In this document: one piece after another, positions 1 to 62,710 of the stretch
Position numbering within the stretch: position 1 is the stretch's first letter
Layout of the letters: the number at the start of each line of letters is the position of its first letter
Source: Trichormus sp. ATA11-4-KO1
GTDB taxonomy: Bacteria > Cyanobacteriota > Cyanobacteriia > Cyanobacteriales > Nostocaceae
Direction: 5' to 3'
Length of the DNA stretch: 62,710 nucleotides
Assembly: GCA_019358915.1 (NCBI GenBank)
Contig: JAHHIM010000027.1
Location: 1-62,710, forward strand
The notes under the pieces: generated by a model
Database searches by the model: none
The model's input: only the letters and a program-made list of their open reading frames with translations
What the model was told of the DNA's origin: nothing
Made by a program: the position numbers and the translations under genes

Positions 1-127
1 GTGAGTGCATTGCAGTCATCTCACTTGTTTTGCTCCCATGTCAAGTACATTTTTCCTCTCGCTGCTTATGCTTGTCTTGTTTCTTTTGTCAAGTTCATTT
101 TATACCAAATTAGATGAGCTTACCCTG
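1..127. mobile_element. Probable terminus of an unidentified IS inserted into the IS5 transposase
   Basis: IS5-like coding sequence (..IDQLIMSGASL) begins abruptly at 128. Upstream sequence is unrelated and ends in an IS-like terminus (minus strand CAGGGTAAGCTCATCT). The other end lies outside the window. Confidence 0.4.
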
Positions 128-144
128 ATATTGACCAGCTAATC

Positions 145-858
145 ATGTCAGGAGCATCTCTAGAAAATTTAGCTAAAAGAGAATATAAAATGTTGCTTGT
201 AGTCGCAGAAGTCTATCGTCAACAATTATGGTTATATGAAAATAAAAAACAAAGTATTGACGACCGCATTGTCAGTTTAAACCAACCACATATTCGTCCA
301 ATTGTCAGAGGAAAAGCTGGTAAAGCCGTAGAATTTGGGGCAAAATTGTCTGCTAGTTGCTTTGAGGGATATGCCTTTTTAGACCATATTAGTTGGGATA
401 ATTTTAATGAATCAGGAGACTTAAAATCACAAGTAGAAGCCTATAAAAATTTTACTGGTTATTATCCAGAATCTGTTCATGTTGATAAAATTTATCGCAC
501 AAGGGAGAACCGAGCTTGGTGCAAAAAACGAGGTATTAGAATTAGTGGTTCCCCTTTAGGTAGACCTCCAGCCAATGTGAGTAAACAACAAAAAAAGCAA
601 GCTTTAGAAGATGAAAGAATTCGTAATTCTATTGAGGGAAAATTTGGACAAGGTAAAAGAAGATTTAGCCTGGGTAGAGTGATGGCGAAACTGTCTCATA
701 CTTCTCAAACAACAATTGCTATTACTTTTTTAGTGATGAATCTTTCTACTCACCTATCAAGGATTTTTTGTGCTTTTTTATGTCTATTTTTCAAAAATAG
801 AACTTTTTTACAGTCTGGCATAACTGAACATTATCATTTTGCAATTTATAGACAATAA
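145..858 (+). pseudogene. IS5-family DDE transposase, N-terminally truncated
   Basis: Motifs RIVSLNQPHIRPIVRGKAGKAVEFGAK, VHVDKIYR and R-N-S-IEGKFGQGKRRF. Confidence 0.85.
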
Positions 859-890
859 AGGCTTATATCTGAACCTTGTTTGAATAACTA

Positions 891-2093
891 GTAGTCTACC
901 AAGGCAACTTTGCTAGGTTAAATTCGGATATAAACGCTGCATTTTTCGGCGAGCATCTTTGGTTTGAAAACCCCAATAGACACTGGCTTTTTGTTGATTA
1001 CGTTGTTTCTCCCAAGTAGCAATCTCAGAAGTTAATATTTCTGCATTAGGAATACGCCGTTCTAAACATTGGCGAGATAAAACAGATAATTCAATTTCTA
1101 CTTGATTCAGCCAAGAAGCGTGTTTAGGAGTATAGTGAAACTCTAATTTCTGAATAATTCGCCGTGCTTCTTGTGGTGGAAAAACTTCATATAATGCGCT
1201 GGGGGTATGAATATTCAGGTTATCAACTACTAAACGAATAACATCGGCATCTCGGTAACAAACATCTACTAAATTTTTCATCTGTTTAGCAAAGTCGGCT
1301 TTAGTTCGACGCTCTGTGACTTCGATATGCCGCCAGCCTGCCAAGGGTTGAAAACACGCAAATAAATTTACTGTCCCGTTACGTTTATACTCGAAATCAT
1401 AACGCTCCGGCTGCTCCGGCTCTGGTGGCAAAGGTTGTCTAACTTCTTCTACTAACTGGTAGGGACGTTCATCAAAGCAGACTACAGGGCGTTTAGGATC
1501 ATAAGGCTCATTGTATAAATCCAACACATCTTCCATTCGGAAAACATATTCTGCATTAACTTCTGGAATACACCACTGTTCTTTCAGCCAGGGTTTAATT
1601 TCATTTTTTTTTAAGTCTGACGTACTGTTTCATCTGAAATTGAATTTACTATGCCAACGCTTACTAAATGGTCTGCTAATAATTGCATTGTCCAGCGCAC
1701 TCTTCCACTTGGTGGATTAGAACAAGCAGTCGCAATTAAGAATGCTTCTTGTTTTTCATCTAATTTTTTAGGTTTTGGTGGATGAGCTTCATCCTTTAAA
1801 GCAAAATCTAACCCACCAACGACAAACTTCTCTCGTATCCGTTGTACTGTGGCAATATGCGCTCTAACTGTGTCAGCGATCGCTTGATCCGTTTCTCCTT
1901 CAGAAGCCATTAGAAGAATGTTTGCACGGCTTATGGTTCTTGCCTTATGCTTACCTTTCTTAATTATCGATTGCAGTTGAGAAACTTCATCTTCATCCAA
2001 GTCAACAATGTACTTTTTCGCCATGTTAAAACCCGTTTTTGGTTATTTTACCAATTAGAGGTTTTACTTAGCAAAGTTACCTTGGCAGACTAC
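891..2093 (-). mobile_element. IS630-family element with both ends
   Basis: 24-bp terminal IRs GTAGTCTACCAAGGCAACTTTGCT (891-914) and AGCAAAGTTACCTTGGCAGACTAC (2070-2093) with 2 mismatches. TA flanks both sides (889-890, 2094-2095). Confidence 0.92.
913..2024 (-). pseudogene. IS630 transposase split into orfA (HTH, 1611-2024) and orfB (DDE, 913 to ~1610)
   Basis: orfA has ARTISRANILL and RWTMQLLAD. orfB has [16 protein letters not shown] and [14 protein letters not shown]. An A9 run lies at the junction. Confidence 0.85.
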
Positions 2094-2140
2094 TAGTCAA
2101 CCCTCCTCTTACTTTTTTACTACTTTTTCAGCAAACCCTA

Positions 2141-2293
2141 ACTATCTTGTGTATCAACGTATTTACGTTGTTTCAGACTTTTGTAAATCACCCATGATTG
2201 GTTGCGATCGCAAAAATCCTATTGAAAAATCTAGTTAGAAGCCTTGAAAACCATACCCGTTATTTTGGCTTCTCTGTCAATGCGTAAGTCCTA
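2141..2293. mobile_element. Remnant end of another IS/MITE (terminus TGCGTAAGTCCTA)
   Basis: Ends in CAATGCGTAAGTCCTA, recognised as a common cyanobacterial IS/MITE terminus. No partner end is visible. Confidence 0.45.
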
Positions 2294-2626
2294 TAAATAT
2301 TAATTTAACCTGAGTTCGGAATATGGAAGAAGTTTTCTATTTCTACTTTTTTCTTGAGAGCGACATACGTAAGATTGTTGTTTTTGAAGTACAGTTTGTG
2401 CCAGAGGTGATCGTCATTTTCAAAACACTTCCCAACTACAGGCGGGTTAACAGAGCGGAAAGTCGTCGGTTTAAAACCGATGCAGCCTATAATAGTAGGC
2501 AGGCTCATTATTGTTCCTGACTATACACTTGTCAAAGCAGACAACAATTTGGCAATATGGACGTTAATTTGTCAACATGGACAAACAGTTTGGCAATCGA
2601 CAAGAAAAGAGTGATCGCTCTTCTTC

Positions 2627-3889
2627 TCAATTCTTCCCATTCGGACGTTGAATAATCGTTTCTACTACCCGCCGCTTAGCTTTCGGGTCAATCCCCACTA
2701 ACCGCACATACTCACCTTCATATTCAGCTAGATAAGCTTCTAAAGCTGATATTGCATCCCACTCAGCATCAATGTGAGCAGTACCGCAACTTTGCCAAGA
2801 ACCAGTACGGAAGCGGCGTTCATCTACGTGTTCAAAGTTAATTCTGTAACCTTGAGCTAAAATTTGCCGGATTTGTTCTTGTGTCTCTAGAGACAAATGA
2901 GCACTGGAGTGTTGCTGTTTCTGGAATTCATTACCAATTACAGGTTGGCTTGAACCATTACCTGACGGTGACGGCTGACTAGGTGCAGGTTGATAATTTT
3001 TACGACCTCGATTTAAGCGATTATACTCATCAACCAATTGGGAAGTTTCCACCCGTTGTTGTTCACCTACCATCAATTTACCAGCCTCAATCAGATGAGA
3101 TAAACTGAAATCTGGCTTTTTAAATTCTGGTGGCTTCTCAGCGCTATTTACCACGCGTAAGGATACGCGCTCAAAACCTACTTGATGGATAAATTCGCGG
3201 ATTTGTTCGTCATAGATACGCGATCGCAAGGCACTATAAAAGTCTATAGATTGATGAGGGAAAGTATCAACTAGTTGTTCTACTTCCTGCCGTGAAAGTC
3301 CATCTTCCGCAAAAATTCCGCCGACAATTCCCACCCTATCATCTCTATCAGGTTCCCAGTAAAATTTTTCCATCCGCCCATCCCGAATTAATGGCGCATA
3401 GAGAGTGGAAAAATCATTACCTGTAACAATAATCGGTACACGATGTAACGGTGTGGAATCGTAGCTTCCAGGTAACTGCACGTCTGTAGGATTATCAGCA
3501 ATATTCATCAGTGTGGCATTTACCAACTGGGTATTTACAGTGTACTGAGTACCTTCATCAAAGCGTCCAGCACCCGCATCTAAATCATTAATCATCAGCA
3601 CACACATTTTGCCGCGCACTTTGATTAATTCTGCTGTTTCGCGATAGCGCAAACGAATCAACCGGGCTGGATCTCCGGCATCGGGACTTTCCAATTCTCC
3701 ACCAGATATGTAAGTCACTTCGATGCCCATTTTCTCAAAGACTAACTGGCATTGAAAAGTTTTTCCTTCACCTTTGCGTCCATGTATACCCAAAATCAAG
3801 GGGACTCGGACACCAGGAAGATTTAAGAAATTTTTGGTGATATGAACGCCAAGTTTGTCAATAAAGCGGGGAGCAATGTAGTAACTCAT
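2627..3889 (-). CDS. rca: RuBisCO activase-like AAA+ ATPase with C-terminal RbcS-like domain
   Basis: Walker A GRKGEGKT, LMINDLDAG, LIRDGRMEKFYW, and C-terminal EHVDERRFRTGSW..YVRLVGIDP. Confidence 0.95.
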   Translation of the reverse strand: MSYYIAPRFIDKLGVHITKNFLNLPGVRVPLILGIHGRKGEGKTFQCQLVFEKMGIEVTYISGGELESPDAGDPARLIRLRYRETAELIKVRGKMCVLMINDLDAGAGRFDEGTQYTVNTQLVNATLMNIADNPTDVQLPGSYDSTPLHRVPIIVTGNDFSTLYAPLIRDGRMEKFYWEPDRDDRVGIVGGIFAEDGLSRQEVEQLVDTFPHQSIDFYSALRSRIYDEQIREFIHQVGFERVSLRVVNSAEKPPEFKKPDFSLSHLIEAGKLMVGEQQRVETSQLVDEYNRLNRGRKNYQPAPSQPSPSGNGSSQPVIGNEFQKQQHSSAHLSLETQEQIRQILAQGYRINFEHVDERRFRTGSWQSCGTAHIDAEWDAISALEAYLAEYEGEYVRLVGIDPKAKRRVVETIIQRPNGKN

Positions 3890-4257
3890 AAAATCATTAT
3901 TGGTTAGAACTTATTACAATCATGCTAAGTTTTTTTGGGGCATCTCGTTAATTTATCTTCTGGTATAGATTAAGTGCTACCTACTACAAATGTTGAATTA
4001 GATACGCATGAAAATTGCCTGATTGAGGTATTAAAAATTTTGTGCTCATAGTTGCAAACATGCTTAATATTCTGGGAAATTCAACCCTTGTTGTAGAACT
4101 GTTAAAACTTGTATGCAAGGAGAGTAGGGTATAGGGAATCCGATAATTAAAATCAAGAATCACTGCGGTCTTGTTGGCTACTAACCAAGAGCAAGTAGCT
4201 CAAAATACACCTTGTATAGACCCAAGACCGCTCTAACTGACTACAAACCTTTAAGTA

Positions 4258-5079
4258 TTACTGAGGTGGGATATCATCATACTTGGAAGCGTCGGGCATG
4301 ATTGTCTCTTGAAGATTCACACCACTGAGGTTAGCACCCTTGAGATTAGCGCCTCTGAGGTTAGCACCCTTGAGATTAGCGCCTCTGAGGTTAGCACCTG
4401 TTAGGTTAGTCCATGACAAATTAGCACCCCTCAAGTCAGCCTCACTTAAGTTAGCCCGTAATAAGTATGCTCCACTTAAATGAGCTTGGCTCAAATTAGC
4501 TTTGTACAGGTCAGTTTTGTACAGATAAGCTCCCATTACTTCTGCCTCATACAAGTTGGCCTCACTGAGGTCAGCTGCAATTAAGTTAGCTTCCATGAGA
4601 TTTGCAAAACTGAGGTTAGTTCTAATTAGCTTTGCAGTACCCAAATCGGCATCTCTCAAGTTAGCGTCTCTCAAGTCAGTTCCAATCAGGTTAGCATCAG
4701 TAATCACAGCACCTTGGAGATTCGCCGCACTCAAGTCAGAGCCAATGAAATTGGCATAACTCAAATCTGCTTGAATAAGTAAAGCACCTCTCAAGTTAGC
4801 CACACTGAAGTTAGCTGCACTCAGATTAGCTTCAATAAGCTTTGCTTTGAAAAGGTTAGCACCACTGAGGTCAGCGCCACAGAGATTGGCTCGCACCAGT
4901 AAAGCATTACCTAAATCAACCTTGCTCAAGTTTACCCCTTGGAGGTTAGCGCCTCTGAGGTTATTTCCTTCGAGGTTTGCAGCGCTGAGGTCTGGTTGAA
5001 TCTGGGGATTTTGTCTTCTCCAATCCATCCATGTGACTGCACCTGCTTTTAGTAAAGCCAGATGCTCTCGATTTGCCAT
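4258..5079 (-). CDS. Pentapeptide repeat protein
   Basis: Continuous A(N/D)Lxx repeats. Confidence 0.92.
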   Translation of the reverse strand: MANREHLALLKAGAVTWMDWRRQNPQIQPDLSAANLEGNNLRGANLQGVNLSKVDLGNALLVRANLCGADLSGANLFKAKLIEANLSAANFSVANLRGALLIQADLSYANFIGSDLSAANLQGAVITDANLIGTDLRDANLRDADLGTAKLIRTNLSFANLMEANLIAADLSEANLYEAEVMGAYLYKTDLYKANLSQAHLSGAYLLRANLSEADLRGANLSWTNLTGANLRGANLKGANLRGANLKGANLSGVNLQETIMPDASKYDDIPPQ

Positions 5080-5089
5080 TTTCTCTCCT

Positions 5090-5731
5090 TTACTCCTGAC
5101 TCCCGCTCTGAGGATTTACCCGACCGGCTACACTTTCAATGGCTGTCAATGCTCCCGCCGCACCAGCGAGGATATCCCGTTCTTGTCCCCCTAAATACAA
5201 TCTTCCAAAGCTGCCCACAGCTTGTACTTCAAGGATATTAATCGCTGCTGCTTTCTCAGCCTCATTTGCAGCCAGTGCTGCGTAAGTAGCAGGCTGAACT
5301 TCTAATACATACAGTGTTTGTCCTGCTAGTAGTAGCTGACCTCTGCGTGTGCGATTAATTAGTTGGGTTTGGTAAGCATCAATGTTGCGGATAATTTGGT
5401 TAGAAACGACACGCGGTTTGAGACATTCCTCTTTTCTGACTCCCAGTGTCGCCAAAATTGCTTGTCCAGCAGCTCGCGTTTCTCCTTGGGAGCTAGAGTG
5501 AATTTCCAGTAGACCGTAGAGTCGTTCGACTACCTGCACTCCCGGACGGACAGAGGCAGCTTTGAGTGCTACATCCGTAATTCGATTAATTTCAATACCA
5601 GGAGAGATTTCAATCCACAGTGATGTATCTCCTGGTAGTGGTAAGAAACCCTGGGCTACTGTTCCCATATAGGCTGCATGTTGTGGTTGCAGGCTGTCGA
5701 GAAATACAAAACTGCGTAGTTCTATTCCCAA
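5090..5731 (-). CDS. ccmP: Beta-carboxysome tandem-BMC shell protein CcmP
   Basis: [48 protein letters not shown], 213 aa. Confidence 0.9.
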
Positions 5732-5849
5732 GGTTATGCTCTCCAGTCATGAGGATAAAAATTATCTATTGCAATGTATGAGTGTAACCTTAAACTACCA
5801 CAAGGCTAGGTACTGCAAGGAGCTTTGGTCATGAACTTGTAGTGTGTTC

Positions 5850-6485
5850 TTATCTATGACTTTGCTCAAGTATTTGAATTTCTGTCTGAAGATTGGATTT
5901 GGCAACTTGTTCTGCAACCTCGAACATCAAAGGCGTAAGATAAATACGCTGCCGTTGCCAAAAACGCTCTAAAACTTGTCTACGACCTGTAATATAGTCT
6001 AATTCTGGTACCCATGCATACTCTTGACGAATAGCATTGGCGTATTCTCGATACTGATCTGGGTGAGCAGCCAAAATTGCTAAATCTGCATCAAGCAGGA
6101 TATGGCTATCATAGTCATCTGTAGCAGCTTGGTGATTTTTTGTATGAAGAATGAGACGGCTGACAGTAGCTAGAGTATTTGTAGGAATACCCAAACTAAT
6201 TAGCAATTCACAAGCATAGTCTGCGCTTCTTTCTTCGTTATCTTGAGCTTGGGTGTCATAAACTACATCGTGAAACCACGCCGCCAGTTGCACAGCAGCG
6301 AGGTCTTGAGCGTAGGCTTGCAAAGTGTTAATTGTGCAGAGGACGTGATCAATGTGTTTTAGTGTGTGGTAGTGGCGGTCGCTAGTAGAATAAGCCTCAA
6401 TTAAGCGAGTAAAAACTTGCTCAGCTGCTACTTCGTCAACTCCAAGGCTTTGGAGTGTATGTTGCCATTGACAAAATAATTGCAC
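5850..6485 (-). CDS. HD-superfamily predicted metal-dependent phosphohydrolase
   Basis: RHYHTLKH, AAWFHDVVYD, LLDADLAIL, IRQEY motifs. Confidence 0.85.
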   Translation of the reverse strand: MQLFCQWQHTLQSLGVDEVAAEQVFTRLIEAYSTSDRHYHTLKHIDHVLCTINTLQAYAQDLAAVQLAAWFHDVVYDTQAQDNEERSADYACELLISLGIPTNTLATVSRLILHTKNHQAATDDYDSHILLDADLAILAAHPDQYREYANAIRQEYAWVPELDYITGRRQVLERFWQRQRIYLTPLMFEVAEQVAKSNLQTEIQILEQSHR

Positions 6486-6493
6486 CGCTATTT

Positions 6494-7867
6494 TTATCTC
6501 ACCAAAGGCTGAATTGGCTGACTACTTTGTAAAGAAGGAAGTGGCTGGTTGCTAAAGTGAGGATGTTGGGCATCAATCTGGTGTGCTTTGTTAACGAGCC
6601 AGTTAAATAAGAGATTGACAAGCTTTAATTGCTGAAATATCTGCTGCGGGTCTGCAAGATGGGTTGTGGGCAGATTTTGTCCTATTTTTTGGAAAACTAG
6701 ACCCATAGGCACATTAATTTCATCCTGGAGTTGCAGATAACGCGTGAATAGTGAACCGTAAGCTGCAATCAGCGATCCCACCCCACCTCGTGCCTGTCCC
6801 CAACCGATGAAATATAGTCCCTTATAATCTGCAAGCAAAGAGCCTCCATAGCATTTAACTACTGCGCCTTCAACGCGCTGAAGTTCTGGAGGTAAGAACG
6901 GATAAGCAACGTAGTAACCTGTTGCACAAACGATTAGGTCAAATGCTTCTCTACTACCATCAACAAATTCAACTTCCCAACCATCAAACCGACGCACGCC
7001 TGGTTTGGAAGTAATTCTTCCATGTTTAATGTAGTAGGGAACTTCATTATTGAGAGTAGGGTGCTTATCAAAAATTCGGTAGTTGGGTTTTGCTAAACCA
7101 TAAGCCTCGTGTGTGCCGAAGGTCAGGCGGATAATTCCGTAAATCATCAGCCTCTGTAACCATTGTGGCATCCACCATTTCACTAGTTCAGCCACTGGGA
7201 TGCCTGCAAATGTCTTGGGGATAAACCATACTGATTCGCGCATACTTAAAACAGACTTGGCACTAACGCGAGCTGCTTCCGCAGCCACATCACAAGCTGA
7301 GTTTCCGCCTCCAATTATCAGAACTCGCTTCCCTCGCAGCTGGTCTGGATGCTTGTAATCTTTAGAATGAATAATTTCGCCGTTGAATTCTCCCTGAAAC
7401 TTGGGAAAACGTTTGCACCAGTGATGACCATTGCACATCAACACACCTTTGTAAATTCGTTGTTCCCCATCAACAAAGGTCACTTCCCAAAGATTATTTG
7501 CCACTGGGCGCACATAATTAACTGTACGATTCAGTTCAATCTGCCCACGCAAGTCAAAATGATCAGCAAAGGCATTCAAATAATCCAGCATGTTCTGGGC
7601 GCTGGGAAAGTCAGGATAATCATCGGGCATGGGGAAATGAGTAAATTGGGTAACCTTGCGTGACGAAATAATGTGTGCAGTTTCGTAAACGCCGTGATAC
7701 CAATTACCGCCGATCTTATCACTAGCATCAATTTGATCATAGGGAATATCAGCCGCTTTAAGTGCTTGAGCCATACCCAAGCCGACAAAACCAGCCCCAA
7801 TAATCAAATGTTTGTCTTTGGTATCGACTCGCTTTGAAGTTCTAGATAAGCTCTTCACCTTAACCAA
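6494..7867 (-). CDS. Flavin-containing monooxygenase (FMO-like)
   Basis: GAGFVG FAD site, FxGxxxHSxDYK FMO motif, GGGNSA NADPH site, ATGY. Confidence 0.9.
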   Translation of the reverse strand: MVKVKSLSRTSKRVDTKDKHLIIGAGFVGLGMAQALKAADIPYDQIDASDKIGGNWYHGVYETAHIISSRKVTQFTHFPMPDDYPDFPSAQNMLDYLNAFADHFDLRGQIELNRTVNYVRPVANNLWEVTFVDGEQRIYKGVLMCNGHHWCKRFPKFQGEFNGEIIHSKDYKHPDQLRGKRVLIIGGGNSACDVAAEAARVSAKSVLSMRESVWFIPKTFAGIPVAELVKWWMPQWLQRLMIYGIIRLTFGTHEAYGLAKPNYRIFDKHPTLNNEVPYYIKHGRITSKPGVRRFDGWEVEFVDGSREAFDLIVCATGYYVAYPFLPPELQRVEGAVVKCYGGSLLADYKGLYFIGWGQARGGVGSLIAAYGSLFTRYLQLQDEINVPMGLVFQKIGQNLPTTHLADPQQIFQQLKLVNLLFNWLVNKAHQIDAQHPHFSNQPLPSLQSSQPIQPLVR

Positions 7868-8675
7868 CTTTCAACCTCCTGGTGAATGCATCAATAATCC
7901 AGTTCAGTACCTGCGGAAAATAGCGTTTGAGAAGATGGGCAATTTTAGCGATCGCATCAGGAAACACGTGCAGTTTATTATGCATAATTCCTTGAATTGT
8001 GGCACGCATTACCTGGGTCGGATCGGTGGCTAAATATTCTGGAAAGCTATGAAAACCCTTAGCTAAACTGCCAAATCGTTCTGATTTAAGAATTGGAGTA
8101 CGGCTGAAGAAGGGATAAACAACTGTGACTTTTACATTGTAATGTTTAACTTCATGGAAAAGTGCTTCACTAAACCCACGTAAACCAAATTTGCTAGTTG
8201 CGTAATGAGTCAACCCAATCGGTGCCCACCAGCCTGCTATAGACGAAATGTTGACAATGTGACCTTTTTTACGGGCAATCATATCAGCCCCAAATAGGGC
8301 ACTTAACCGCATTGGTGCTAACAGGTTAATCTGCATTAGACGCTCCCATTTTACACTGGGAATTTCGTCCATGCGACCAACAACAGCAATACCAGCATTG
8401 TTAATCAAAATATCGATGGGGATATTAAGTGCTTTTACTTGACGATACAAGGTTTCACATCCCTCGCAGGTAGAGAGGTCAACAGCCAGACAAGCCAGTA
8501 CCTCGCCGTTCGATACTTCGCGCTGAATTACTTTAACTCGTTCACGTAGTATAACTTCATCCAAATCCGTTAAAATTACACGGCTACCAGCACCTAACAG
8601 CTGTCGGGTTAGTTCTTGACCGAATCCACCAAATGCACCAGTAATTAACACAACCGCCTTGTCTAAATGGGTCAT
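7860..8675 (-). CDS. SDR family oxidoreductase
   Basis: TGAFGGFG, NNAG, YATSK. Overlaps the FMO start by 8 nt. Confidence 0.92.
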   Translation of the reverse strand: MTHLDKAVVLITGAFGGFGQELTRQLLGAGSRVILTDLDEVILRERVKVIQREVSNGEVLACLAVDLSTCEGCETLYRQVKALNIPIDILINNAGIAVVGRMDEIPSVKWERLMQINLLAPMRLSALFGADMIARKKGHIVNISSIAGWWAPIGLTHYATSKFGLRGFSEALFHEVKHYNVKVTVVYPFFSRTPILKSERFGSLAKGFHSFPEYLATDPTQVMRATIQGIMHNKLHVFPDAIAKIAHLLKRYFPQVLNWIIDAFTRRLKVG

Positions 8676-8949
8676 ATTTTCTATACCAATTAATTATTTA
8701 TACAAATTGAGGTGGTCACTTAGCTTTGCGGCGTTTCTTCATTGAAGATGCAGGTTAAGCGCATTTAAATTACTTTTGAGACAAAACAATATTACGTACA
8801 AATTACCAAATATTCATAGTCCATACATAAATTCTTGTAAGCAGCCAGAGACTCAAATCCCCGAATTCTCTACAAAATTGGGAATCTTTTTATTCTTTTT
8901 GTGTTGCGTGGTGTTGCGTAATCAAGATGTATTTTCCCTGATTCTCAAT

Positions 8950-9957
8950 TTAAATCTTAGGTGAACTCAGTGTTGTTAGTAGTAATAATGACCACGGTAC
9001 TTTAATGTCAGGCACAAGCCAGGAGTATTTTCTCAAAACTGGCAAAGCTAAGGGGATGACAAACCGTAGTGAACGTAACGATACAGGACGATTTCCTTCT
9101 TGATCTACAAGTTTATATTGTTGAGCTAGTTCGGCAACAATTTGTACTTTTCCTGTACAGCGCATCACATTTGGATCACCAGCAAGCGCAGCAATTACCC
9201 GTCCTGTTAGTAAGGGAGTTTCCCAGTTATAGCGCTCAGCAATTGATGAATTTTTTGGGTCAGTAGTATTTTTTGCTGCCATTTCCGAGGCTAGACGAGA
9301 AATATGCTCAGTACCAACAATACCCGGCCACATGGAAACAGAAGCTATATTATACGGCTTGAGTTCAACAGCCATATCAGCTGCTAATCGATCACATGCA
9401 GCTTTACCAGTACCGTAGGCTGCACTAAAAAGCTGGGATATACCACCCCATGAGGAAATGGTACAAATCAGTCCTTGCTGACGTTTAGTCATCATCCGGG
9501 CTGCAAAAATACTGGCTACATAGTGGCTACGTAAACCAACATTGTTAGTAGCATCCCAAAGACTGGGTTCACACTCCCAAAAAGGCTGGCCTTGAGTATC
9601 TCTTAATGCTTGGACTCCTGAAAAAACATTGTTAACTAATAAATCGAGCCGTCCATTTTGCTCATTTTGGATGCGTTCAAAGAGCAACCGCACCTGCTGA
9701 TCATCTCTGTGGTCTACCTGGACGGGAATACATACACCACCGGCTTGCTCAACAGCTGATTGCGTTTCCTGGAGAGAGCCAGAAATCTTCTGGGAATCAG
9801 AACTTGGCTCAAGGCTACGTCCGGTAATGTAGACGATCGCACCTGCTTCACCAAGACCAATAGCAATTCCCTTGCCAATGCCTCGCGTAGCACCTGTGAC
9901 TAAAGTTACTTTACCTTCAAGGTGTTTCATGACTGCTCGTTTGTATCTACAAGGCAT
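8950..9957 (-). CDS. SDR family oxidoreductase (DHRS1-like); likely start ~9930
   Basis: TGATRGIG, YGTGK, ETPLLTGR. Confidence 0.88.
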   Translation of the reverse strand: MPCRYKRAVMKHLEGKVTLVTGATRGIGKGIAIGLGEAGAIVYITGRSLEPSSDSQKISGSLQETQSAVEQAGGVCIPVQVDHRDDQQVRLLFERIQNEQNGRLDLLVNNVFSGVQALRDTQGQPFWECEPSLWDATNNVGLRSHYVASIFAARMMTKRQQGLICTISSWGGISQLFSAAYGTGKAACDRLAADMAVELKPYNIASVSMWPGIVGTEHISRLASEMAAKNTTDPKNSSIAERYNWETPLLTGRVIAALAGDPNVMRCTGKVQIVAELAQQYKLVDQEGNRPVSLRSLRFVIPLALPVLRKYSWLVPDIKVPWSLLLLTTLSSPKI

Positions 9958-9975
9958 TGTAGCTTTAGCAAAATG

Positions 9976-10300
9976 TTATATAACTTTATCCTTAAGTTCA
10001 TAAATTGCGATCGCCTCGTCTTTGCCTTTTAATTTCACTGATGAATCTACTAATGTCAGTGAAAATAATTCTGGTGCAGATAAACTCAAAATTACTGACT
10101 CGGTTACCAAAGTTCCACAGCCGTAATGTTTAGTCATGCCCTCAATCCGGGAGGCGATGTTTACCGCGTCACCTACTACTGTAGAATCAATGCGGCAAGT
10201 AAAGCCCACAGTACCCATGACTACTTCACCACGATGAATGCCAATACCTACAGCGATTTGGGGTAAATTATTTTTTACTCGCTCATGATTAAACAGCTAC
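9976..10300 (-). pseudogene. Class III adenylate/guanylate cyclase C-terminal remnant
   Basis: Frame reads LFNHERVKNNLPQIAVGIGIHRGEVVMGTVG..GDAVNIASRIEG..LKGK. The N-terminal half of the catalytic domain is absent. Confidence 0.82.
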
Positions 10301-10702
10301 ACCCACTTGGATATTTTCTATGCCTTGGGGTGCGATCGCTTCTTTACGCCATACTTCCAGTTGTTGATCTGTGGGTTGGTTTGCACAACTCCCCAGGTAG
10401 ACAATAGACGTTACTAGGATTACCAAAGGTAAGTTTTCCACAAATCGGAATTTAACCACGTTAAAAATACTTCTGGAAGAGGTGTACAGATTGGCGTTAG
10501 TTACTCTAGAGTCAGCACCGTAATACTGTTTTACACCGTGTACAAAAATTGTCCAGTTTTCTAGATATGGTGACAGCCAAATGAAAGAGTCACAATAGGG
10601 GGTGGAGGGGCAAAAGGAAAAGAACTTATATCATTACTCTCCCCTGCTCCTCTGCTCTCTTGCTCCCCTGCTTCTTCCCATTCCCTAAATAAGGAGTTAT
10701 CA

Positions 10703-13684
10703 GTGGTATTACAAGTACAAAGCAGCACCTACGAAGCTAAAACTCAGGAAATTGCTAAACAGCTTCTTGCTGCAACTAAGGAAAATCGTTCGTTTTTAGG
10801 TTCTCTGCGCGATCAGATGCGCTGGGATGATAAATTACTCGCTTGGGCGATGAGTAACCCAGGGTTGCGGGTGCAATTATTTCGTTTTATAGATACATTA
10901 CCCGCCTTGCAACATAAAGCGGAAATTGCTAGGCATTTACAAGAATATTTAGGAGATGAATCTGTAGAATTACCCGCAGCTTTAAAGGGGATGCTTAACT
11001 TTGCGAACCCTGATTCTATGCCGGGACAAGTGGCGGCGACTACTGTTTCTACAGCCGTGGAAACTTTGGCACATAAATATATTTCTGGGGAAAATATTAA
11101 ACAAGTTATTAAAACAGTTGAACGACTGCGAAAGGAAAAAATGGCTTTCACCATTGATTTACTTGGTGAGGCGGTAATTACGGAAGCGGAGGCGCAGTCT
11201 TATCTAGAACGCTATCTAGAATTAATGCAACAATTGGTAGAAGCGTCGCAGAATTGGGGTGTAATTCCGGCTATTGATGAAGCTGATGGCGAAACGCTAC
11301 CAAAAGTCCAAGTTTCTGTGAAGTTAACGGCGTTTTATTCGCAATTTGACCCTTTAGATGCTAAGGGTAGTGAGGAACGAGTAAGTGATCGCATTCGGAT
11401 TTTATTACGTCGGGCGAAAGAGTTGGGCGCATCTGTCCATTTTGATATGGAACAGTATGCTTATAAAGATTTAACTCTCAATATTTTGCAAAAGTTGTTA
11501 CTGGAAGAAGAATTTCGCCAACGTACAGATGTTGGGATGACAATTCAAGCATATCTGCGTGACAGTGAGGAGGATGCTAAAAAGTTAATTTCTTGGTTAA
11601 AACAGCGTGGTTATCCTTTGACAATTCGTTTAGTGAAGGGCGCTTATTGGGATCAGGAAACGATTAAAGCGGAACAGAAACATTGGCCACAGCCAGTTTA
11701 TCACGATAAGGTGGCAACTGATGCCAATTTTGAAGCTATCACTCAATTGTTGTTGGAAAATTACCAATATGTGTATGCTGCTATTGGTAGTCATAATGTG
11801 CGATCGCAAGCACGAGCTATAGCTATAGCTGAAAGTTTAAATGTCCCTCGCCGTTGCTTTGAAATGCAGGTGTTGTATGGGATGGGGGATAAGTTGGCTA
11901 AGGCTTTGGTGGATAAGGGTTATCGGGTGAGGGTTTATTGTCCCTATGGTGAATTGTTACCAGGGATGGCTTATCTGATTCGGCGGTTGTTGGAAAATAC
12001 AGCTAATAGTTCGTTTTTACGGCAAAATTTGGAGGATAGACCGATTGAGGAGTTGTTGGCGGCTCCGATTGGGGATTTGTCTCACGCAAAGGCGCAAAGT
12101 CGCAAAGATGAGGAGGGGTTTACTGGGGTTGCGGATACGGATTATGCGGAAGCAGAGGCAAGAAATATGTCTACTCAAGCTTTTCAAGAGGTGCGGCGTC
12201 AACTGGGTAGGACTTATCTACCGTTGATTAATGGGGAGTATGTTGATACTTCTGAGTTTGTTGATTCGCTGAATCCTTCTAATTTTAGTGAGGTGGTTGG
12301 TAGGGTTGGTTTGATTAGTGTGGCACAGGCGGAGCAGGCGATGCGAGCGGCTAAGGCGGCGTTTCCTGGTTGGCGCAAAACACCTGTGCAGCAACGGGCT
12401 GGGGTGTTGCGAAAGGCGGCTGATTTGATGGAAGCACGTCGGGCTGAACTTTCGGCTTGGATTGTTTTGGAGGTGGGGAAACCTGTTAAGGAGGCGGATG
12501 CGGAGGTTTCTGAGGCGATAGATTTCTGTCGCTATTATGCTGAGGAAATGGAACGGCTGGATAAAGGTGTTAATTATGACGTTGCGGGTGAAAATAATCG
12601 TTATATTTACCAGCCTAGGGGAATTGCTGTAGTGATTTCTCCTTGGAATTTCCCGTTGGCGATCGCTTGTGGTATGACTGTTGCTGCTTTGGTTGCGGGT
12701 AATTGTACTCTTCTGAAACCTGCGGAAACATCTTCGGTAATTACGGCGAAACTAACGGAAATTTTAATTGAGGCTGGCATTCCTAAAGGTGTTTTTCAAT
12801 ACGTACCCGGTAAGGGTTCCCAAGTAGGTGCTTATTTGGTAAATCATCCTGATACTCACATTATTGCTTTTACTGGTTCTCAAGAAGTTGGTTGTCAGAT
12901 TTATGCAGAAGCCGCAACCCTGAAGCCAGGACAAAAGCATCTTAAGCGGGTAATTGCGGAAATGGGCGGTAAAAATGCCATTATTGTGGATGAAAGTGCT
13001 GATTTAGACCAAGCTGTTGTCGGGGTGGTACAGTCCGCATTTGGTTACAGTGGACAAAAATGTTCTGCTTGTTCGCGGGTGATTGTGCTGCAACCAATTT
13101 ATGATGCCTTTGTCCGGCGGTTGGTGGAGGCGACGAAATCCTTAAATATTGGTGAGGCTGAGTTACCTAGTACCCAAGTTGGCCCGGTGATTGATGCTAA
13201 GTCCCGCGATCGCATCCGTGAGTATATTGAGAAGGGTAAAGCACAAGCACAGGTAGCTTTGGAATTACCAGCACCAGAACAAGGGTATTTTATCGGCCCA
13301 GTCATTTTTAGTGAAGTAGCACCGGATGCAATAATTGCCCAACAAGAAATTTTTGGGCCTGTGCTGGCGGTAACTAAAGTGAAAGATTTTGCGGAAGCTT
13401 TAACCGTCGCTAATGGTACTAACTATGCTTTGACTGGGGGACTTTATTCTCGCACACCTTCCCACATTCAGCAGGCACAGGAAGATTTTGAAATCGGGAA
13501 TTTGTACATTAATCGCACTATCACAGGTGCTATAGTTGCACGGCAACCCTTTGGAGGATTCAAACTTTCTGGTGTGGGTTCTAAAGCCGGAGGTCCTGAT
13601 TATCTCCTACAATTTTTGGAACCGCGTACAATCACCGAAAATATTCAGCGCCAAGGTTTTGCACCAATTGAAGGCGCAGAATAA
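10703..13684 (+). CDS. putA: Bifunctional proline dehydrogenase / glutamate-5-semialdehyde dehydrogenase
   Basis: RLVKGAYWD, YLIRRLLEN, ISPWNFP, FTGS, EMGGKN, GQKCSAC, EIFGP. Confidence 0.96.
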   Translation: MVLQVQSSTYEAKTQEIAKQLLAATKENRSFLGSLRDQMRWDDKLLAWAMSNPGLRVQLFRFIDTLPALQHKAEIARHLQEYLGDESVELPAALKGMLNFANPDSMPGQVAATTVSTAVETLAHKYISGENIKQVIKTVERLRKEKMAFTIDLLGEAVITEAEAQSYLERYLELMQQLVEASQNWGVIPAIDEADGETLPKVQVSVKLTAFYSQFDPLDAKGSEERVSDRIRILLRRAKELGASVHFDMEQYAYKDLTLNILQKLLLEEEFRQRTDVGMTIQAYLRDSEEDAKKLISWLKQRGYPLTIRLVKGAYWDQETIKAEQKHWPQPVYHDKVATDANFEAITQLLLENYQYVYAAIGSHNVRSQARAIAIAESLNVPRRCFEMQVLYGMGDKLAKALVDKGYRVRVYCPYGELLPGMAYLIRRLLENTANSSFLRQNLEDRPIEELLAAPIGDLSHAKAQSRKDEEGFTGVADTDYAEAEARNMSTQAFQEVRRQLGRTYLPLINGEYVDTSEFVDSLNPSNFSEVVGRVGLISVAQAEQAMRAAKAAFPGWRKTPVQQRAGVLRKAADLMEARRAELSAWIVLEVGKPVKEADAEVSEAIDFCRYYAEEMERLDKGVNYDVAGENNRYIYQPRGIAVVISPWNFPLAIACGMTVAALVAGNCTLLKPAETSSVITAKLTEILIEAGIPKGVFQYVPGKGSQVGAYLVNHPDTHIIAFTGSQEVGCQIYAEAATLKPGQKHLKRVIAEMGGKNAIIVDESADLDQAVVGVVQSAFGYSGQKCSACSRVIVLQPIYDAFVRRLVEATKSLNIGEAELPSTQVGPVIDAKSRDRIREYIEKGKAQAQVALELPAPEQGYFIGPVIFSEVAPDAIIAQQEIFGPVLAVTKVKDFAEALTVANGTNYALTGGLYSRTPSHIQQAQEDFEIGNLYINRTITGAIVARQPFGGFKLSGVGSKAGGPDYLLQFLEPRTITENIQRQGFAPIEGAE
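12080..12107 (+). repeat. CGCAAAG-type short repeat embedded in-frame in putA
   Basis: TCTCACGCAAAGGCGCAAAGTCGCAAAG; a near-identical intergenic copy is at 34346-34373 (minus). Confidence 0.8.
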
Positions 13685-13820
13685 AAAATATCGGCGTTGC
13701 TGAACATAGAATGAATTGGCATAAGCAGGGGAGATAGGAGGAGAAATTTTAGGCGTTGCTAAATTATCCTACTGGTGTGTCTAGTCTAAAATGTGGGTGG
13801 CATAAATTAGTTGGAAGTCC

Positions 13821-14534
13821 CTAAATAGTAGCAGAACGAGCTTCATCGACTTTGAGGGTCGTTCCTGTAATAAACTTGGCATCATCAGAAATCAGAAAAG
13901 CCACTGTTTTCGCTAACTCAGTGTAAGTTGCAGGGCGACCCCACATCAAATCAGCAGGAACGTTCCATCCTGCTAACTCTTCCATCCTATCTGCCACAAA
14001 AAAGGGAGCGACTGAATTCATGCGAATGCCATCTGCTCTGTAACGCTTGGCGTATAATTTTGTGAATCCTTCCATTGCAGCACGGAGGGTGCCGCTAAAT
14101 GGAGTTCCTAACTCCGGTTCATGGGAATCACAAGCGGAAATATTGACGATCGCACCACCTCCACCTTGCCGCATCGGTTCTGTGACCAGTCTTACTATGC
14201 GAACAACACTCAGAAATAACATTTCAAAATTCTCCATCCATATTGCATCAGAAATAGAAAGCAAATCAGGACGGGGAGGATCGCCAAAACTATTCACCAC
14301 TGCATCGATACGCCCAAAATTCTCCAGTGTTGTCTCAACCAAATTCTCCAAATCATGAGAACTTGTCATTGATCCCTGAATAGCAATTCCACTTAACTCG
14401 TCTGCTAAATCCATCACTTCAGGAGAACGCGCAATCAGTGCAACTCTATAGCCTTGTGTTGCTAACTCTCGCGCACAACCTGCCCCAATTCCCCGACTGG
14501 CAGCTGTGATAATTGCCACCTTTTGTAAATTCAT
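13821..14534 (-). CDS. SDR family oxidoreductase (atypical)
   Basis: ITAASRGIG, FITGTTLKVD. Lacks canonical YxxxK (SGTLR). Confidence 0.85.
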   Translation of the reverse strand: MNLQKVAIITAASRGIGAGCARELATQGYRVALIARSPEVMDLADELSGIAIQGSMTSSHDLENLVETTLENFGRIDAVVNSFGDPPRPDLLSISDAIWMENFEMLFLSVVRIVRLVTEPMRQGGGGAIVNISACDSHEPELGTPFSGTLRAAMEGFTKLYAKRYRADGIRMNSVAPFFVADRMEELAGWNVPADLMWGRPATYTELAKTVAFLISDDAKFITGTTLKVDEARSATI

Positions 14535-15316
14535 ATTGCTAATGCGCGCTTTTCCAAGTGTAATGCAACGCGATCGCCTGGAGTTGGTTCAATTACCTGC
14601 GTCGCCAAATTATTCTGCTTGAGCAACGAACGGAACTCCTCAAGAGTGCCTTCCGCCTTCTGTAATTTGCCCAGCAAACCTTCAAACTCCACATCTCCAC
14701 CAGCCGTTGTGGGTAGCATTACTTGTGGTTGCAACCACTGTGCCACTTCTAAAGCTTTATTTCTGCCTTTAATAAAAGGTCCCACTATTGGCAACGTGAG
14801 GTCAATAATTGGCACAATTAACACATCAATCGGTGCAAACTGTTTAATTTCTGGAGAATGATTTCCGTGAGGCTCGTAGTAAACAGTTAAACCACTTGCC
14901 AACTCTGTAATCAAATAGCCATTTTCTACAAGATTGTATCCCACTGTAGAACCACGGACAGCTTTGATTTCCAACTGATTATTTAAAGTAAAAGTTTCAC
15001 CAAAGGCCAGAGATGTGATAGACGTGTAACCCAATTCTTGCACTACTGTTGCCGCTTTGGGAGAAGCTACAACCTGAATTTGGTGGTCAAGCTGCTCTAA
15101 TGTTGGTTTGTGAGCATGGTCTGGTAATCCCTGAGACAGCAAAATTAAATCAATCTTCTCTGGTATGGAGATATCTTTTGACCGGAAGCCTTTGAAAAAC
15201 CATTCTGCGTCGCCAAAAACTAAGGAACCAACCAGCCAAGGGTCAAGTAGTATCCGTTGATTGCCGATTTCCAGTAGCCAACTATTTGCACTAAACCAAG
15301 TTAAGTACATAGCCAA
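14531..15316 (-). CDS. MBL-fold metallo-hydrolase
   Basis: ILLDPWL, SQGLPDHAH, YYEPHG. Confidence 0.85.
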   Translation of the reverse strand: MAMYLTWFSANSWLLEIGNQRILLDPWLVGSLVFGDAEWFFKGFRSKDISIPEKIDLILLSQGLPDHAHKPTLEQLDHQIQVVASPKAATVVQELGYTSITSLAFGETFTLNNQLEIKAVRGSTVGYNLVENGYLITELASGLTVYYEPHGNHSPEIKQFAPIDVLIVPIIDLTLPIVGPFIKGRNKALEVAQWLQPQVMLPTTAGGDVEFEGLLGKLQKAEGTLEEFRSLLKQNNLATQVIEPTPGDRVALHLEKRALAI

Positions 15317-15447
15317 ATTAAAAATAACATCTGCCTTTATTATTAATCATTGTTGAGACTACGTTCTCAACATCGAGGAAACTAGTACCCCTATTCCGTG
15401 GTAGATGTCACTATTTACATAATTTATTTAAGTCATGGTGTGTAAAT

Positions 15448-16287
15448 TTAAGAATTTACAATGGCTGTAAAACCTTTAGTCATTAATAGTTGGTCTAGCC
15501 CATCTACTAATCTATTAACATATGCTATAATGTACAAATTTCTACCAGCAAATAGGGCAAAAAATAGATTGTTTACTGTATCTTCCATATTTGTTGGAAG
15601 TTCAGAACAAAGTTTTTTAGTTAGTTGTAACAATCGCTTCTCACCGGGGTGAGGAGTTTGGTTGACAGCAAAAATAATGTCGAAATAGCTAGCAATCAGT
15701 GCAGCAGTTCGATGATTTAAACTAACTAAATCATTGCGTTGTATAGCTAATTCCATTTGATGAGCATAGGAAGAAAAGTTCTTTCGCAAGATGGGATAAT
15801 TCTTGGCAATAATTGCCTCCACTAAAGGTTGCGGATAAGGTTGCTTGGCTTGTTGCTGAAGTTGCTGAAACCAGCCATCAGGATCATACAGTGGTAGCGA
15901 GTGGCAAACATTGAACCAGAAGCAGGTGGAATATCCAATTGATGCCTGATGGTGAATGAGAATACGATCTAGTTGGTTTTTACTCCAATCGGTCATGCGA
16001 TACATGATATCCACCCTCCGTCCTGAATCGCGATCTACCCATTCATCCCCAGGTTCCCAAAACTGGTTGTTTATTTCCACTCGGTCAGCAAACTTTTGGG
16101 CGATCGCTTCCCGGATCTCTAACGTAATCTCCTCGCTCACATAAACGTAGAAATCTAAATCGGATGCAGGATCAGCCGCTTGGTTAGTTTGCGAACCTGC
16201 CAAAACCACTGCAACAACTTGGGGCAAGTATTTAAATTCTGCTGTAATCTGCTCAGCTAAGGAGAGAACATTGAAATTAAACATCAC
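15448..16287 (-). CDS. Nucleotidyltransferase-fold protein (DUF4037-like)
   Basis: LAGS..D..SDLD motif, HPGEKRL. Confidence 0.75.
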   Translation of the reverse strand: MMFNFNVLSLAEQITAEFKYLPQVVAVVLAGSQTNQAADPASDLDFYVYVSEEITLEIREAIAQKFADRVEINNQFWEPGDEWVDRDSGRRVDIMYRMTDWSKNQLDRILIHHQASIGYSTCFWFNVCHSLPLYDPDGWFQQLQQQAKQPYPQPLVEAIIAKNYPILRKNFSSYAHQMELAIQRNDLVSLNHRTAALIASYFDIIFAVNQTPHPGEKRLLQLTKKLCSELPTNMEDTVNNLFFALFAGRNLYIIAYVNRLVDGLDQLLMTKGFTAIVNS

Positions 16288-16387
16288 AACTCCTCACAAT
16301 TAGTATTGTCGTAGTATACAAACCTTCGTCTTAAAATCGGCAATGCCAGAAATTTGATACTATTCTAAAATTAAGTTGGGATATGGT

Positions 16388-16618
16388 ATGAATTCTCAGA
16401 CAAGTGACAACATGATTAAACTCGACCAGTTTTTGAAGTTTGTAGGTATAACCTCAACAGGAGGACAAGCCAAACTGATGATTCTTGATGGCAATGTCAA
16501 AGTCAATGGCACAGTTGAAACCCGACGAGGACGCAAATTAGTATCAGGCGACCAAGTAACAATAGAAGGGCGAACTTTTGACGTTGGGGAAATACTAGAA
16601 TCAGGGACTTCCAAATAA
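16388..16618 (+). CDS. S4 RNA-binding domain protein (YaaA/YbcJ-like)
   Basis: IKLDQFLK..TGGQAK..VNG..ETRRGRKL. Start uncertain. Confidence 0.88.
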   Translation: MNSQTSDNMIKLDQFLKFVGITSTGGQAKLMILDGNVKVNGTVETRRGRKLVSGDQVTIEGRTFDVGEILESGTSK

Positions 16619-16771
16619 CGTGGTACATGATTTCACAAGTTCGTAGCGAAAAAAATTGCCTTGATTAAACCTTGGCGTTACTCTGCGCTAACCTTTGCGC
16701 ACGACAGTCGCTACAAGTCGGCAAAGCCGCAGGGCGTGCTGTCTCTCCTTTGCGTTTAAATTTCCACAATC

Positions 16772-17779
16772 CTAACTAACAGCCGCTTCTAACAACCGTA
16801 TTGTCCCAGCGTCAGCATCAATTTCCACTTCTGCACCAATGGGTAAAGTGAATTTATCTTTAATATGACCAATCATCGAACCGTACCAAGCAGGAATACC
16901 TAAAGGAAGGATGTGATCTTTTAATACTTGCGTTAAAGCAAACGATGGTTCATCCCCAAGACTGCAATTAGTGCATTGCCCAAATATCAACCCAGAAAGT
17001 TGGTTAAGTATGCCAGCGTTTTTTAACTGGGTAAACATGCGGTCTACCCGATACACATCTTCGTTGATATCTTCGATAAACAAAATACTTTTATACCACG
17101 AAGGCAGGTAAGGTGAACCCACCATTGCGGATAACACTGATAAATTACCACCAATAAGTTTACCCCTGGACTTTCCTGGTGCGATCGCCTCACTAGTAGC
17201 GAAATTTTCCATTGTCACTGCTTCCGCATTAAATAAAATGCGCTTAACGTAATCTACCGTAAACTCATTCCAAACAGATGTGGCATTTGGTCCATGAAAG
17301 GTCATGACTCGACTCCGGGCATAAATTGCCAATACCAGAGAAGTGATATCACTATACCCCATGAGAATTTTCGGATGAGAACGGATTAGGCTGTAGTCAA
17401 GTAAAGGTAAAATCCGATTACAGCCCCAACCGCCACGCATAGTCATAATTGCTTTAACAGACTTATCAAGAAACATAGCATTCACATCTTGAGCGCGGTC
17501 AGCATCTGTACCCGCTAAATAGCCGTAACGGTCTAAAATATGCGCTCCAACTTTGACTTTTAATCCCAATTCTGCAATGGCCTTTTTTGCTGCTGCAATA
17601 TCTTCCGCATTCACAACACCTGCGGGAGCAATCAATCCTACTGTGTCCCCCACTTGCAAGCGGGGTGGTTTGAGAATGGTATTTGGAGATACTTGACCTT
17701 GGACAATTACTGGTGGGATTTGGGTGGCTAAAGTAGCCAATCCACAGGTTGTGAGAAATTGTCGGCGCTTGATGCTCAT
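16772..17779 (-). CDS. LD-carboxypeptidase (S66) with Tat-type signal
   Basis: KRRQFL, RGGWG, GYSDIT, GGNL, IGH. Confidence 0.92.
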   Translation of the reverse strand: MSIKRRQFLTTCGLATLATQIPPVIVQGQVSPNTILKPPRLQVGDTVGLIAPAGVVNAEDIAAAKKAIAELGLKVKVGAHILDRYGYLAGTDADRAQDVNAMFLDKSVKAIMTMRGGWGCNRILPLLDYSLIRSHPKILMGYSDITSLVLAIYARSRVMTFHGPNATSVWNEFTVDYVKRILFNAEAVTMENFATSEAIAPGKSRGKLIGGNLSVLSAMVGSPYLPSWYKSILFIEDINEDVYRVDRMFTQLKNAGILNQLSGLIFGQCTNCSLGDEPSFALTQVLKDHILPLGIPAWYGSMIGHIKDKFTLPIGAEVEIDADAGTIRLLEAAVS

Positions 17780-17843
17780 TTTTGAAAGTGCTGAGTAAGG
17801 ACTTACATTTATCCCCAGTTTTCCCTTCCTACTACCTCAAAAA

Positions 17844-18230
17844 TTAAGCACGCAGTTGCTCCACCATCTTTGCTGGATTCCAGTAAGCGCGAGTTGATTG
17901 AATCTTGCAAACTTCGTTAATCTCAAAAATAGTGATTCCTTCAAAGGTAACTGACTTGCCACTCTTACTGATACCTTGCATCGTCCACTTTACTGCCGCT
18001 TCATTGCCAGCAACGAAGGTATGCTCGGTTATTGGTTCTAACTTGTCAAAGAATGCTTGTAATTGCCCAATAAACTCGCGATATCCTTCATGGACTTTTA
18101 CTGGTGGTTCACCAACCGGATCATGACTAACAGCATCTTCAGCAAAGTTCTCTACCCAGCCTTCTGGATTCATGGCTGCAATGTTGGCAAAGTAGGCAGA
18201 TACAATTGTTTCAATGGCTTCGTGTGACAT
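17844..18230 (-). CDS. NTF2/SnoaL-like (ketosteroid isomerase-like) protein
   Basis: FAEDAVSHDPVG..FEGI..RAYW. Confidence 0.85.
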   Translation of the reverse strand: MSHEAIETIVSAYFANIAAMNPEGWVENFAEDAVSHDPVGEPPVKVHEGYREFIGQLQAFFDKLEPITEHTFVAGNEAAVKWTMQGISKSGKSVTFEGITIFEINEVCKIQSTRAYWNPAKMVEQLRA

Positions 18231-18399
18231 GATGCAATTTTCTCAATGATTGGTCACAAACGGTTTTTAATTATACAGCCTATTAACGCACTTATACTAA
18301 CTTTGCCAAACAGTACCAAGTGCTACAACTGAACACTACTAAAAGACGAAAAGTTAGCCCATCGTTAGAATGTGACCAGTGTAGTGTTAGGAGAAAAAC

Positions 18400-18789
18400 G
18401 TGAAAAAAGCGATTATTGCTAAAATACTTATCCCATCACTCAGTTGGTTAACTATATTTGTCCCTAGTCAAGCTTCTGCTCAACTTTTACCACAACCTTG
18501 GGTTTCAGTTGGTGGAAAAGATGGCGAAGTTACCTATGCTGTGGGAGCTAGAGCTTTAGATTTTGGGGTTGAGGTAGGAAGAGGCCCTGACGGTGCTACT
18601 GGAGCAGATATTTTAAAATTTCTGAGTTTGCCAGTGATTTCACCTTATGTAGGAGTTGGATTGTATTCAGAAGATAAAGGTGTCGCTTTTTCCGGTGGTG
18701 TGCAGGTAGGTGCTACCGACAATGTTTTTGTAGGCGCTGGTTACAATTCCGTGAGAGGATTCAACGGACAGTTAGGAATAAGATTTTAA
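18400..18789 (+). CDS. Small exported beta-barrel-like protein
   Basis: Signal peptide, Gly-rich amphipathic strands, PYVGVG, C-terminal Phe. AGGAG RBS. Confidence 0.7.
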   Translation: MKKAIIAKILIPSLSWLTIFVPSQASAQLLPQPWVSVGGKDGEVTYAVGARALDFGVEVGRGPDGATGADILKFLSLPVISPYVGVGLYSEDKGVAFSGGVQVGATDNVFVGAGYNSVRGFNGQLGIRF

Positions 18790-18943
18790 TGTTTCTATTT
18801 TAGTTATTAAGCTCACAGTTAATTAATACCTCAGTTAGCCTAACAAAGGGATAAACTGAGGTATTTTGCTTTTTGAGCTAAATACTGGAGTTGCTCTCCC
18901 ACAACAGCGTAAAATCGCAATTAGTAATTGAGGTGTAGTCAGC

Positions 18944-19696
18944 ATGAGTACAATGTCGGGAAAAGTAGCAATTGTCACAGGTGGTAGTTCGGGAATTGGA
19001 CGTGCTACTGCGATCGCTTTTGCTAAAGCTGGGGCAAAGGTTGTGGTTGCAGCTAGACGTGAGCCAGAAGGAGAAGAAACAGTACATCTGCTTAGGGAAG
19101 CTGGTGGTGAAGGGCTGTTTGTGAAAACCGATGTCACTCAATCAGCCGACATTGAAGTACTAATCCAAAAAGCAGTTACCACCTTTGGACGTTTGGATTG
19201 TGCTTTCAACAACGCAGGTTCAGGTAAGGCAGGGAAAATTGTTGATTTAACAGCAGCAGATTGGGATTACGAGATTAATGTTAATCTCAAGTCGATTTGG
19301 CTGTGTATGAAACATGAAATTCCCGCTATGCAAAAATCAGGTGGCGGTGCCATCGTGAATATGTCTTCTCAAGGAGCTTTGATTGGTATTGCCGGCTATG
19401 GAGCTTATGGAGCAGCTAAGGCTGGTGTGATTGCTTTAACTCGTGCAGCTGCTGCTGAATATTCATCTGAGCAAATTCGGATTAATTCTGTGAGTCCTGG
19501 CGCGATCAAAACTGACTTGTGGGCAGGTGCGCCACCAGAAATGCTAGAGCAGGTAGCCGCAGGTATCCCCCTCAAGCGGATTGGTGAACCTGATGATATT
19601 GCATCAGCAGTGGTTTGGCTATGTTCAGATGGGGCAGCATTTGTCACCGGACATAACCTAGTTATCGATGGGGGATTTACATCTGTGCAGAAATAG
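18944..19696 (+). CDS. SDR family oxidoreductase
   Basis: TGGSSGIG, NNAG, YGAAK, IDGG. Confidence 0.93.
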   Translation: MSTMSGKVAIVTGGSSGIGRATAIAFAKAGAKVVVAARREPEGEETVHLLREAGGEGLFVKTDVTQSADIEVLIQKAVTTFGRLDCAFNNAGSGKAGKIVDLTAADWDYEINVNLKSIWLCMKHEIPAMQKSGGGAIVNMSSQGALIGIAGYGAYGAAKAGVIALTRAAAAEYSSEQIRINSVSPGAIKTDLWAGAPPEMLEQVAAGIPLKRIGEPDDIASAVVWLCSDGAAFVTGHNLVIDGGFTSVQK

Positions 19697-19738
19697 TCTG
19701 ATACTTCGTGAGACACTACCAGGGAAAAAGCATCATCC

Positions 19739-20359
19739 ATGATGGAGACGCCCGAATCAAAGGAAACTGGACGGATAGAAGCATTTAGCGATGGCGTCTT
19801 TGCGATCGCTATTACATTACTAGTTTTGGAAATCAAAGTTCCCAATCACAATACAGTAGAAACTACTGGTTTGGTATCAGCTTTGCTGTCACTATGGCCG
19901 AGCTATCTAGCATTTATCACTAGCTTTGCCACGATTCTTGTAATGTGGGTGAATCATCATCGCATTTTTAGTTTAGTTCGACGCAGTGATGATTCTTTTC
20001 TCTATTGGAACGGACTACTGCTATTGTTTGTGACGTTTGTGCCTTTTCCTACAGCATTACTTGCAGAGTATCTGCTGCATTCTCAAGCAAAGGTAGCGGC
20101 CAGCGTTTATACAGCAACCTTTTTTGCCATAGCACTGGCATACACAGGGTTGTGGAAACATGCATCACAAGGTAGAAGGTTACTGACTCAAGAGGCAAAA
20201 TCCGAACAAACCGAGGCCATCACAAAGCAGTATCGTTTTGGGCCACTGCTATACCTGATTGCTTTTGTACTGTCGTTTATTTCCGTAGGGTTGAGTGTCG
20301 GTCTGTGCATTGTTCTGGCTGTATTCTTTGCGTTCCGGAGCTTCTCATTCAAGCTCTAA
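19739..20359 (+). CDS. TMEM175 family (DUF1211) potassium-channel-like protein
   Basis: RIEAFSDGVFAIAITLLVL, W..HH, multiple TM helices. Confidence 0.92.
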   Translation: MMETPESKETGRIEAFSDGVFAIAITLLVLEIKVPNHNTVETTGLVSALLSLWPSYLAFITSFATILVMWVNHHRIFSLVRRSDDSFLYWNGLLLLFVTFVPFPTALLAEYLLHSQAKVAASVYTATFFAIALAYTGLWKHASQGRRLLTQEAKSEQTEAITKQYRFGPLLYLIAFVLSFISVGLSVGLCIVLAVFFAFRSFSFKL

Positions 20360-20586
20360 GTTCCCTAACTGCGATCGCCAGGACGAAATGTGATTTATAC
20401 TTCTGGAGGAGTAAGATTGCAAACCTGCCAACTAATAAATTTTTAGAAAGTCCCTAGAGGTAAGGTTAAGCATCCTGAGGATAAGTCTGAGTCAATAGCA
20501 TGTATAATTTCTATGTGAAAATTAAACGAGGCGAGATCATGTATATTTCGCAAGTTTAACTTTATTTTTTCAATCTTAAAATAGGC

Positions 20587-20805
20587 GTGAAAGCTATGAT
20601 TTCTCAAGATTACGATGCAATTTCTGCTGTAAATGAACTGTTGAGAAAAATTAGAATTAAAGAAAGTCAATTAAAAATTGCCCAAAAATCTCATATGATT
20701 TATACCTCTGAAGTATTGAAGAATCAAATATTAGAGTTACAACATCAGTTATCAGAGTCACAAGACCCTGAACTCCACGCATTGATGAGTTTGTTGGATG
20801 ATTGA
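20587..20805 (+). CDS. Small helical hypothetical protein
   Basis: 72-aa ORF with coiled-coil-like composition; no family recognised. Confidence 0.55.
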   Translation: MKAMISQDYDAISAVNELLRKIRIKESQLKIAQKSHMIYTSEVLKNQILELQHQLSESQDPELHALMSLLDD

Positions 20806-20919
20806 ATTGTGTAAAAGCAAATTCTCATATAGATATCTGCGTTATTTTTTTTAACTAGTTGTAGAAATTTTATGTCCAACTCCATTTATCTCCTAAATAA
20901 TTACTGTGTTGCCAACACT

Positions 20920-21051
20920 GTCAACATAATTCGTAATTGATAATAGAGCCTACGGATGCCGCCAGGCTGTACGTAGTTACAATCAGTGATAGCTCTGTAC
21001 CCTCTTTAATTACGAATTACGAATTACGAATTACGAATTAGTAATTATTTG
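20920..21051. mobile_element. 132-bp mini-element, copy 1, inserted at GTCA in the GST 3' end
   Basis: Same ends as 29570-29697 (GTCAACATAATTCGTAATTGATAAT...GAATTAGTAATTATTTG|GTCA). Contains an AATTACG heptamer array. Confidence 0.8.
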
Positions 21052-22083
21052 GTCACGACCATGTGGTTTTAGCAAATATGTTATGTCAGGGCCAGAGGGA
21101 ATAATCCCACCTGGATTAAGCGGAAACAAATTACCATAGTAGTCGTGTTTTACACTCTCTAAATCACAAGTACCTGCGATGTCTTTCATCTGATACAGGT
21201 CACACAAGTAAGCTCCCAAATTCTCATAGTCTTGAATTCTGTAACGATTACACTTGAATAATCCATAGTACGCAATATCAAAGCGGAATAATGTTGTGAA
21301 TAGACGCACATCTGCCAGCGTGATATTGCTACCACAAAGGTATCGACTCGTTTCTAGTGCTGTATTAATTTCACCCAAAGTTGTAAACAATTCATCACAG
21401 GCTTGATTATATGCTTCTTGACTCTGAGCAAAGCCGCAACGATATACACCGTTGTTCACACTTGGGTAAATTTTTTCATTCCACCAGTCAATCTTTTGTT
21501 TAAGTTCTTCTGGATAAAGATTTAGTGGGGAATTTACAGCGAACTCATTAAATTCTGAGTTCAGCATGACAATAATCTCTGCACTCTCATTGCTGACAAT
21601 GGTCTTTGTTTGTTTGTCCCATAATACTGGAACTGTGCAGCGTCCATTATAGCCAGGGTGGGAAAGCTCATATAATTGAGCCAGAGTGTGACAACCTGCT
21701 TCTGGTTGACTAAAAATCCAACCTCCTTCAATTGGAGAAGGATAAACAACAGACATTGATATTACTTCTTCTAGTCCTTTGAGCGATCGGACAATTAAGG
21801 TTCGGTGCGCCCAAGGACAACTCATTCCCACATAAAGATGATAGCGCCCTGTGGCTGCTGGGTACAGGCTATCCTCCTTTGTACTAACAAAGTTTCTGAA
21901 CTCACTACTGGGACGAATATACTCTCCTGATGGACTACGGGGGGCAAGTTTTGACATCATCATCTGCCAAAGAGTTGTCCAAACAAACTTACCCAGTTTG
22001 ATCATCAGTTTTGGCGGGAGGGACTTTCCCTTCTTGTTTGTCTGGGAGACTTCTATCTTGTTGCCATTTTTTATCTTATTCAT
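21031..22083 (-). CDS. Glutathionyl-hydroquinone reductase-type GST (YqjG/Xi class)
   Basis: CPWAHR, TVPVLWD, NESAEI, NNGVYRCGFA, RFD..Y...FKCN, NP.GIIP.GP. Confidence 0.92.
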   Translation of the reverse strand: MNKIKNGNKIEVSQTNKKGKSLPPKLMIKLGKFVWTTLWQMMMSKLAPRSPSGEYIRPSSEFRNFVSTKEDSLYPAATGRYHLYVGMSCPWAHRTLIVRSLKGLEEVISMSVVYPSPIEGGWIFSQPEAGCHTLAQLYELSHPGYNGRCTVPVLWDKQTKTIVSNESAEIIVMLNSEFNEFAVNSPLNLYPEELKQKIDWWNEKIYPSVNNGVYRCGFAQSQEAYNQACDELFTTLGEINTALETSRYLCGSNITLADVRLFTTLFRFDIAYYGLFKCNRYRIQDYENLGAYLCDLYQMKDIAGTCDLESVKHDYYGNLFPLNPGGIIPSGPDITYLLKPHGRDQIITNS

Positions 22084-22312
22084 TGTGCTCGCTGACCCTA
22101 ACTTGGGTAGCTGTCTTCATCGCCAAATATTGCTCAATCGCCTCACGAATCAAATCTGGTACCGTACAATTTTCCAGGTCAGCCAAATTTTTCAATTCCT
22201 GCTTCATCTGTAAATTCATCAGTACTTTCACCTGTTCTGACAATGGCTTATCTCTACCATAGTTAAAGCGATACTTGGTTCCAAAATCAGGATTGCCACC
22301 AGGTCTCGCCAT
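22076..22312 (-). CDS. Small ribbon-helix-helix (CopG-like) protein
   Basis: MARPGGNP N-terminus, TVPDLIREAIEQYL. Stop overlaps the GST start. Confidence 0.75.
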   Translation of the reverse strand: MARPGGNPDFGTKYRFNYGRDKPLSEQVKVLMNLQMKQELKNLADLENCTVPDLIREAIEQYLAMKTATQVRVSEHNE

Positions 22313-22355
22313 CTGTTTTTAGTTTGCAACAACATTTTGATTATATCGTGGACAC

Positions 22356-22469
22356 TAAGTAGGACGGCGTAAATAATTAAAGGTTTGTAGTGTAAAGGCC
22401 TGACTACGAAATGAATTACAATTATGTTACATTGCAAAACACATAGTTTGATTTATGCCTACCTACTTA
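22356..22469. mobile_element. MITE
   Basis: Imperfect terminal IRs TAAGTAGGACGGCGTAAAT / ATTTATGCCTACCTACTTA, with TA at both ends. Confidence 0.65.
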
Positions 22470-22877
22470 CTTAAGTTATTACCAGCTAATGGTTAGAAAC
22501 CCGTAGTTAATAACTGTATTTGCTAAGAAAAACTAGACAAAAATTTTAGTGAATTTACATGAAATTCCACAATATTTCTTTTTAATTGAATTGTCAGTGA
22601 GTAAAAGTGCTAATTGATTGCACAAAAAGAGTGAACTATTTATACTGTTTTTCAGCTATAAATTGCTGTGATTTATTTTTACTTTCTTCGCAAAAATATT
22701 CCTTTAAGTAGTAGTATAGGCAGTGTCTACTAATCTTGTTAATAAGCAAAGACAAGAAGAGCAGGGAGACAAGCAAGAAAATTAACTTTGTCTTCTCCCA
22801 TACTCAATGTCTCATTCCCTACTCAGCACTCTTTAAAGATAGTTTTGTTTATTTAATAGGAATATAGGAATATTCTT

Positions 22878-25217
22878 ATGGATCAAGGATTAAGGCTACT
22901 AATGCAACTAGTATTAGAGTTTACACCTGTGATTGTCACTCTCATACAAAAGAGAACCGCAGAAACTTTAACTACAACCAATTATCAATTTCCAAAAGTC
23001 ATTCAAGAATTCATCCAAACGGCAAGTATTAATCCTCAGCAAAATAGTTCTGTGGTAGGATTTGCACAGCAAAAACTTCTGCAACAGCAATTAGCAGTTT
23101 TCCAGCGTGAAACACAATTACAAGTAGCAAATCAAGAAAGAGAAACAGTACTTAAATTACCAGAAGTTTACAAAATATTTGATAGCTGGCCTTTAAGACT
23201 GTATCCTTCACAAATTTTAGAGTCCCACACCAGTTATAAACGGATTCCGCTAAAAATTTTTCTTGCGCCTCCACAAGTTAAGTTTGACCAATTTGACTAT
23301 GAAACTCAAGATAATTCGCAAATAGAGCTAATGTTGGCTGAAGGTTTACGAGAATTTGTCCATAAGCATTACTCTCTGCAAAATTCCATTAGACCAACAG
23401 AATTATTGGCGGGTGCATGGGATAGTAAACGTTTTCATAGTGAATCTAGTATTAAAGCTTTGTTTGGGATGTTGAAAACAGAGCCAATTCTAATCTTAGA
23501 ATCAGAACATGATGGAGATTATTTAAATTTACGGATGGCTTATTGGGGATTAGGGCAAGAAAATTATTACTACAAAACAATTTTTCGCTTACCCTATAAA
23601 GAAATACTTCATGAATCTGCAAAAAATCGGGCTTTAAATTGGCAGAAAATTAGAGACGAGCTAATATTGCTGGGAGAAGATTTAGTAGAAATCAATCATT
23701 TAGGTAAAGATAATATACTCAATTTGGCAATTTTAGAAAAAGCAGAAAAATGGCAAGAAAAGGGTATTGATATTAGCCAATTGTCTTTAAAATACCAAGT
23801 TAATCATCAGGATTTAGAAAAACTTTGTCAGGTGTTAATTACCTGCCATTGTTTGGTTGCTGCTTGGGTAGCAGATGCTTATCACTTAGTTCATCATGAT
23901 GTGCAGCCTTTACTACCAGAGGTGCTGCCGAGTTTGCTTAAAGATACATTTGATTTACAATCTGTGCAAGAGCCATTAAGTGTGTATGCCACAGGCTATC
24001 AACAAGTTTACCAAGCGTTAGAACAGGAGCGACGTTACTGGGTGCCGGAGTTGGCTTTGCAATTAGCTCAAAGTTTATCTCATTTACCCGATCGCTCTTG
24101 GGCAAATTCACAAGTTGATTACTCTGTAAACACATGGTTGCAATTGCGTCAAGTATCACTCCAGGAATTTACTAATCCTTTAGAGGCGATGCAATCAGCT
24201 ATCAAGATTGAAGATGAAGCATATCTAGAAAAGTTAAAAGCATATTTTACGGCAGTCAGCGATGGCCAAAGTATTCTGGATGTGGAGAAGCTTTTGGATG
24301 CGATCGCTCATCTCAAACACCAACATACTTTAGCATCTCCTGGTCTTTGCTACACCATAACTGGACATTCCGGCAAAGTTGCATCTGTAGCCATCAGTCC
24401 TGATGGCGAGATGTTAATCAGTGGATGTACAGATAAAACTATCAATGTCTGGAATTTGCACACCAGTGAAAAAATCCGCACCCTCTCGGGGAATCAAGGA
24501 GAAATTTCATCGCTGGCCGTTAGTCCTGATGGCAATTTCCTTGCTGTTGGTAGTTGTGAACACCCGAGAAGTAATGTCAAAGTCTGGCATTTAAAAACAG
24601 GCAAACTACTCCACACACTTTTGGGACATCAAAAACCAGTAAATGTCGTAGCAATTAGCCCAGATGGACAAATTCTCGCCAGTGGCAGTAATAAAATCAA
24701 AATCTGGCATCTGCACAAAGGCGATCGCATTTGTACTCTTTGGCATTCGTCAGCTGTTCATGCTGTAGCTATTAGTCCAAATGGTAAAATTCTCGCCAGT
24801 GGCAGTTTTGACAGCAAAATCAGGCTGTGGAACCCACACACAGGTGATCCTTTACGCACGCTCAACGGTCATGACAATGAGGTAAACTCAATTGCTATCA
24901 GTCCTGATGGACAACTCCTCTTTAGCGGTAGCGCTGATACAACCATCAAAATTTGGCATCTGATTACAGGTAAACTGCTGCATACACTGAGTGGTCACTC
25001 AAATGCAGTCAAATCAATAGCGATTAGTTCTGACGCACAAACCCTCTTCAGTGCTAGTGCGGATACAACCATTAAAATCTGGCATCTTGCTACAGGTGAA
25101 GTGCGGCAAACTTTAACTGGACATTCAGGAACGGTAAATACTCTTTCTCTCAGTCCAGATGGTAAGTTTCTAGCTAGTGGTAGTTCTGATAGAACCATTA
25201 AAATCTGGCAAATATAG
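22878..25217 (+). CDS. WD40-repeat protein with large uncharacterised N-terminal region
   Basis: Seven GH..W repeats in the C-terminal ~290 aa. Confidence 0.92.
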   Translation: MDQGLRLLMQLVLEFTPVIVTLIQKRTAETLTTTNYQFPKVIQEFIQTASINPQQNSSVVGFAQQKLLQQQLAVFQRETQLQVANQERETVLKLPEVYKIFDSWPLRLYPSQILESHTSYKRIPLKIFLAPPQVKFDQFDYETQDNSQIELMLAEGLREFVHKHYSLQNSIRPTELLAGAWDSKRFHSESSIKALFGMLKTEPILILESEHDGDYLNLRMAYWGLGQENYYYKTIFRLPYKEILHESAKNRALNWQKIRDELILLGEDLVEINHLGKDNILNLAILEKAEKWQEKGIDISQLSLKYQVNHQDLEKLCQVLITCHCLVAAWVADAYHLVHHDVQPLLPEVLPSLLKDTFDLQSVQEPLSVYATGYQQVYQALEQERRYWVPELALQLAQSLSHLPDRSWANSQVDYSVNTWLQLRQVSLQEFTNPLEAMQSAIKIEDEAYLEKLKAYFTAVSDGQSILDVEKLLDAIAHLKHQHTLASPGLCYTITGHSGKVASVAISPDGEMLISGCTDKTINVWNLHTSEKIRTLSGNQGEISSLAVSPDGNFLAVGSCEHPRSNVKVWHLKTGKLLHTLLGHQKPVNVVAISPDGQILASGSNKIKIWHLHKGDRICTLWHSSAVHAVAISPNGKILASGSFDSKIRLWNPHTGDPLRTLNGHDNEVNSIAISPDGQLLFSGSADTTIKIWHLITGKLLHTLSGHSNAVKSIAISSDAQTLFSASADTTIKIWHLATGEVRQTLTGHSGTVNTLSLSPDGKFLASGSSDRTIKIWQI

Positions 25218-25232
25218 CAAATCGCTCAGTAT

Positions 25233-25575
25233 TAGCCCTTTCAAGGTGTAATATATTTTTCTTAACGTGAATTCGATGAACCTCACCCCAACCCCTCTCC
25301 GACACGGAGAGGGGCAAAAATCTCCCTAGTTTTGAACTAAAAATCAAGGTTTCAAAGCCTCTACGCCACTTGCTACAACGCGGGGAACCCGCGCAACGCA
25401 GTGGCTCCTCCTGGCAGGGGAGAGGTTTGGAGAGGGGTTTTTTCCACTTGTCGAACTCACGTTTTCTTAGTGTCTTAGTGGTTAAAAAAATGATATTTGA
25501 ACACAAAGACACAAAGGTGGAAAGCCTAAAATTGTGTCCAATTTTACGTGATTTTTACTCACCTTGAATGGGCTG
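25233..25575. mobile_element. MITE (TAGCCCTTTCAAGGTG ends) carrying a nested second MITE
   Basis: IRs TAGCCCTTTCAAGGTG / CACCTTGAATGGGCTG. An uninterrupted sibling is at 36733-36886. Confidence 0.8.
25264..25463. mobile_element. Nested MITE with 5-bp flanking direct repeat
   Basis: IRs AACGTGAATTCGA / TCGAACTCACGTT. TTCTT on both sides (25259-63, 25464-68). Confidence 0.8.
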
Positions 25576-25974
25576 GTGTTGAGAATAAACCTTTCATTGT
25601 GCAGCTCAACTTTGCAGTTAAATAAGGAAGTGCTGTTGGAGTCAGAAGGCTTGTACTGAGCGTAGCCGAAGTGAAGAAGGAAAATTGGTAGGGGATTTAA
25701 ACCCACCACCAATTGCAGACCACCACATCTATGATTTGGTGGGGAATTTAAACCCGTTTGGCAACAAGAAAGAAGGAAGAAGTCTTCTTTCTTCTTCCCT
25801 CTTCCTTTGTTAAATAGATGGAATTTGCAGTCAATAAAATAATCGCATCAAAGCTAGCGATCGCTCTTTTTGATCACTCCCATCTTCAGATTTTAAAAAT
25901 CCCAGTACAAAGCAGTATCCAACATTTATGCACAAATTGCTGCTGATTTTCAAATACTTTGTTTTGATTGCATG

Positions 25975-26185
25975 TATAGCCATCTGATTTGAATCGTGAG
26001 AAAATAGGAAAATTAAAACTACATATTTTTTCTTGCTCACAAATGGTTTAGGAATGCTATGGCCGTCCTAAACCATAAGTCCTGCGGACACGCTACGCTT
26101 ACTGTTGCACAAGTAGGAACCACGAAAAGGCGCGGTACGCGTTACGCGCACGTTTATTTTCACAAATCATCTAGCGATTGCCATA
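25975..26185. mobile_element. Two tandem degenerate MITE-like repeats
   Basis: Two units bounded by TATAGC/TATGGC..GCTAT/GCCATA ends with TCACAAAT sub-terminal motifs. Confidence 0.45.
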
Positions 26186-26228
26186 TCACAACAAATTATC
26201 AGAAAATTATTACAGCAACAGTGATGAT

Positions 26229-27182
26229 ATGAACTTATTACCTGCAACTACCCCAAAAACATTTAGCCTGTTAAGTATTGGTCAACGAGGAGTAGGCAAA
26301 ACAGTTTTTCTAGCTGGTAGCTACTCAGAATTACACCCTGATAATTGCTCAGACAATTCTCAGGAGTTGTGGTTTGATTGCCAGGATAGCGATGTCCAAG
26401 CAAACCTGGAAAAGATTAAAAACCATGTTGCTCGTACCAGTTCATATCCACCCCCGACAATTAAAATTACTAACTTTAACTTTAGTTTGAAACGTCAAAG
26501 TCGCTGGGGTGCGAAAACAGTATGCCATTTTCGCTGGTGGGATATTCCTGGAGAGTCATGTAATATTCGCAATCCTGATTTTCAAGAAATGATCCTGGCT
26601 TCCAATAGCTGCTGTGTATTTATTAATGCCCATGCTCTGATACAGGATCAAGACTACCCAGGCGTAATTGAAGACATTTATAACCAGGTAGCAGCGATCG
26701 CCTCCATAGTCTATCAGTATAATCTCAAATATGCCTTTGCGCTGATTTTGACTCAATGCGACCTGATCGAACTCAATCCAGTTAACCTGCAACAAATTGA
26801 GCAGAACCTGCAACCACTGATTACCTACCTTGATTTGGTGAAAGCCACTCATCAAATATTCTATTCAGCCATACCTATTGTTTCTGTAGAAGGTGTTTCC
26901 CGTCTCCAGGCTAAAGGTGCGGCGACTCCACTCCTGTGGCTGCTATCACAGCTGAATGATTCTGCCATTTCATCGCCACCAGATGTAACGAGCGGATTAA
27001 GCGAAAAATTAATTATTGGTCAAAGATTACCACCAAAAACCCGCAGGTCTATTGTCATTATGTCTTTGGTAAGTGTTGGTTTACTGGGGGCGATCGCGTC
27101 ACTTTTTTTTGCCTTCAATCTATTTACACCTTTTCCTCAACCAATGCCAACAACCGAACAAACGCCAAACTCTACTCAATAA
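26229..27182 (+). CDS. TRAFAC-type P-loop GTPase-like protein with C-terminal TM helix
   Basis: G1 GQRGVGKT, G2 PPPT, G3 WDIPGE, G4-like LTQCD, hydrophobic segment near the C-terminus. Start at MNLL assumed because upstream is MITE. Confidence 0.8.
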   Translation: MNLLPATTPKTFSLLSIGQRGVGKTVFLAGSYSELHPDNCSDNSQELWFDCQDSDVQANLEKIKNHVARTSSYPPPTIKITNFNFSLKRQSRWGAKTVCHFRWWDIPGESCNIRNPDFQEMILASNSCCVFINAHALIQDQDYPGVIEDIYNQVAAIASIVYQYNLKYAFALILTQCDLIELNPVNLQQIEQNLQPLITYLDLVKATHQIFYSAIPIVSVEGVSRLQAKGAATPLLWLLSQLNDSAISSPPDVTSGLSEKLIIGQRLPPKTRRSIVIMSLVSVGLLGAIASLFFAFNLFTPFPQPMPTTEQTPNSTQ

Positions 27183-27390
27183 TCATGACATTGCCAACTA
27201 ATCGTGAATAGGGTTTGCTAGACTATACCAACTTGAAAACAGAATGCAACAAATACAAACCCAGAAACCTAAATTGAGTTTGACTTTCTTCATGACAAAT
27301 TACATCAAGCCCTGACAGATATAGCTACCCTGACGGTGTAGCCTGCTGTGGGCTGCTATTACGAATTACGAATTATGAATTGGTATTAGT

Positions 27391-29172
27391 ATGACCCCTT
27401 TAGTTTTAGGTCAACTTATATACACTAGCTTTCCTGTCGTAGGATTTAGAACCTTGGCGAGTACACAGGTTCCCCCAGAAATTCAGCAAGCCTTCATTCA
27501 ACAAGTAGTTTATCAGTATTGGGATTCCTATGATCCTCCAAGTGCAGGATACCGAGCAGCTTATCTACATCAGCTAACCTCAGAACATAACTTGTTCGGT
27601 TGGTTATATAACGATGGAATAGATGATTTCGGTCGCAGCGATGTCCCCTACTTCGTCTGTTACTATTTAGCAGGTCAACTACAGCCCGTCCAACTCGAAA
27701 ATATTTTTATTTGCCTACGTACCGGGCCAGTAACGCTCATAAACAGGCAAATCTTACCAATTTCTTTGGAAAACTTGGTTGCTCCCGACTTTTCGAGTTA
27801 CCAACCAGTTCGTGAGGGGGTAGAGATTCCTAGAGAAATGATTGAGCAAAGCCAAATTGCCCTTCAGCAGGGAGAATTGCTCCATTTGTTTAATTGTGAT
27901 CCTGAGGAGAAAATACCAAGTATTTCTATTTCTCAGAGAAATTTAATTTCTGCCACTATAGATAAAACACCACGTTCATTAATGCCATGCATACTTTATA
28001 CAGATAAAACCCCGCCTCAAACCATTATCCAGCAAGAGTTGCCGCTAGTAATTCAGTCAGTAGAAGATTATCGCCAAATTCTCCTAGATCAAGTTCGCTT
28101 CCGAGATAGGACAGAAGTTGTTTTTCCCTTTGCTGGGAAGTTGACCTTGATGCTGGGGATGATAGCTGGTATGATTTCGCTGCTCGCTTTGATACTTGGC
28201 CGCTACTACTTTCTGAAAGTCACACCTTTTAGTGCTATTGTCCAACAAGCTCCAGATTCTATCCCAACTAAAAATCTCACTCTCACCAGAACTTTAGCTA
28301 GTCATTCAGATTCTGTGTGGTCTATTGTTCTTACCTCCAATGGTCAGACTTTGGTTAGTGCTAGTGCAGATAAAACTATTAAAGTTTGGAATTTAAATAC
28401 TGGGAAAATTGTATCCACACTTCTAGGACATAACGATACAGTCAGGGCGATCGCTCTCAGTGCAGATGGGCAAACTTTGGTCAGTGGGAGTGGAGACCAG
28501 ACGATTAAAATTTGGAATTTTCAGACCTTCGAGCTGATGAGGACAATTACCCCCAATGCTGGCCCGGTTTGGTCAGTTGCTCTTAGTGATGATGGACAGA
28601 CCTTGGTCAGTGGCAATGAAGATGGTAGCATTAAAATTTGGAACTTTCATACAGGTCAACTCCTCCGCACCATTGCAGGGCATGAGGGTCGGGTTTTTTC
28701 TGTTGCTATCAGTCCTGACGGCGAGACTTTTGCCACGGTGGGTCTTGACAAAACTATCAAAATGTGGGGTTTATATACAGGTGAACTCCTCCGCACCATT
28801 GAGGGACATGAGGATGCGGTGAGATCCGTAATCTTTAGCCGCGACGGAAAGACACTCGCCAGCGCTAGTTGGGATCAGACCATTAAGACTTGGAATGTCC
28901 AGACAGGCGAACTCCTGCACACCTTAGTAGGGCATACCTCACGGGTAGTTACTCTGGCTTTGGGACTTGATGGACAAACTCTTGCCAGTGGCAGTATTGA
29001 CAATCAGGTGAAAATTTGGGATTGGCAAACGGGAAAATTACTCCACACCCTTTCTGGTCATTCCGACTGGATATTAGCGATCGCCACTAGCCCGACAAAG
29101 CCAATCCTCGTGAGTAGCAGTAAAGACAAGACCATTCGGATTTGGCGGACTCAAATCAATAACGGGACATAG
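27391..29172 (+). CDS. GAP1-N2-like N-terminal domain + TM helix + WD40 propeller
   Basis: N-terminal GQLIYTSF..GF and D.FGR motifs, TM at ~aa 250-272, seven WD repeats. Confidence 0.85.
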   Translation: MTPLVLGQLIYTSFPVVGFRTLASTQVPPEIQQAFIQQVVYQYWDSYDPPSAGYRAAYLHQLTSEHNLFGWLYNDGIDDFGRSDVPYFVCYYLAGQLQPVQLENIFICLRTGPVTLINRQILPISLENLVAPDFSSYQPVREGVEIPREMIEQSQIALQQGELLHLFNCDPEEKIPSISISQRNLISATIDKTPRSLMPCILYTDKTPPQTIIQQELPLVIQSVEDYRQILLDQVRFRDRTEVVFPFAGKLTLMLGMIAGMISLLALILGRYYFLKVTPFSAIVQQAPDSIPTKNLTLTRTLASHSDSVWSIVLTSNGQTLVSASADKTIKVWNLNTGKIVSTLLGHNDTVRAIALSADGQTLVSGSGDQTIKIWNFQTFELMRTITPNAGPVWSVALSDDGQTLVSGNEDGSIKIWNFHTGQLLRTIAGHEGRVFSVAISPDGETFATVGLDKTIKMWGLYTGELLRTIEGHEDAVRSVIFSRDGKTLASASWDQTIKTWNVQTGELLHTLVGHTSRVVTLALGLDGQTLASGSIDNQVKIWDWQTGKLLHTLSGHSDWILAIATSPTKPILVSSSKDKTIRIWRTQINNGT

Positions 29173-29200
29173 CACTCAGCACTTTGCTATAGCTGGTAGC

Positions 29201-29742
29201 TCAGGGCAATAACTCAAAATAATCACAGTGGGTTGGACGAATAATCGAAAAGTCTCGACGATCAAGCGTGTAAATGCGAGTAATAGTTAGCCTTTCTGCT
29301 ACGGTAACGATTGCTGCATCTGTAAAATCAAGCTGACTGTCTGCATATTGCTCCAGAATCTCATGCACTCGTGCTAAATCCTCTGCGATTACAGGTTCAA
29401 CCCGAACCGCTTTGGTCGTCAGGCTAGACACAAAATGGCGCATTGCCTTATGCCCTAGCCTTGAAGCAATCAGGTAGCAAATTTCAGGTAGAACAACTAT
29501 AGGTAGGACTAATACCTCATTTGCACTCTGAGCAACAGCCAACACCCGATGGTGATTGCGATCGCTCTGGTCAACATAATTCGTAATTGATAATTCGTAA
29601 TTCGTAGTTACAATCAGTGGGGGCTTGTACCCTCTTTAATTACGAATTACGTTCGCGAAGCGTGCCGTAGGCTCTATTACGAATTAGTAATTATTTGGTC
29701 AGTTAAGGCAAATAAAAAACTGGTATCAAGTATCGCTGTCAT
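29201..29742 (-). pseudogene. PIN-domain (VapC-like) toxin disrupted by a 128-bp insert
   Basis: MTAILDTSFLFALTD|insert|QSDRNHHRV..LPE..LDFTDAA..TLDRRDF. Removing the insert restores a 137-aa ORF. Confidence 0.9.
29570..29697. mobile_element. 128-bp mini-element, copy 2
   Basis: Ends and core shared with 20920-21051; GTCA on both sides. Confidence 0.85.
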
Positions 29743-30014
29743 GCAGGATTACTCGGCTTGATATTCCAGCCATACACAGGATTAATTTCATTACGTAGAA
29801 TCTCCTCATCACGTTCTGAAACATCCTGCTGACCAGATTTGCCTAAGCCTGCAACTGCAAACAGAAAATTGGCAGCATTATTGTTAAGTTTTCTTCGTTG
29901 ATCTGATTTATAACGAAGATAGTCAAGGAAAGTAGCAAGTTCAAACAAAGCCTCATCAGGAAGGGTGCTGACTGCCTCTATTAGCTTTTGCCGTTCTACA
30001 GTAGTTCCGTCCAT
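29739..30014 (-). CDS. Putative antitoxin
   Basis: ATGA overlap with the PIN gene; DVSERDEEIL C-terminal motif. Confidence 0.75.
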   Translation of the reverse strand: MDGTTVERQKLIEAVSTLPDEALFELATFLDYLRYKSDQRRKLNNNAANFLFAVAGLGKSGQQDVSERDEEILRNEINPVYGWNIKPSNPA

Positions 30015-30387
30015 TGCTAAATCTTGAGGGAAAGGATTGTCTCTATTTTACTTCTCCACTCCCGGTAAGGCTGATTATTGATGACCACAAACAGTCAACA
30101 TTCAACCACTGTCTCCATCAAAAATTTCAGCCAGCTAACGGCTCAAATCAAAGGTTTGTTTTACGTATTGCCAGCATTATAAAGGGTTTGAGAGTCAAAG
30201 CTACCTTGTCGGCTAAACGCTTATGTATGGGTTATTTTGCTAGTTTTGCCAAGATTTTTGTAGGCTCTTATTTTGGCAAAGGTGTTGCTGGTTCTTGAGT
30301 AGAATTTGCCCTAAATCTATTGTAAACACGCTGTTAAAAGTTACTTGAGAAACAGCAAAGTATAAACAAAAAGCAACTCGTTCTACT

Positions 30388-30897
30388 TTAGCTGACTCTA
30401 ATATAAGGAACCACCCGATCCCAAATGTGAGGAAATTGTTGGCGGAAATACTCAGGCTGACCAAGTTCCATGTCACGGAAATCAAAGCCTGGTGCAACAG
30501 CTTCCCCTAATAGTCCAAATTCTCCTTCTTCTAAGACTCCTGCTTTCCAGTAGCCACCAGGAACAAGAAGTTGGGGCACTTCTCCCTTATTTAGATCTAG
30601 ACCAAGTTTACACTTTTGCAATGTGCCATTGGGATGAATGAGAAGATATGTCACCGGTGAACCAAGATGGAAGTAATGCAGAATGTCAGACTTGTTGAGA
30701 TGAAAGTAATCGATTGGGCTATCATCTGTGAGGAGATAATATATTGAAGTCATGGCTGACCTTTGCTGCCCCTCTCGATCAGTTTCAATCATCATGTCAG
30801 AACGATAAGTCTCGGCATAATAACCCCCTTCTGGGTGCATTTGCAAGGAGAATTTTTGGATTAGGTCGTGCTTATTCATAGTCATTAAATAATTCAA
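30388..30897 (-). CDS. Cupin_5 (DUF985) protein
   Basis: HPEGGYY, TSIYYLL, VAPGFDF. Confidence 0.92.
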   Translation of the reverse strand: MNYLMTMNKHDLIQKFSLQMHPEGGYYAETYRSDMMIETDREGQQRSAMTSIYYLLTDDSPIDYFHLNKSDILHYFHLGSPVTYLLIHPNGTLQKCKLGLDLNKGEVPQLLVPGGYWKAGVLEEGEFGLLGEAVAPGFDFRDMELGQPEYFRQQFPHIWDRVVPYIRVS

Positions 30898-31025
30898 TCA
30901 CTTTAAATTCACCTATTTTGACATAGTCCCTCGAAATAAAATTTTTAGCTGAAAACCCAGTTGAATTTTATGATTCCTCCTGGTTACACCCTGGGTGTTA
31001 GCTCAGTAAAAATATTTTAGCAGTG

Positions 31026-31058
31026 CGATGGGCTTACGCCCCGCCGTAGGCACTTCGC
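31026..31058. repeat. Small dispersed repeat inserted in a HIP1 site
   Basis: GCGAT-GGGCTTACGCCCCGCCGTAGGCACTT-CGC, resembling HIP1-associated small dispersed repeats of Nostoc. Confidence 0.5.
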
Positions 31059-31111
31059 TCCGCGTCAATTGATGAATACTTGGTAATTTTGTTTGCTAAA
31101 TCAAACTTTTG

Positions 31112-32137
31112 TTAGTTAGCCAGCGTCTGAGCGGTAACTTCCGGTTGAGCGTGAATCTCGTTTGGACAGGGACGACCTTGTTCAATGTCAGTAATATTAG
31201 CAAAAGTTGTCTGTGCAATATTGTGGAGAGCTTCTTCCGTAAAAAAGGCTTGATGTCCGGTTACCAGCACATTAGGAAAAGTTGTCAGCCGTTGGAAAAC
31301 ATCATCCTGAATGATTTCGCCAGACAAATCCTCAAAGAACAAGTCCGATTCCTGTTCGTAGACATCCACACCCAGAGAGCCTATTTTGCGGGTCTTCAGT
31401 CCTTCGATTACTGCTTGGGTATCAATCAGCGCTCCTCGGCTGGTGTTAATTAACATCACCCTTGGTTTCATCTGTGCTATGGTCTCGGCATTGATCAAGT
31501 GATGAGTTTCCGGAGTTAGAGGACAATGCAGAGATATAATATCAGAGTTGGCAAATAGCTCAGGTAAGTCTACATACTTACCACCTAGTGCTTCCAACTC
31601 AGGGTTGCGATACACATCATAAGCAAGTAAATCACAACCAAAACCCTTCATGATTTGTCCCAAAATCAGACCAATTTTTCCAGTACCAATGATCCCCACT
31701 GTACGCCCATTCAAGTTAAATCCCAACAGACCTGTTAGGGAAAAATTACCTTCCCGGACGCGGTTATAGGCACGATGAATTTTGCGATTGAGGCTCAAAA
31801 TTAATCCCACAGCATGTTCCGCTACTCCATAAGGTGAATAAGCCGGCACACGTACAACATTAATCCCTAAATTCGCTGCGGCTTGTAAGTCTACATTATT
31901 AAATCCTGCACACCGGAGGGCAATCAGGCGAGTTCCCCCGGAAGCGAGAATTTCTAAAGTTGGCGCATCAACTAAATCATGTACAAATACGCAAACAGCC
32001 GGAAATCCGGCAGCCAAAATCGCGGTATTTTGATGCAAACGGGGTTCAAAGAAAACTAATTCATGTTGGATAGGCGAATTTGCAGCTGACAAAAACTGCC
32101 GATCATAGGGCTTTGTACTGAAGACTGCTACTTTCAT
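31112..32137 (-). CDS. ldhA: D-lactate / 2-hydroxyacid dehydrogenase
   Basis: [40 protein letters not shown]. Confidence 0.9.
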
Positions 32138-32472
32138 GCAAAACCTCAGGCTGTATGCTGCATATTTTTCTCATACATAATAGCTTGGTAATTGCAGGAG
32201 CGATCGCACCTCCAAATTAATGCCAGCCTGGGCTTTAACGTTGCTTGAGGCCATCTCATAGCTAAAGCAAAACTTTAGGATTTATAACCAATAACTCTAA
32301 ACAAGAGAGAGATTAGGGTACAGGAGGATGAATGAGAGATAATAGAAAATGAGCATTAGTTAAGTCTGGTTATAGAGTATTAAAATATACTTATATGCCT
32401 ACTCAAACATTGAAAATAACCCTTTTCAGTATTATTTGAGCATTTCAAATAAGCTAGAGACTCAAAACCTTA

Positions 32473-34224
32473 ATGTATCGTTTTTCTGGCGTTCACTGCA
32501 TAAATCCTGACTGTCAGCGTCCTTATCCTCAGCCTTGGGGAAACAAGTTTTGTAACAGTTGTGGCGCACTGCTACAGCTGCTAGATCGCTATGTTCCTCT
32601 TCAACCCTTAGGTTCGGGAGGATTCGCCCAAATTTACACGGTTTGGGATGAAAAAACCCAGACGGAGAAAGTACTAAAAGTTTTGGTAGAAAATTCACCA
32701 AAGGCACTGGAATTATTTACACAAGAGGCAGCAGTTTTAATTAATTTGCGACATCCGGGTGTCCCCAGAGTTGAGTCTGATGGTTATTTTCAAATAAATT
32801 TGCCTAGTCCTAAACCACGCCAACTAGCTTGTCTGGTGATGGAAAAAATTAATGGGCAGACTTTAGAGGAGATACTGGAAAATTATCCTCAAGGATGTCC
32901 AGAGGATTTGGTTTTAGCTTGGTTTGTCCAAGCTGTAAAAATTCTACAGGAATTGCACAAATGCCAGATTATTCATCGGGACATCAAACCTTCTAATTTG
33001 ATGTTGCGGACTCACTCGCCAACTGTACCCCCGACTCAAGGGGGATCTGGGATAGAACTGGTACTGATTGATTTTGGTGGGGCGAAACAATTTAACACAG
33101 CCAGGCTGCGTCGAGAGTCTAGTTCCACGAGGTTATTTTCTTCTGGCTACAGTCCACCAGAACAGATGACTGGTAGTAATGTGGGGCCTGCGGCTGATTT
33201 TTATGCCCTCGGTCGGACGATGATTGAATTACTCACGGGCAAATATCCACCGGAGTTGGGAGACCCCCAAACTGGTGTTTTGCACTGGCGAAATCAGGTG
33301 AATGTTAACCCGCAACTAGCTGACTTGCTAGATGAGATGGTACAGGAGGATGTGCGATCGCGTCCAGCTAATGCGGCAATCATTCAAAAACGTTTGACTA
33401 AGATTACCCGTACATCAACGCCAACTGGGCTATTTTCCCAACTCCAGGACTCAGTTCAGCAAGCCACAGCACAAGTTGTTAGCAAATTTACACTCTTAAT
33501 CCAAGTTGGTGAGCAAGCATTAAACAATTTAGCCAAAGCTATAGGCAAAACAGTTATTTTGATCACCAAGGCGATTTTCCAAGTCTTACAAGCCTGTTTA
33601 GCAACGATTTGGGCCATGCTGCTAACTGGTCTTGGCGCTTGTGTCGGTACTATTGTTGGTTTTATTTTGGCATATCGCACAATCTTAGGCGATCGCTTTG
33701 CCGAATATATTTTTAGTCAGCTACCCGAATTAGCAACTTATACTCAACCTATCGTGGCTACAAAAATAATAGTGTTTGTTACCGCAGGCATAGGAACTGC
33801 ATGGGGACTGACGGCTTCGGGTTGTTTTGGTCAACGGCGACGATTTTTAATGGCATCGCTCATGGGTATGATCAGCTATGCATTTAGTTGGTTAGTTTTG
33901 CAATTAATTACATCTCAAGATAGCGGCGAAGGGTTGTTGGGAGTAATTTTAGTGGCAATTTTCTTATTCACGTTAAGTATAGGTTTTCGCAGTCATCACA
34001 TAGTTCATGCTGTGGTTGCTGCATTTGGTACTGCTATCATCTTCGCAATTTTCATCTTTTTTGGGTTTCCACCTACTGTATTTCAATTTTCTGCACAGCC
34101 CCTCTGGTCGGCATTATCCTTACCCATTGCTTTTTTTAGTTTGGTGGGGATCTTGATGAGCTTTTGGTTGGGGGTGAGTTATTACCTGATTGTCCCTGGA
34201 TTAAAATTTTTGGGATGGCGTTGA
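32473..34224 (+). CDS. Hanks-type Ser/Thr kinase with N-terminal 4-Cys motif and multi-TM C-terminus
   Basis: CINPDC..CNSC, GSGGFA, HRDIKPSN, DFG. Confidence 0.93.
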   Translation: MYRFSGVHCINPDCQRPYPQPWGNKFCNSCGALLQLLDRYVPLQPLGSGGFAQIYTVWDEKTQTEKVLKVLVENSPKALELFTQEAAVLINLRHPGVPRVESDGYFQINLPSPKPRQLACLVMEKINGQTLEEILENYPQGCPEDLVLAWFVQAVKILQELHKCQIIHRDIKPSNLMLRTHSPTVPPTQGGSGIELVLIDFGGAKQFNTARLRRESSSTRLFSSGYSPPEQMTGSNVGPAADFYALGRTMIELLTGKYPPELGDPQTGVLHWRNQVNVNPQLADLLDEMVQEDVRSRPANAAIIQKRLTKITRTSTPTGLFSQLQDSVQQATAQVVSKFTLLIQVGEQALNNLAKAIGKTVILITKAIFQVLQACLATIWAMLLTGLGACVGTIVGFILAYRTILGDRFAEYIFSQLPELATYTQPIVATKIIVFVTAGIGTAWGLTASGCFGQRRRFLMASLMGMISYAFSWLVLQLITSQDSGEGLLGVILVAIFLFTLSIGFRSHHIVHAVVAAFGTAIIFAIFIFFGFPPTVFQFSAQPLWSALSLPIAFFSLVGILMSFWLGVSYYLIVPGLKFLGWR

Positions 34225-34345
34225 TGGAGGGATGGGGGGACAAGAGCAGGGCTGATTCGTTCCCTAAAAGGGTTAAAATTGCAAGGGCAAATCCACAATT
34301 AAGACCGAAAATTTTGGCATCTTCAGTCCGAAATACCTGATTTTT

Positions 34346-34373
34346 CTTTGCGTCTTTGCGCCTTTGCGTGAGA
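34346..34373 (-). repeat. Intergenic CGCAAAG-type repeat
   Basis: Minus strand TCTCACGCAAAGGCGCAAAGACGCAAAG. Confidence 0.75.
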
Positions 34374-34744
34374 TTATCCTCTTGACAAATCTCCAACACA
34401 AGCCAATGAAACAGCCCTGGGGACAAGGGGACAAGAAAAATTATTTCTACCTTCCTATCTCCCAATGCCCAATACCCAGAAACAAGATCCCCCTAGCCGT
34501 CTTTTTTCTTGCAGCTAGGGGGATCACATATGTGGTAGTCTATAAATGGTTCAGTATAGTGGCTTACGTAATCGATTTTAAAGCCTATATTTGGTTTTGT
34601 GTAGTCACATAATTAGAATTTATACAATTTTTATAGCAGCTTCATCACCGCTTCATTCCCATGCTTGGCGGAAAAAACGTATATGTTTAAGTATGGTATT
34701 AAGTATTGCATAACTTTTCATTCTTGTTAAGATCCGTAGAAAGT

Positions 34745-35308
34745 ATGAAACTCAAGATTGTCGCTAGTGTCGCCTTATTAGCTTGTATCGGGTTGACAGA
34801 ACCATCCCTTGCATTTAACCAGCAAGACTTGGAGCAGTTGCAGGCAACAGGCGCTTGTCCTAGATGCGATTTGAGCGGCGCTGATTTAACTCAAATTAAT
34901 TTAGGGGGAGCGAATTTGCGAGAAGCTAACTTGAAGGGTGCCATCTTATCTCAAGTGAATCTGGCAAAAGCAGATCTAACAGGTGCTAATTTAGAAGCTG
35001 CGGTTCTTAATTCTGCGAACTTGACAGGTGCTACCTTGACAGGTGCAAATTTAAAATCAGCATCAATGGAAAATGCTGACTTATCTTTTGCTGGTTTGAT
35101 CAGCACCAATTTAGAAGCAGCCAACTTGCAGGGTGCCAAGTTGCAGTTCACCAATTTCCGGGGGGCACATTTTCGACTAACAACGCTGGCTAATGGTGTT
35201 GTCACTTCTGATAAAGCCTATGACTGGTCATTGGAGCGTACAACTGTCAGAGAATGTAACAGGTTTAGAACCGCGAATGTTCCAGGCACAACCTGCTATA
35301 ACCAATAG
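34745..35308 (+). CDS. Exported pentapeptide repeat protein
   Basis: Signal peptide, CPRCDL, ANLxx repeats. Confidence 0.9.
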   Translation: MKLKIVASVALLACIGLTEPSLAFNQQDLEQLQATGACPRCDLSGADLTQINLGGANLREANLKGAILSQVNLAKADLTGANLEAAVLNSANLTGATLTGANLKSASMENADLSFAGLISTNLEAANLQGAKLQFTNFRGAHFRLTTLANGVVTSDKAYDWSLERTTVRECNRFRTANVPGTTCYNQ

Positions 35309-35321
35309 AGTGCTTTTCTAA

Positions 35322-35430
35322 GTGCTGAGTACTGAGTGCTGAGTGCTGAGTAGTAAACTCTCATCTTTCCCCCCATCCCCTTGTCGCCTTGTACCCTTGT
35401 CGCCCCATTCCCTTGTCCCCTTGTCCCCGT
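35322..35430. repeat. STRR-type tandem repeats (TGCTGAG; CCTTGTC-like)
   Basis: Visible 7-8-nt tandem units. Confidence 0.75.
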
Positions 35431-35506
35431 GACTGTAGAACAAGAGCATTTTACTAGTGAACACTTTTCTATCATGGGAACAAAGCCTGTAAACTAAAAT
35501 TGCATA

Positions 35507-36682
35507 ATGCTCACCCATATTAAAGACTTAGCCACAAAATTGGCACCCCGCTTAATTGAAATTCGCCGCCATATCCACTCTCACCCAGAACTTAGCGGTC
35601 AGGAATACCAAACATCTGCCTTTGTTGCTGGTGTATTGTCTTCTAGTGGTCTGCATGTACAAGAGGGAGTTGGTAAAACCGGGGTCATCGGAGAACTACA
35701 AGGCACTGGCACAAGTGACCGTTTATTGGCAATTCGTACAGATATGGATGCTTTGCCTATTCAAGAACGTACAGGTTTGGAATATGCCTCTCGTACAGAA
35801 GGTGTGATGCACGCTTGCGGTCACGATGTTCACACCACAGTTGGTTTAGGAACAGCAATGGTATTATCCCAAATGGCAGAAGAGTTGGGCGGTAAGGTGC
35901 GGTTTTTGTTTCAGCCAGCAGAGGAAATTGCCCAAGGTGCAAACTGGATGGTGCAAGATGGCGCAATGGAAAATGTTTCGGCTGTATTAGGAGTTCATGT
36001 TTTCCCTTCTATCCCCGCAGGGTCGATTGGCGTGCGTTACGGGGCATTGACAGCAGCAGCTGATGATTTAGAGATTATCATTATCGGAGAATCGGGGCAT
36101 GGGGCGCGTCCCCATGAAGCAATTGATGCAATTTGGATTGCCTCGCAAGTGATTACGGCATTGCAACAGGCTATTAGCCGGACACAGAATCCCTTGCGTC
36201 CTGTGGTGTTGAGTATAGGAAAGATTAATGGTGGTAGAGCGTCAAATGTGATTGCGGATAAAGTACAGTTGTTGGGAACTGTGCGATCGCTCCACCCAGA
36301 AACGCGTACCCAACTGCCGAACTGGATTGAAAATATTGTGGCTAACGTCTGCCATTCCTTTGGGGCGCGTTATCAAGTCAATTATCGCCAAGGCGTGCCC
36401 AGTGTGCAAAATGATTATGCCATCACCCAATTATTGCAATCATCTGCTGAAGAAGCTTGGAGTAGCGATCGCGTCCAAGTCTTACCTGAACCTTCTCTTG
36501 GCGCTGAAGATTTTTCTGTTTATTTGGAATACGCCCCTGGTTCGATGTTTCGCCTAGGCGTAGGTTACAAAGATAGAATTATTAATCACCCATTACACCA
36601 TCCCGAATTTGAAGTGGATGAATCTGCTATCCTCACGGGAGTTGTAACTATGGCATACGCCGCGTATAAATATTGGCTTTAA
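35507..36682 (+). CDS. M20 family amidohydrolase
   Basis: HPELS, RTDMDALP, MHACGHD, FQPAEE, AEDF, LHHP. Confidence 0.94.
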   Translation: MLTHIKDLATKLAPRLIEIRRHIHSHPELSGQEYQTSAFVAGVLSSSGLHVQEGVGKTGVIGELQGTGTSDRLLAIRTDMDALPIQERTGLEYASRTEGVMHACGHDVHTTVGLGTAMVLSQMAEELGGKVRFLFQPAEEIAQGANWMVQDGAMENVSAVLGVHVFPSIPAGSIGVRYGALTAAADDLEIIIIGESGHGARPHEAIDAIWIASQVITALQQAISRTQNPLRPVVLSIGKINGGRASNVIADKVQLLGTVRSLHPETRTQLPNWIENIVANVCHSFGARYQVNYRQGVPSVQNDYAITQLLQSSAEEAWSSDRVQVLPEPSLGAEDFSVYLEYAPGSMFRLGVGYKDRIINHPLHHPEFEVDESAILTGVVTMAYAAYKYWL

Positions 36683-36732
36683 GATTAGACCTTTTGCCCG
36701 AATCTTGAATAATTTGAATAAATAACTAAGAC

Positions 36733-36886
36733 TAGCCCTTTCAATATGTCATGTATTTTTCTTGGTGTCTTAGTGTCTTAGTGGTAAAAAAAATAACTTT
36801 TAAACCACAAAGGCACAAAGACACAAAGGTGGAAGTCCTAAAATTGGAAAAATTTTAGGTAGTTTTTACCCACCTGGAAAGGGCTG
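36733..36886. mobile_element. MITE, sibling of 25233-25575
   Basis: TAGCCCTTTCAA..CACCTGGAAAGGGCTG with the shared CTTAGTGT and CACAAAGA internal repeats. Confidence 0.8.
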
Positions 36887-36962
36887 GTTCTAAACTCATA
36901 TAAAAACACCTTTTTCTCAAGGTGCTTTTAAGATGAATTATGTTTAGTTTAGCAAACAGTTT

Positions 36963-37595
36963 TTAAGTACGATAACCATTATTTCTGGGACTGCGCGCAC
37001 CAACAACAGCTCCCATAAGTGCAGCAGCTAAACTCAATAATGAACCCAACACAAACCACCATAAAGCTCTAGAGGTGGCAGCAGCAATATCACGAGCTTG
37101 TTCGGCGGTTACAGCTGGCAAGTCTGGAGGTATGGGAGCGCCTGGCTGAGTTACTGGAGGTATAACGGCAGCAGCAGTGGGAGCCACAACTCCAAAGGTA
37201 CCCCATACCCCACTAGCCAATAGCCAAGAGCTAAGTGCTAAAGTGGTTGCCCAGAGAATGGCGCCGTTGAGAAGAGCTGTGTTGCGGTTCATTGGCCCAC
37301 ACGCACGAGTTGTCACCCAACCACCAACAAATAGTGAAATTAATAAAGCCAGGGTTGACCAAAATCCTACATTACCAGCAACATCAGGTGCTATTGTTCT
37401 AGGTGCGCCTGAACCTGCAATTGTACCTGCTCCGATCGCGCCAAACAAGGAACTCAAGATTAATTGAGTAGCTAAGGCAACCAATACACCAGCAATTATG
37501 GGACCCCAGCGCACACGGTCGTGATATTCAACTACTCGACCTGCCATTCCAGGTTCATTAATAACATCATCACCTACGCGATTTACGTATGACAT
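36963..37595 (-). CDS. Hypothetical membrane protein
   Basis: RVRWGPIIAG and four hydrophobic helices. Confidence 0.8.
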   Translation of the reverse strand: MSYVNRVGDDVINEPGMAGRVVEYHDRVRWGPIIAGVLVALATQLILSSLFGAIGAGTIAGSGAPRTIAPDVAGNVGFWSTLALLISLFVGGWVTTRACGPMNRNTALLNGAILWATTLALSSWLLASGVWGTFGVVAPTAAAVIPPVTQPGAPIPPDLPAVTAEQARDIAAATSRALWWFVLGSLLSLAAALMGAVVGARSPRNNGYRT

Positions 37596-37961
37596 AGTTT
37601 ATTTTCTCCATTGCTTTGTCAGCAAAGTTTTTTTCAGGTATATCCATGCCTTGCCTTTATGTTTAAAATTAAATTGCCAGATATGATTTTTAATATCTAT
37701 CAATAGAAAGAGTTAAGCACTCTGTCTTCAGTAGGAATAAATTAATTTTATTTATATTTTTTAATCTAATGTATTTATTCTTTATGTCTAATTTTTTTAA
37801 GTTCTAATTGCTGATTTTAAATTACAGTTATAGGCAGCTTAATGTATTAAAAATTCACACTTAATTATGTTGAAGTAGTGCTGAAAAATTTCTGTTAATT
37901 GCTAATGGATAATGGTTCATGACAATTACCCATTAGCCATGATCACAAGTTAATCAATAAA

Positions 37962-38288
37962 CTAACGCATTTTCACAGCAGTTCCTGTGGCAGTAATTAG
38001 TAACAAAACTCCTGACTGGTCAACATTGATTGTGCCAGTATCCAATTCAATGCCGATCACAGCATCTGCTCCTAAACGCTGTGCCCGTTGTTCTAATTCT
38101 TCTATTGCCTTTCGTTGACCCTGTTCAAATAAACGCTCGTAGCTACCAGTGCGTCCGCCAATAACATCTCGAATGCTGGCAAAAAAATCTCGGAGGAAAT
38201 TACTGCCGTAGACAACCTCTGCCGTCACAATGCCTAAATAAGATTCAATAATAGCACCTTGAATTACATCAGTCGTAGTTACAATCAT
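37962..38288 (-). CDS. YbjQ (UPF0145) family protein
   Basis: MIVTTT..G.NFLRD..GGR..GADAVIG..TGTAV. Confidence 0.93.
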   Translation of the reverse strand: MIVTTTDVIQGAIIESYLGIVTAEVVYGSNFLRDFFASIRDVIGGRTGSYERLFEQGQRKAIEELEQRAQRLGADAVIGIELDTGTINVDQSGVLLLITATGTAVKMR

Positions 38289-38670
38289 CAGTCAGCCTCG
38301 TAAATACTCGTAAATATGAGATTAGTCATTGGGCATTGGGCATTGGGCATTGGTTATTTTCCCACTCCCTGCTAGTGGCATCATAGCAAGGTAAGATACT
38401 TTCCATTTAGATAACGAGAAAGCAATGCAAAAACCACTCATTACAAAGGGCATTTTGTCCAACTCTAAATTGACCTGTGGGATATACTGAATAACTTATA
38501 ATAATCAATTTGTCCTTCAGTATAAACTCAGTAAAATTTGTGTTGTCAAAAAGTATCTGAAATTACATTTTATTAATATTTTATCAAGGTGAATAAATAC
38601 AGTTTTCAAAAATGGATATTTTTGTTTTAATGTACAAAAAAAAGTCCTCTAGCATTTCAGGAAATTTACT

Positions 38671-39351
38671 GTGTACAAACGCATATCACTTATAGTTGGT
38701 GTTTTGTCATTAGGGTGTTGTGCCATTACCATCCCCTCGGTAGCTCAGGCTCAGGCACTAGTTGCCCAAACTAGCAACCCAAAATTAAAGCAGCTGTTCG
38801 AGGAAGGGAAAAGACTAGTGGATGCTAACGACTATATTGGGGCGATCGCCGTTTATCAGCAAGCAGCTGCCATAGAGCCAAAGAATGCTAAAATTCATTC
38901 TGGTATTGGCTACCTGCAAGCACAACAAGGAAATTTCCAGGCAGCGCTGGCCTCTTATCGTCGTGCTATTGCCATCAACCCCAATAACAGTGATTTTTAC
39001 TACGCTGTGGGTTATATCAAAGGCAATTTGAATGACAATAATGGAGCGAAAGAAGCGTATCGTCGTGCTATACAGTTGAACCGTAATAATTTGAATGCTT
39101 ATTTGGGATTAGGTATCACCCAAGCCCGTTTAGGAGACTATACAGCAGCTAATTGGGCATATGCACAAGCAATTGAGCTTGACAAGAATAATGCCCAAAC
39201 TTACGAGTTTATGGCTGCAATGTACAAGCAGCGTCGGCAAACCAAACAAGCAAGCAGCGTGCTTCAGAAAGCCCGTGACTTGTACCAACGGCGGAATGAC
39301 TCGGATGGGGTTAATAGGGTGGAAGCTATGTTGCGAGAGTTAGGGGGATGA
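38671..39351 (+). CDS. Exported TPR protein
   Basis: Signal peptide plus ~5 TPR motifs. Confidence 0.9.
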   Translation: MYKRISLIVGVLSLGCCAITIPSVAQAQALVAQTSNPKLKQLFEEGKRLVDANDYIGAIAVYQQAAAIEPKNAKIHSGIGYLQAQQGNFQAALASYRRAIAINPNNSDFYYAVGYIKGNLNDNNGAKEAYRRAIQLNRNNLNAYLGLGITQARLGDYTAANWAYAQAIELDKNNAQTYEFMAAMYKQRRQTKQASSVLQKARDLYQRRNDSDGVNRVEAMLRELGG

Positions 39352-39604
39352 AATTTATCGCAGGGAACAGGGAGTAGGCTGGAAAATCCCTTGGTGTCCG
39401 GGTTTGATGATTAGTCCTCAGCTATGTGGCAGATATAGTCGCTAATTACTTCCCTGTTAAAGGAATGCACTATCATCTCCTGTGTCATTAACACTCTATT
39501 GCTTCATCACCAAATCTTCACCGTGAGCAGAATGCAGTTTTTTTAGTTATCCCCATAGATCATATCGATGCATCTGGGTTGATGACTCCCAAAGTAAAAA
39601 TCCG

Positions 39605-41653
39605 CTAAATTTTGATATCCAGAGTACGTACCAAAAAAGCCCACTTGTCTGCTGCTTCCTCAATAATTTTAGCGGTGGGTTTACCTGCCCCATGTCCTGC
39701 TTTAGTTTCAATTCTCATTAACACTGGTGCATCACCTGCTTGATTGGCTTGCAAAGCGGCGGCAAATTTGAAACTATGGGCAGGGACAACGCGATCGTCA
39801 TGATCAGCTGTGGTAATTAAAGTTGCAGGGTATGCTGTTCCTGGTTTGATATTGTGCAGTGGCGAATATGCATAGAGTGCCTGGAAATCCTCTGGATTAT
39901 CTGGCGAACCATATTCGGAAGTCCAAGCCCAGCCAATGGTAAATTTGTGGAATCGCAACATATCCATCACACCTACGGCTGGTAAAGCTGCACCAAACAA
40001 ATCAGGACGCTGAGTTATACACGCACCCACCAATAAGCCGCCGTTACTACCACCAGCGATCGCTAATTTTGCAGGTTTTGTGTATTTATTGGCAATCAGC
40101 CACTCAGCCGCCGCAATAAAGTCATCAAAAACATTCTGCTTTTTCTCCTTCATACCTGCCTGATGCCATTCTTCGCCGTACTCCCCACCACCGCGCAGAT
40201 TAGGCGCAGCATAAACACCGCCCATTTCCATCCATACCAACATACTCACAGAAAAACTGGGTGTCATTGAGGCATTAAAACCGCCATAACCCCAAAGATA
40301 AGTGGGATTATTGCCATCTAATTGCATCCCCTTTTTGTGAGTAATAAACATTGGTACTTGAGTACCATCTTTGCTGCGGTAAAAGATTTGTTTTGTTTCA
40401 TAATCATCAGGATTAAAATCTACCTTTGGCTGACGAAAAAGCTCACTTTTTCCCGTTACCATGTTGTAGCGGTAAATAGTTCCTGGTGTAGTAAAGCTAG
40501 TGAAACTATAAAAAGTTTCAGTATCAAAACGCTTGCCCCCAAAGCCACCGACTGAACCGAGTCCAGGTAATTCTACCTCACGGACAAATGCACCATTGAG
40601 GTCAAAAATTTTAATTTGGGTGTGAGCATCTTGCAGATAATCAACAACAAATTGGTTATTGAGTATATTGGCACTTTCCAAAGTTGCCACAGCTTGGGGA
40701 ATGATTTCTTGCCAAGTTTCCGGAGCAGGGTTTTGGCTATCAATAGCAATTAGTCTGCCGCGCGGAGCATTTAAATCGGTGCGAAAATAAAAGACACTAT
40801 CATCATGGTCAATAAAACTGTAATTGGCTTCAAACTGATTAATTAGTTCTATGACTTCGGTATTAGGATTATTTAAATCTTTGTAAAAAACTAAATTTCT
40901 AGGATCAGTTCCTAGCCAAACCGAAATTATTAAATAACGTCCATCTTCTGTTACACTCCCATCAAATCCCCATTCTTTTTGGTCAGGGCGATGATAAATT
41001 AGTAAATCATCAGATTGGGGAGTACCAAGTTGATGATAGTAGAGTTTTTGGTAATAGTTGACATCTTCTAATTTAGTTTTTGTATTTGGTTCATCATAGC
41101 GACTGTAGAAAAAGCCCTGATTATCCTTTGTCCAAGATGCACCAGAAAATTTAATCCATTGGAGGTGGTCTTGTAGGTCTTCACCAGTTTCCACATCGCG
41201 CACTTTCCATTCTTGCCAGTCAGAACCGGAAGTAGAAAGACCATATGCTAATAGTTTCCCATTATCACTAATAGACAATCCTGAAAGAGCAACAGTGCCA
41301 TCTGTGGAGAGTTTGTTGGGGTCAAGTAAAACTCTAGGTTCAGCATCAAGTGTTTTTAGGGTGTAGAGAACACTTTGATTTTGTAGCCCATCATTTTTAA
41401 AATAAAAGTAGCGATCGCCTTCTTTAAACGGGATACCATATTTTTCATAATCCCAAAGTTTAGTGAGGCGTTGTTTAATTTTTTCTCTAGCAGGAATTTC
41501 GTCTAGGTAGGCAAAAGTAATTTTATTTTGTGCCTCAATCCAGTTTCTTGATTCCTCTGAGTCAGGGTCTTCTAACCAACGGTAAGGATCTGCAACTAAA
41601 GTCCCGTGGTAGTTATCAATTTGATCACTTTTGCGGCTAAGTGGGTAAGACAT
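39605..41653 (-). CDS. Prolyl oligopeptidase (S9A)
   Basis: DPYRWLED, GGSNGG, DHDDRV, AGHG. Confidence 0.95.
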   Translation of the reverse strand: MSYPLSRKSDQIDNYHGTLVADPYRWLEDPDSEESRNWIEAQNKITFAYLDEIPAREKIKQRLTKLWDYEKYGIPFKEGDRYFYFKNDGLQNQSVLYTLKTLDAEPRVLLDPNKLSTDGTVALSGLSISDNGKLLAYGLSTSGSDWQEWKVRDVETGEDLQDHLQWIKFSGASWTKDNQGFFYSRYDEPNTKTKLEDVNYYQKLYYHQLGTPQSDDLLIYHRPDQKEWGFDGSVTEDGRYLIISVWLGTDPRNLVFYKDLNNPNTEVIELINQFEANYSFIDHDDSVFYFRTDLNAPRGRLIAIDSQNPAPETWQEIIPQAVATLESANILNNQFVVDYLQDAHTQIKIFDLNGAFVREVELPGLGSVGGFGGKRFDTETFYSFTSFTTPGTIYRYNMVTGKSELFRQPKVDFNPDDYETKQIFYRSKDGTQVPMFITHKKGMQLDGNNPTYLWGYGGFNASMTPSFSVSMLVWMEMGGVYAAPNLRGGGEYGEEWHQAGMKEKKQNVFDDFIAAAEWLIANKYTKPAKLAIAGGSNGGLLVGACITQRPDLFGAALPAVGVMDMLRFHKFTIGWAWTSEYGSPDNPEDFQALYAYSPLHNIKPGTAYPATLITTADHDDRVVPAHSFKFAAALQANQAGDAPVLMRIETKAGHGAGKPTAKIIEEAADKWAFLVRTLDIKI

Positions 41654-41853
41654 AGGTAATGCAAAATTTTTCTATATAATAGCTAGTTGTGCTGCTTGTG
41701 TTTTGGGTTGTGGTGGAAGTTTGAAGCTCACTGGTTGGCGTTCAAAGCCAGATCAATTGAATATTGTTGGTCTGCACAACAATTCTACGGAAGTTCTGAG
41801 CAGTCAGTTGTAGGTTAAGATCAGAGGAAATCCTGCTGTACCGAATAAGTGAC

Positions 41854-42045
41854 ATGGCAACCGCAGCGCGTGTTATTCATAGCGACCCTGACATCCTGGG
41901 AGGAATCCCTGTTTTTGTGGGAACTCGTGTACCAATGAAAACTTTGCTCGATTATCTCGAAGCAGGCGATCCACTGGACGAATTCTTAGACCATTTTCCC
42001 AGTGTTAGGCGTGAGCAAGCGATCGCAGTCCTTAAACAAGGATAA
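41854..42045 (+). CDS. DUF433 antitoxin-like protein, orphan and possibly truncated
   Basis: DPDILGGIPVFVGTRVP..FP. No downstream toxin. Confidence 0.8.
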   Translation: MATAARVIHSDPDILGGIPVFVGTRVPMKTLLDYLEAGDPLDEFLDHFPSVRREQAIAVLKQG

Positions 42046-42084
42046 AAATTTCTTTCCCTATCACCTATTCCCTATTTAAGCTAA

Positions 42085-42109
42085 TAGGGTGAGCTAAAAG
42101 CCCACCCTA
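42085..42109. terminator. Hairpin between convergent DUF433 and atpC genes
   Basis: TAGGGTGAGCT-AAA-AGCCCACCCTA. Confidence 0.5.
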
Positions 42110-42134
42110 CAAAGCTGATATTATAATGTCAGCT

Positions 42135-42548
42135 TTAGAGCAAACCGCCAGCCGCTTGGAAACGAGCGCGGGCGCGTTTAAAGGCTTGGGTCGCCTGAAT
42201 TTGTGCTTGACGATCGCCTGCTGGTACTTGATTCAGACGTGTTTGTGCTTGGTTAAAAGCGGCGCGAGCATCTTCTAGGTTAATGGCATCGCCACGTTCA
42301 GCACCATTTACCAGAATTGTCACTTCATCTTCTTCGACTTCAGCAAAGCCACCCAATAAAGCGATCGCTTGCCAATCCTGATTTTTGCTGGCACGGACGC
42401 GCATCACGCCTGTATCCAAAGCAGTCAACAGAGGTGCGTGTCCACTTAAAATACCCAACTGACCAGTAGTGCTAGGTAGAACCACCTCCTCAGCTGCGGC
42501 ATCCCATACTGTTTTATCTGGGGAAACTACACGAACAGTTAGAGTCAT
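42135..42548 (-). CDS. atpC: ATP synthase F1 epsilon subunit (atpE in cyanobacterial nomenclature)
   Basis: [23 protein letters not shown]. Confidence 0.97.
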
Positions 42549-42611
42549 ATTGCTAATTTCTCATTGGTGACCACTAATAATTGGTAATTCATAACCCGTA
42601 ATCGGAACGAT

Positions 42612-42641
42612 AATTACGAATTACGAATTACGAATTACGAA

Positions 42642-42644
<3 letters not shown>
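42612..42644. repeat. AATTACG heptamer tandem array between beta and epsilon genes
   Basis: Four to five tandem copies. Confidence 0.85.
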
Positions 42645-44117
<1,473 letters not shown>

Positions 44118-44516
44118 TCAGATAGGGTCTTGGAAGACATAAGATTATGCAATGTCATCTTTCACTCTAGCACCGGAGGGGGACACAGCTCCCTTAGTAA
44201 TTCCTTAAAAAAGAGAGTAGGGAACTCGAGTCCCCCTCTGGGGATCAGGTCTTCGACGGTAAGCGCAGCCATGCCCGCAAGGGCTTTACGCCAGTCGCCT
44301 GGGTCGGGAAACCCTCCCGCCGCGCTGGACTCACCGCCTAAGCGGACTAAGGTCAAATCAAGGGTTTTAACCCGAGGTGGTCACTGAAGCTCATGAAGTG
44401 CGGGTTTGTCCTGTTTAGCCGTGATTTCTAGTGCAGGAGTGCAAGATATAACTGTCCGTTCGCTGATTTTGAGGTGGGAGAGGGAATGAATCAATTAAAA
44501 ATGAAATTCCTCGGAT

Positions 44517-44690
44517 TTATTGAGAAATTATCTCATAGGCGATCGCATCTGGCGTAGCTGAATGCACCCTTGTTGTTGTAGATTATACAATTGGGTCATT
44601 GCACATCTGGGCGTAAGCATCAAAATCTGTTGCACGCAATTCGCGTAAAATCAGACGTTGGGTGTCAAGTTGAGGAATTAGTACTGCAAA
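44517..44690 (-). pseudogene. RimJ/RimL-type GNAT acetyltransferase remnant
   Basis: Minus frame IPQLDTQRLILRELRATDFDAYAQMCNDPIV*, then only a short tail. Confidence 0.65.
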
Positions 44691-44695
44691 ATAAA

Positions 44696-45859
44696 TTAGT
44701 CTTTCAAGATTATGTGTTTTTTTGAGTCAAAACTAATTAAACCTTGTTCTTGTAATTTCCCCATCAATCGGGTGATTGTGACTCTGGTGGTACAGCAAGC
44801 ACTAGCGATATCTTCATGAGTAAAACGAACGCTTAAGCAAGTGCCTCCCGCTACAGGCTCACCAATTTCCTGCTTCAAAAGTTGCAATAAATGATGTAAT
44901 CGTTCTTCTACCCGCCGCTTGCCAGTGATAACTAAAAAAGCTTCAGTCTGCTGTAAACGCTGATTGATTTTTGGTAACAGAATATGACTCAGCATCGGGT
45001 TGACTGCTATTTCTGTCACATAAATTGACACTAACTCAACATCTGAAAGGGCTGTGGCTTGATAAGTTGGCAGAGAAGTCATGTTAGAGCCAAAAATCAT
45101 GTCTTTTGTGGCTAATCCTATCAACACTTCTTCACCAGTTTCACAAAAAGTACTTAGCTTGACTAAGCCTTGACAAACATACCAAATTACCAGGGGATTA
45201 AGAGGAATAGTATCTCCTTTAGAATATTTACACACAGGGCGATCCTGAGTGAGGTCGCTGTCGTGATGAATTAATTCTGATTTCTTTCTCTGACGTTCAT
45301 TGATATCACGTAGCAGCCAACGCAGAGAATTTACCCTACCCTGTTGATTACGAACTACTGCCACTGTGAAAGCTGCGTCAAAAAATTCGCCATGATTTTG
45401 TTGCAACCGCACTACTAACTCTCTAACTCTGTCCGACTGCAATAGCTGGTTAAGTTCACTACGGAAAATCTGTCGTTCTTCGAGGCGGACAAAATTAACT
45501 ATTGATTTGCCTACTATTAATTGTCTGGAAACGTTGAGCAATTTAGCTGCGGCAAGATTGGCTTCTTGGATGATCCCTTCTGCATTAGTCACTAAATAGC
45601 CGTCTGGTGCAAACTCGAATAAATCTTGGTAGTGTTGGCGTTGGGCTTCTAGTAAATTTCGAGTTTGTATAAGTTCTTCATTTTGCTGATAAAGTTCCTC
45701 TGCTGCTAATTGCACCATTTTTGAGGTGTTGTAGAGTTCCTTAAACGCTTGCGGTAGGAGTTCGGGCGGAATCCAAGGCAAGACGCTAGCTGTTTGGTAC
45801 AAATCTGCTAAACGGCTATGTAATGCTTCTGCTCTTTGGATAAATTGTTCTATATTCAC
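44696..45859 (-). CDS. PAS-domain + Crp/Fnr-type transcriptional regulator
   Basis: YQDLFEFAPDGY..PAS..LRDI; C-terminal THEDIASACCTTRVTITR HTH. Confidence 0.88.
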   Translation of the reverse strand: MNIEQFIQRAEALHSRLADLYQTASVLPWIPPELLPQAFKELYNTSKMVQLAAEELYQQNEELIQTRNLLEAQRQHYQDLFEFAPDGYLVTNAEGIIQEANLAAAKLLNVSRQLIVGKSIVNFVRLEERQIFRSELNQLLQSDRVRELVVRLQQNHGEFFDAAFTVAVVRNQQGRVNSLRWLLRDINERQRKKSELIHHDSDLTQDRPVCKYSKGDTIPLNPLVIWYVCQGLVKLSTFCETGEEVLIGLATKDMIFGSNMTSLPTYQATALSDVELVSIYVTEIAVNPMLSHILLPKINQRLQQTEAFLVITGKRRVEERLHHLLQLLKQEIGEPVAGGTCLSVRFTHEDIASACCTTRVTITRLMGKLQEQGLISFDSKKHIILKD

Positions 45860-46200
45860 CTTAAATTCCCACTACTTGCTTGCAGAGGTTAAGCAAAAAT
45901 ATCACTAGGTCAATCATGGGTGGAATTGCTTCACTCTTATGACTGACATGTGATGAAACCTTGAATAAACTGCAATTCCTGCCCGAATGAATATGGACAT
46001 ATATTCTAGTGTTCTATTAATTTCTGAACCTACCACAAAATAGGTATATTAGTACTTTGGTAACTAAAATGTTGCAATTCAACCTAAATGTGCGATTGTC
46101 TTTAGGTGTAATCTGGAGAATTGCATAATGTTAATGGATGAGATTTATTTACATATAATTATCTTTTGCAAAGTTTAATTTTTCTTATTAATACTTCCTT

Positions 46201-46662
46201 CTATCTTTGGTGGGAAAATTCTGAAGACTTAGCTAAATATGAACGTAAAAGTCGCCGACCTAAAAGGTTGCCAATTTCTGACCAAACCCATGAACCAAGC
46301 AAACTTGTGGTCAGCAAAGATATTAAATAAGCAGGTAGAGTCGGTAAACCAAAAATTTCTAGCATAGAGGCAAAAGTGATACCAACACCAATAATATTCC
46401 CGACAAAAGGAATTAAAAGTTGTAACTTTCCCCATCTAGGTAGAGTAGCAGGTGAATGATTTTGCTCCCAATCTTGCACTCGTTGTCGCAGTGTTATCGC
46501 AAACGGCAATCCACAGAGAAAACTAATTAATAAGCCAATTAAAAGTAAAAAATATGGTGGTTGTGGAAATCTAAATAATACGAAGTCTTGGAATTGCTGT
46601 AAATATGTAGACCAGTCCATGGTAAATGCACCTCCGGTTTTCAATGCTTCTACTGCCAGCAT
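46201..46662 (-). CDS. Hypothetical membrane protein (start may be 46623)
   Basis: FPQPPYFLL and three hydrophobic segments. Confidence 0.7.
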   Translation of the reverse strand: MLAVEALKTGGAFTMDWSTYLQQFQDFVLFRFPQPPYFLLLIGLLISFLCGLPFAITLRQRVQDWEQNHSPATLPRWGKLQLLIPFVGNIIGVGITFASMLEIFGLPTLPAYLISLLTTSLLGSWVWSEIGNLLGRRLLRSYLAKSSEFSHQR

Positions 46663-47336
46663 CCTTTATATGTCAGTTAACAAGTTGCGATCGCCTCGAT
46701 TTTTTACCCTCGAATCGAGACGAAATCATCAGCAATCTTGAAGTTATGGGGATTAATCTCCAACCAGACCAGAGTTTCACTCAATTGGTCAGTATCTTGC
46801 TTTATAGAAAGGTATTTTTACGAATTTAACTTTTACTTTCTTTGCCTAAATTACTTTATCAACTCTACAGTAATTTAATATTTGTGATTATTGTTACTAT
46901 CATTTATTACAATAACTGCTATTTTTTCCTAAAACTTCCATCGCAGGAATCAGAGCACTACTAACCCAGGTATGGGGTTAATTTTAAGTTATTTTGTGTT
47001 GTTGAATACATGAAAATTATTGTTAAGTAATATTTGTTGCTAGTAAATATTTACAAAATGTATAGATAATTACGCAATGATTTAACAAGTATTAGCAACT
47101 TTAGTTAGAGGAAAAGTTCAGAATTAATTTGCTGTATTTGAAAGTAAGCATAACAGCTTATCAACGCGCGAGGTCGCAGGAGTGATAGCTGCGGTGTCAA
47201 TATATCGCTGTTAATCACTCCTCTTTTTTAATTTCTTTAAACTAATTACATCTAAAACGCAGGAGACAGGTGAAGAATTAGTCTCAAAGCCAGGTTTTAA
47301 ACCGGACTTCTCACTTAGCACTTTTCATACTGCTGA

Positions 47337-48554
47337 CTATTCCTGACCATCCAGTCCCAGACAAACTTGTTCATAACGTTTTCCCGCGATATCCCAAGTG
47401 AACTCTGTTTCTACCAGTTGTCTGGCGTTGTCAGACAATTCTGAACGCAGTTGTGGCTGATCAAATAGTTGACTGATGGCGGCGACGTAATCGGCGGGTT
47501 CATTAGCGCGTAACGCTCGTAGTGGCGTATCTACAGCTAGTCCTTCTAAACCGCGATCGCTAGCCACCACTGGCACACCGGCTGCCATTGCTTCTAAAGT
47601 TTTATTTTTAATGCCAAATCCTGTCCGCATCGGCACAACGCAGACTGTTGATTGGTGTAAGTAATTTACCATTGAAGGCACTCGCCCAGTCACATTAACT
47701 CCTGGTTGTTTGAGTGCTAAAACTTCCGGTGCTGGACGAGAACCGACAATATCAAAAGTTGTCTGGGGATAATATTTTTGAATTTCTGGTAAAATTTGAT
47801 TGGTGAAAAAACAAACAGCATCAATGTTTGCTAAATTATCCATTGCACCAATAAACACTAATTTATGTCCACCTGGATCAATGGTACGGTGGGGAAATGT
47901 CACTAAATCAACTCCATTAGGAATAACTGTAATTTCCCTGTGAGGATGAAATTTTTGGAGTTGATTTTTATCTTCTTCTGTAGTTACCACCATTGCCGAA
48001 AATTTCGCGCCATATCTTTGCTCATAACGACGTAAAAGCGGCAGATTAATTTGATCTCTTAGCCTATGTTCGGAAACGCCTGATGCTAGCTGATTAAGAC
48101 AACTGCCATAGACAGAACTATGAATATTAACTATGGTTCTTAAAGATTTCTGAAAATGCGATCGCACATAAATTTCATTGACACTATGTTCGCAGGTAAT
48201 CACATCACATTTTCGCTCCTGCACATAATTGTCAATCCATGCTTGCATCTCAATTGAGTAGCGGTTAAGTACGCTTGGTGGTGTTCCCTGTTGCCAAAAC
48301 TCACTCAAGCGCTGTATTTTCCTCCAGATTCCCGATGTTGTTCCTGAATCTGGGGGACGTTGAAACATAACTAGATGATCTACGCAGTCCTGCAATCCGG
48401 CTATTTCTACTTCCGTAATATCGCGATCGCGTTGAGTTACGAGAGTGATGGCGTGACGTTGACTTAAATATTTCAGTAAATTAAACGTTCTCACTTGAGT
48501 TCCCCCCCGCGTTGGCGGGTAAGGAAAGGTAGAAGACAGCATTAAGATACGCAT
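47337..48554 (-). CDS. Glycosyltransferase family 4
   Basis: FPYPP..GG, IPNGVD, G.G.KNKTLEAMA.G.PVV. Confidence 0.92.
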   Translation of the reverse strand: MRILMLSSTFPYPPTRGGTQVRTFNLLKYLSQRHAITLVTQRDRDITEVEIAGLQDCVDHLVMFQRPPDSGTTSGIWRKIQRLSEFWQQGTPPSVLNRYSIEMQAWIDNYVQERKCDVITCEHSVNEIYVRSHFQKSLRTIVNIHSSVYGSCLNQLASGVSEHRLRDQINLPLLRRYEQRYGAKFSAMVVTTEEDKNQLQKFHPHREITVIPNGVDLVTFPHRTIDPGGHKLVFIGAMDNLANIDAVCFFTNQILPEIQKYYPQTTFDIVGSRPAPEVLALKQPGVNVTGRVPSMVNYLHQSTVCVVPMRTGFGIKNKTLEAMAAGVPVVASDRGLEGLAVDTPLRALRANEPADYVAAISQLFDQPQLRSELSDNARQLVETEFTWDIAGKRYEQVCLGLDGQE

Positions 48555-48832
48555 ATAACCAATTAACCGGAAATCAGATTAAATCAAAATATGACACATA
48601 TACCATGCCCTGATTCCCGGCTGGATGTCATCATAAATATCTCTTATCTATTTTTTGTAAATTTTTAATAATTAAAGCAAATTTAAAGCTGATGCCAAGC
48701 TAACTGCATAATTACTGACTAAGTTGATGAATTTTCGATATTTTCACCGACAAACTGTTGTTTTTACTGAGGATTATACGGCAAAATATGAATGTTATAA
48801 GTGATTTTGTCAGTTAATTAGGATTTAGCAAG

Positions 48833-49861
48833 ATGAAACCCTTCGGTATATATACCCTTGCCAATGATGCTGTATATGACCAGTTAGTTGCTTTGCTAAA
48901 CAGCATTGAAGTTAACGTTAGCCAAGACATTCCTATCTGTGTTATTCCTTATAATGACCAATTAGAGAAGGTGAAGCGGGAAATCAAATCTAGAAAAAAT
49001 GTCACCCTTTTTGAAAACTGGGAATCCCTGCAACGGTGGGATATTTTTGCCAATGAAGTCTGGGCTGTGCATCCCGCAGCCAAGCAGAAAAATTTATCCC
49101 GTAATGCTTGGTATCGTAGCCCCTTATTGAGGAAACTATCTGCGTTTGATGGTGAATTTGAAAAGTTTGTCTTTTATGATGGTGACAGCTTAGCCATGAA
49201 GCCACTTGATCAGGTATTAGAAAAGCTAGATAATTACGACTTTATATTTGATGATTGGGAACATAAAAAATCAAGAGACAATGCAGCTTTAGATATATCG
49301 ATTATTGAAAATACGGGTTTGTATAAAGAAGAAGATATCCGCACTAAATTGCATTGCTCTAGTTTTTTTGCTTCTAAGAAAGGTATTTTTTCGCCTTCAG
49401 AAATCGAACCCATAAAGCAGCTATTAATTGAGAATGATGAAATCCAATGGATACCTAAATGGTGGGATGATGCCTTTTTGTTTAATTACATGACTTTGCG
49501 GTGCGATCGCTCGCTATTTAACTTTACACTCAGCCCTAATGGTCAAGATAGAACCGGCAATTGTGCCAATGCTGATCCATTTGTAAATATTAATAATGTT
49601 CTTTACAACAAAGAAGGTTTAAAACCAATCCATCGTCTGCATTACATGGGCTATTCTGCTAGCGATTTTGCTCGGTTATCTCAAGGAGAAGATGTCAATA
49701 TTCCTTATAAAAATGAATTTTTGTACTATCGATTTTTGAAAAATCTAGAGCAGAAACCTAAATATTTGAATCCACCAAGCCGATTGACTAGAACGAGTCG
49801 CAATTTGCAAAAAGCCATTCACAAAGTTAAAAAAATCCTGACTTTAGCGGTAGTGAACTAA
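48833..49861 (+). CDS. Npun_R2821/R2822-like putative sugar transferase
   Basis: GIYTLAND..DQLVALLNSI, YDGD, RLHYMG. Confidence 0.7.
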   Translation: MKPFGIYTLANDAVYDQLVALLNSIEVNVSQDIPICVIPYNDQLEKVKREIKSRKNVTLFENWESLQRWDIFANEVWAVHPAAKQKNLSRNAWYRSPLLRKLSAFDGEFEKFVFYDGDSLAMKPLDQVLEKLDNYDFIFDDWEHKKSRDNAALDISIIENTGLYKEEDIRTKLHCSSFFASKKGIFSPSEIEPIKQLLIENDEIQWIPKWWDDAFLFNYMTLRCDRSLFNFTLSPNGQDRTGNCANADPFVNINNVLYNKEGLKPIHRLHYMGYSASDFARLSQGEDVNIPYKNEFLYYRFLKNLEQKPKYLNPPSRLTRTSRNLQKAIHKVKKILTLAVVN

Positions 49862-49892
49862 ATCATATTCTGGAAATTACGGTCACAACTCA

Positions 49893-50813
49893 ATGAAGCT
49901 GTATTATTTTCGCTTTCCCCACGGAATTAGCAATTTTGGCGATAATCTTAATCCTTGGATATGGGAACGATTGTTACCTGGGATGTTTGACCAAGATCAA
50001 ACAATTACATTTGTTGGTATAGGCTCATTACTCAATGAATATATTCCCAAAGCCCAGAAAACGGTGGTATTTGGATCTGGCGTTGGCTATGGCAAGGGCT
50101 TACCTAAAATTGATGAATCTTGGAAAATTTACTGTGTGAGAGGGAAACTCTCAGCCAAAGCATTGGGAGTTGCATCTGAATTAGCGGTAACAGATAGCGC
50201 TGTACTGATCAGGCGGTTGTATCAACATAATAGTAGCAAAGTCAGTCAATTCGCTTTTATGCCTCACATTGACCATGCCATCATTGGGGATACCACTTGG
50301 AAATTCATCTGTGAGCAAGCAAGAATTGCATATATCGACCCCCGGTGGCCAATTGAGCAAGTTTTATCTGCTATTAGCCAAACAGAAGTATTACTGGCTG
50401 AAGCAATGCATGGTGCTATCATTGCCGATGCGCTTCGGGTACCTTGGATTCCTGTCCTGACTAGTTCTAAAATTTTGCCATTCAAATGGCATGACTGGTG
50501 TTCATCAATTGATGTAGAATACCAACCTAATTACGTTATGCCTAGCAAACAGCTATATCCACCTGGTTCAAGATTTCGCTTAGCTTTGAGTTACTCAATC
50601 AACTCTTTTAAGCAGGCTCCCCAAAGATTCCTCAAAGCATTTTGGGAAGATGATGTAAAGAAAATGGCAATCCAACTAGCTGATATTGTCAAGACTTCAA
50701 AGCCTATTTTGAGTAATGAGTCTCGGATTGAGCAACTAACTGTGAAATTGGAAGAAAGGTTGGAGCAATTTAAAAAAGATGTGGCATCTGGGTACTTCTA
50801 TCATTCGGACTAG
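49893..50813 (+). CDS. Polysaccharide pyruvyl transferase (ExoV-like)
   Basis: NFGDNLN, GIGS, CVRG, AMHGAIIADALRVPW, FKWHDW. Confidence 0.88.
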   Translation: MKLYYFRFPHGISNFGDNLNPWIWERLLPGMFDQDQTITFVGIGSLLNEYIPKAQKTVVFGSGVGYGKGLPKIDESWKIYCVRGKLSAKALGVASELAVTDSAVLIRRLYQHNSSKVSQFAFMPHIDHAIIGDTTWKFICEQARIAYIDPRWPIEQVLSAISQTEVLLAEAMHGAIIADALRVPWIPVLTSSKILPFKWHDWCSSIDVEYQPNYVMPSKQLYPPGSRFRLALSYSINSFKQAPQRFLKAFWEDDVKKMAIQLADIVKTSKPILSNESRIEQLTVKLEERLEQFKKDVASGYFYHSD

Positions 50814-50837
50814 ATATTTCGTGATTATAGTTTTTTA

Positions 50838-51797
50838 ATGGTCAAGATTGTGGCTAAAATTAGTGTTTGTATTCCCACATTTAATCGGCAAAATCTCCTA
50901 CCTTCCGCGATTCAAAGCGTACTTCAGCAATCTTATCAAGATTTTGAATTAATTATTTGTGATGATGGATCAACTGATGGCACACCTGAATTGATGTCAC
51001 AGTACACAGATGACCGAATTAAATATATCCGTCATCCGCAAAATATTGGTAAAAGCAATAATATGCGCTCTGGTTTTGATGCTGCTAGTGGTGAATATTT
51101 TATTAAATTTGACGATGATGATAGACTAACAACTAATTTTTTAACCCAGACTGCGGCAATACTTGATCAAGATTCTCGTATTGATTTTGTTGGTACAGAC
51201 CATTGGATAATTGATATTAATAATATCCGGGATGAGGAAAGAACTCAGGAAAACTCTCGTCGCTGGGGTCGGACTAATTTAAAACCAGGTATAGTAGATA
51301 ATTTATTAGAGGTAGTTTTTATTAATCAAAGTTTTCAAATTGGGGCAACTCTATTTCGCCGTCAAACCTTGCAAGAATTGGGCTTTATGCTACCCAATAT
51401 CCAAAATTGTGAAGATAATGATTTATTTGTCCGGCTGGCTTTGGCTGATAAGAAAGGTTATTATTTACCGGAATTATTAATGGAATATCGATACCATGCA
51501 GAACAGCAAGGTATGAATAGAGAAATTCCTTATTTGTTTGATAAAATTCAATATTTAGAAAATTATAAGTTTGAATCGGAGAAGTTAGAGAAAGTTAGAC
51601 AAAATCGGTTAGCTGAAGCGCAACTGTTATTAGGGTTGCGTTTAATTGAAAAAGGTGAAACCCAAAAAGGTAGAGAATTAGTTTCGGCGGGTAGGTCTTT
51701 CTCTACTACTAAGGCTTTGACTGGTTTGGGTTTGTCGTTGTTACCAGTTGGGTTAAGAAGTTGGGTTTTTAATGCGTTGCGGCAAATCAGGGGGTAA
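50838..51797 (+). CDS. Glycosyltransferase family 2
   Basis: SVCIPTFNR, DDGSTD, FDDDD, CEDND. Confidence 0.93.
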   Translation: MVKIVAKISVCIPTFNRQNLLPSAIQSVLQQSYQDFELIICDDGSTDGTPELMSQYTDDRIKYIRHPQNIGKSNNMRSGFDAASGEYFIKFDDDDRLTTNFLTQTAAILDQDSRIDFVGTDHWIIDINNIRDEERTQENSRRWGRTNLKPGIVDNLLEVVFINQSFQIGATLFRRQTLQELGFMLPNIQNCEDNDLFVRLALADKKGYYLPELLMEYRYHAEQQGMNREIPYLFDKIQYLENYKFESEKLEKVRQNRLAEAQLLLGLRLIEKGETQKGRELVSAGRSFSTTKALTGLGLSLLPVGLRSWVFNALRQIRG

Positions 51798-51898
51798 TGT
51801 TTCGCGCAAAGGCGCAAAGGCGCGAGTAGTTATTAACATTGTACCAAGAGCTAAGGCAATTGATACTGCTGCGATCGCTAGCAAGTTAATTCAGTAAA

Positions 51899-52630
51899 TT
51901 AATCCTCTTCGTAAAGACTTTCTATGAGATGAATCATTTTTTTTTCACTTATACCTTTCTGAATCTGTTTACCATGTGAGACTTTAACTCTTTCTATCAC
52001 ATCATTTAATGATTTAAACGGCTCTTTATTACGTTCATTTACTACTGCTGATGCTACTTGACTAGCTTTTTTTGAATTAAAGCCAGCTTTAATTAGTTTC
52101 TTAGCAATTTTATCTACATCCAATTTCGTAAACACCTCTAAAGGTTCAACTTTATTAGCTAGTTTTTTGTTAAGCTCCTTATTTTGAGTCTCTAAATAAA
52201 CCTTAGCAGTAGCTTCTTCTAATAATTCCCTAGAAAGTTTTTCAATACGTAATTCTAATTTATTTAAGAAATTTTCAAAATCTTTTGTAGTGAAGTTTAC
52301 CTCTTTTGAACTATCATCTTTTTGTTTTCTAAATATATGAATTTGCTGCGTTAAGTTATCCTCATTTTCAGGCTCAATAATAAATACTCCAATCATTTCG
52401 CCTTTACGAGGATCTATTTCTCTTGCTCTAGCAGCAGCATAGTACTCAAAGTCTCCATCTGCTACCTCGTAGGATTGTAGACTTGTTCTACGAACGACTA
52501 TAGGGTTAATAACTCCCTCAGATTCTAAAATTAACTTAGCAGCCTGTTCTAATTCATCTTCTGCAAAAAGTGAACGAGGTTTGTTGGATATAATTTTTTT
52601 TATAGCAACAAGGGATGTAGACAATTTCAT
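51899..52630 (-). CDS. ParB/Srx-like N-terminal domain + coiled coil + HhH-like C-terminus
   Basis: INPIVVRR..YEVADGDFEYYAA; C-terminal FKSLNDVIERVK..GISEKKM. Confidence 0.75.
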   Translation of the reverse strand: MKLSTSLVAIKKIISNKPRSLFAEDELEQAAKLILESEGVINPIVVRRTSLQSYEVADGDFEYYAAARAREIDPRKGEMIGVFIIEPENEDNLTQQIHIFRKQKDDSSKEVNFTTKDFENFLNKLELRIEKLSRELLEEATAKVYLETQNKELNKKLANKVEPLEVFTKLDVDKIAKKLIKAGFNSKKASQVASAVVNERNKEPFKSLNDVIERVKVSHGKQIQKGISEKKMIHLIESLYEED

Positions 52631-53994
52631 TATATTAATCCTGTTTTTCGTAAAACTTCCATTGCTAATAATTCAAATTCTTGTGCGGCAGTAGAGTCTG
52701 GTTTAAAATCAAGTACAGAAACAGGATCAGCTACTTCCATCTCTCCAATCATTATAAATCTTTCGGCACATTTTGCTAAATCGTCTCTTTCATAAATCAC
52801 TGTATCCATAACGTTAATATCATAACGTTGGGCAATTTTTTCTATTCTATTTTTTAGAGTTGATTGTACAAATTTGGCATTTGTAGATATTTTACAAGCC
52901 AGGACACCCACTATTTCAATAGGTGGTTTCTTAATTTGTTTTCTGAACCCATTAACAGTTTTGACAAACTCCTTGACATTCGTTAATCCCTGATTAGCAA
53001 AGGGTTTTAAATCAGAAGGAATAATCAGATAGTCTGCTGCTATTAATGCAATTCTTGCATAAAGGTTTAAAGAAGGTGGAGTATCGATAAGTACGACATC
53101 ATATTTATCATTAACCTCTTCTAATTTATCAATTAGTATTAGCCTACTATAATCAAGAGCATTCAAATCAGGTTCATTTTTCATTAAATCAATATGTGCA
53201 GGCACAACATGAATTTCTGGATCGCTAAAATTCGATTTTCTAGCTACCTCAGAGATAGGATAAAAGTCCTCTGATTGTAATATATGAAAAATATTAGAGT
53301 CTTTTATATCATCAAATTCTTCATCGTCAAATTTAACTAAACCTGTAGCAAATGTGCTATTAGCTTGACTATCTAAGTCAATTACTAAAACTCTTTTACC
53401 CTTTTTTCTGATGGCAGCAGCTAGATTAACTACAGTTGTTGTTTTACCAACGCCGCCTTTATTATGGTAGACTGCAATTGTTTTCATTACTTTTTGCCTA
53501 TTAGGTTGAATATTTGCATTATTTTCAGATATTTTAATTTCTGACTGATTAATATTTTGCTTTTCTGTCAGACTATCTTTACCAATAAATCCTTTTATTG
53601 CTTCTATCTGTGTTTCAACATCTTTTCCATAGCATTCAAATATTAGTTTAATATCATTTTGTTTTTTTTCATAAATTCTGATTTCCTTGCCATTAGTTAG
53701 CAACCCATATCGCGCATTCAAGCTAGTTAAATAATGCCTAAGTCTGAGGACATGATTATTTAAATTTTGTTTAGGATGCTTTGCTTCCATCACCACACTC
53801 AATGGCGAATTCGCATCTAAAACCAAAGGAATCACTTGTGCGGCAAATGCTAAAAAATCTAAACGGATGCTACCCAGTGCAACCTCTTGATGCCAGGTTT
53901 CCGGAGTATAACCTAGCTGTGGTAGTAAATATTGCACTATGAGTTTGCTTTCTACTTCGCTTTCATTACGGCAAAGCTCAGGATTAAAAGGCAA
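52630..53994 (-). CDS. HsdR_N-like PD-(D/E)xK nuclease domain fused to ParA/Soj ATPase
   Basis: ESEVE..LGY..RLDF..VMEAK..LLTNG, then NKGGVGKTT, IDLDSQAN, IDTPPS. Confidence 0.85.
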   Translation of the reverse strand: MPFNPELCRNESEVESKLIVQYLLPQLGYTPETWHQEVALGSIRLDFLAFAAQVIPLVLDANSPLSVVMEAKHPKQNLNNHVLRLRHYLTSLNARYGLLTNGKEIRIYEKKQNDIKLIFECYGKDVETQIEAIKGFIGKDSLTEKQNINQSEIKISENNANIQPNRQKVMKTIAVYHNKGGVGKTTTVVNLAAAIRKKGKRVLVIDLDSQANSTFATGLVKFDDEEFDDIKDSNIFHILQSEDFYPISEVARKSNFSDPEIHVVPAHIDLMKNEPDLNALDYSRLILIDKLEEVNDKYDVVLIDTPPSLNLYARIALIAADYLIIPSDLKPFANQGLTNVKEFVKTVNGFRKQIKKPPIEIVGVLACKISTNAKFVQSTLKNRIEKIAQRYDINVMDTVIYERDDLAKCAERFIMIGEMEVADPVSVLDFKPDSTAAQEFELLAMEVLRKTGLI

Positions 53995-54368
53995 GTTATT
54001 TACCTCTAAACAGGGAATTGATTTGAGTAAGGAATGCTTAGATGTGTTTAATTATGCCATAGCCTCAATTATTTCAGCCATAATAGTCGCCTTAATTTTA
54101 TGTATAAATATGAAACAATGTAACGTAATATTGCTGAAAAATGAGTTTATTTAAAAACTCTACTAAACCTTTTCCCAGTATTTCTTGAGAAACAAATTCT
54201 ACTGCCAGAATTACACAACTCCAGCCTAGTTGCTATATACTCTATCGAGGCAATATTGCTAATACAACTTTTAAGGTTCCGGAAAAGATTAAATTTAACA
54301 GAAGTTTCAATTGTTCAGCACGGGTGTACGCTACCTAAGTGGGAAAGCGTCATCAGAGGAATCAACCA

Positions 54369-55253
54369 ATGGGATATGTAATTGCTACTGCAAATATGAA
54401 AGGCGGCGTTGGTAAAACTACCCTCACCGTCAACATCGCTACTTGTTTAGCCAAAAATCATGGTAAACGGGTGCTTGTGCTTGATTTAGATAGCCAAATC
54501 AGTGCCACACTTAGTCTGATGTCGCCTTTAGAGTTTGCCAAGCGTCGCAAACAACGAAAGACATTTAGGTATTTGATAGACGAAGTTATCAATCCAGAAC
54601 CAGAAACAAAACTGACGATTCAGGATATTATTCAATCCCAAGTTTGTAGTCTACCTGGACTGAGTTTATTACCAGGAGATATCGACTTATATGATGAATT
54701 TGTTGTGTCAGAAATGCTGCATCAACAAGCAACTGCTTTGGGTGAAAAAGACTTTGAAAGTGTTTGGAATCGCTTTGAAAGAGTCTTGATCAATAACATT
54801 TTAAAACCTGTGCGCCAAGAATATGATTTCATTCTTCTAGATTGTGCACCTGGTTATAATTTATTGACTCGTAGTGCTCTAGCTGCCAGTGATTTTTACA
54901 TTCTTCCTGCTAAGCCAGAACCCTTATCTGTCGTGGGTATTCAACTGCTGGAAAGACGTATTGCTCAATTGAAAGATAGTCACGAACATGAAGCCAAGAT
55001 AGATATTAAAATGCTAGGAATTGTCTTCAGTATGACCAGTTCTAATCTTCTCAATGGTAGATATTATAAACAAGTCATGCATCGTGTTGTTGAGGATTTT
55101 GGCGTAGAACAAATTTGTAAGGCACAAATACCAGTTGATTTCAATGTGGCTAAGGCTGTGGATAGTTTTATGCCTGTTGTGTTAAATGCACCCCAATCAT
55201 CGGGTTCTAAAGCATTTTCTCAGTTGACTCAGGAGTTGTTACAGAAGTTGTAG
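54369..55253 (+). CDS. ParA family ATPase
   Basis: NMKGGVGKTT, LDLDSQ, LDCAPG, KPEPLS. Confidence 0.92.
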   Translation: MGYVIATANMKGGVGKTTLTVNIATCLAKNHGKRVLVLDLDSQISATLSLMSPLEFAKRRKQRKTFRYLIDEVINPEPETKLTIQDIIQSQVCSLPGLSLLPGDIDLYDEFVVSEMLHQQATALGEKDFESVWNRFERVLINNILKPVRQEYDFILLDCAPGYNLLTRSALAASDFYILPAKPEPLSVVGIQLLERRIAQLKDSHEHEAKIDIKMLGIVFSMTSSNLLNGRYYKQVMHRVVEDFGVEQICKAQIPVDFNVAKAVDSFMPVVLNAPQSSGSKAFSQLTQELLQKL

Positions 55254-55391
55254 GGATTGGGGACTAGGGACTAGGGACTGGGAAAAACTTTTTTCTCATC
55301 TTCCTTGTCCCCTATTTATCATTAATAAATTTATTCAAAATTAGCCTGGCGAATCCAAAATTTATTTTTCTTTATTACATATTTCATATAC

Positions 55392-55531
55392 TATATCGAT
55401 TCCCCGTTAAGTGAGGTAAAGAACTAAGTTTTTAAACGCAGAGGGACGCTAAGGTAGCGCAGAGTTACGCAAAGATTGCCCAATTTTATGAGCAATGTAC
55501 TCTGTACTTCAGCCGATTAGGAAACGCTATA
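55392..55531. mobile_element. MITE-like element
   Basis: Imperfect IRs TATATCGATTCC..GAGGTA / TACTTC..GGAAACGCTATA with internal CGCAGAG-type repeats. Confidence 0.55.
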
Positions 55532-55617
55532 TCATTTTTAGGTGTACTATAAAGATAATTATCCCTCAAAGATTTACGATATATAAGCTGTACCTCATTT
55601 ACTTGCAAAGCGCTGTA

Positions 55618-56303
55618 TCACCATTGGCTGAGTACAAGTACGATGTGTCGTGCATTGCAAAAACAAAAACTCACACGAAAAAAAAGACGTTACGCAGCAG
55701 CCAAGCAAAAACTCCAAGAGTCCAAAATTTGAGAACTGAGTATTGGCAGCAAGTCCAACAAATAGACCCAGATGATTTGGTTTTTCTGGATGAAATGGGT
55801 GTTTTACTGGGGTTAACACGAACTCATGCCCGCAGCCCTCATGGAAGTAGAGTGTATGATTGTCAACCATTTTATCGGGGGTCAAAAGTCACAGTCATTG
55901 GGGCAATTAGCACAAAACAAGTTTTAGCTGTGATGACCTTGAATGGTTCAATGGATGGAAACGCATTCAAAGTTTTTATCGAACAGTGTTTACTGCCGCA
56001 ACTATGGCCGGGTGCTGTAGTTGTTATGGATAATCTTCCCGCACATAAAGTCAAAGAAATTGAATCTTTAATTCAATCAAAGGGCGCAAGCATTCTTTAT
56101 CAGTCACCCTATTCTCCTGACTTTAATCCCATTGAACATTGGTGGTCACAATTAAAAGCTTTTCTCCGTTCCTTTTCTCCCACTACTGCCAAAATGGTTG
56201 ACGTTCTCATTGCCACTGCACTCGATTTGATTAATCCCTTGCATTTGAAAAACTGGTTTACAAACTGTTGTTACTGTACCTCATAAACCTGAAATACGCT
56301 GTA
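55618..56303 (+). mobile_element. 5'-truncated IS630-family element (end of orfA, A8 frameshift site, orfB, right end)
   Basis: FLDEMG, VVMDNLPAHK, YSPDFNPIE; right end CCTGAAATACGCTG|TA. The ORF-track N-terminus (55495-55670) is chimeric read-through. Confidence 0.85.
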
Positions 56304-56530
56304 ATTCATACCTTAGATGAAGATAGATTATCTGATCGTAAGTTATTTCCCATTGAGTTAAAAGGTGTAACTTGGTGAGTCGGGTAATCCTGTTAGATGC
56401 TGGACCTGTAGGTTTAGTTACAAATCCAAATCGGTCAAATGAAAGCCTTGCTTGCGCTCAATGGCTACAAATACTCGTTGCTTCTGGTAATCGAGTTATA
56501 ATTCCTGAAATTGCTGACTATGAGGTGTGA
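56304..56530 (+). pseudogene. Remnant TA pair: antitoxin C-terminus (to 56378) and PIN toxin N-terminus (56375-56530)
   Basis: ..LDEDRLSDRKLFPIELKGVTW* overlaps by GTGA with MSRVILLDAGPVG..IPEIADYEV*. Confidence 0.75.
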
Positions 56531-56572
56531 CTGGAGTTGAAGTGTACGCTACAATACACGTCCATTACATTT

Positions 56573-56989
56573 TTAATCTTGCCGCAACAATGCTATAAAC
56601 CCTGCTTGAACAAAATGTATATCAGCCGTGGCTGCATAAATTAACTCTTGATCCTGCATGACAATAAAGGATATACAGTCTGTTAAACCCCAATTTTTAT
56701 CTTGACGATTATCATAGAGTTGCAGCGAACGAATAAAAAGTGGAGTATCTACACTGATAACCTTAATATTATCTGTTTGATAACACTGATTAATAAACGA
56801 AACTGCTGCTGCTCGGTTAACTGAACTTAAAGCATTAGCAACTTCTATTAAAACTGCTTCAGTTACCCATACTTCAAGAGCATTCTTCACTCTTGGTAAT
56901 AATGTTTTAGCTTGATTATGATATTGATCATTTTTGTTCAGTAGAGCCTGAATAAATACTGTATCTAAAAAGATTTTATCTTCATTCAT
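56573..56989 (-). CDS. PIN-domain VapC-like toxin
   Basis: FLDT..D.YH, VLIE, LTDCISF, TADIHF. Confidence 0.92.
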   Translation of the reverse strand: MNEDKIFLDTVFIQALLNKNDQYHNQAKTLLPRVKNALEVWVTEAVLIEVANALSSVNRAAAVSFINQCYQTDNIKVISVDTPLFIRSLQLYDNRQDKNWGLTDCISFIVMQDQELIYAATADIHFVQAGFIALLRQD

Positions 56990-57231
56990 TCTATATTTTT
57001 ACTGTCATCTTTAGGCGTACCATACAGATAGTAGTCATGTTGACTAGACCAATCATTTGGCGCTTCAACTGTGCCGGTTAGTGCTTCTAATACATCCCAA
57101 GCATTACCATTAGGCACTGATTCAAGAGCAGATTCAATTTTAATGATATAACGCTTGTTCGGTTCTAAATTTAAAGGTAAATCTGGACGTAAAAATTGAC
57201 CATCAAATGTAACTATTAATGTCTCACTCAT
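56986..57231 (-). CDS. Putative antitoxin
   Basis: TFDG..LRPD..L, HDYYLYG. ATGA overlap with the toxin. Confidence 0.8.
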   Translation of the reverse strand: MSETLIVTFDGQFLRPDLPLNLEPNKRYIIKIESALESVPNGNAWDVLEALTGTVEAPNDWSSQHDYYLYGTPKDDSKNIE

Positions 57232-57351
57232 AATTTTGTATGATAAGTATTTACTATTTAATCTTACTACTTGTATATTGATCCGAGCAGCAAAACCCAA
57301 CGCTTCACTAGAAAACGCTGGGTTGCATTCAAACCGGGGTATTTCTACTTT

Positions 57352-60267
57352 CTAAAACTCCCCGGCTAAGGCGGGAACGCAGCGTTCACATAATAAGGGA
57401 TGCTCTTTTGATTCTCCCACATGGGTAGAATAATTCCAGCAGCGATCGCATTTCTCCCCTTCTGCTTTGTAAACCTGAAAATATATGGGTGCATCATCTC
57501 CTTCCTCACGGATAGGTTCAGATGGTACTTCCACTTGAGAAACTAAAAATAGATATCGTAACTCATCTACACCATTACTTTTTTCAAGTGAACCATGAGT
57601 ACTGGGATTGAGAGTTTGTAAAAGTTGACGTAATCTCTCATCAAAGACATGCAGTACAACTTTGGCTTCTAGAGAAGATCCAATTGTTTTTTGTATTCGA
57701 TATACCTCTAGTTTCCGGTTGACTTCATCACGAATTTTTCGTAAGTCTGTCCAAAATTCCCCTAACTCTGGATTATTCCAGGCTTCATCTACTTGCACCC
57801 AACCGGCTTCAAATACCGATTTATAAGGTGTTTTGTAGGGAATATATTGCCAGATATCTTCAGCAGTATGACATAACACAGGTGCGATCGCTCTAGCTAA
57901 ATTCTCTAAAGCAATCTGCAATACTGTTTGACAGCTGCGACGACGGAAAGCATTAGCAGCACTAATGTACAGTCTATCTTTGGCAACATCTAAATAGAAG
58001 TTGGATAAATCCACAACGCAGAAATTCTGCACTGTTTGGAAAAAGCGGAAGAATTGGAAGGGCTGCTTCTCTTCCTTACCTTCGGCTACAGGTTTAGGTT
58101 CAAAAGCGGCTGTAACTTCCTCAAAAACCTCCGTCATGCGGTGTAGCATATAACGGTCGAGTTCTGGCAAATCTTCCAAAGGTACTGCATCTTTTTCGGG
58201 GTCAAAATCATGCAAACTACCCAACAAAAATCGCGCTGTATTGCGAATCTTATTTCTAACATCAGCTAATTGCTTGATGATATTACCACCCAGACGCACA
58301 TCAGCAGAATAATCTACCGAAGACACCCACAAACGCAGCACATCTGCACCATAGGGGGGTTCTTTTTTCTGGTCTTTCCCGCCATTAATTACTACTTGGG
58401 GGTCAACCACATTCCCCACAGACTTACTCATCTTCCGTCCTTGTTCATCTAAGACAAAGCCGTGAGTCAAGACAGTTTTATAAGGTGCAATGCCATTGAC
58501 TGCTACACTTGTCAGCAAACTTGACTGGAACCATCCCCGGTGTTGGTCGGAACCTTCCAAATACATATCAGCCGGGTAACGTAACTCAGGACGTTGTTTC
58601 GCTACAGCCGCCCAAGATGAACCAGAATCAAACCACACATCCATTGTGTCTGTACCTTTGCGGTAAGACTTACCATCGTTGCGGTAAGACTGGGGTAATA
58701 ACTCCTCTACCGACATTTCCCACCAAGCATCAGAACCTTTTTCGGCGATGATAGCTTGGACATGATTAATAGTTTCCTCATTCAGTAGCGGTTCCCCAGT
58801 AGCTTCATCGTAGAACACCGGAATGGGTACACCCCAACTACGCTGACGAGAAATACACCAATCAGAACGTTCCGCCACCATCGGCGTGATGCGATTTTCA
58901 CCTTGGGCTGGAATCCATTTTACCGCAGCGATCGCCTTTAATGCTTCATCCCTAAAACCAGCCACCGAAGCAAACCATTGTTCCGTCGCCCGGAAAATCG
59001 TCGGCTTTTTCGTCCGCCAATCATAAGGATACTTGTGCGCGTAAGCTTCCTCCTTCAACAAAGAACCAGCAGCCGTCAACGCATCAATTACCGCTTGATT
59101 TCCCTCACCCAGCACATTCAACCCAGCAAACTCACCCGCTTCCTGAGTAAAATTGCCATTGTCATCCACTGGTGCGAGAATCGGTAACTTATAACGCTGA
59201 CCCACAATGTAGTCTTCTTGACCATGACCCGGTGCAGTATGTACCAACCCAGTACCCGACTCAGTAGTAATATAATCACCACCCACCACCACCGGACTTT
59301 CACGGTCAAACAAAGGATGACGATAAGTAGAATGTTCTAACTCCCGCCCCTTAAACGTAGCCCTCACCGTTAAATCCACATCCAAAGTAGCAGCCAAACG
59401 TTCCACCAAATCAGTAGCCACAATTAGATATTCACTTTGCGTCTTTGCGTCTTGGCGCGAAACCTCCACCACCGCATAATTCAAATCACCATTTACCGCC
59501 ACAGCCAAATTCCCCGGAATCGTCCAAGGAGTAGTAGTCCACACAGCCACACTCAAATTCGGCAGAAATTCCCTCAACACAGGTTGTACCGCCTCAGCCA
59601 ACTTAGTCACCCGAAAAGCCGCATAAATACTGCGAGAAGTATGACCCTCCGGATATTCCAACTCCGCCTCAGCCAAAGCCGTCTTAGAACTGGGACTCCA
59701 ATGCACAGGCTTCAAACCACGATAGATGTATCCTTTTAACACCATCTGACCGAACACACCAATTTGCGCCGCCTCATATTCCGGCTTCAAAGTCAGATAA
59801 GGATGATCCCAATCACCCCAAACACCGTAGCGTTTAAAACATTCCCGTTGGTCATTTACCGTAGCTAAAGCAAACTCCTGCGCTTTTTGCCGTAGAGTTA
59901 AAGGCGTTAAATTTTGCCGTTCTGCCGACTTCATATTTTGCAGAACCTTCAACTCAATCGGTAAACCGTGACAATCCCAACCAGGCACGTATCTAACTTT
60001 ACGCCCTTGTAGCAGTTGGTAACGGTTAATAATATCTTTGAGAATTTTATTTAAGGCATGACCAATATGCAGTGAGCCATTAGCGTAGGGAGGCCCATCA
60101 TGAAGTATAAATAATTCGCCTGGGTTTTCTTGCGACAGGCGATCATAAATATTATTTTCTGCCCAGAACTTTTGGATTTCGGGTTCCCGCTTGATGGCGT
60201 TCGCCCGCATATCGAATTTAGTCTTGGGTAAGTTTACCGTATCTTTGTAGCTTCCAGGTTCTGTCAC
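57352..60267 (-). CDS. ileS: Isoleucine--tRNA ligase (GTG start at 60267)
   Basis: HIGH, WTTTPWT, GTGLVH, KMSKS, C-terminal CDRC..CERC. Confidence 0.98.
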   Translation of the reverse strand: MTEPGSYKDTVNLPKTKFDMRANAIKREPEIQKFWAENNIYDRLSQENPGELFILHDGPPYANGSLHIGHALNKILKDIINRYQLLQGRKVRYVPGWDCHGLPIELKVLQNMKSAERQNLTPLTLRQKAQEFALATVNDQRECFKRYGVWGDWDHPYLTLKPEYEAAQIGVFGQMVLKGYIYRGLKPVHWSPSSKTALAEAELEYPEGHTSRSIYAAFRVTKLAEAVQPVLREFLPNLSVAVWTTTPWTIPGNLAVAVNGDLNYAVVEVSRQDAKTQSEYLIVATDLVERLAATLDVDLTVRATFKGRELEHSTYRHPLFDRESPVVVGGDYITTESGTGLVHTAPGHGQEDYIVGQRYKLPILAPVDDNGNFTQEAGEFAGLNVLGEGNQAVIDALTAAGSLLKEEAYAHKYPYDWRTKKPTIFRATEQWFASVAGFRDEALKAIAAVKWIPAQGENRITPMVAERSDWCISRQRSWGVPIPVFYDEATGEPLLNEETINHVQAIIAEKGSDAWWEMSVEELLPQSYRNDGKSYRKGTDTMDVWFDSGSSWAAVAKQRPELRYPADMYLEGSDQHRGWFQSSLLTSVAVNGIAPYKTVLTHGFVLDEQGRKMSKSVGNVVDPQVVINGGKDQKKEPPYGADVLRLWVSSVDYSADVRLGGNIIKQLADVRNKIRNTARFLLGSLHDFDPEKDAVPLEDLPELDRYMLHRMTEVFEEVTAAFEPKPVAEGKEEKQPFQFFRFFQTVQNFCVVDLSNFYLDVAKDRLYISAANAFRRRSCQTVLQIALENLARAIAPVLCHTAEDIWQYIPYKTPYKSVFEAGWVQVDEAWNNPELGEFWTDLRKIRDEVNRKLEVYRIQKTIGSSLEAKVVLHVFDERLRQLLQTLNPSTHGSLEKSNGVDELRYLFLVSQVEVPSEPIREEGDDAPIYFQVYKAEGEKCDRCWNYSTHVGESKEHPLLCERCVPALAGEF
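59435..59462 (-). repeat. CGCAAAG-type repeat embedded in-frame in ileS
   Basis: Coding strand TTTCGCGCCAAGACGCAAAGACGCAAAG (SRQDAKTQS). Confidence 0.75.
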
Positions 60268-60322
60268 AGTCTCATGCCTAAGATTATATGTGCAGGTTAT
60301 CCAATCAATTATAGAAGATGGC

Positions 60323-60673
60323 ATGATTCCCCAAAATTCTTTGCTGCCCAATGCCGAAAATGCAATTGTTGATATTCGTAAACTGCGTGACTACAGCCTT
60401 AATCCAAACCATCCTACAGGTAAGGATAAAGCCCGTCTTTTTTCCTCTATTTTGGGGATAACTGCTGATAATGCTGAAGAATTGCGTCAAATTATTTTGG
60501 CAAAAGTCAAAACTCAAGCAGTTAGCTTAAATCGGTGTGATGAGTTTGGGCAACGTTACACACTGGATTTTACTCTGTAATGGCAAAATAGAAGTGCAAC
60601 TATCCGCACTGGTTGGATAATTCAACCTGATAGTGATATTCCCAGATTAACCAGTTGCTATCCTTTGTTGTAA
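60323..60673 (+). pseudogene. DUF6883-like protein with internal TAA stop (60578-60580)
   Basis: KLRDYSLNPNHPTGKDKARLF..FGQRY; frame continues WQNRSATIRTGWII..PRLTSCYPLL*. Confidence 0.8.
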
Positions 60674-60692
60674 TATCTGGAGGCTATGCGAA

Positions 60693-60941
60693 ATGAATCA
60701 AAGCACACCCAAGTTGCTGGATATAGTGGCACTGACAGAAGATATACCCGAATATAATTTATTGCGCGGTCAAGTCGGGACAATCGTGGAAATGTTAGCC
60801 GATGGTGCTGCATTTGAAGTAGAATTTAGCGATCGCAATGGACAAACCTATGAATCTATTGGTTTACGTCCAGAACAAGTTATGGTGTTACATTTTGAAC
60901 CAGCAGACCCTAATTTAAAGCCGGAAATAGTCACAGTGTAA
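60693..60941 (+). CDS. DUF4926 family protein
   Basis: LLDIVAL..L.RGQVGTIVE..FEVEFSD..G.TY. Confidence 0.88.
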   Translation: MNQSTPKLLDIVALTEDIPEYNLLRGQVGTIVEMLADGAAFEVEFSDRNGQTYESIGLRPEQVMVLHFEPADPNLKPEIVTV

Positions 60942-61004
60942 TTAATTATAGCTCAATAGCTGAATGTTACGATCATTGATATTTACCGAATTGGCATTAA
61001 CTCG

Positions 61005-61250
61005 ATGAGTCTATCACTAGAAAAAATGTTCAGCGAGATTGACCAACTGACCCCAGAAGAACAATTAACGGTGATGGGGTATTTAGTAGAACGGATGAAA
61101 CAGCACGTCATTCAAGTACAATCAAAACGCAAATGGAGTGATTTAAAGGGTATGGCTTCATATCCATTATTAGGTAAAGATGCTCAAGAGTGGGTTTCTC
61201 AGACTAGACGGGAAGGAGATGACCATCGCTCAAGCTTGTTAAGCGAATAA
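61005..61250 (+). CDS. Putative antitoxin
   Basis: G.DAQEWVS..R motif, directly upstream of a PIN gene. Confidence 0.78.
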   Translation: MSLSLEKMFSEIDQLTPEEQLTVMGYLVERMKQHVIQVQSKRKWSDLKGMASYPLLGKDAQEWVSQTRREGDDHRSSLLSE

Positions 61251-61252
61251 CA

Positions 61253-61696
61253 ATGAAGATTAGTGAGGCATTAATAGGAGTTTTTCATATATTTATTGAT
61301 ACAGCACCAGTTATTTATTTTGTAGAGCGCAATCCGCAATTTGTGAATTTAGTAGATCCAATTTTTGAAAGATTGGAAACTGATATTACAGCAGTAGTAT
61401 CTCCAATAACATTGTCTGAATGTTTGGTGGGTGTTAAGCGTTTAGGATTAACGGATTTAGAGGAAGCTTTTGTTGATGTATTGCTAAGTAATGAAGTGGT
61501 TTTTGTAGATATTAATGCTGCTATTGCGCGAGAAGCTGCGAAAATCAGATTACTTTACAATGTACAGTTACCTGATGCTTTACAAGTGGCTGTAGCTTTA
61601 ACAAATAATTGTGATGCTTTTTTAACTAATGATCTAACTCTAAAGCGAGTAACAGAGTTGAGAATATTGGTAGTAAGTGATTTACAAGTAGGGTAA
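61253..61696 (+). CDS. PIN-domain VapC-like toxin
   Basis: FIDTAPVIY, TLSE, LPDALQ, FLTND. Confidence 0.92.
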   Translation: MKISEALIGVFHIFIDTAPVIYFVERNPQFVNLVDPIFERLETDITAVVSPITLSECLVGVKRLGLTDLEEAFVDVLLSNEVVFVDINAAIAREAAKIRLLYNVQLPDALQVAVALTNNCDAFLTNDLTLKRVTELRILVVSDLQVG

Positions 61697-61805
61697 TTTA
61701 AAATCTGCGTTCACCTCCGGTGGGCGCTTTGCGCCATCGCCTGCGGTTTTGCACGATTGCGCAAAAAGCCTCCCTCTGGGTACGAGAGGCTCATATCGGG
61801 TTTCG

Positions 61806-62183
61806 CTAAATTGTCAGCAAGCTAATTACTTCCTCTAGATGATTCTTAACTTTGTAAATAGCTAATAGCTTCTCTTGGTCATACCTAGCAGGTATCTCCA
61901 TTCTCCTACCCTCAAAAGAAATTCTGATGAGTGCTGACTGTTCAGGTGTGGGACTACCCATCTCATCCAAAGCAGTACCTATTTCCTGGAGACTACCGAA
62001 GGATGGTGATTTTAACCCTTTACCTTCCTCTAGTTGATGTATTGCAAGTACAGGGAAAGCCATCAAAGTGGTGATGTAGCTAGTTTTGTATCCAGGGTTC
62101 CCAGTAGGCTGTAATCCATAGCGATTACAGAGAATTTTTAACTGGGGAACGGTCAAAAGTTCTAACTCGGTACGGGTGAACAT
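61806..62183 (-). CDS. Hypothetical protein with SAP/HEH-like N-terminus
   Basis: LELLTVPQLKILC.RYGL..TG..K..YI pattern. Confidence 0.65.
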   Translation of the reverse strand: MFTRTELELLTVPQLKILCNRYGLQPTGNPGYKTSYITTLMAFPVLAIHQLEEGKGLKSPSFGSLQEIGTALDEMGSPTPEQSALIRISFEGRRMEIPARYDQEKLLAIYKVKNHLEEVISLLTI

Positions 62184-62214
62184 AGAATAGAATTGCCTCT
62201 CTAAAAAAGTGGTA

Positions 62215-62254
62215 TCGGTGGTGTACCAGTTTGCCAGACGTAGAACACCACCGA
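62215..62254. promoter_or_regulatory. Hairpin in the divergent intergenic region
   Basis: Perfect 10-bp stem TCGGTGGTGT/ACACCACCGA around a 20-nt loop. Confidence 0.55.
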
Positions 62255-62311
62255 ATTAAACTTTATTCTCATGCGCGCACGTCAATAAAGCTAATTTCAT
62301 AATTCTTGACA

Positions 62312-62500
62312 ATGCCTAACCCTAAAGGGAAGCCGGAAAACCTAAAACCATACGAGACAGATAGAGACGAACCATTAACAGCAAATCTCAGTTTTCGGGT
62401 ATCAGAAGCTATGAGGGAAGCAGTCAAGTCAAAAGATGACCCATCAGAATTCTGTCGTCGTGCTATCCAGGAAGCTTTAGACAAGGATAAATCTAGTTAA
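62312..62500 (+). CDS. Small RHH-like DNA-binding protein
   Basis: MPNPKGKPENL..LSFRVS..SEFCRRAIQEAL. Confidence 0.7.
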   Translation: MPNPKGKPENLKPYETDRDEPLTANLSFRVSEAMREAVKSKDDPSEFCRRAIQEALDKDKSS

Positions 62501-62710
62501 AAGTTATTTTGAAATTAGCCCTACGGTTACCTGGATAATGAGTATTGTTGTAGAAAACTTGAGTTGCGATCACTTGTCTTCATCCTACATTCCGCACTTC
62601 AACTTGAATTACAAAGAGATTACAGTCAAGATAAAAGCAAAAATCTGGCTAATTAAGACTTATAGTAATGAACGAATCTGTGGCATGAAGATAAATAATC
62701 TAACATCAAA

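What the first reader, a model, noticed from the sequence alone, without database searches (positions are those of the whole stretch)
11800..12700. Strand-specific G/T synonymous-site halo centred on a CGCAAAG repeat inside putA
Seen: by hand count, codon third positions are G/T in 38/40 codons at 12242-12361 and 34/40 at 11882-12001, versus 22/40 at the gene start. The in-frame repeat at 12080-12107 sits between these blocks, while the protein remains a normal PutA. Inference: loss of A and C on one strand fits A>G and C>T changes, the pattern expected from repeated single-strand exposure or error-prone re-copying triggered at the repeat. This would be a repeat-directed local mutagenesis or replacement process. 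I do not know of a description, but cannot exclude one.
Basis: partly seen in the sequence, partly recalled or inferred. Interest (0 to 1): 0.82.

Follow-up and report, generated by a model that had tools for sequence, protein, structure and literature searches.

The report
Repeat-set strand bias in cyanobacterial genes
A 28-base repeat, which elsewhere forms the arms of a small nuclease gene of unknown function, shifts silent DNA letters toward G and T on its own strand for about 500 bases on both sides in cyanobacteria, apparently by deciding which strand is kept during local DNA repair.

Summary
The halo is real and general. In this genome 42 of 154 scorable solo repeat copies have halos (z>3; 2 reversed; random sites 3.4%), on both sides and in genes of either direction; 0 of 48 copies carried by a young MITE do. 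It recurs in five other cyanobacterial genomes and fades in putA orthologues that lost the repeat. The repeat family forms the inverted arms of GxxExxY (PF13366) nuclease-fold genes; no HUH gene was found. Best reading (inferred): the opposite strand is nicked and replaced, so the repeat strand is kept. Against: no gradient outside cyanobacteria (41 of 80), the cognate nuclease clade is missing from this assembly, and 67 of 111 skew peaks lack the repeat. The scan noted similar skews before on other DNA; eight literature searches found no description.

The parts
10703..13684 (+). putA, intact 993-aa proline dehydrogenase / P5C dehydrogenase; host gene
   Evidence: PutA_N, Pro_dh, Aldedh
12080..12107 (+). 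Solo repeat (lead plus three CGCAAAG units), in frame in the interdomain linker; arm type of one GxxExxY clade
11840..12740 (+). G/T-enriched synonymous-site halo on the repeat strand, both sides
   Evidence: z=10.5
11800..11807 (.). HIP1 palindrome near the 5' edge of the halo; carries its own small additive skew, not a halo boundary
12659..12666 (.). HIP1 palindrome near the 3' edge of the halo; truncation tested and rejected
57352..60351 (-). ileS, second host gene in the window
59435..59457 (-). Solo in-frame repeat in ileS
58950..59900 (-). G/T halo on the minus strand around the ileS repeat (approximate limits)
   Evidence: GT3 0.76-0.91
34247..34419 (-). Young 173-bp terminal-inverted-repeat MITE carrying the same repeat (34346-34368); no halo: internal control
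51805..51819 (+). Two-unit intergenic copy with a halo on its 5' side only (z 3.5 / -0.9)
36806..36828 (+). Three-unit intergenic copy of a related variant; not among the 70 strongest sites
25502..25516 (+). Two-unit copy of the same variant as 36806; halo not examined singly

Best explanation
The repeat is a dispersed arm of a selfish repeat-plus-nuclease element (GxxExxY, PF13366). Wherever a copy stays long enough, it makes its own strand the one that is kept when mismatches or lesions within about 500 bases on either side are resolved. SHOWN: the halo follows the repeat strand, not the gene; it needs long residence; it decays after loss; each base-pair change is redistributed between the strands (one direction up, its complement down, sum about 2.4-2.7 times background); the repeat co-occurs and co-varies with GxxExxY genes. 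INFERRED: the GxxExxY protein nicks the strand opposite the repeat; host long-patch repair (MutS/MutL-type) removes and re-copies that strand in both directions; because G:T and G:U mismatches are much commoner than A:C (recalled textbook knowledge, no call), the kept strand drifts to G/T. The benefit to the element would be that the repeat-bearing strand wins against a repeat-free allele; the halo is the by-product.
For: Unbiased scan: the only A/C-rich words at the top of the oriented ranking are pieces of this family; 32 of 111 peaks hold a tandem copy on the halo strand, 5 on the other, against 2.6% of random windows. Solo copies 110 of 154 positive, 42 z>3, 2 z<-3; MITE-borne copies 24 of 48, 0 z>3; MITE copies differ from their consensus by about 1 base (36 copies). 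Odds ratios G:A 2.96 in same-strand and 2.22 in opposite-strand genes, T:C 2.63 and 3.15 (sites chosen for z>=3.5). Five other genomes, three families: 89 of 112 positive, 39 z>3, 4 z<-3, both gene directions. putA orthologues: near-zone GT3 0.783 in 46 with the repeat, 0.613 in 27 without; far zone 0.528 and 0.536; on repeat-free branches near-zone rates revert (A>G 0.38, G>A 4.83). Four-fold sites, 81 taxa: A>G 3.05x, A>T 3.72x, T>G 2.60x, C>T 2.13x; T>C 0.39x, G>A 0.38x, T>A 0.30x, G>C 0.31x. AIC: strand redistribution 31794-31797, full model 31796-31799, per-base selection 31807-31817, rises-only 31951-31964, deamination-only 32059-32060. Independent of that tree, G000 against G001 in strong halos: 18 C/T differences at 706 two-fold sites against 748 at 13586 far sites, and 70 A/G at 764 against 791 at 14211. 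All 3 GxxExxY genes of this genome sit between inverted copies. Three-unit copies number 13 or more in 22 of 23 genomes with the gene (exception: a gene with 2 stops) and 11 or fewer in 17 of 18 without. Arm subtypes track protein clades, and GT3 falls from 0.76 to 0.29 along the gene in 56 of 57 cyanobacterial genes, as two opposed halos predict. D63, E73, K75 invariant in 12 aligned proteins; best fold matches AddA, Cas4, Hjc, all at E>0.001. mutL is present.
Against: No nicking, binding or repair step was observed. In a cross-phylum sample the GxxExxY genes show no gradient (41 of 80; 26 of 44 with an arm detected) and flanks are flat, so repeat plus nuclease is not sufficient. The nuclease clade whose arms match the putA repeat was not found in this assembly (present in G001), and G140 and G259 keep repeat and halo with no PF13366 hit. 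44 of 154 solo copies have z<=0. 67 of 111 peaks lack even a relaxed motif on the halo strand. Non-ORF DNA beside strong copies is only weakly skewed (G+T 0.534 and 0.533 against 0.506 and 0.504; n=1462, 857). The rate models rest on one gene (94 near and 188 far four-fold sites), a fixed tree and independent sites; the lead over selection is only 13-20 AIC. At two-fold pyrimidine sites a rises-only mixture fitted as well as a decrease. G>T and C>A both stay near or above 1. In the G000/G001 pair C>T is barely raised (about 1.2x if at equilibrium; my calculation). Related genomes are not independent.
Confidence: 0.45

Rival explanations
1. Same strand choice, but set without the nuclease: host repair reads the repeat itself (a slipped loop of the tandem units, a one-strand methyl mark or a bound host protein) as its strand signal. 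GxxExxY only spreads the repeat.
For: Halos persist where the cognate gene was not found (G000; G140, G259). The effect is lineage-bound. HIP1, the proposed cyanobacterial repair signal (PMC4390886, section 3.4), has its own strand footprint here: G at two-fold purine sites 0.329 on its 5' side against 0.279 on its 3' side, T 0.701 against 0.654, n about 26,000-31,000 each, controls flat.
Against: Other tandem 7-9-mers in the genome show at most weak effects (largest: GGGGAGT family, mean shift about 0.03). Missing genes may be recent losses or assembly gaps; 62 of 66 genomes carry one. Halos decay slowly (five recent replacements still show 0.65-0.83).
Confidence: 0.2
2. Strand-polarised gene conversion: the repeat strand is the donor in recombination between chromosome copies or with incoming DNA, and G:T wobble pairs are tolerated better than A:C, so donor G and T alleles spread.
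For: Gives rises and falls together, as seen; a one-parameter fixation bias beats rises-only at two-fold purine sites by 29-33 lnL units. Linker states are interleaved on the tree in genus g63, suggesting exchange. HIP1 is linked to transformation (PMC13756078, abstract).
Against: A per-base fixation bias fits four-fold sites 13-20 AIC worse than strand redistribution, mainly because T>G rises without G>T falling.
Confidence: 0.15
3. Selection for G/T on the repeat strand (DNA or RNA structure) rather than a mutational or repair bias.
For: Fixation-bias model fits far better than rises-only; the skew is much stronger at synonymous than at non-ORF sites; in-gene copies have the strongest halos (11 of 16 z>3).
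Against: Equal effect in genes of either direction excludes mRNA or codon selection; no function is apparent; fit is worse than strand redistribution.
Confidence: 0.1
4. One reading: the repeat strand is exposed as single strand or re-copied with errors, adding A>G and C>T.
For: A>G 3.0-3.5x and C>T 2.1-2.2x in putA; A>G is somewhat higher than a pure fixation bias predicts.
Against: Cannot lower G>A, T>C, T>A or G>C; about 260 AIC worse; G>A decrease still needed with site-varying rises (14 lnL units); C/T divergence is halved in halos; no TC or other deaminase-like context.
Confidence: 0.05
5. The repeat inserts into DNA that was already G/T-rich.
For: None beyond co-location.
Against: Orthologous sites without the repeat are not skewed and revert after loss.
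Confidence: 0.02

Closest known systems
REP/REPIN elements and RAYT (TnpA-REP) genes (PMC3116915, passages read)
   Same: Small nuclease gene between inverted repeats; many dispersed gene-free copies, single or paired; repeat subtype tracks enzyme clade.
   Different: Enzyme is PD-(D/E)XK, not HUH/Y1; arms are tandem 8-9-base units, not palindromes; most copies are solo; no flanking substitution bias appears in the passages read.
Small dispersed repeats (SDR) of Nostocaceae (Elhai et al. 2008; not held, known only through citations in PMC5861425, PMC4390886, PMC2884548)
   Same: 21-27-base dispersed repeats in this lineage, some inside genes (size recalled, and 'some 20 bp' in PMC2884548). This repeat may well be one of those families.
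   Different: Could not be compared by sequence; the citing passages mention no nuclease partner and no halo. The family here also occurs outside Nostocaceae.
Strand-directed mismatch repair: MutH/GATC in E. coli and the proposed GmeC/HIP1-directed repair of cyanobacteria (PMC4390886, section 3.4 part 1 read)
   Same: A sequence mark decides which strand is nicked and re-copied, over about 1 kb, on both sides; this is the logic and range that fit the halo.
   Different: The mark here is a mobile, non-palindromic repeat that always favours the same strand whichever is new, so it fixes errors as often as it removes them; mutH is absent from cyanobacteria (PMC5101192, passage).
Leading/lagging-strand and mitochondrial single-strand skews (recalled; search listing only)
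   Same: G/T excess on one strand, independent of gene direction.
   Different: Range about 1 kb, no sign flip at the element, and reverse rates fall.
PF13366 / TIGR04256 GxxExxY proteins (PMC3424549, one table row: function 'Unknown', many transfers)
   Same: The three genes here pass both family cut-offs.
   Different: No repeat partner or activity is given in that row.

Membership tests
REP/RAYT system | HUH/Y1 transposase gene flanked by the repeats | tested here: not met
   PF01797: 0 matches in this genome (99.9% complete by markers); the flanked genes are PF13366
REP/RAYT system | Repeat is an imperfect palindrome, mostly in inverted doublets | tested here: not met
   Units are direct tandem; 241 of 295 clusters have no opposite-strand partner within 700 bp
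REP/RAYT system (works like) | Enzyme gene between inverted arms; repeat abundance and subtype follow the enzyme | tested here: met
GxxExxY / PDDEXK_3 proteins | Profile match over curated cut-off; D...ExK residues | tested here: met
   TIGR04256 141-149 bits against 35; D63, E73, K75 invariant
GxxExxY / PDDEXK_3 proteins | Nuclease or nickase activity on the repeat | not testable with these tools
   Fold matches only, best E=0.007
SDR families of Nostocaceae | Sequence match to a published SDR consensus | not testable with these tools
   Paper not held
Diversity-generating retroelement | RT beside a template/variable repeat pair; A-specific change confined to the variable repeat | tested here: not met
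   Changes affect all four bases over about 900 bp; the two RT genes lie on other contigs
Single-strand deamination gradient | Only C>T and A>G rise, reverse rates unchanged | tested here: not met
Replication-origin skew switch | Skew changes sign at the element | tested here: not met
   Same sign on both sides
Strand-directed mismatch repair | MutL present | tested here: met
   mutS was not searched
Strand-directed mismatch repair | Bias depends on MutS/MutL and on a strand nick | not testable with these tools
   needs mutants and nick mapping
HIP1-bounded repair tract | Halo ends at the first HIP1 | tested here: not met
   Multiplier beyond first 3' HIP1 0.93 and 1.22, chi-square change under 3, once HIP1's own skew is fitted

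The most novel reading that the evidence does not exclude
A selfish repeat-nuclease element that hijacks strand discrimination: GxxExxY nicks opposite its repeat so that host repair always keeps the repeat-bearing strand, which drives the repeat against empty alleles and rewrites silent sites for about 500 bases each way at dozens to hundreds of loci per genome. It would give PF13366 a function and, with the HIP1 footprint, expose the unknown strand signal of cyanobacterial mismatch repair.
Probability: 0.35. Interest if true: 0.92.

Novelty: categorically new. Interest (0 to 1): 0.82.

Why it matters
A 28-base oriented element that sets the local substitution spectrum strand by strand is not a known kind of bacterial mutational bias in the papers I could search. 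It makes two open questions testable with one reporter: how cyanobacteria, which lack MutH, choose the strand to repair, and what the widespread GxxExxY proteins do. It also means that synonymous composition, codon-bias and tree inference in core genes such as putA and ileS are distorted locally by a mobile repeat, and it suggests a compact signal for steering which strand is kept in genome editing.

Tried and rejected
1) 'Halo stops at the first 3' HIP1': looked strong in raw bins and marginal in step tests (p=0.03-0.05 here, 0.011 in other genomes) but vanished when HIP1's own additive skew was fitted. 2) RAYT/HUH partner: none found. 3) RT partner: two RT genes elsewhere. 4) Universality across phyla: not found. 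5) Test of nuclease need by genomes lacking it: only 4 of 66 lack it, inconclusive. 6) Parsimony polarisation with unanimous outgroups gave few events and is biased to slow sites (A>G 6/112 against 33/855; T>C 9/538 against 25/786); same directions except C>T (2/34 against 27/311), not relied on. 7) My first reading, that C>T and G>A are unchanged, was overturned by the larger ML analysis. 8) A 5'-AC-3' context, recalled as typical of repair-deficient E. coli, was not seen; the G:A odds ratio is highest before G (4.09) and lowest before C (1.76). 9) Other tandem 7-9-mers and single CGCAAAG words: little or no halo. 11) Fold search found no match at E<=0.001. 12) Literature searches found no description; subscription papers, Elhai 2008 among them, are not covered, and no supplements were read.
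Full report
Observation. The window is contig C27 of a 5.97-Mb, HIP1-rich cyanobacterial genome. The repeat at 12080-12107 lies in frame in the linker of an intact PutA. I called 4268 ORFs of at least 120 codons and scored each third position against the genome expectation for its amino acid and codon box. A scan blind to repeats gave 111 peaks with |z|>=5; putA ranks 5th and ileS, in the same window with a minus-strand repeat, 6th. Peak sign is unrelated to gene direction (58 against 53).

The repeat family. The oriented words enriched at peaks, and the A/C-rich 9-mers with the strongest G/T surroundings, are pieces of one family of tandem 8-9-base units. It has 295 clusters. Of 161 solo copies with unique flanks, 154 were scorable: 110 positive, 42 above z=3, 2 below -3, against 3.4% and 3.5% of 19,077 random sites. 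The excess is about 0.15 within 100 bp, fades by 600-800 bp, lies on both sides and appears in genes of both directions. Of 54 copies inside young MITEs, 48 were scorable: 24 positive, none above 3; 36 full MITE copies differ from their consensus by about one base. The same sequence in a young place therefore has no halo. In five other genomes (136 loci fetched, 114 solo and unique, 112 scorable) 89 were positive, 39 above 3 and 4 below -3. Against generality: 44 of 154 copies show nothing, and 67 of 111 peaks have no relaxed motif on the halo strand.

Orthologues. In 30 putA and 30 ileS orthologues the halo mostly follows the repeat; three ileS genes without a detected repeat (G027, G039, G013) are also G/T-rich there, and two with it (G004, G018) are weak. 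In a denser set of 82 putA genes (81 used, one partial ORF dropped) the repeat is old, kept in 46, degenerate in 8, absent in 27, with several separate losses. Near-zone GT3 is 0.783 with and 0.613 without it; far zones are equal. Old losses are near background, five recent replacements still show 0.65-0.83. This refutes insertion into pre-skewed DNA.

What changes. Two-state ML rates on repeat-bearing branches near the repeat against the far zone: A>G 2.98/0.84, G>A 1.19/2.89, C>T 5.89/2.65, T>C 0.42/0.68; on repeat-free branches the near zone reverts. At four-fold sites A>G, A>T, T>G and C>T rise 2.1-3.7x while T>C, G>A, T>A and G>C fall to 0.30-0.39x; A>C 0.64, C>G 1.48, G>T 1.58, C>A 1.31 have wider errors. 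Five models were compared: deamination-only AIC 32059, rises-only 31951-31964, per-base selection 31807-31817, strand redistribution 31794-31797, unconstrained 31796-31799. The fall in G>A survives site-varying rises (14 lnL units); for T>C at two-fold sites it does not resolve. The G000/G001 comparison across 389 kb aligned agrees: C/T divergence is halved and A/G divergence raised in strong halos (halos chosen by their skew in G000). Damage to exposed single strand can only add changes, so it is not the main cause; a process that decides which strand's base survives fits.

The partner gene. All three PF13366/TIGR04256 genes of the genome lie between inverted copies. Among 41 genomes, three-unit copies number 13-433 in 22 of 23 with the gene, and 0-11 in 17 of 18 without; the exceptions are a genome whose gene has two stops (1 copy) and one whose backward-pattern control is as high as its count. 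Kin are not independent. Arm subtypes follow protein clades, and in 56 of 57 cyanobacterial genes (65 loci given, 8 dropped for short or no match) GT3 falls along the gene, mean 0.76, 0.52, 0.29, as two opposed halos predict. The model is confident (pLDDT 95), the D...ExK residues are invariant, and the nearest folds are AddA, Cas4 and Hjc, none at E<=0.001. No Y1/HUH gene was found. Against a simple nuclease story: in 80 loci from many phyla, similar arms are common but the gradient is at chance (41 of 80; two rows had short frames and were kept) and flanks are flat; the clade matching the putA repeat was not found in this assembly though it is in G001; two genomes keep repeat and halo without a hit.

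HIP1. The putA halo happens to lie between HIP1 sites at 11800 and 12659. A boundary effect seemed present but disappeared once HIP1's own skew was fitted. That skew is real: each strand is G/T-richer 5' of HIP1 and A/C-richer 3' of it (z 8-12 per bin; other palindromes and non-HIP1 GATC near zero; 0.027 in the five other genomes). It is what a nick at HIP1 with 5'-to-3' excision of the new strand would leave (inference), and fits the repair model proposed in PMC4390886. It points to a cyanobacterial host pathway that could explain why the halo is lineage-bound.

Mechanism. Shown: strand, range, time dependence, redistribution of rates, link to GxxExxY. Inferred: a nick opposite the repeat, two-way removal and re-copying of that strand, and G/T drift of the kept strand because G:T and G:U mismatches dominate (recalled, no call). 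That the repeat causes a strand-specific bias by some route I put above 0.9.

What is known. Architecture resembles REP/RAYT (PMC3116915, passages) but fails its defining tests. The repeat may be a published SDR; that paper was not held, so this is open. PF13366 is listed as of unknown function (PMC3424549, one table row). Papers seen: PMC4390886 (passages and section 3.4 part 1 of 2), PMC5861425, PMC5101192, PMC3116915, PMC2884548, PMC3424549 and 10.1101/2021.01.26.428298 (passages), PMC13756078 (abstract and outline). Eight searches found no account of a substitution halo at such repeats; subscription journals and supplements were not covered. Earlier AI notes of this scan describe the cassette, a similar short-range skew in a lake bacterium and the HIP1 footprint on other DNA; they are leads, not support.

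Verdict. Observation confirmed, interpretation partly right, mechanism revised. The phenomenon is strong, replicated and undescribed in what I could search; the molecular steps remain inferred. Interest 0.82.

Noticed in passing
genome-wide; window 11800, 12659: HIP1 has an antisymmetric synonymous footprint: each strand G/T-richer 5' and A/C-richer 3' of the site, out to about 800 bp; controls flat; also in five other genomes.
   Followed up: partly
window 59435-59457 (ileS): Second in-frame repeat with an equally strong halo on the minus strand; orthologues mostly follow the same rule.
   Followed up: yes
window 34247-34419: 173-bp MITE with terminal inverted repeats, at least 37 near-identical copies in the genome, carrying a solo repeat as cargo; a second MITE-like family carries it too.
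   Followed up: partly
putA linker in orthologues (L005-L033, L164-L253): The linker is a hot spot where several unrelated small repeats replace or insert into one another; the same replacement element is scattered over the tree of genus g63, suggesting exchange between species.
   Followed up: no
G000 C41:31516, C36:408195, C34:28753, C33:49755, C45:16140, C56:12095: Strong skew peaks (|z| 8-13) with no family motif found; some lie near heptamer repeats or in very long genes.
   Followed up: partly
G000 C28:20326 and C67:6524: Two skew peaks fall in or beside the two reverse transcriptase genes.
   Followed up: no
L352, L369, L371, L361: A few non-cyanobacterial GxxExxY genes (Opitutaceae, Hymenobacter, Phycisphaerales, Blastocatellia by record title) do show a falling GT3 gradient, unlike most.
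   Followed up: no
L033 and L018 (putA of G034 and G020): G/T-rich third positions in the 3' part of putA, away from the linker; cause not sought.
   Followed up: no
genus g66 genomes: 12 of 13 genomes have only 1-6 copies of the putA repeat subtype and lack it in putA; the one that keeps it in putA has 114.
   Followed up: partly
genome-wide: The GGGGAGT heptamer family shows a weak G/T lean on its G-rich strand (36 sites, z 5.7 on one side).
   Followed up: no

Follow-up and report, generated by a model that had tools for sequence, protein, structure and literature searches.

In the cyanobacterium Trichormus sp. ATA11-4-KO1, a nuclease fused to a ParA-type ATPase is encoded together with a degenerate ParB partner, and judging from sequence this pair is a member of the effector-ParAB kind, a family whose existence has already been predicted in print. 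We think, with a probability of about 0.65, that the two genes form a conflict cassette of that kind, in which an ATP-gated nuclease is predicted to act against invaders (phages or plasmids). The initial annotation had read the locus not as a segregation system but as a nuclease under ATP control that has a DNA-binding partner; this reading has gained support from the invariance of the catalytic residues and from a patchy, mosaic distribution, the defence role itself being predicted. The window analyzed is a stretch of 62,710 nucleotides (contig JAHHIM010000027.1), to which all positions refer; the nearest proteins to those that it encodes are from Halotia, Mojavia, and Nostoc.

Architecture of the two proteins

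Gene A (52630..53994, minus strand) encodes 454 amino acids, comprising an HsdR_N-like PD-(D/E)xK restriction endonuclease (REase) head, a flexible linker, and a ParA ATPase; its start codon is TTG, with AGAGGT upstream. The nuclease head (53575..53994, minus strand, aa 1-140) was delimited by the Pfam HSDR_N_2 match, secondary structure, and residue conservation. HSDR_N_2 covers aa 17-113 (E 4.7e-6) with 27.1 bits against a cut-off of 25. The typical core of PD-(D/E)xK nucleases has the order helix-three strands-helix-strand, and the model of the head presents such a core, bearing E15, D46, E70, and K72 and followed by a disordered linker. A comparison of the head with PDB sequences gave no real match, and in whole-model fold searches of gene A the ParA domain took up the lists; the head is assigned to its fold from motifs and secondary structure. 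Compared with HsdR_N heads and with heads fused to N-6 methylases in eight plasmid records, it shows 27-44% identity.

The ParA/Soj-type ATPase domain (52633..53487, minus strand, aa 170-454) is matched by AAA_31 over aa 170-349 (E 1.4e-56), and the model of gene A superimposes on the ParA structure 8ray with Z 32.4 and rmsd 2.2 over 255 aligned residues. Every motif of gene A is intact: E11/E13/E15, D46, E70-A-K72, and LLTNG in the head, and Walker A (KGGVGKTT), DxDxQ, and Walker B (DTPP) in the ATPase. The fusion of an HsdR_N-like domain to an intact ParA, as initially annotated, is thus borne out by two Pfam matches, that of the head being above its cut-off, and by the complete set of motifs. 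Gene A also carries the marks of the PriB1/ConB1 clades, namely N178 (the Asn before Walker A), V182 (the Walker A Val), and D206-x-D208-x-Q210; these marks, which are weakly diagnostic, recur in the fused relatives (V and Q in 86/86, N in 70/86 with His in the other 16). With a pI of 5.3 the ParA domain is acidic as a whole, so its own binding to DNA is not assured. Its identity to the adjoining core ParA is about 26%.

Gene B (51899..52630, minus strand) encodes 243 amino acids, in which a degenerate ParB fold is followed by a coiled coil and a helix-hairpin-helix (HhH)-like tail. The ParB-fold domain (52316..52630, minus strand, aa 1-105) is recognized by ParB_N above the cut-off (aa 12-69, E 4.8e-8), and its predicted fold resembles KorB (8qa8; Z 10.4, rmsd 2.9, 91 aligned). 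Aligned with the other ParBs of the same genome, gene B has GDFE in place of GERR and its ENLxREDL box is gone; hence the GxxR CTP motif is replaced just as initially annotated, and the ENxxR box is missing in addition. The conserved polar residues of the partner are kept among 50 loci, E62 in 48 and E71, E78, and Q96 in all of them. Besides a long helix of 44 residues (115-158), the AF2 model contains a basic tail (51914..52153, minus strand, aa 160-239; pI 9.2), the fastest-evolving module of the pair. HHH_6 matches it at aa 190-217 below the cut-off (E 6e-4), and its model resembles KIF22 (Z 7.1, rmsd 2.4, 67 aligned) and ComEA (Z 6.6, rmsd 2.3, 60 aligned), all middling values. The coiled coil and HhH-like tail that had been proposed to take the place of an HTH are therefore reproduced by the model. 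Among the relatives the tail is swapped for a ComEA-type HhH (HHH_3, E 6e-11, L108) or for Rho_N (E 4e-6, L113).

Genes A and B share one base at position 52630, and the TAATG overlap behind the claimed translational coupling is present in the sequence. The distance between both genes stays within -3 to +6 in 50/50 paired loci, with one shared base in 30 of them. A promoter and terminator scan of the locus did not rise above chance level.

Conservation and distribution in cyanobacteria

The residues D46, E70, and K72 of the nuclease and K179, K184, D206, D208, Q210, and D304 of the ATPase are invariant in all 86 fused relatives (51 near, 30 far from other families, and 5 very divergent), a sample that was picked by HMM score and may favor conserved members. 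This invariance indicates that both enzymes are under selection. In the partner, GxxR occurs in 0/98 parsed sequences (76 GxxE, 16 GxxW) and ENxxR in 0/100, which indicates an early loss of the CTP motifs. The partner is found in 83/151 genomes of the family (77/137 of those with good quality), whereas the core parA beside the pair is present in 145/151; in 22/44 genera with several genomes its presence is mixed. Phylum-wide it occurs in 81/401 genomes; the last twelve families, taken as a pool, contribute 2/225. Related genomes and loci are not independent of each other in these or in any other counts given here. Two findings that would have spoken against the initial annotation, nuclease residues that vary among homologues and a strictly vertical core distribution, are contrary to what we observe.

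At a threshold of E up to 1e-10, the profile of the partner domain collects 677 clusters at 50% identity. A complete A+B pair exists outside cyanobacteria in Desulfonema magnum, and a search of gene B against 72,556 plasmids (PLSDB) gave no match. The pair is chromosomal, mostly at one conserved site. In one genus the partner is present in 19/19 genomes with two or three matches each; in five mapped loci of this genus (L165, L166, L169, L198, L199), two distinct degenerate ParB partners stand in tandem after gene A, one with an HhH-like tail and the other with a Rho_N-like tail.

Gene A is fused in 52/61 near loci. The 80 named loci divide into 61 fused, 11 with a head-less ParA, 4 split, 1 with the head only, and 3 with neither head nor ParA, the last having a short upstream flank. 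The head-less ParA before the partner in 11/80 loci suggests that the nuclease is dispensable in some lineages. In four loci (L087, L088, L090, L181) a pentapeptide-repeat gene precedes the head-less ParA and the partner. In two others (L182:2813-6010, L179:6374-7945), a ParA of the same clade carries an N-terminal fusion of a nuclease-like domain with a UPF1-like SF1 helicase, and the partner is still coupled. A third gene follows gene B in 13/61 near loci (e.g., L055:4947-5645) and is absent from the Trichormus sp. ATA11-4-KO1 genome; it has an N-terminal winged-helix/Z-alpha-like domain (weak Pfam match; ZorC model, E 2e-6 over 40 aa), a low-complexity linker, and a C-terminal hydrophobic segment.

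A chromosomal site shared with an FtsK operon

The pair occupies a variable slot (51826..54265) flanked on one side by a GT2 gene and on the other by the core parA-like gene (54339..55253, plus strand). The latter is divergently oriented, belongs to the flank and not to the pair, and has no ParB partner. Homology to a relative (L091) ends at about 51825 and begins again at about 54266. Most near copies of the pair likewise lie between core parA and a glycosyltransferase cluster. Among relatives, the slot is taken by the A+B pair, by divergent alleles of the pair, or by an operon of three genes, for a wHTH protein, a P-loop ATPase, and a protein joining 3'-5' exonuclease, PD-(D/E)xK, and FtsK domains. 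In 40 genomes that were chosen from the best core-parA matches and lack a strong match to gene B, the slot contained this operon in 30 cases and operon remnants in 1, very divergent A+B pairs in 5 (about 32% identity in the head), the head plus a truncated ParA in 2, a partial exonuclease gene in 1, and none of these in 1. The operon (L063:187-5879, L091, L093-L103, and others) lies upstream of core parA and is co-oriented with it.

The operon ATPase was found in 82/151 family genomes. Partner and ATPase occur together in 24 genomes, the partner only in 59, the ATPase only in 58, and neither in 10; moreover, 18 genera hold one genome of each kind. The A+B pair thus largely excludes the wHTH-ATPase-exonuclease/REase/FtsK operon from the slot, and the wHTH and ATPase genes are lost from the Trichormus sp. 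ATA11-4-KO1 genome. By domain content, on which the likeness is drawn, the operon fits the 'capture' neighborhoods of Orc/CDC6, REase, and exonuclease-FtsK that the consulted part of PMC10853773 predicts as defense.

At the right edge of the swapped segment (51800-51878 of the window) lie a short repeat rich in GC (GCGCAAAG units) and, just past the gene B stop, a HIP1 site (51871-51878), a possible recombination boundary. Farther away (55495-57300 and 60290-61696), ileS is flanked by an ORF for an IS630-like transposase and by several toxin-antitoxin-like pairs of the PIN type, identified by eye from their motifs, which suggests that the wider region gathers accessory genes too.

The pair is AT-rich (GC 0.324 against 0.417 for the genome, within the lowest 0.5% of 11,669 genome windows) and free of HIP1, as first remarked, although neither trait carries weight as a supporting hint. 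Its GC is below that of the own core parA in 39/39 relatives compared, and 18% of genome windows of the same size also have no HIP1, so that these traits do not date its arrival. Across the whole window 45 HIP1 sites were counted against 0.2 expected; in the pair, 50 loci together have 4 sites where about 68 would be expected, and core parA, although vertically kept, has 0 sites in 34.8 kb (39 orthologues). A recent import deduced from AT-richness and missing HIP1 was consequently rejected: the first is a family trait and the second is not significant by itself. The claim that no hsdM/hsdS or methylase gene is nearby agrees with a crude motif scan, which detected no catalytic motif of DNA methylases in the ORFs of the window or in 101 neighborhoods.

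Exchange of modules and selection

Tree-distance correlations over 39 loci with all modules are 0.71 for core gene and head, 0.88 for ParA and ParB-N, 0.24 for head and ParA, and 0.21 for ParB-N and tail. The head tracks the core gene and ParA tracks the ParB fold, with the head nearly decoupled from ParA and the ParB fold from its tail. In topology tests each module's own tree is favored by construction, and the informative measures are the size of the likelihood drop and these distance correlations. A genome of the same genus (L060) illustrates the pattern: identity to the Trichormus sp. ATA11-4-KO1 locus is 85-98% in the flanking genes, 87-95% in the head, and 48-71% over the remainder of the pair, starting with the linker, which makes the two loci a natural allele swap.

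Median pairwise dN/dS, calculated by simple NG86 on non-independent pairs, rises from 0.080 in the core gene and 0.087 in the head to 0.144 in ParA, 0.237 in the ParB fold, and 0.565 in the tail. Split or truncated copies exist (L046, L063, L122, L128, L179, L180), some of which may be assembly errors. Two of them (L128 and L122) have kept an intact-looking head and lost most of ParA and gene B.

Predicted complex, mechanism, and rival readings

ParA and ParB are a textbook pair of interacting proteins. A complex model of two ParA domains, two ParB-N domains, and ATP scored 0.62, compared to 0.00 for the best of three controls; the mark used was reached by 116/157 solved and by 2/215 mismatched pairs. 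At least 83% of the contacts agree between runs, and the pLDDT of the partner is at least 86. In the predicted interface, residues 4-9 and 75-84 of gene B would face residues 240-244 and 275-282 of gene A. The model, which comprises the ATPase and not the nuclease head, supports binding between ParA and ParB-N, with the reservation that likeness to solved ParA/ParB complexes may contribute to the score.

Building on this interface, we propose that gene B works as a CTP-independent adaptor, which has kept the ParB fold without the CTP switch and would dock on the ATP-bound ParA dimer. Its coiled coil would make gene B a dimer, whereas its basic HhH tail may bind DNA without sequence specificity and serve as a sensor of invader DNA structures. 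Dimerization and loading of ParA would then bring two PD-(D/E)xK heads together on DNA, and the paired heads would be permitted to cleave the DNA of an invader or, as an abortive last resort, that of the host. Given that no methylase was found, the cell would protect itself not by modifying its DNA but by leaving the nuclease unassembled. The heads that outlast ParA and gene B in L122 and L128 suggest activation driven by assembly and not by release of an antitoxin.

Several lines count for the conflict-cassette reading, namely the published prediction, the invariant residues, the patchiness and mosaicism, the complex model, the alternation with an operon itself predicted as defense, the variable heads and tails, and the Desulfonema magnum copy. 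Against it count the head-less ParA loci, the lack of a plasmid match, the acidic ParA, and the lack of a PADLOC model, together with a stability greater than that of most defense cassettes, as indicated by the fixed chromosomal site, the 19/19 genus, and a head that tracks the core gene and is under strong purifying selection. These last traits are also what recommends a role in nucleoid maintenance, which we consider rather unlikely: in polyploid or filamentous cyanobacteria, ParA and gene B would patrol the nucleoid, the nuclease would resolve branched, trapped, or damaged DNA, and the FtsK/nuclease operon would be interchangeable with the pair and do the same job. That 141/151 family genomes have either the partner or the operon ATPase is expected if one of them is needed, and the fixed site beside core parA and the head dN/dS of 0.087 point the same way. 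However, 10 family genomes have neither module; allele swaps between close relatives, a fast tail, and alternative heads and tails are atypical of housekeeping genes; and split or truncated copies exist, with the caveat on assembly errors already given.

Two further readings fit poorly. If gene A were a constitutive nuclease toxin held off by gene B, as in a selfish toxin-antitoxin-like addiction module, one would expect the tight coupling seen here (shared base in 30/50, gaps of -3 to +6 in 50/50), the negative crude scan for methylases, and the predicted direct contact of both proteins. But loss of gene B with the head kept, as in L128 and L122, would be lethal if gene B were the antitoxin and the head were expressed (two cases); the predicted contact is on the ATPase, though in a model from which the head is absent; and gene B has no plasmid match, so we regard addiction as very unlikely. 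Still further from the evidence, in our opinion, is a variant ParABS or McdAB-like partition or positioning system with a vestigial nuclease head, which we hold to be scarcely credible. The parA-parB order, the intact ParA, the ParB fold, and the existence of head-less versions would suit it, but the CTP boxes are lost, there is no HTH, and the nuclease catalytic residues are invariant. With the one parS consensus searched, 1 site carrying 2 mismatches was detected, compared to 3 such sites with the reversed control. Separate ParBs that retain GxxR are encoded beside ParA genes on other contigs of the genome (C70, C39, and C48).

A candidate phage counterpart and its significance

The domain of gene B has a weak tblastn match (E 7e-4) to ORF27L of Anabaena phage A-4L, and the family profile matches the product, gp27 (NC_024358 ORF27L; L201:1044-6197), with 35.8 bits at aa 1341-1406; Pfam finds nothing on this ParB-like segment. 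Gp27 is an ejection protein that touches the packaged DNA (PMC12002296), a source in whose consulted part ParB is not mentioned. A protein of an IMG/VR contig (L202:3845-5122), encoded near a transglycosylase-like gene, contains two copies of the domain. In a tree with a long gp27 branch and a small outgroup, the phage domains fall together with the host family and are separated from four canonical ParBs (99/96). Long, phage-like-looking proteins with tandem degenerate ParB copies were also noted (P0241, P0243, P0245, P0247, P0301); a viral search with P0243 gave no match.

These matches allow a speculative extension of the conflict-cassette reading, unlikely as we judge it, in which the cassette is a reprogrammable anti-phage nuclease and the ParA-ParB interface the site of an arms race. 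A cyanopodophage would inject, along with its DNA, an ejection protein bearing a degenerate ParB copy, which would dock on the nuclease-ParA as a decoy or a trigger. The host might reply with new alleles of ParA and ParB-N behind a constant nuclease head, or by exchanging the cassette for the FtsK capture operon. The gp27 domain might just as well be a generic module for DNA handling, borrowed by phages.

The locus offers a compact two-gene case in heterocystous cyanobacteria, with clear catalytic residues, a natural allele series, a predicted interface, and this candidate phage counterpart. If the conflict-cassette reading is true, a partition machine has been turned into an ATP-gated, methylase-free nuclease defense in which a ParB fold works without CTP. 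If the pair is not a defense system, the one-or-other pattern of the slot would indicate a need for nucleoid maintenance in filamentous cyanobacteria.

Comparison with known systems

With the ParABS systems (Soj/ParA, Spo0J/ParB, Noc, KorB, PadC), the pair shares the ParA fold and motifs, including an intact Walker-type ATPase, the ParB N-terminal fold, the gene order, and the predicted contact. It differs from them in having neither GxxR nor ENxxR, no central HTH according to the model, no recognizable LG(R/K)GL peptide, and a nuclease head on ParA. The head is like that of Type I HsdR and Type IIG enzymes (HSDR_N_2, D..ExK, TNG, and 35% identity to N-6 methylase-fusion heads). Unlike these restriction-modification systems, however, genes A and B contain neither an SF2 motor nor a methyltransferase with a specificity subunit; HsdM, HsdS, or a nearby methylase motif did not appear in the crude scan, and the ATPase is a ParA.

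PADLOC, one of the initially proposed checks, has no model for the pair: gene B had no match, and gene A had a weak match to PDC-M28B. Membership in this candidate defense protein model was rejected, since the match (E 9e-12) extends over no more than the Walker A region of ParA, leaving out the head, and the unrelated core parA matches as well. Literature on PDC-M28, on nuclease-ParA fusions, and on anti-phage ParA-like ATPases gave no match to the A+B system, nor is the pair described in the consulted parts of 10.1101/2025.10.10.680097 (0 occurrences of REase and HhH), PMC12839542, and PMC10853773.

The effector-ParAB system (ConB1 clade) is a predicted bacterial immune system (Li, Burroughs, Aravind, bioRxiv 10.64898/2026.10.19.760177, 22 Oct 2026). 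According to the consulted part of this preprint, it consists of an operonic ParA-ParB with an inactive ParB that keeps conserved polar residues, a variable enzymatic effector before ParA, most often a REase, and an HhH or Rho-N HeH after the ParB in place of the HTH; it is enriched in cyanobacteria and other multicellular taxa and is predicted to coat or cut invader DNA. The Trichormus pair has the same coupling (TAATG, gap of -3 to +6 in 50/50) and an N-terminal effector (HSDR_N_2 with D/E/K in 86/86, and a helicase-containing alternative head in L182). Its ParB is likewise inactive by motif (GxxR 0/98, ENxxR 0/100) with polar residues kept, and is followed by a weak Pfam HhH with fold Z of 6.6-7.1, replaced by HHH_3 in L108 and Rho_N in L113. 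The marks N178, V182, and DxDxQ agree too, and against this part of the preprint we found no difference in kind. The word 'uncharacterised', used in the initial annotation, therefore does not stand as regards print, the published prediction covering the pair, and does stand in the experimental sense. Besides what the preprint's figures and supplements may already list, including the clade itself, we think that the present analysis contributes the fixed slot with its FtsK-operon exchange, the recombination of three modules, the helicase-fused head, and the copy of the domain in a phage ejection protein.

Follow-up and report, generated by a model that had tools for sequence, protein, structure and literature searches.

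An intact arm of a 27-nucleotide repeat polarises the substitutions on both of its sides, over ~500–700 bp. On the repeat-reading strand (hereafter R), changes into G or T are raised ~1.7-fold, and changes into A or C proceed at ~0.5-fold. Bacterial strand skews are usually attributed to replication and transcription, and explanations by replichore or by transcription are excluded here. That the arm itself causes strand-polarised substitution in Nostocaceae is a proposition to which we assign a probability of about 0.9. The repeat is the solo arm of inverted repeats that frame genes for GxxExxY nucleases. The features under discussion lie within the 62,710-nucleotide stretch of DNA that was analysed (the window; Table 1), part of a genome of 5.97 Mb in 73 contigs that is 99.9% complete (G000), that is placed in the Nostocaceae by its named ileS relatives, and whose genes were called as 4574 simple open reading frames rather than taken from a curated annotation.

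Table 1. Repeat arms, G/T halos and host genes within the window.
Feature	Coordinates	Strand	Remarks
Family-A repeat arm, solo, three CGC-NN-AG units at 8-nt period after YTCR leader	59435..59461	-	in frame, variable loop of IleS
G/T halo, silent sites of ileS, two-sided on repeat strand	58750..59900	-	
ileS, isoleucine-tRNA ligase, host gene	57352..60267	-	TIGR00392
Family-A arm, solo, in inter-domain linker of putA	12081..12107	+	
G/T halo of putA	11800..12700	+	z 6.2 upstream, 8.6 downstream
putA-type proline/P5C dehydrogenase, host gene	10703..13684	+	TIGR01237
Two-unit family-A arm between convergent genes	51801..51819	+	halo upstream only, z 3.4 / -1.1
MITE-like element, 173 bp, 40 hits of core, family-A arm at 34346-34372	34247..34419	-	no halo
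Family-D arm, related units, wider spacing	55435..55453	+	weak halo, z 2.4 / 0.5
Inverted close pair, CAC-type (B/C) arms	36761..36828	.	net halo absent
Inverted close pair, CAC-type (B/C) arms	25466..25516	.	net halo absent

The skew was examined closely in ileS, which is read from a GTG start codon at position 60267 and is securely identified (998 bits against a cut-off of 621); the putA-type gene likewise scores above the cut-off of its family. A first-pass annotation of the window had counted 38 of 40 codons ending in G or T at 59580–59461 versus 17 of 40 at the start of the gene (60264–60145, codons 2–41), and these counts are exact. Against the genome background of 0.516, a run of at least 38 in 40 has a probability of 2e-9, or 0.004 after correction for about 1.5 million windows. 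At least 37 in 40 is reached by 17 genes genome-wide, 12 of which have a same-strand repeat arm no more than 600 bp away, compared with 2.7% of random windows with a same-strand arm within 600 bp. The skew was further said to continue past the repeat, and it does: the ileS halo runs from ~59900 to ~58750, symmetric about the repeat on which its peak falls, with third-position G/T at z 7.7 upstream (141 codons) and z 7.8 downstream (147 codons), and the skew of putA is likewise two-sided (Table 1). The repeat is present where it had been reported, but its span is 59435–59461 and not 59435–59462. Similarly, the G/T-rich strand is indeed the repeat-reading strand, but the heptamer CGCAAAG proposed to mark it is not in itself the determinant, given that 658 isolated copies have a mean z of 0.02.

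Each arm is built of three C(G/A)C-NN-AG units. Those of family A, 27 nt in total, follow a YTCR leader at an 8-nt period; family B begins with AAC, and family D is spaced more widely. Halos were scored on R as third-position G/T relative to an amino-acid-matched expectation within 400 bp, and copies with too few nearby codons were dropped from scoring. Of 100 solo A and B copies in G000, 33 exceed z 3 and one lies below −3 (null about 3%; 3.4% above 3 and 3.1% below −3 among 4839 random windows). By family, among solo copies with unique flanks, 18 of 48 A arms lie above z 3 and one below −3, and 15 of 52 B arms lie above and none below; a looser B class gives 6 of 36 and one. About two thirds of the solo copies in G000 stay under z 3. 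Solo copies predominate in family A (95 versus 6 paired among those scored), and the halo they carry has a tent-shaped profile from about −500 to +700 that reaches background beyond about 800 bp and has no long-range part. Family D yields 8 of 34 copies at z>3, a partly circular figure in that the family was partly derived from inspected skew peaks. A further 22-nt repeat lies in mutS, with only 6 scored copies.

Several repeats leave no such footprint. MITE-borne copies of the arm are without a halo (n=47, mean z 0.09), and the MITE-like element at 34247..34419 thus serves as an internal negative control; close inverted pairs of arms have a mean z near 0. HIP1 has no halo at 7362 sites, nor do the other heptamer and hairpin repeats tested. 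Enrichment of HIP1 or of methylation sites within halos was considered and rejected, HIP1 occurring at 0.85 per kb in halos and 0.83 outside.

The family-A pattern is found in 22 of 24 Nostocaceae genomes, compared with 4 of 176 other sampled genomes of the phylum; among metagenomes, an estimated 18,000 stretches, spanning 26–70% GC, carry it as well. Solo metagenome copies, mostly not cyanobacteria-like, are without a halo (n=47, G+T 0.49–0.52, GC 26–70%).

It is conceivable that causation runs the other way, with arms inserting into DNA that is already skewed, or that the halos reflect ordinary codon-usage, transcription or replichore bias. Skew in G000 is indeed overdispersed (z sd 1.66), and a strict A/B arm is missing at 145 of the 178 strongest peaks, many of which, when inspected, are foreign or repetitive genes; a k-mer scan for determinants beyond A/B produced no clear motif. 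Viral solo loci (n=71) are flat at 0.52–0.57 G+T on R, and the orthologues of ileS and putA that lack the element average a residual +0.05 and +0.105, respectively. Against these observations, MITE-borne copies occupy unskewed DNA, polarisation ends on branches that have lost the arm, and genes antisense to arms reverse their skew. The last of these checks had been proposed by the first-pass annotation: at 53 antisense sites the mean z is 1.30, with 9 above 3 and 1 below −3, that is, antisense genes beside arms also move toward G/T on R. Across 147 unselected solo sites, coding-strand four-fold G+T is 0.64 in sense and 0.42 in antisense genes on a background of 0.50, the antisense effect being the weaker. 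The halo is indifferent to the direction of transcription, even across a divergent gene pair (C65:105473). The same pattern recurs on both gene strands in two further genomes, G168 (first 30 of 73 sites) and G084 (25 solo copies among the first 30 of 99 sites), and arm orientations are interspersed along both of these complete chromosomes; a replichore polarity of the arms in G168 was rejected, the strands being mixed along the chromosome. With antisense genes reversed and the same sign on both sides of the arm, the earlier argument that replichore skew cannot account for both ileS and putA is borne out. Reverse causation and ordinary bias are already contradicted by these data, and we accord them a negligible probability.

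Comparisons among orthologues connect the presence of the arm with that of the halo. Of 117 ileS loci, 107 gave usable orthologues, 26 of which carry an arm with no more than two mismatches from the consensus. Four-fold G+T in the halo minus that in distal sequence is +0.21 for these 26, +0.23 for those with 3–5 mismatches (n=9), and +0.05 for those with more (n=72); five orthologues have weak halos (+0.07 to +0.17) despite an intact arm. For putA, the corresponding differences by arm class are +0.255 (32), +0.229 (14), and +0.105 for the arm-less class (24), in a set of 70 of which 30 were chosen for their similarity to the halo of G000 and 40 by genus. The cleanest test of the arm preceding the halo is a branch-class fit over all taxa. 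Across all 70 putA orthologues, arm-bearing branches have an into-G/T factor of 1.74 and an into-A/C factor of 0.50, versus 1.03 and 1.07 on branches without the arm (dlnL 42 for 2 df). Among 52 ileS taxa, the factors are 1.81 and 0.71 with the arm versus 1.44 and 1.11 without (dlnL 13.5); ileS branches whose arm has decayed still run at 1.44 into G/T, and the return to background there is thus only partial. First and second codon positions of ileS lean toward G/T as well: consensus changes number 21 versus 8 inside the halo and 29 versus 22 distally. Nested insertions have been seen for the repeat.

The substitution spectrum around arms with a halo was resolved by a 12-rate fit at four-fold sites of 24 ileS and 29 putA taxa selected for having both features, with 219 columns inside the halo and 334 in distal sequence, and the rates therefore describe these two genes. 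On R, the halo/distal ratios into G or T are A>G 1.38, A>T 2.32, C>G 1.48, C>T 1.66, G>T 1.78, and T>G 1.36, and those into A or C are A>C 0.54, C>A 0.76, G>A 0.46, G>C 0.53, T>A 0.49, and T>C 0.53; over 23 bootstraps, the ranges of several ratios include 1. All six complementary rate pairs move in the same direction. A two-parameter destination-base model, with a factor of 1.67 for changes into G/T and one of 0.49 for changes into A/C (sum near 2), gives the lowest AIC among the eight models compared (22880) and falls 3.9 lnL below the 12-parameter model, the others being the full model (22892), keto selection (22899), transitions-only (22926), protection-only (22948), C>T-only (22950), exposure-only (22969), and the null (23039). 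Transitions-only, C>T-only, exposure-only and protection-only models were rejected, all fitting worse. The shift is strongest in CC/GG contexts, an enrichment confounded with halo strength. The overall rate scale in the halo is 1.02, indicating a redistribution between strands and not local hypermutation, which is rejected on the unchanged total rate; in pairwise comparisons, six close pairs with intact arms have equal or lower four-fold divergence in halos, and four have higher.

Selection, or biased gene conversion, for G/T on R would provide a different route to the same composition, for instance through RecA pairing, avoidance of cut sites, or a mismatch-type bias when chromosome copies form heteroduplexes. 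Most of the signal is accounted for by a keto-selection model (S about 1.4), and the arm is conserved at silent positions, its Arg codon being CGC in 28 of 31 taxa chosen for an intact arm, which suggests that something maintains the arm. However, a bias acting on alleles could not make G>T and T>G both faster (1.78, 1.36) and A>C and C>A both slower (0.54, 0.76), and the destination model is ahead of keto selection by 9.7 lnL (RELL 0.93) and of four free fitnesses at RELL 0.90. These likelihood differences are suggestive only and selection is moderately disfavoured by them; taking both lines together, we regard it as very unlikely.

The solo arms have their counterpart in gene cassettes. Inverted arms, belonging to families B and D and to a third type, flank each of the three intact GxxExxY genes of G000 (PF13366, TIGR04256), and a frameshifted GxxExxY remnant adjoins B arms. 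Among the best 30 relatives of the G084 gene, which are mutually related loci and include one that was mis-parsed, a family-A arm lies upstream in 25 and an inverted one downstream in 25. The family-A partner subfamily is missing from G000, in which three paralogues are present; at C55:171120, G000 has a relic comprising one arm and a stub, and its congener G001 has a family-A cassette at the same site. From the upstream to the downstream flank of a cassette, G+T runs 0.68, 0.73, 0.56, 0.43, 0.47, 0.29, a profile that matches two opposite two-sided halos. Most arms are dispersed, away from GxxExxY genes: an adjacent gene accompanies 1 of 80 metagenome loci, 0 of 80 viral loci, 0 of 30 in G168, and 2 of 30 in G084, the latter two belonging to one cassette.

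As for the encoded protein, the available portion of PMC3424549 gives its function as "Unknown", with no nuclease activity known. Structural modelling confidently predicts a PD-(D/E)XK fold (pLDDT 95.1), that of a putative nuclease, with conserved residues E27, D67, E77, K79, and Q91-x3-Y95, of which D67, E77, and K79 correspond to the D...E-x-K catalytic set. The best structural matches have the restriction-endonuclease-like fold, at a middling Z of 8.1 (rmsd 2.5 over 91 residues), and the fold neighbours include Cas4 and AddAB nucleases; solved relatives were found neither by sequence nor by Foldseek at E<=0.001.

How such an arm could polarise substitution is suggested by the two factors themselves. 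A mismatch or lesion would normally reach one daughter in two. If, near the arm, sequence information were inherited preferentially from R, the opposite strand being discarded and remade, a lesion on R would be fixed (factor 1+p) and one on the other strand erased (1−p), with p about 0.5–0.7; two factors summing to about 2 are the expectation under such preferential inheritance. G/T on R is the outcome of deamination, oxidation, or depurination when the template is retained, and of G/T misinsertion when the new strand is. The mechanism we favour, at roughly even odds, is a strand-specific nick at the arm followed by bidirectional excision and fill-in. The strand mark would be a site-specific nick placed by the GxxExxY nuclease, and excision in both directions, of the MutS/MutL type or by exonuclease gap expansion, followed by fill-in would generate the two-sided, tent-shaped zone. 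The enzymatic step, be it the GxxExxY nuclease or repair directed by its site, appears about half as probable as the causal role of the arm, and the assignment of the nicked strand is putative, as the cut strand is not readable from sequence. The halo would accumulate over long times, and its slow build-up would leave recently moved copies without one. Several observations weigh against the scheme: the family-A partner gene is missing from G000, carrying that gene makes little difference to putA terminal branches, the metagenome copies have no halo, many solo arms in G000 score under z 3, some intact ileS arms have weak halos, and most of the strongest skew peaks have no strict A/B arm. MutS is present in G000, as is a MutL with an endonuclease-type motif, and MutH and Vsr have no match there. 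Candidate trans factors that were rejected comprise a RAYT/Y1 transposase, Vsr, and MutH, each without a match in G000, and two G000 reverse transcriptases, which show no link to arms.

A variant of this scheme would act at the replication fork. A single-strand-specific nuclease, like SsnA or RAYT, would cut the recognised strand only when it is exposed as the lagging-strand template; the broken daughter would be resected on both sides and repaired from its sister, such that the information of one parental strand is locally erased at each fork passage in that direction. Two-sided, same-strand halos with factors near 1.5 and 0.5 would be predicted here as well, in analogous repeat systems the partner enzyme cleaves a single strand in one orientation (excerpts of PMC11893778), and the presence of Cas4 and AddAB among the fold neighbours is compatible with it. 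Nostoc PCC 7120 has multiple replication origins (PMC7198777, in part), which might explain halos here and not in other bacteria. Factors of 1.7 and 0.5, however, need a break at nearly each passage, at more than 100 sites. In addition, three example arms have folding energies of −5.0, −2.0, and −0.3 kcal/mol and the variable base disrupts the stem, meaning that the arms need not fold. We consider this variant unlikely.

The nuclease may also be dispensable, with a host protein, an R-loop, or a bubble at the arm exposing R while the other strand is protected or preferentially repaired. Halos do not track the present-day presence of the partner gene: putA terminal branches have factors of 1.35 and 0.39 with the partner gene and 1.75 and 0.61 without it, a small difference. 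The direction of the shift matches the asymmetry of the leading strand (lagging template), on which C>T is higher according to the sections of PMC11890065 consulted, and the peak in CC/GG contexts would fit, subject to the confounding given above. Set against this, exposure-only and protection-only models are much worse (AIC +90 and +69), the halo ignores transcription direction, including at the divergent pair, and the repeat site has no Rfam match at E<=1. Altogether, a nuclease-independent origin seems decidedly unlikely, and strand-specific nicking with bidirectional excision continues to be our favoured reading.

In pairing a repeat with a nuclease gene, the arrangement is a variant on systems already known. 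Elhai et al. in 2008 are said to have described the small dispersed repeats (SDR) of Nostocaceae, with a size range of 21–27 nt. The present repeat resembles SDR in its Nostocaceae distribution (via PMC5861425 and PMC4390886, each in part) and its nested insertions, but is also widespread outside cyanobacteria; the comparison is by description and not by consensus, and the parts of PMC5861425 and PMC4390886 at hand mention neither a partner gene nor a halo. Closest in organisation is the Ssn/NTS system (GIY-YIG nuclease SsnA, NTS/SRM repeats; excerpts of PMC11893778), in which a small single-domain nuclease gene is likewise framed by its own repeats, oriented repeats are dispersed in hundreds, and recognition is strand-specific, paralleled here by an orientation-specific effect and a predicted cleavage. 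The partner here is instead PF13366/TIGR04256, with a predicted PD-(D/E)XK rather than a GIY-YIG fold, and the arms, some of which sit in frame within core genes, are tandem trimers that do not require a hairpin; a substitution halo, seen here, does not figure in those excerpts. REP/REPIN elements with their RAYT (PMC3116915, in part) similarly flank a partner gene, occur as inverted doublets and singlets, and have one family per partner gene. Unlike them, the present arms are not palindromic and mostly solo, and the Y1_Tnp gene is absent from G000 (PF01797: 0 matches; control matches in 6 of 14 genomes). Singlets are non-functional remnants in the accessible text of that account, whereas here singlets carry the effect.

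Two repair and replication systems offer further parallels. In MutH/GATC mismatch repair and the GmeC-directed repair proposed for HIP1 (PMC4390886, in part), a sequence signal selects the excised strand about 1 kb either side; the signal here is in contrast a non-palindromic repeat of fixed polarity and not a transient hemimethylation, a MutH match is absent in G000, and HIP1 density is unchanged in halos. The keto/GC skew of replication (PMC11890065, in part) has the same direction, R behaving like a leading strand, but the halo is about 1 kb wide, does not change sign across the arm, and lacks a long-range component. Neither the halo nor the repeat strings were found described in the literature searched, which lay largely outside the subscription journals. 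What is new here is that a solo, non-hairpin arm suffices, that the halo is two-sided and confined to one strand, that it ends on loss of the arm, and that its full substitution spectrum is described.

A 27-nt cis element is thus enough to set the polarity of substitution, and two core genes provide a control through gain and loss of the arm. The uncharacterised GxxExxY family gains a first testable function, with a concrete substrate and a strand prediction, and there is a way into two open questions, namely, how the repair strand is chosen in cyanobacteria without MutH, and why the skew profiles of Nostocales are irregular. It is also a warning that codon-usage and phylogenetic analyses of genes like ileS, putA, and mutS are locally distorted. 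More tentatively, and with a good deal of doubt, Nostocaceae may possess a portable, sequence-encoded signal for strand choice, in which the arms of a selfish GxxExxY cassette would tell the cell which parental strand to keep in local repair. Maintained in core genes, such arms would rewrite local base composition and some amino acids, and might serve as a strand-discrimination cue in these polyploid, MutH-less, multi-origin cyanobacteria; the footprint could possibly be general to repeat-plus-nuclease systems.

Within the Trichormus sp. ATA11-4-KO1 genome, family-A arms (27-nt short repeats) are spread by two MITE-like elements, and no halos, that is, local G/T enrichments at silent sites, surround these copies. 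Family-A arms also occur in about 210 stretches of viral contigs, where G+T on the arm strand is flat at 0.52–0.57 rather than forming a local halo (loci L323–L468). The mutS gene of this genome itself lies inside a G/T halo (score z, 7.6–7.9), centered on a 22-nt multi-copy repeat that is distinct from the arms, is present in seven copies and is adjoined at mutS by arm-like units. The reverse transcriptases listed below are probably of the group II intron type.

Further features of the Trichormus genome (C, contig)
Feature	Location	Remarks
MITE-like element, 173 bp	window 34247–34419	family-A arm inside; 40 core hits genome-wide
Second MITE-like element, ~105 bp	genome-wide	family-A arm inside; 11 hits; short flanking duplications
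mutS	C65:217457–220094	
GxxExxY (predicted nuclease) remnant, frameshifted	C73:123282–123700	flanked by family-B/C arms
IS630-family transposase fragment	window 55495–56286	immediately 3′ of family-D arm
Two reverse transcriptases, ~480–500 aa	C28:20653; C67:6243	within A/C-rich coding skew peaks
Short-gene cluster	window 60350–61300	upstream of ileS; candidate toxin–antitoxin or DUF pairs, PIN-like by eye

The putA linker (L118–L187) and the ileS loop (L001–L117) are permissive protein loops and hot spots for small-repeat turnover. At both sites, other small hairpin repeats replace or interrupt the arms, with a distribution that is patchy over the tree. Among ileS orthologues, the arginine codon in the arm is CGC in 28 of 31 taxa, which were picked for an intact arm. 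Because silent positions within the ileS arm withstand the G/T drift around them, the orthologues suggest that this arm is maintained at the DNA level.
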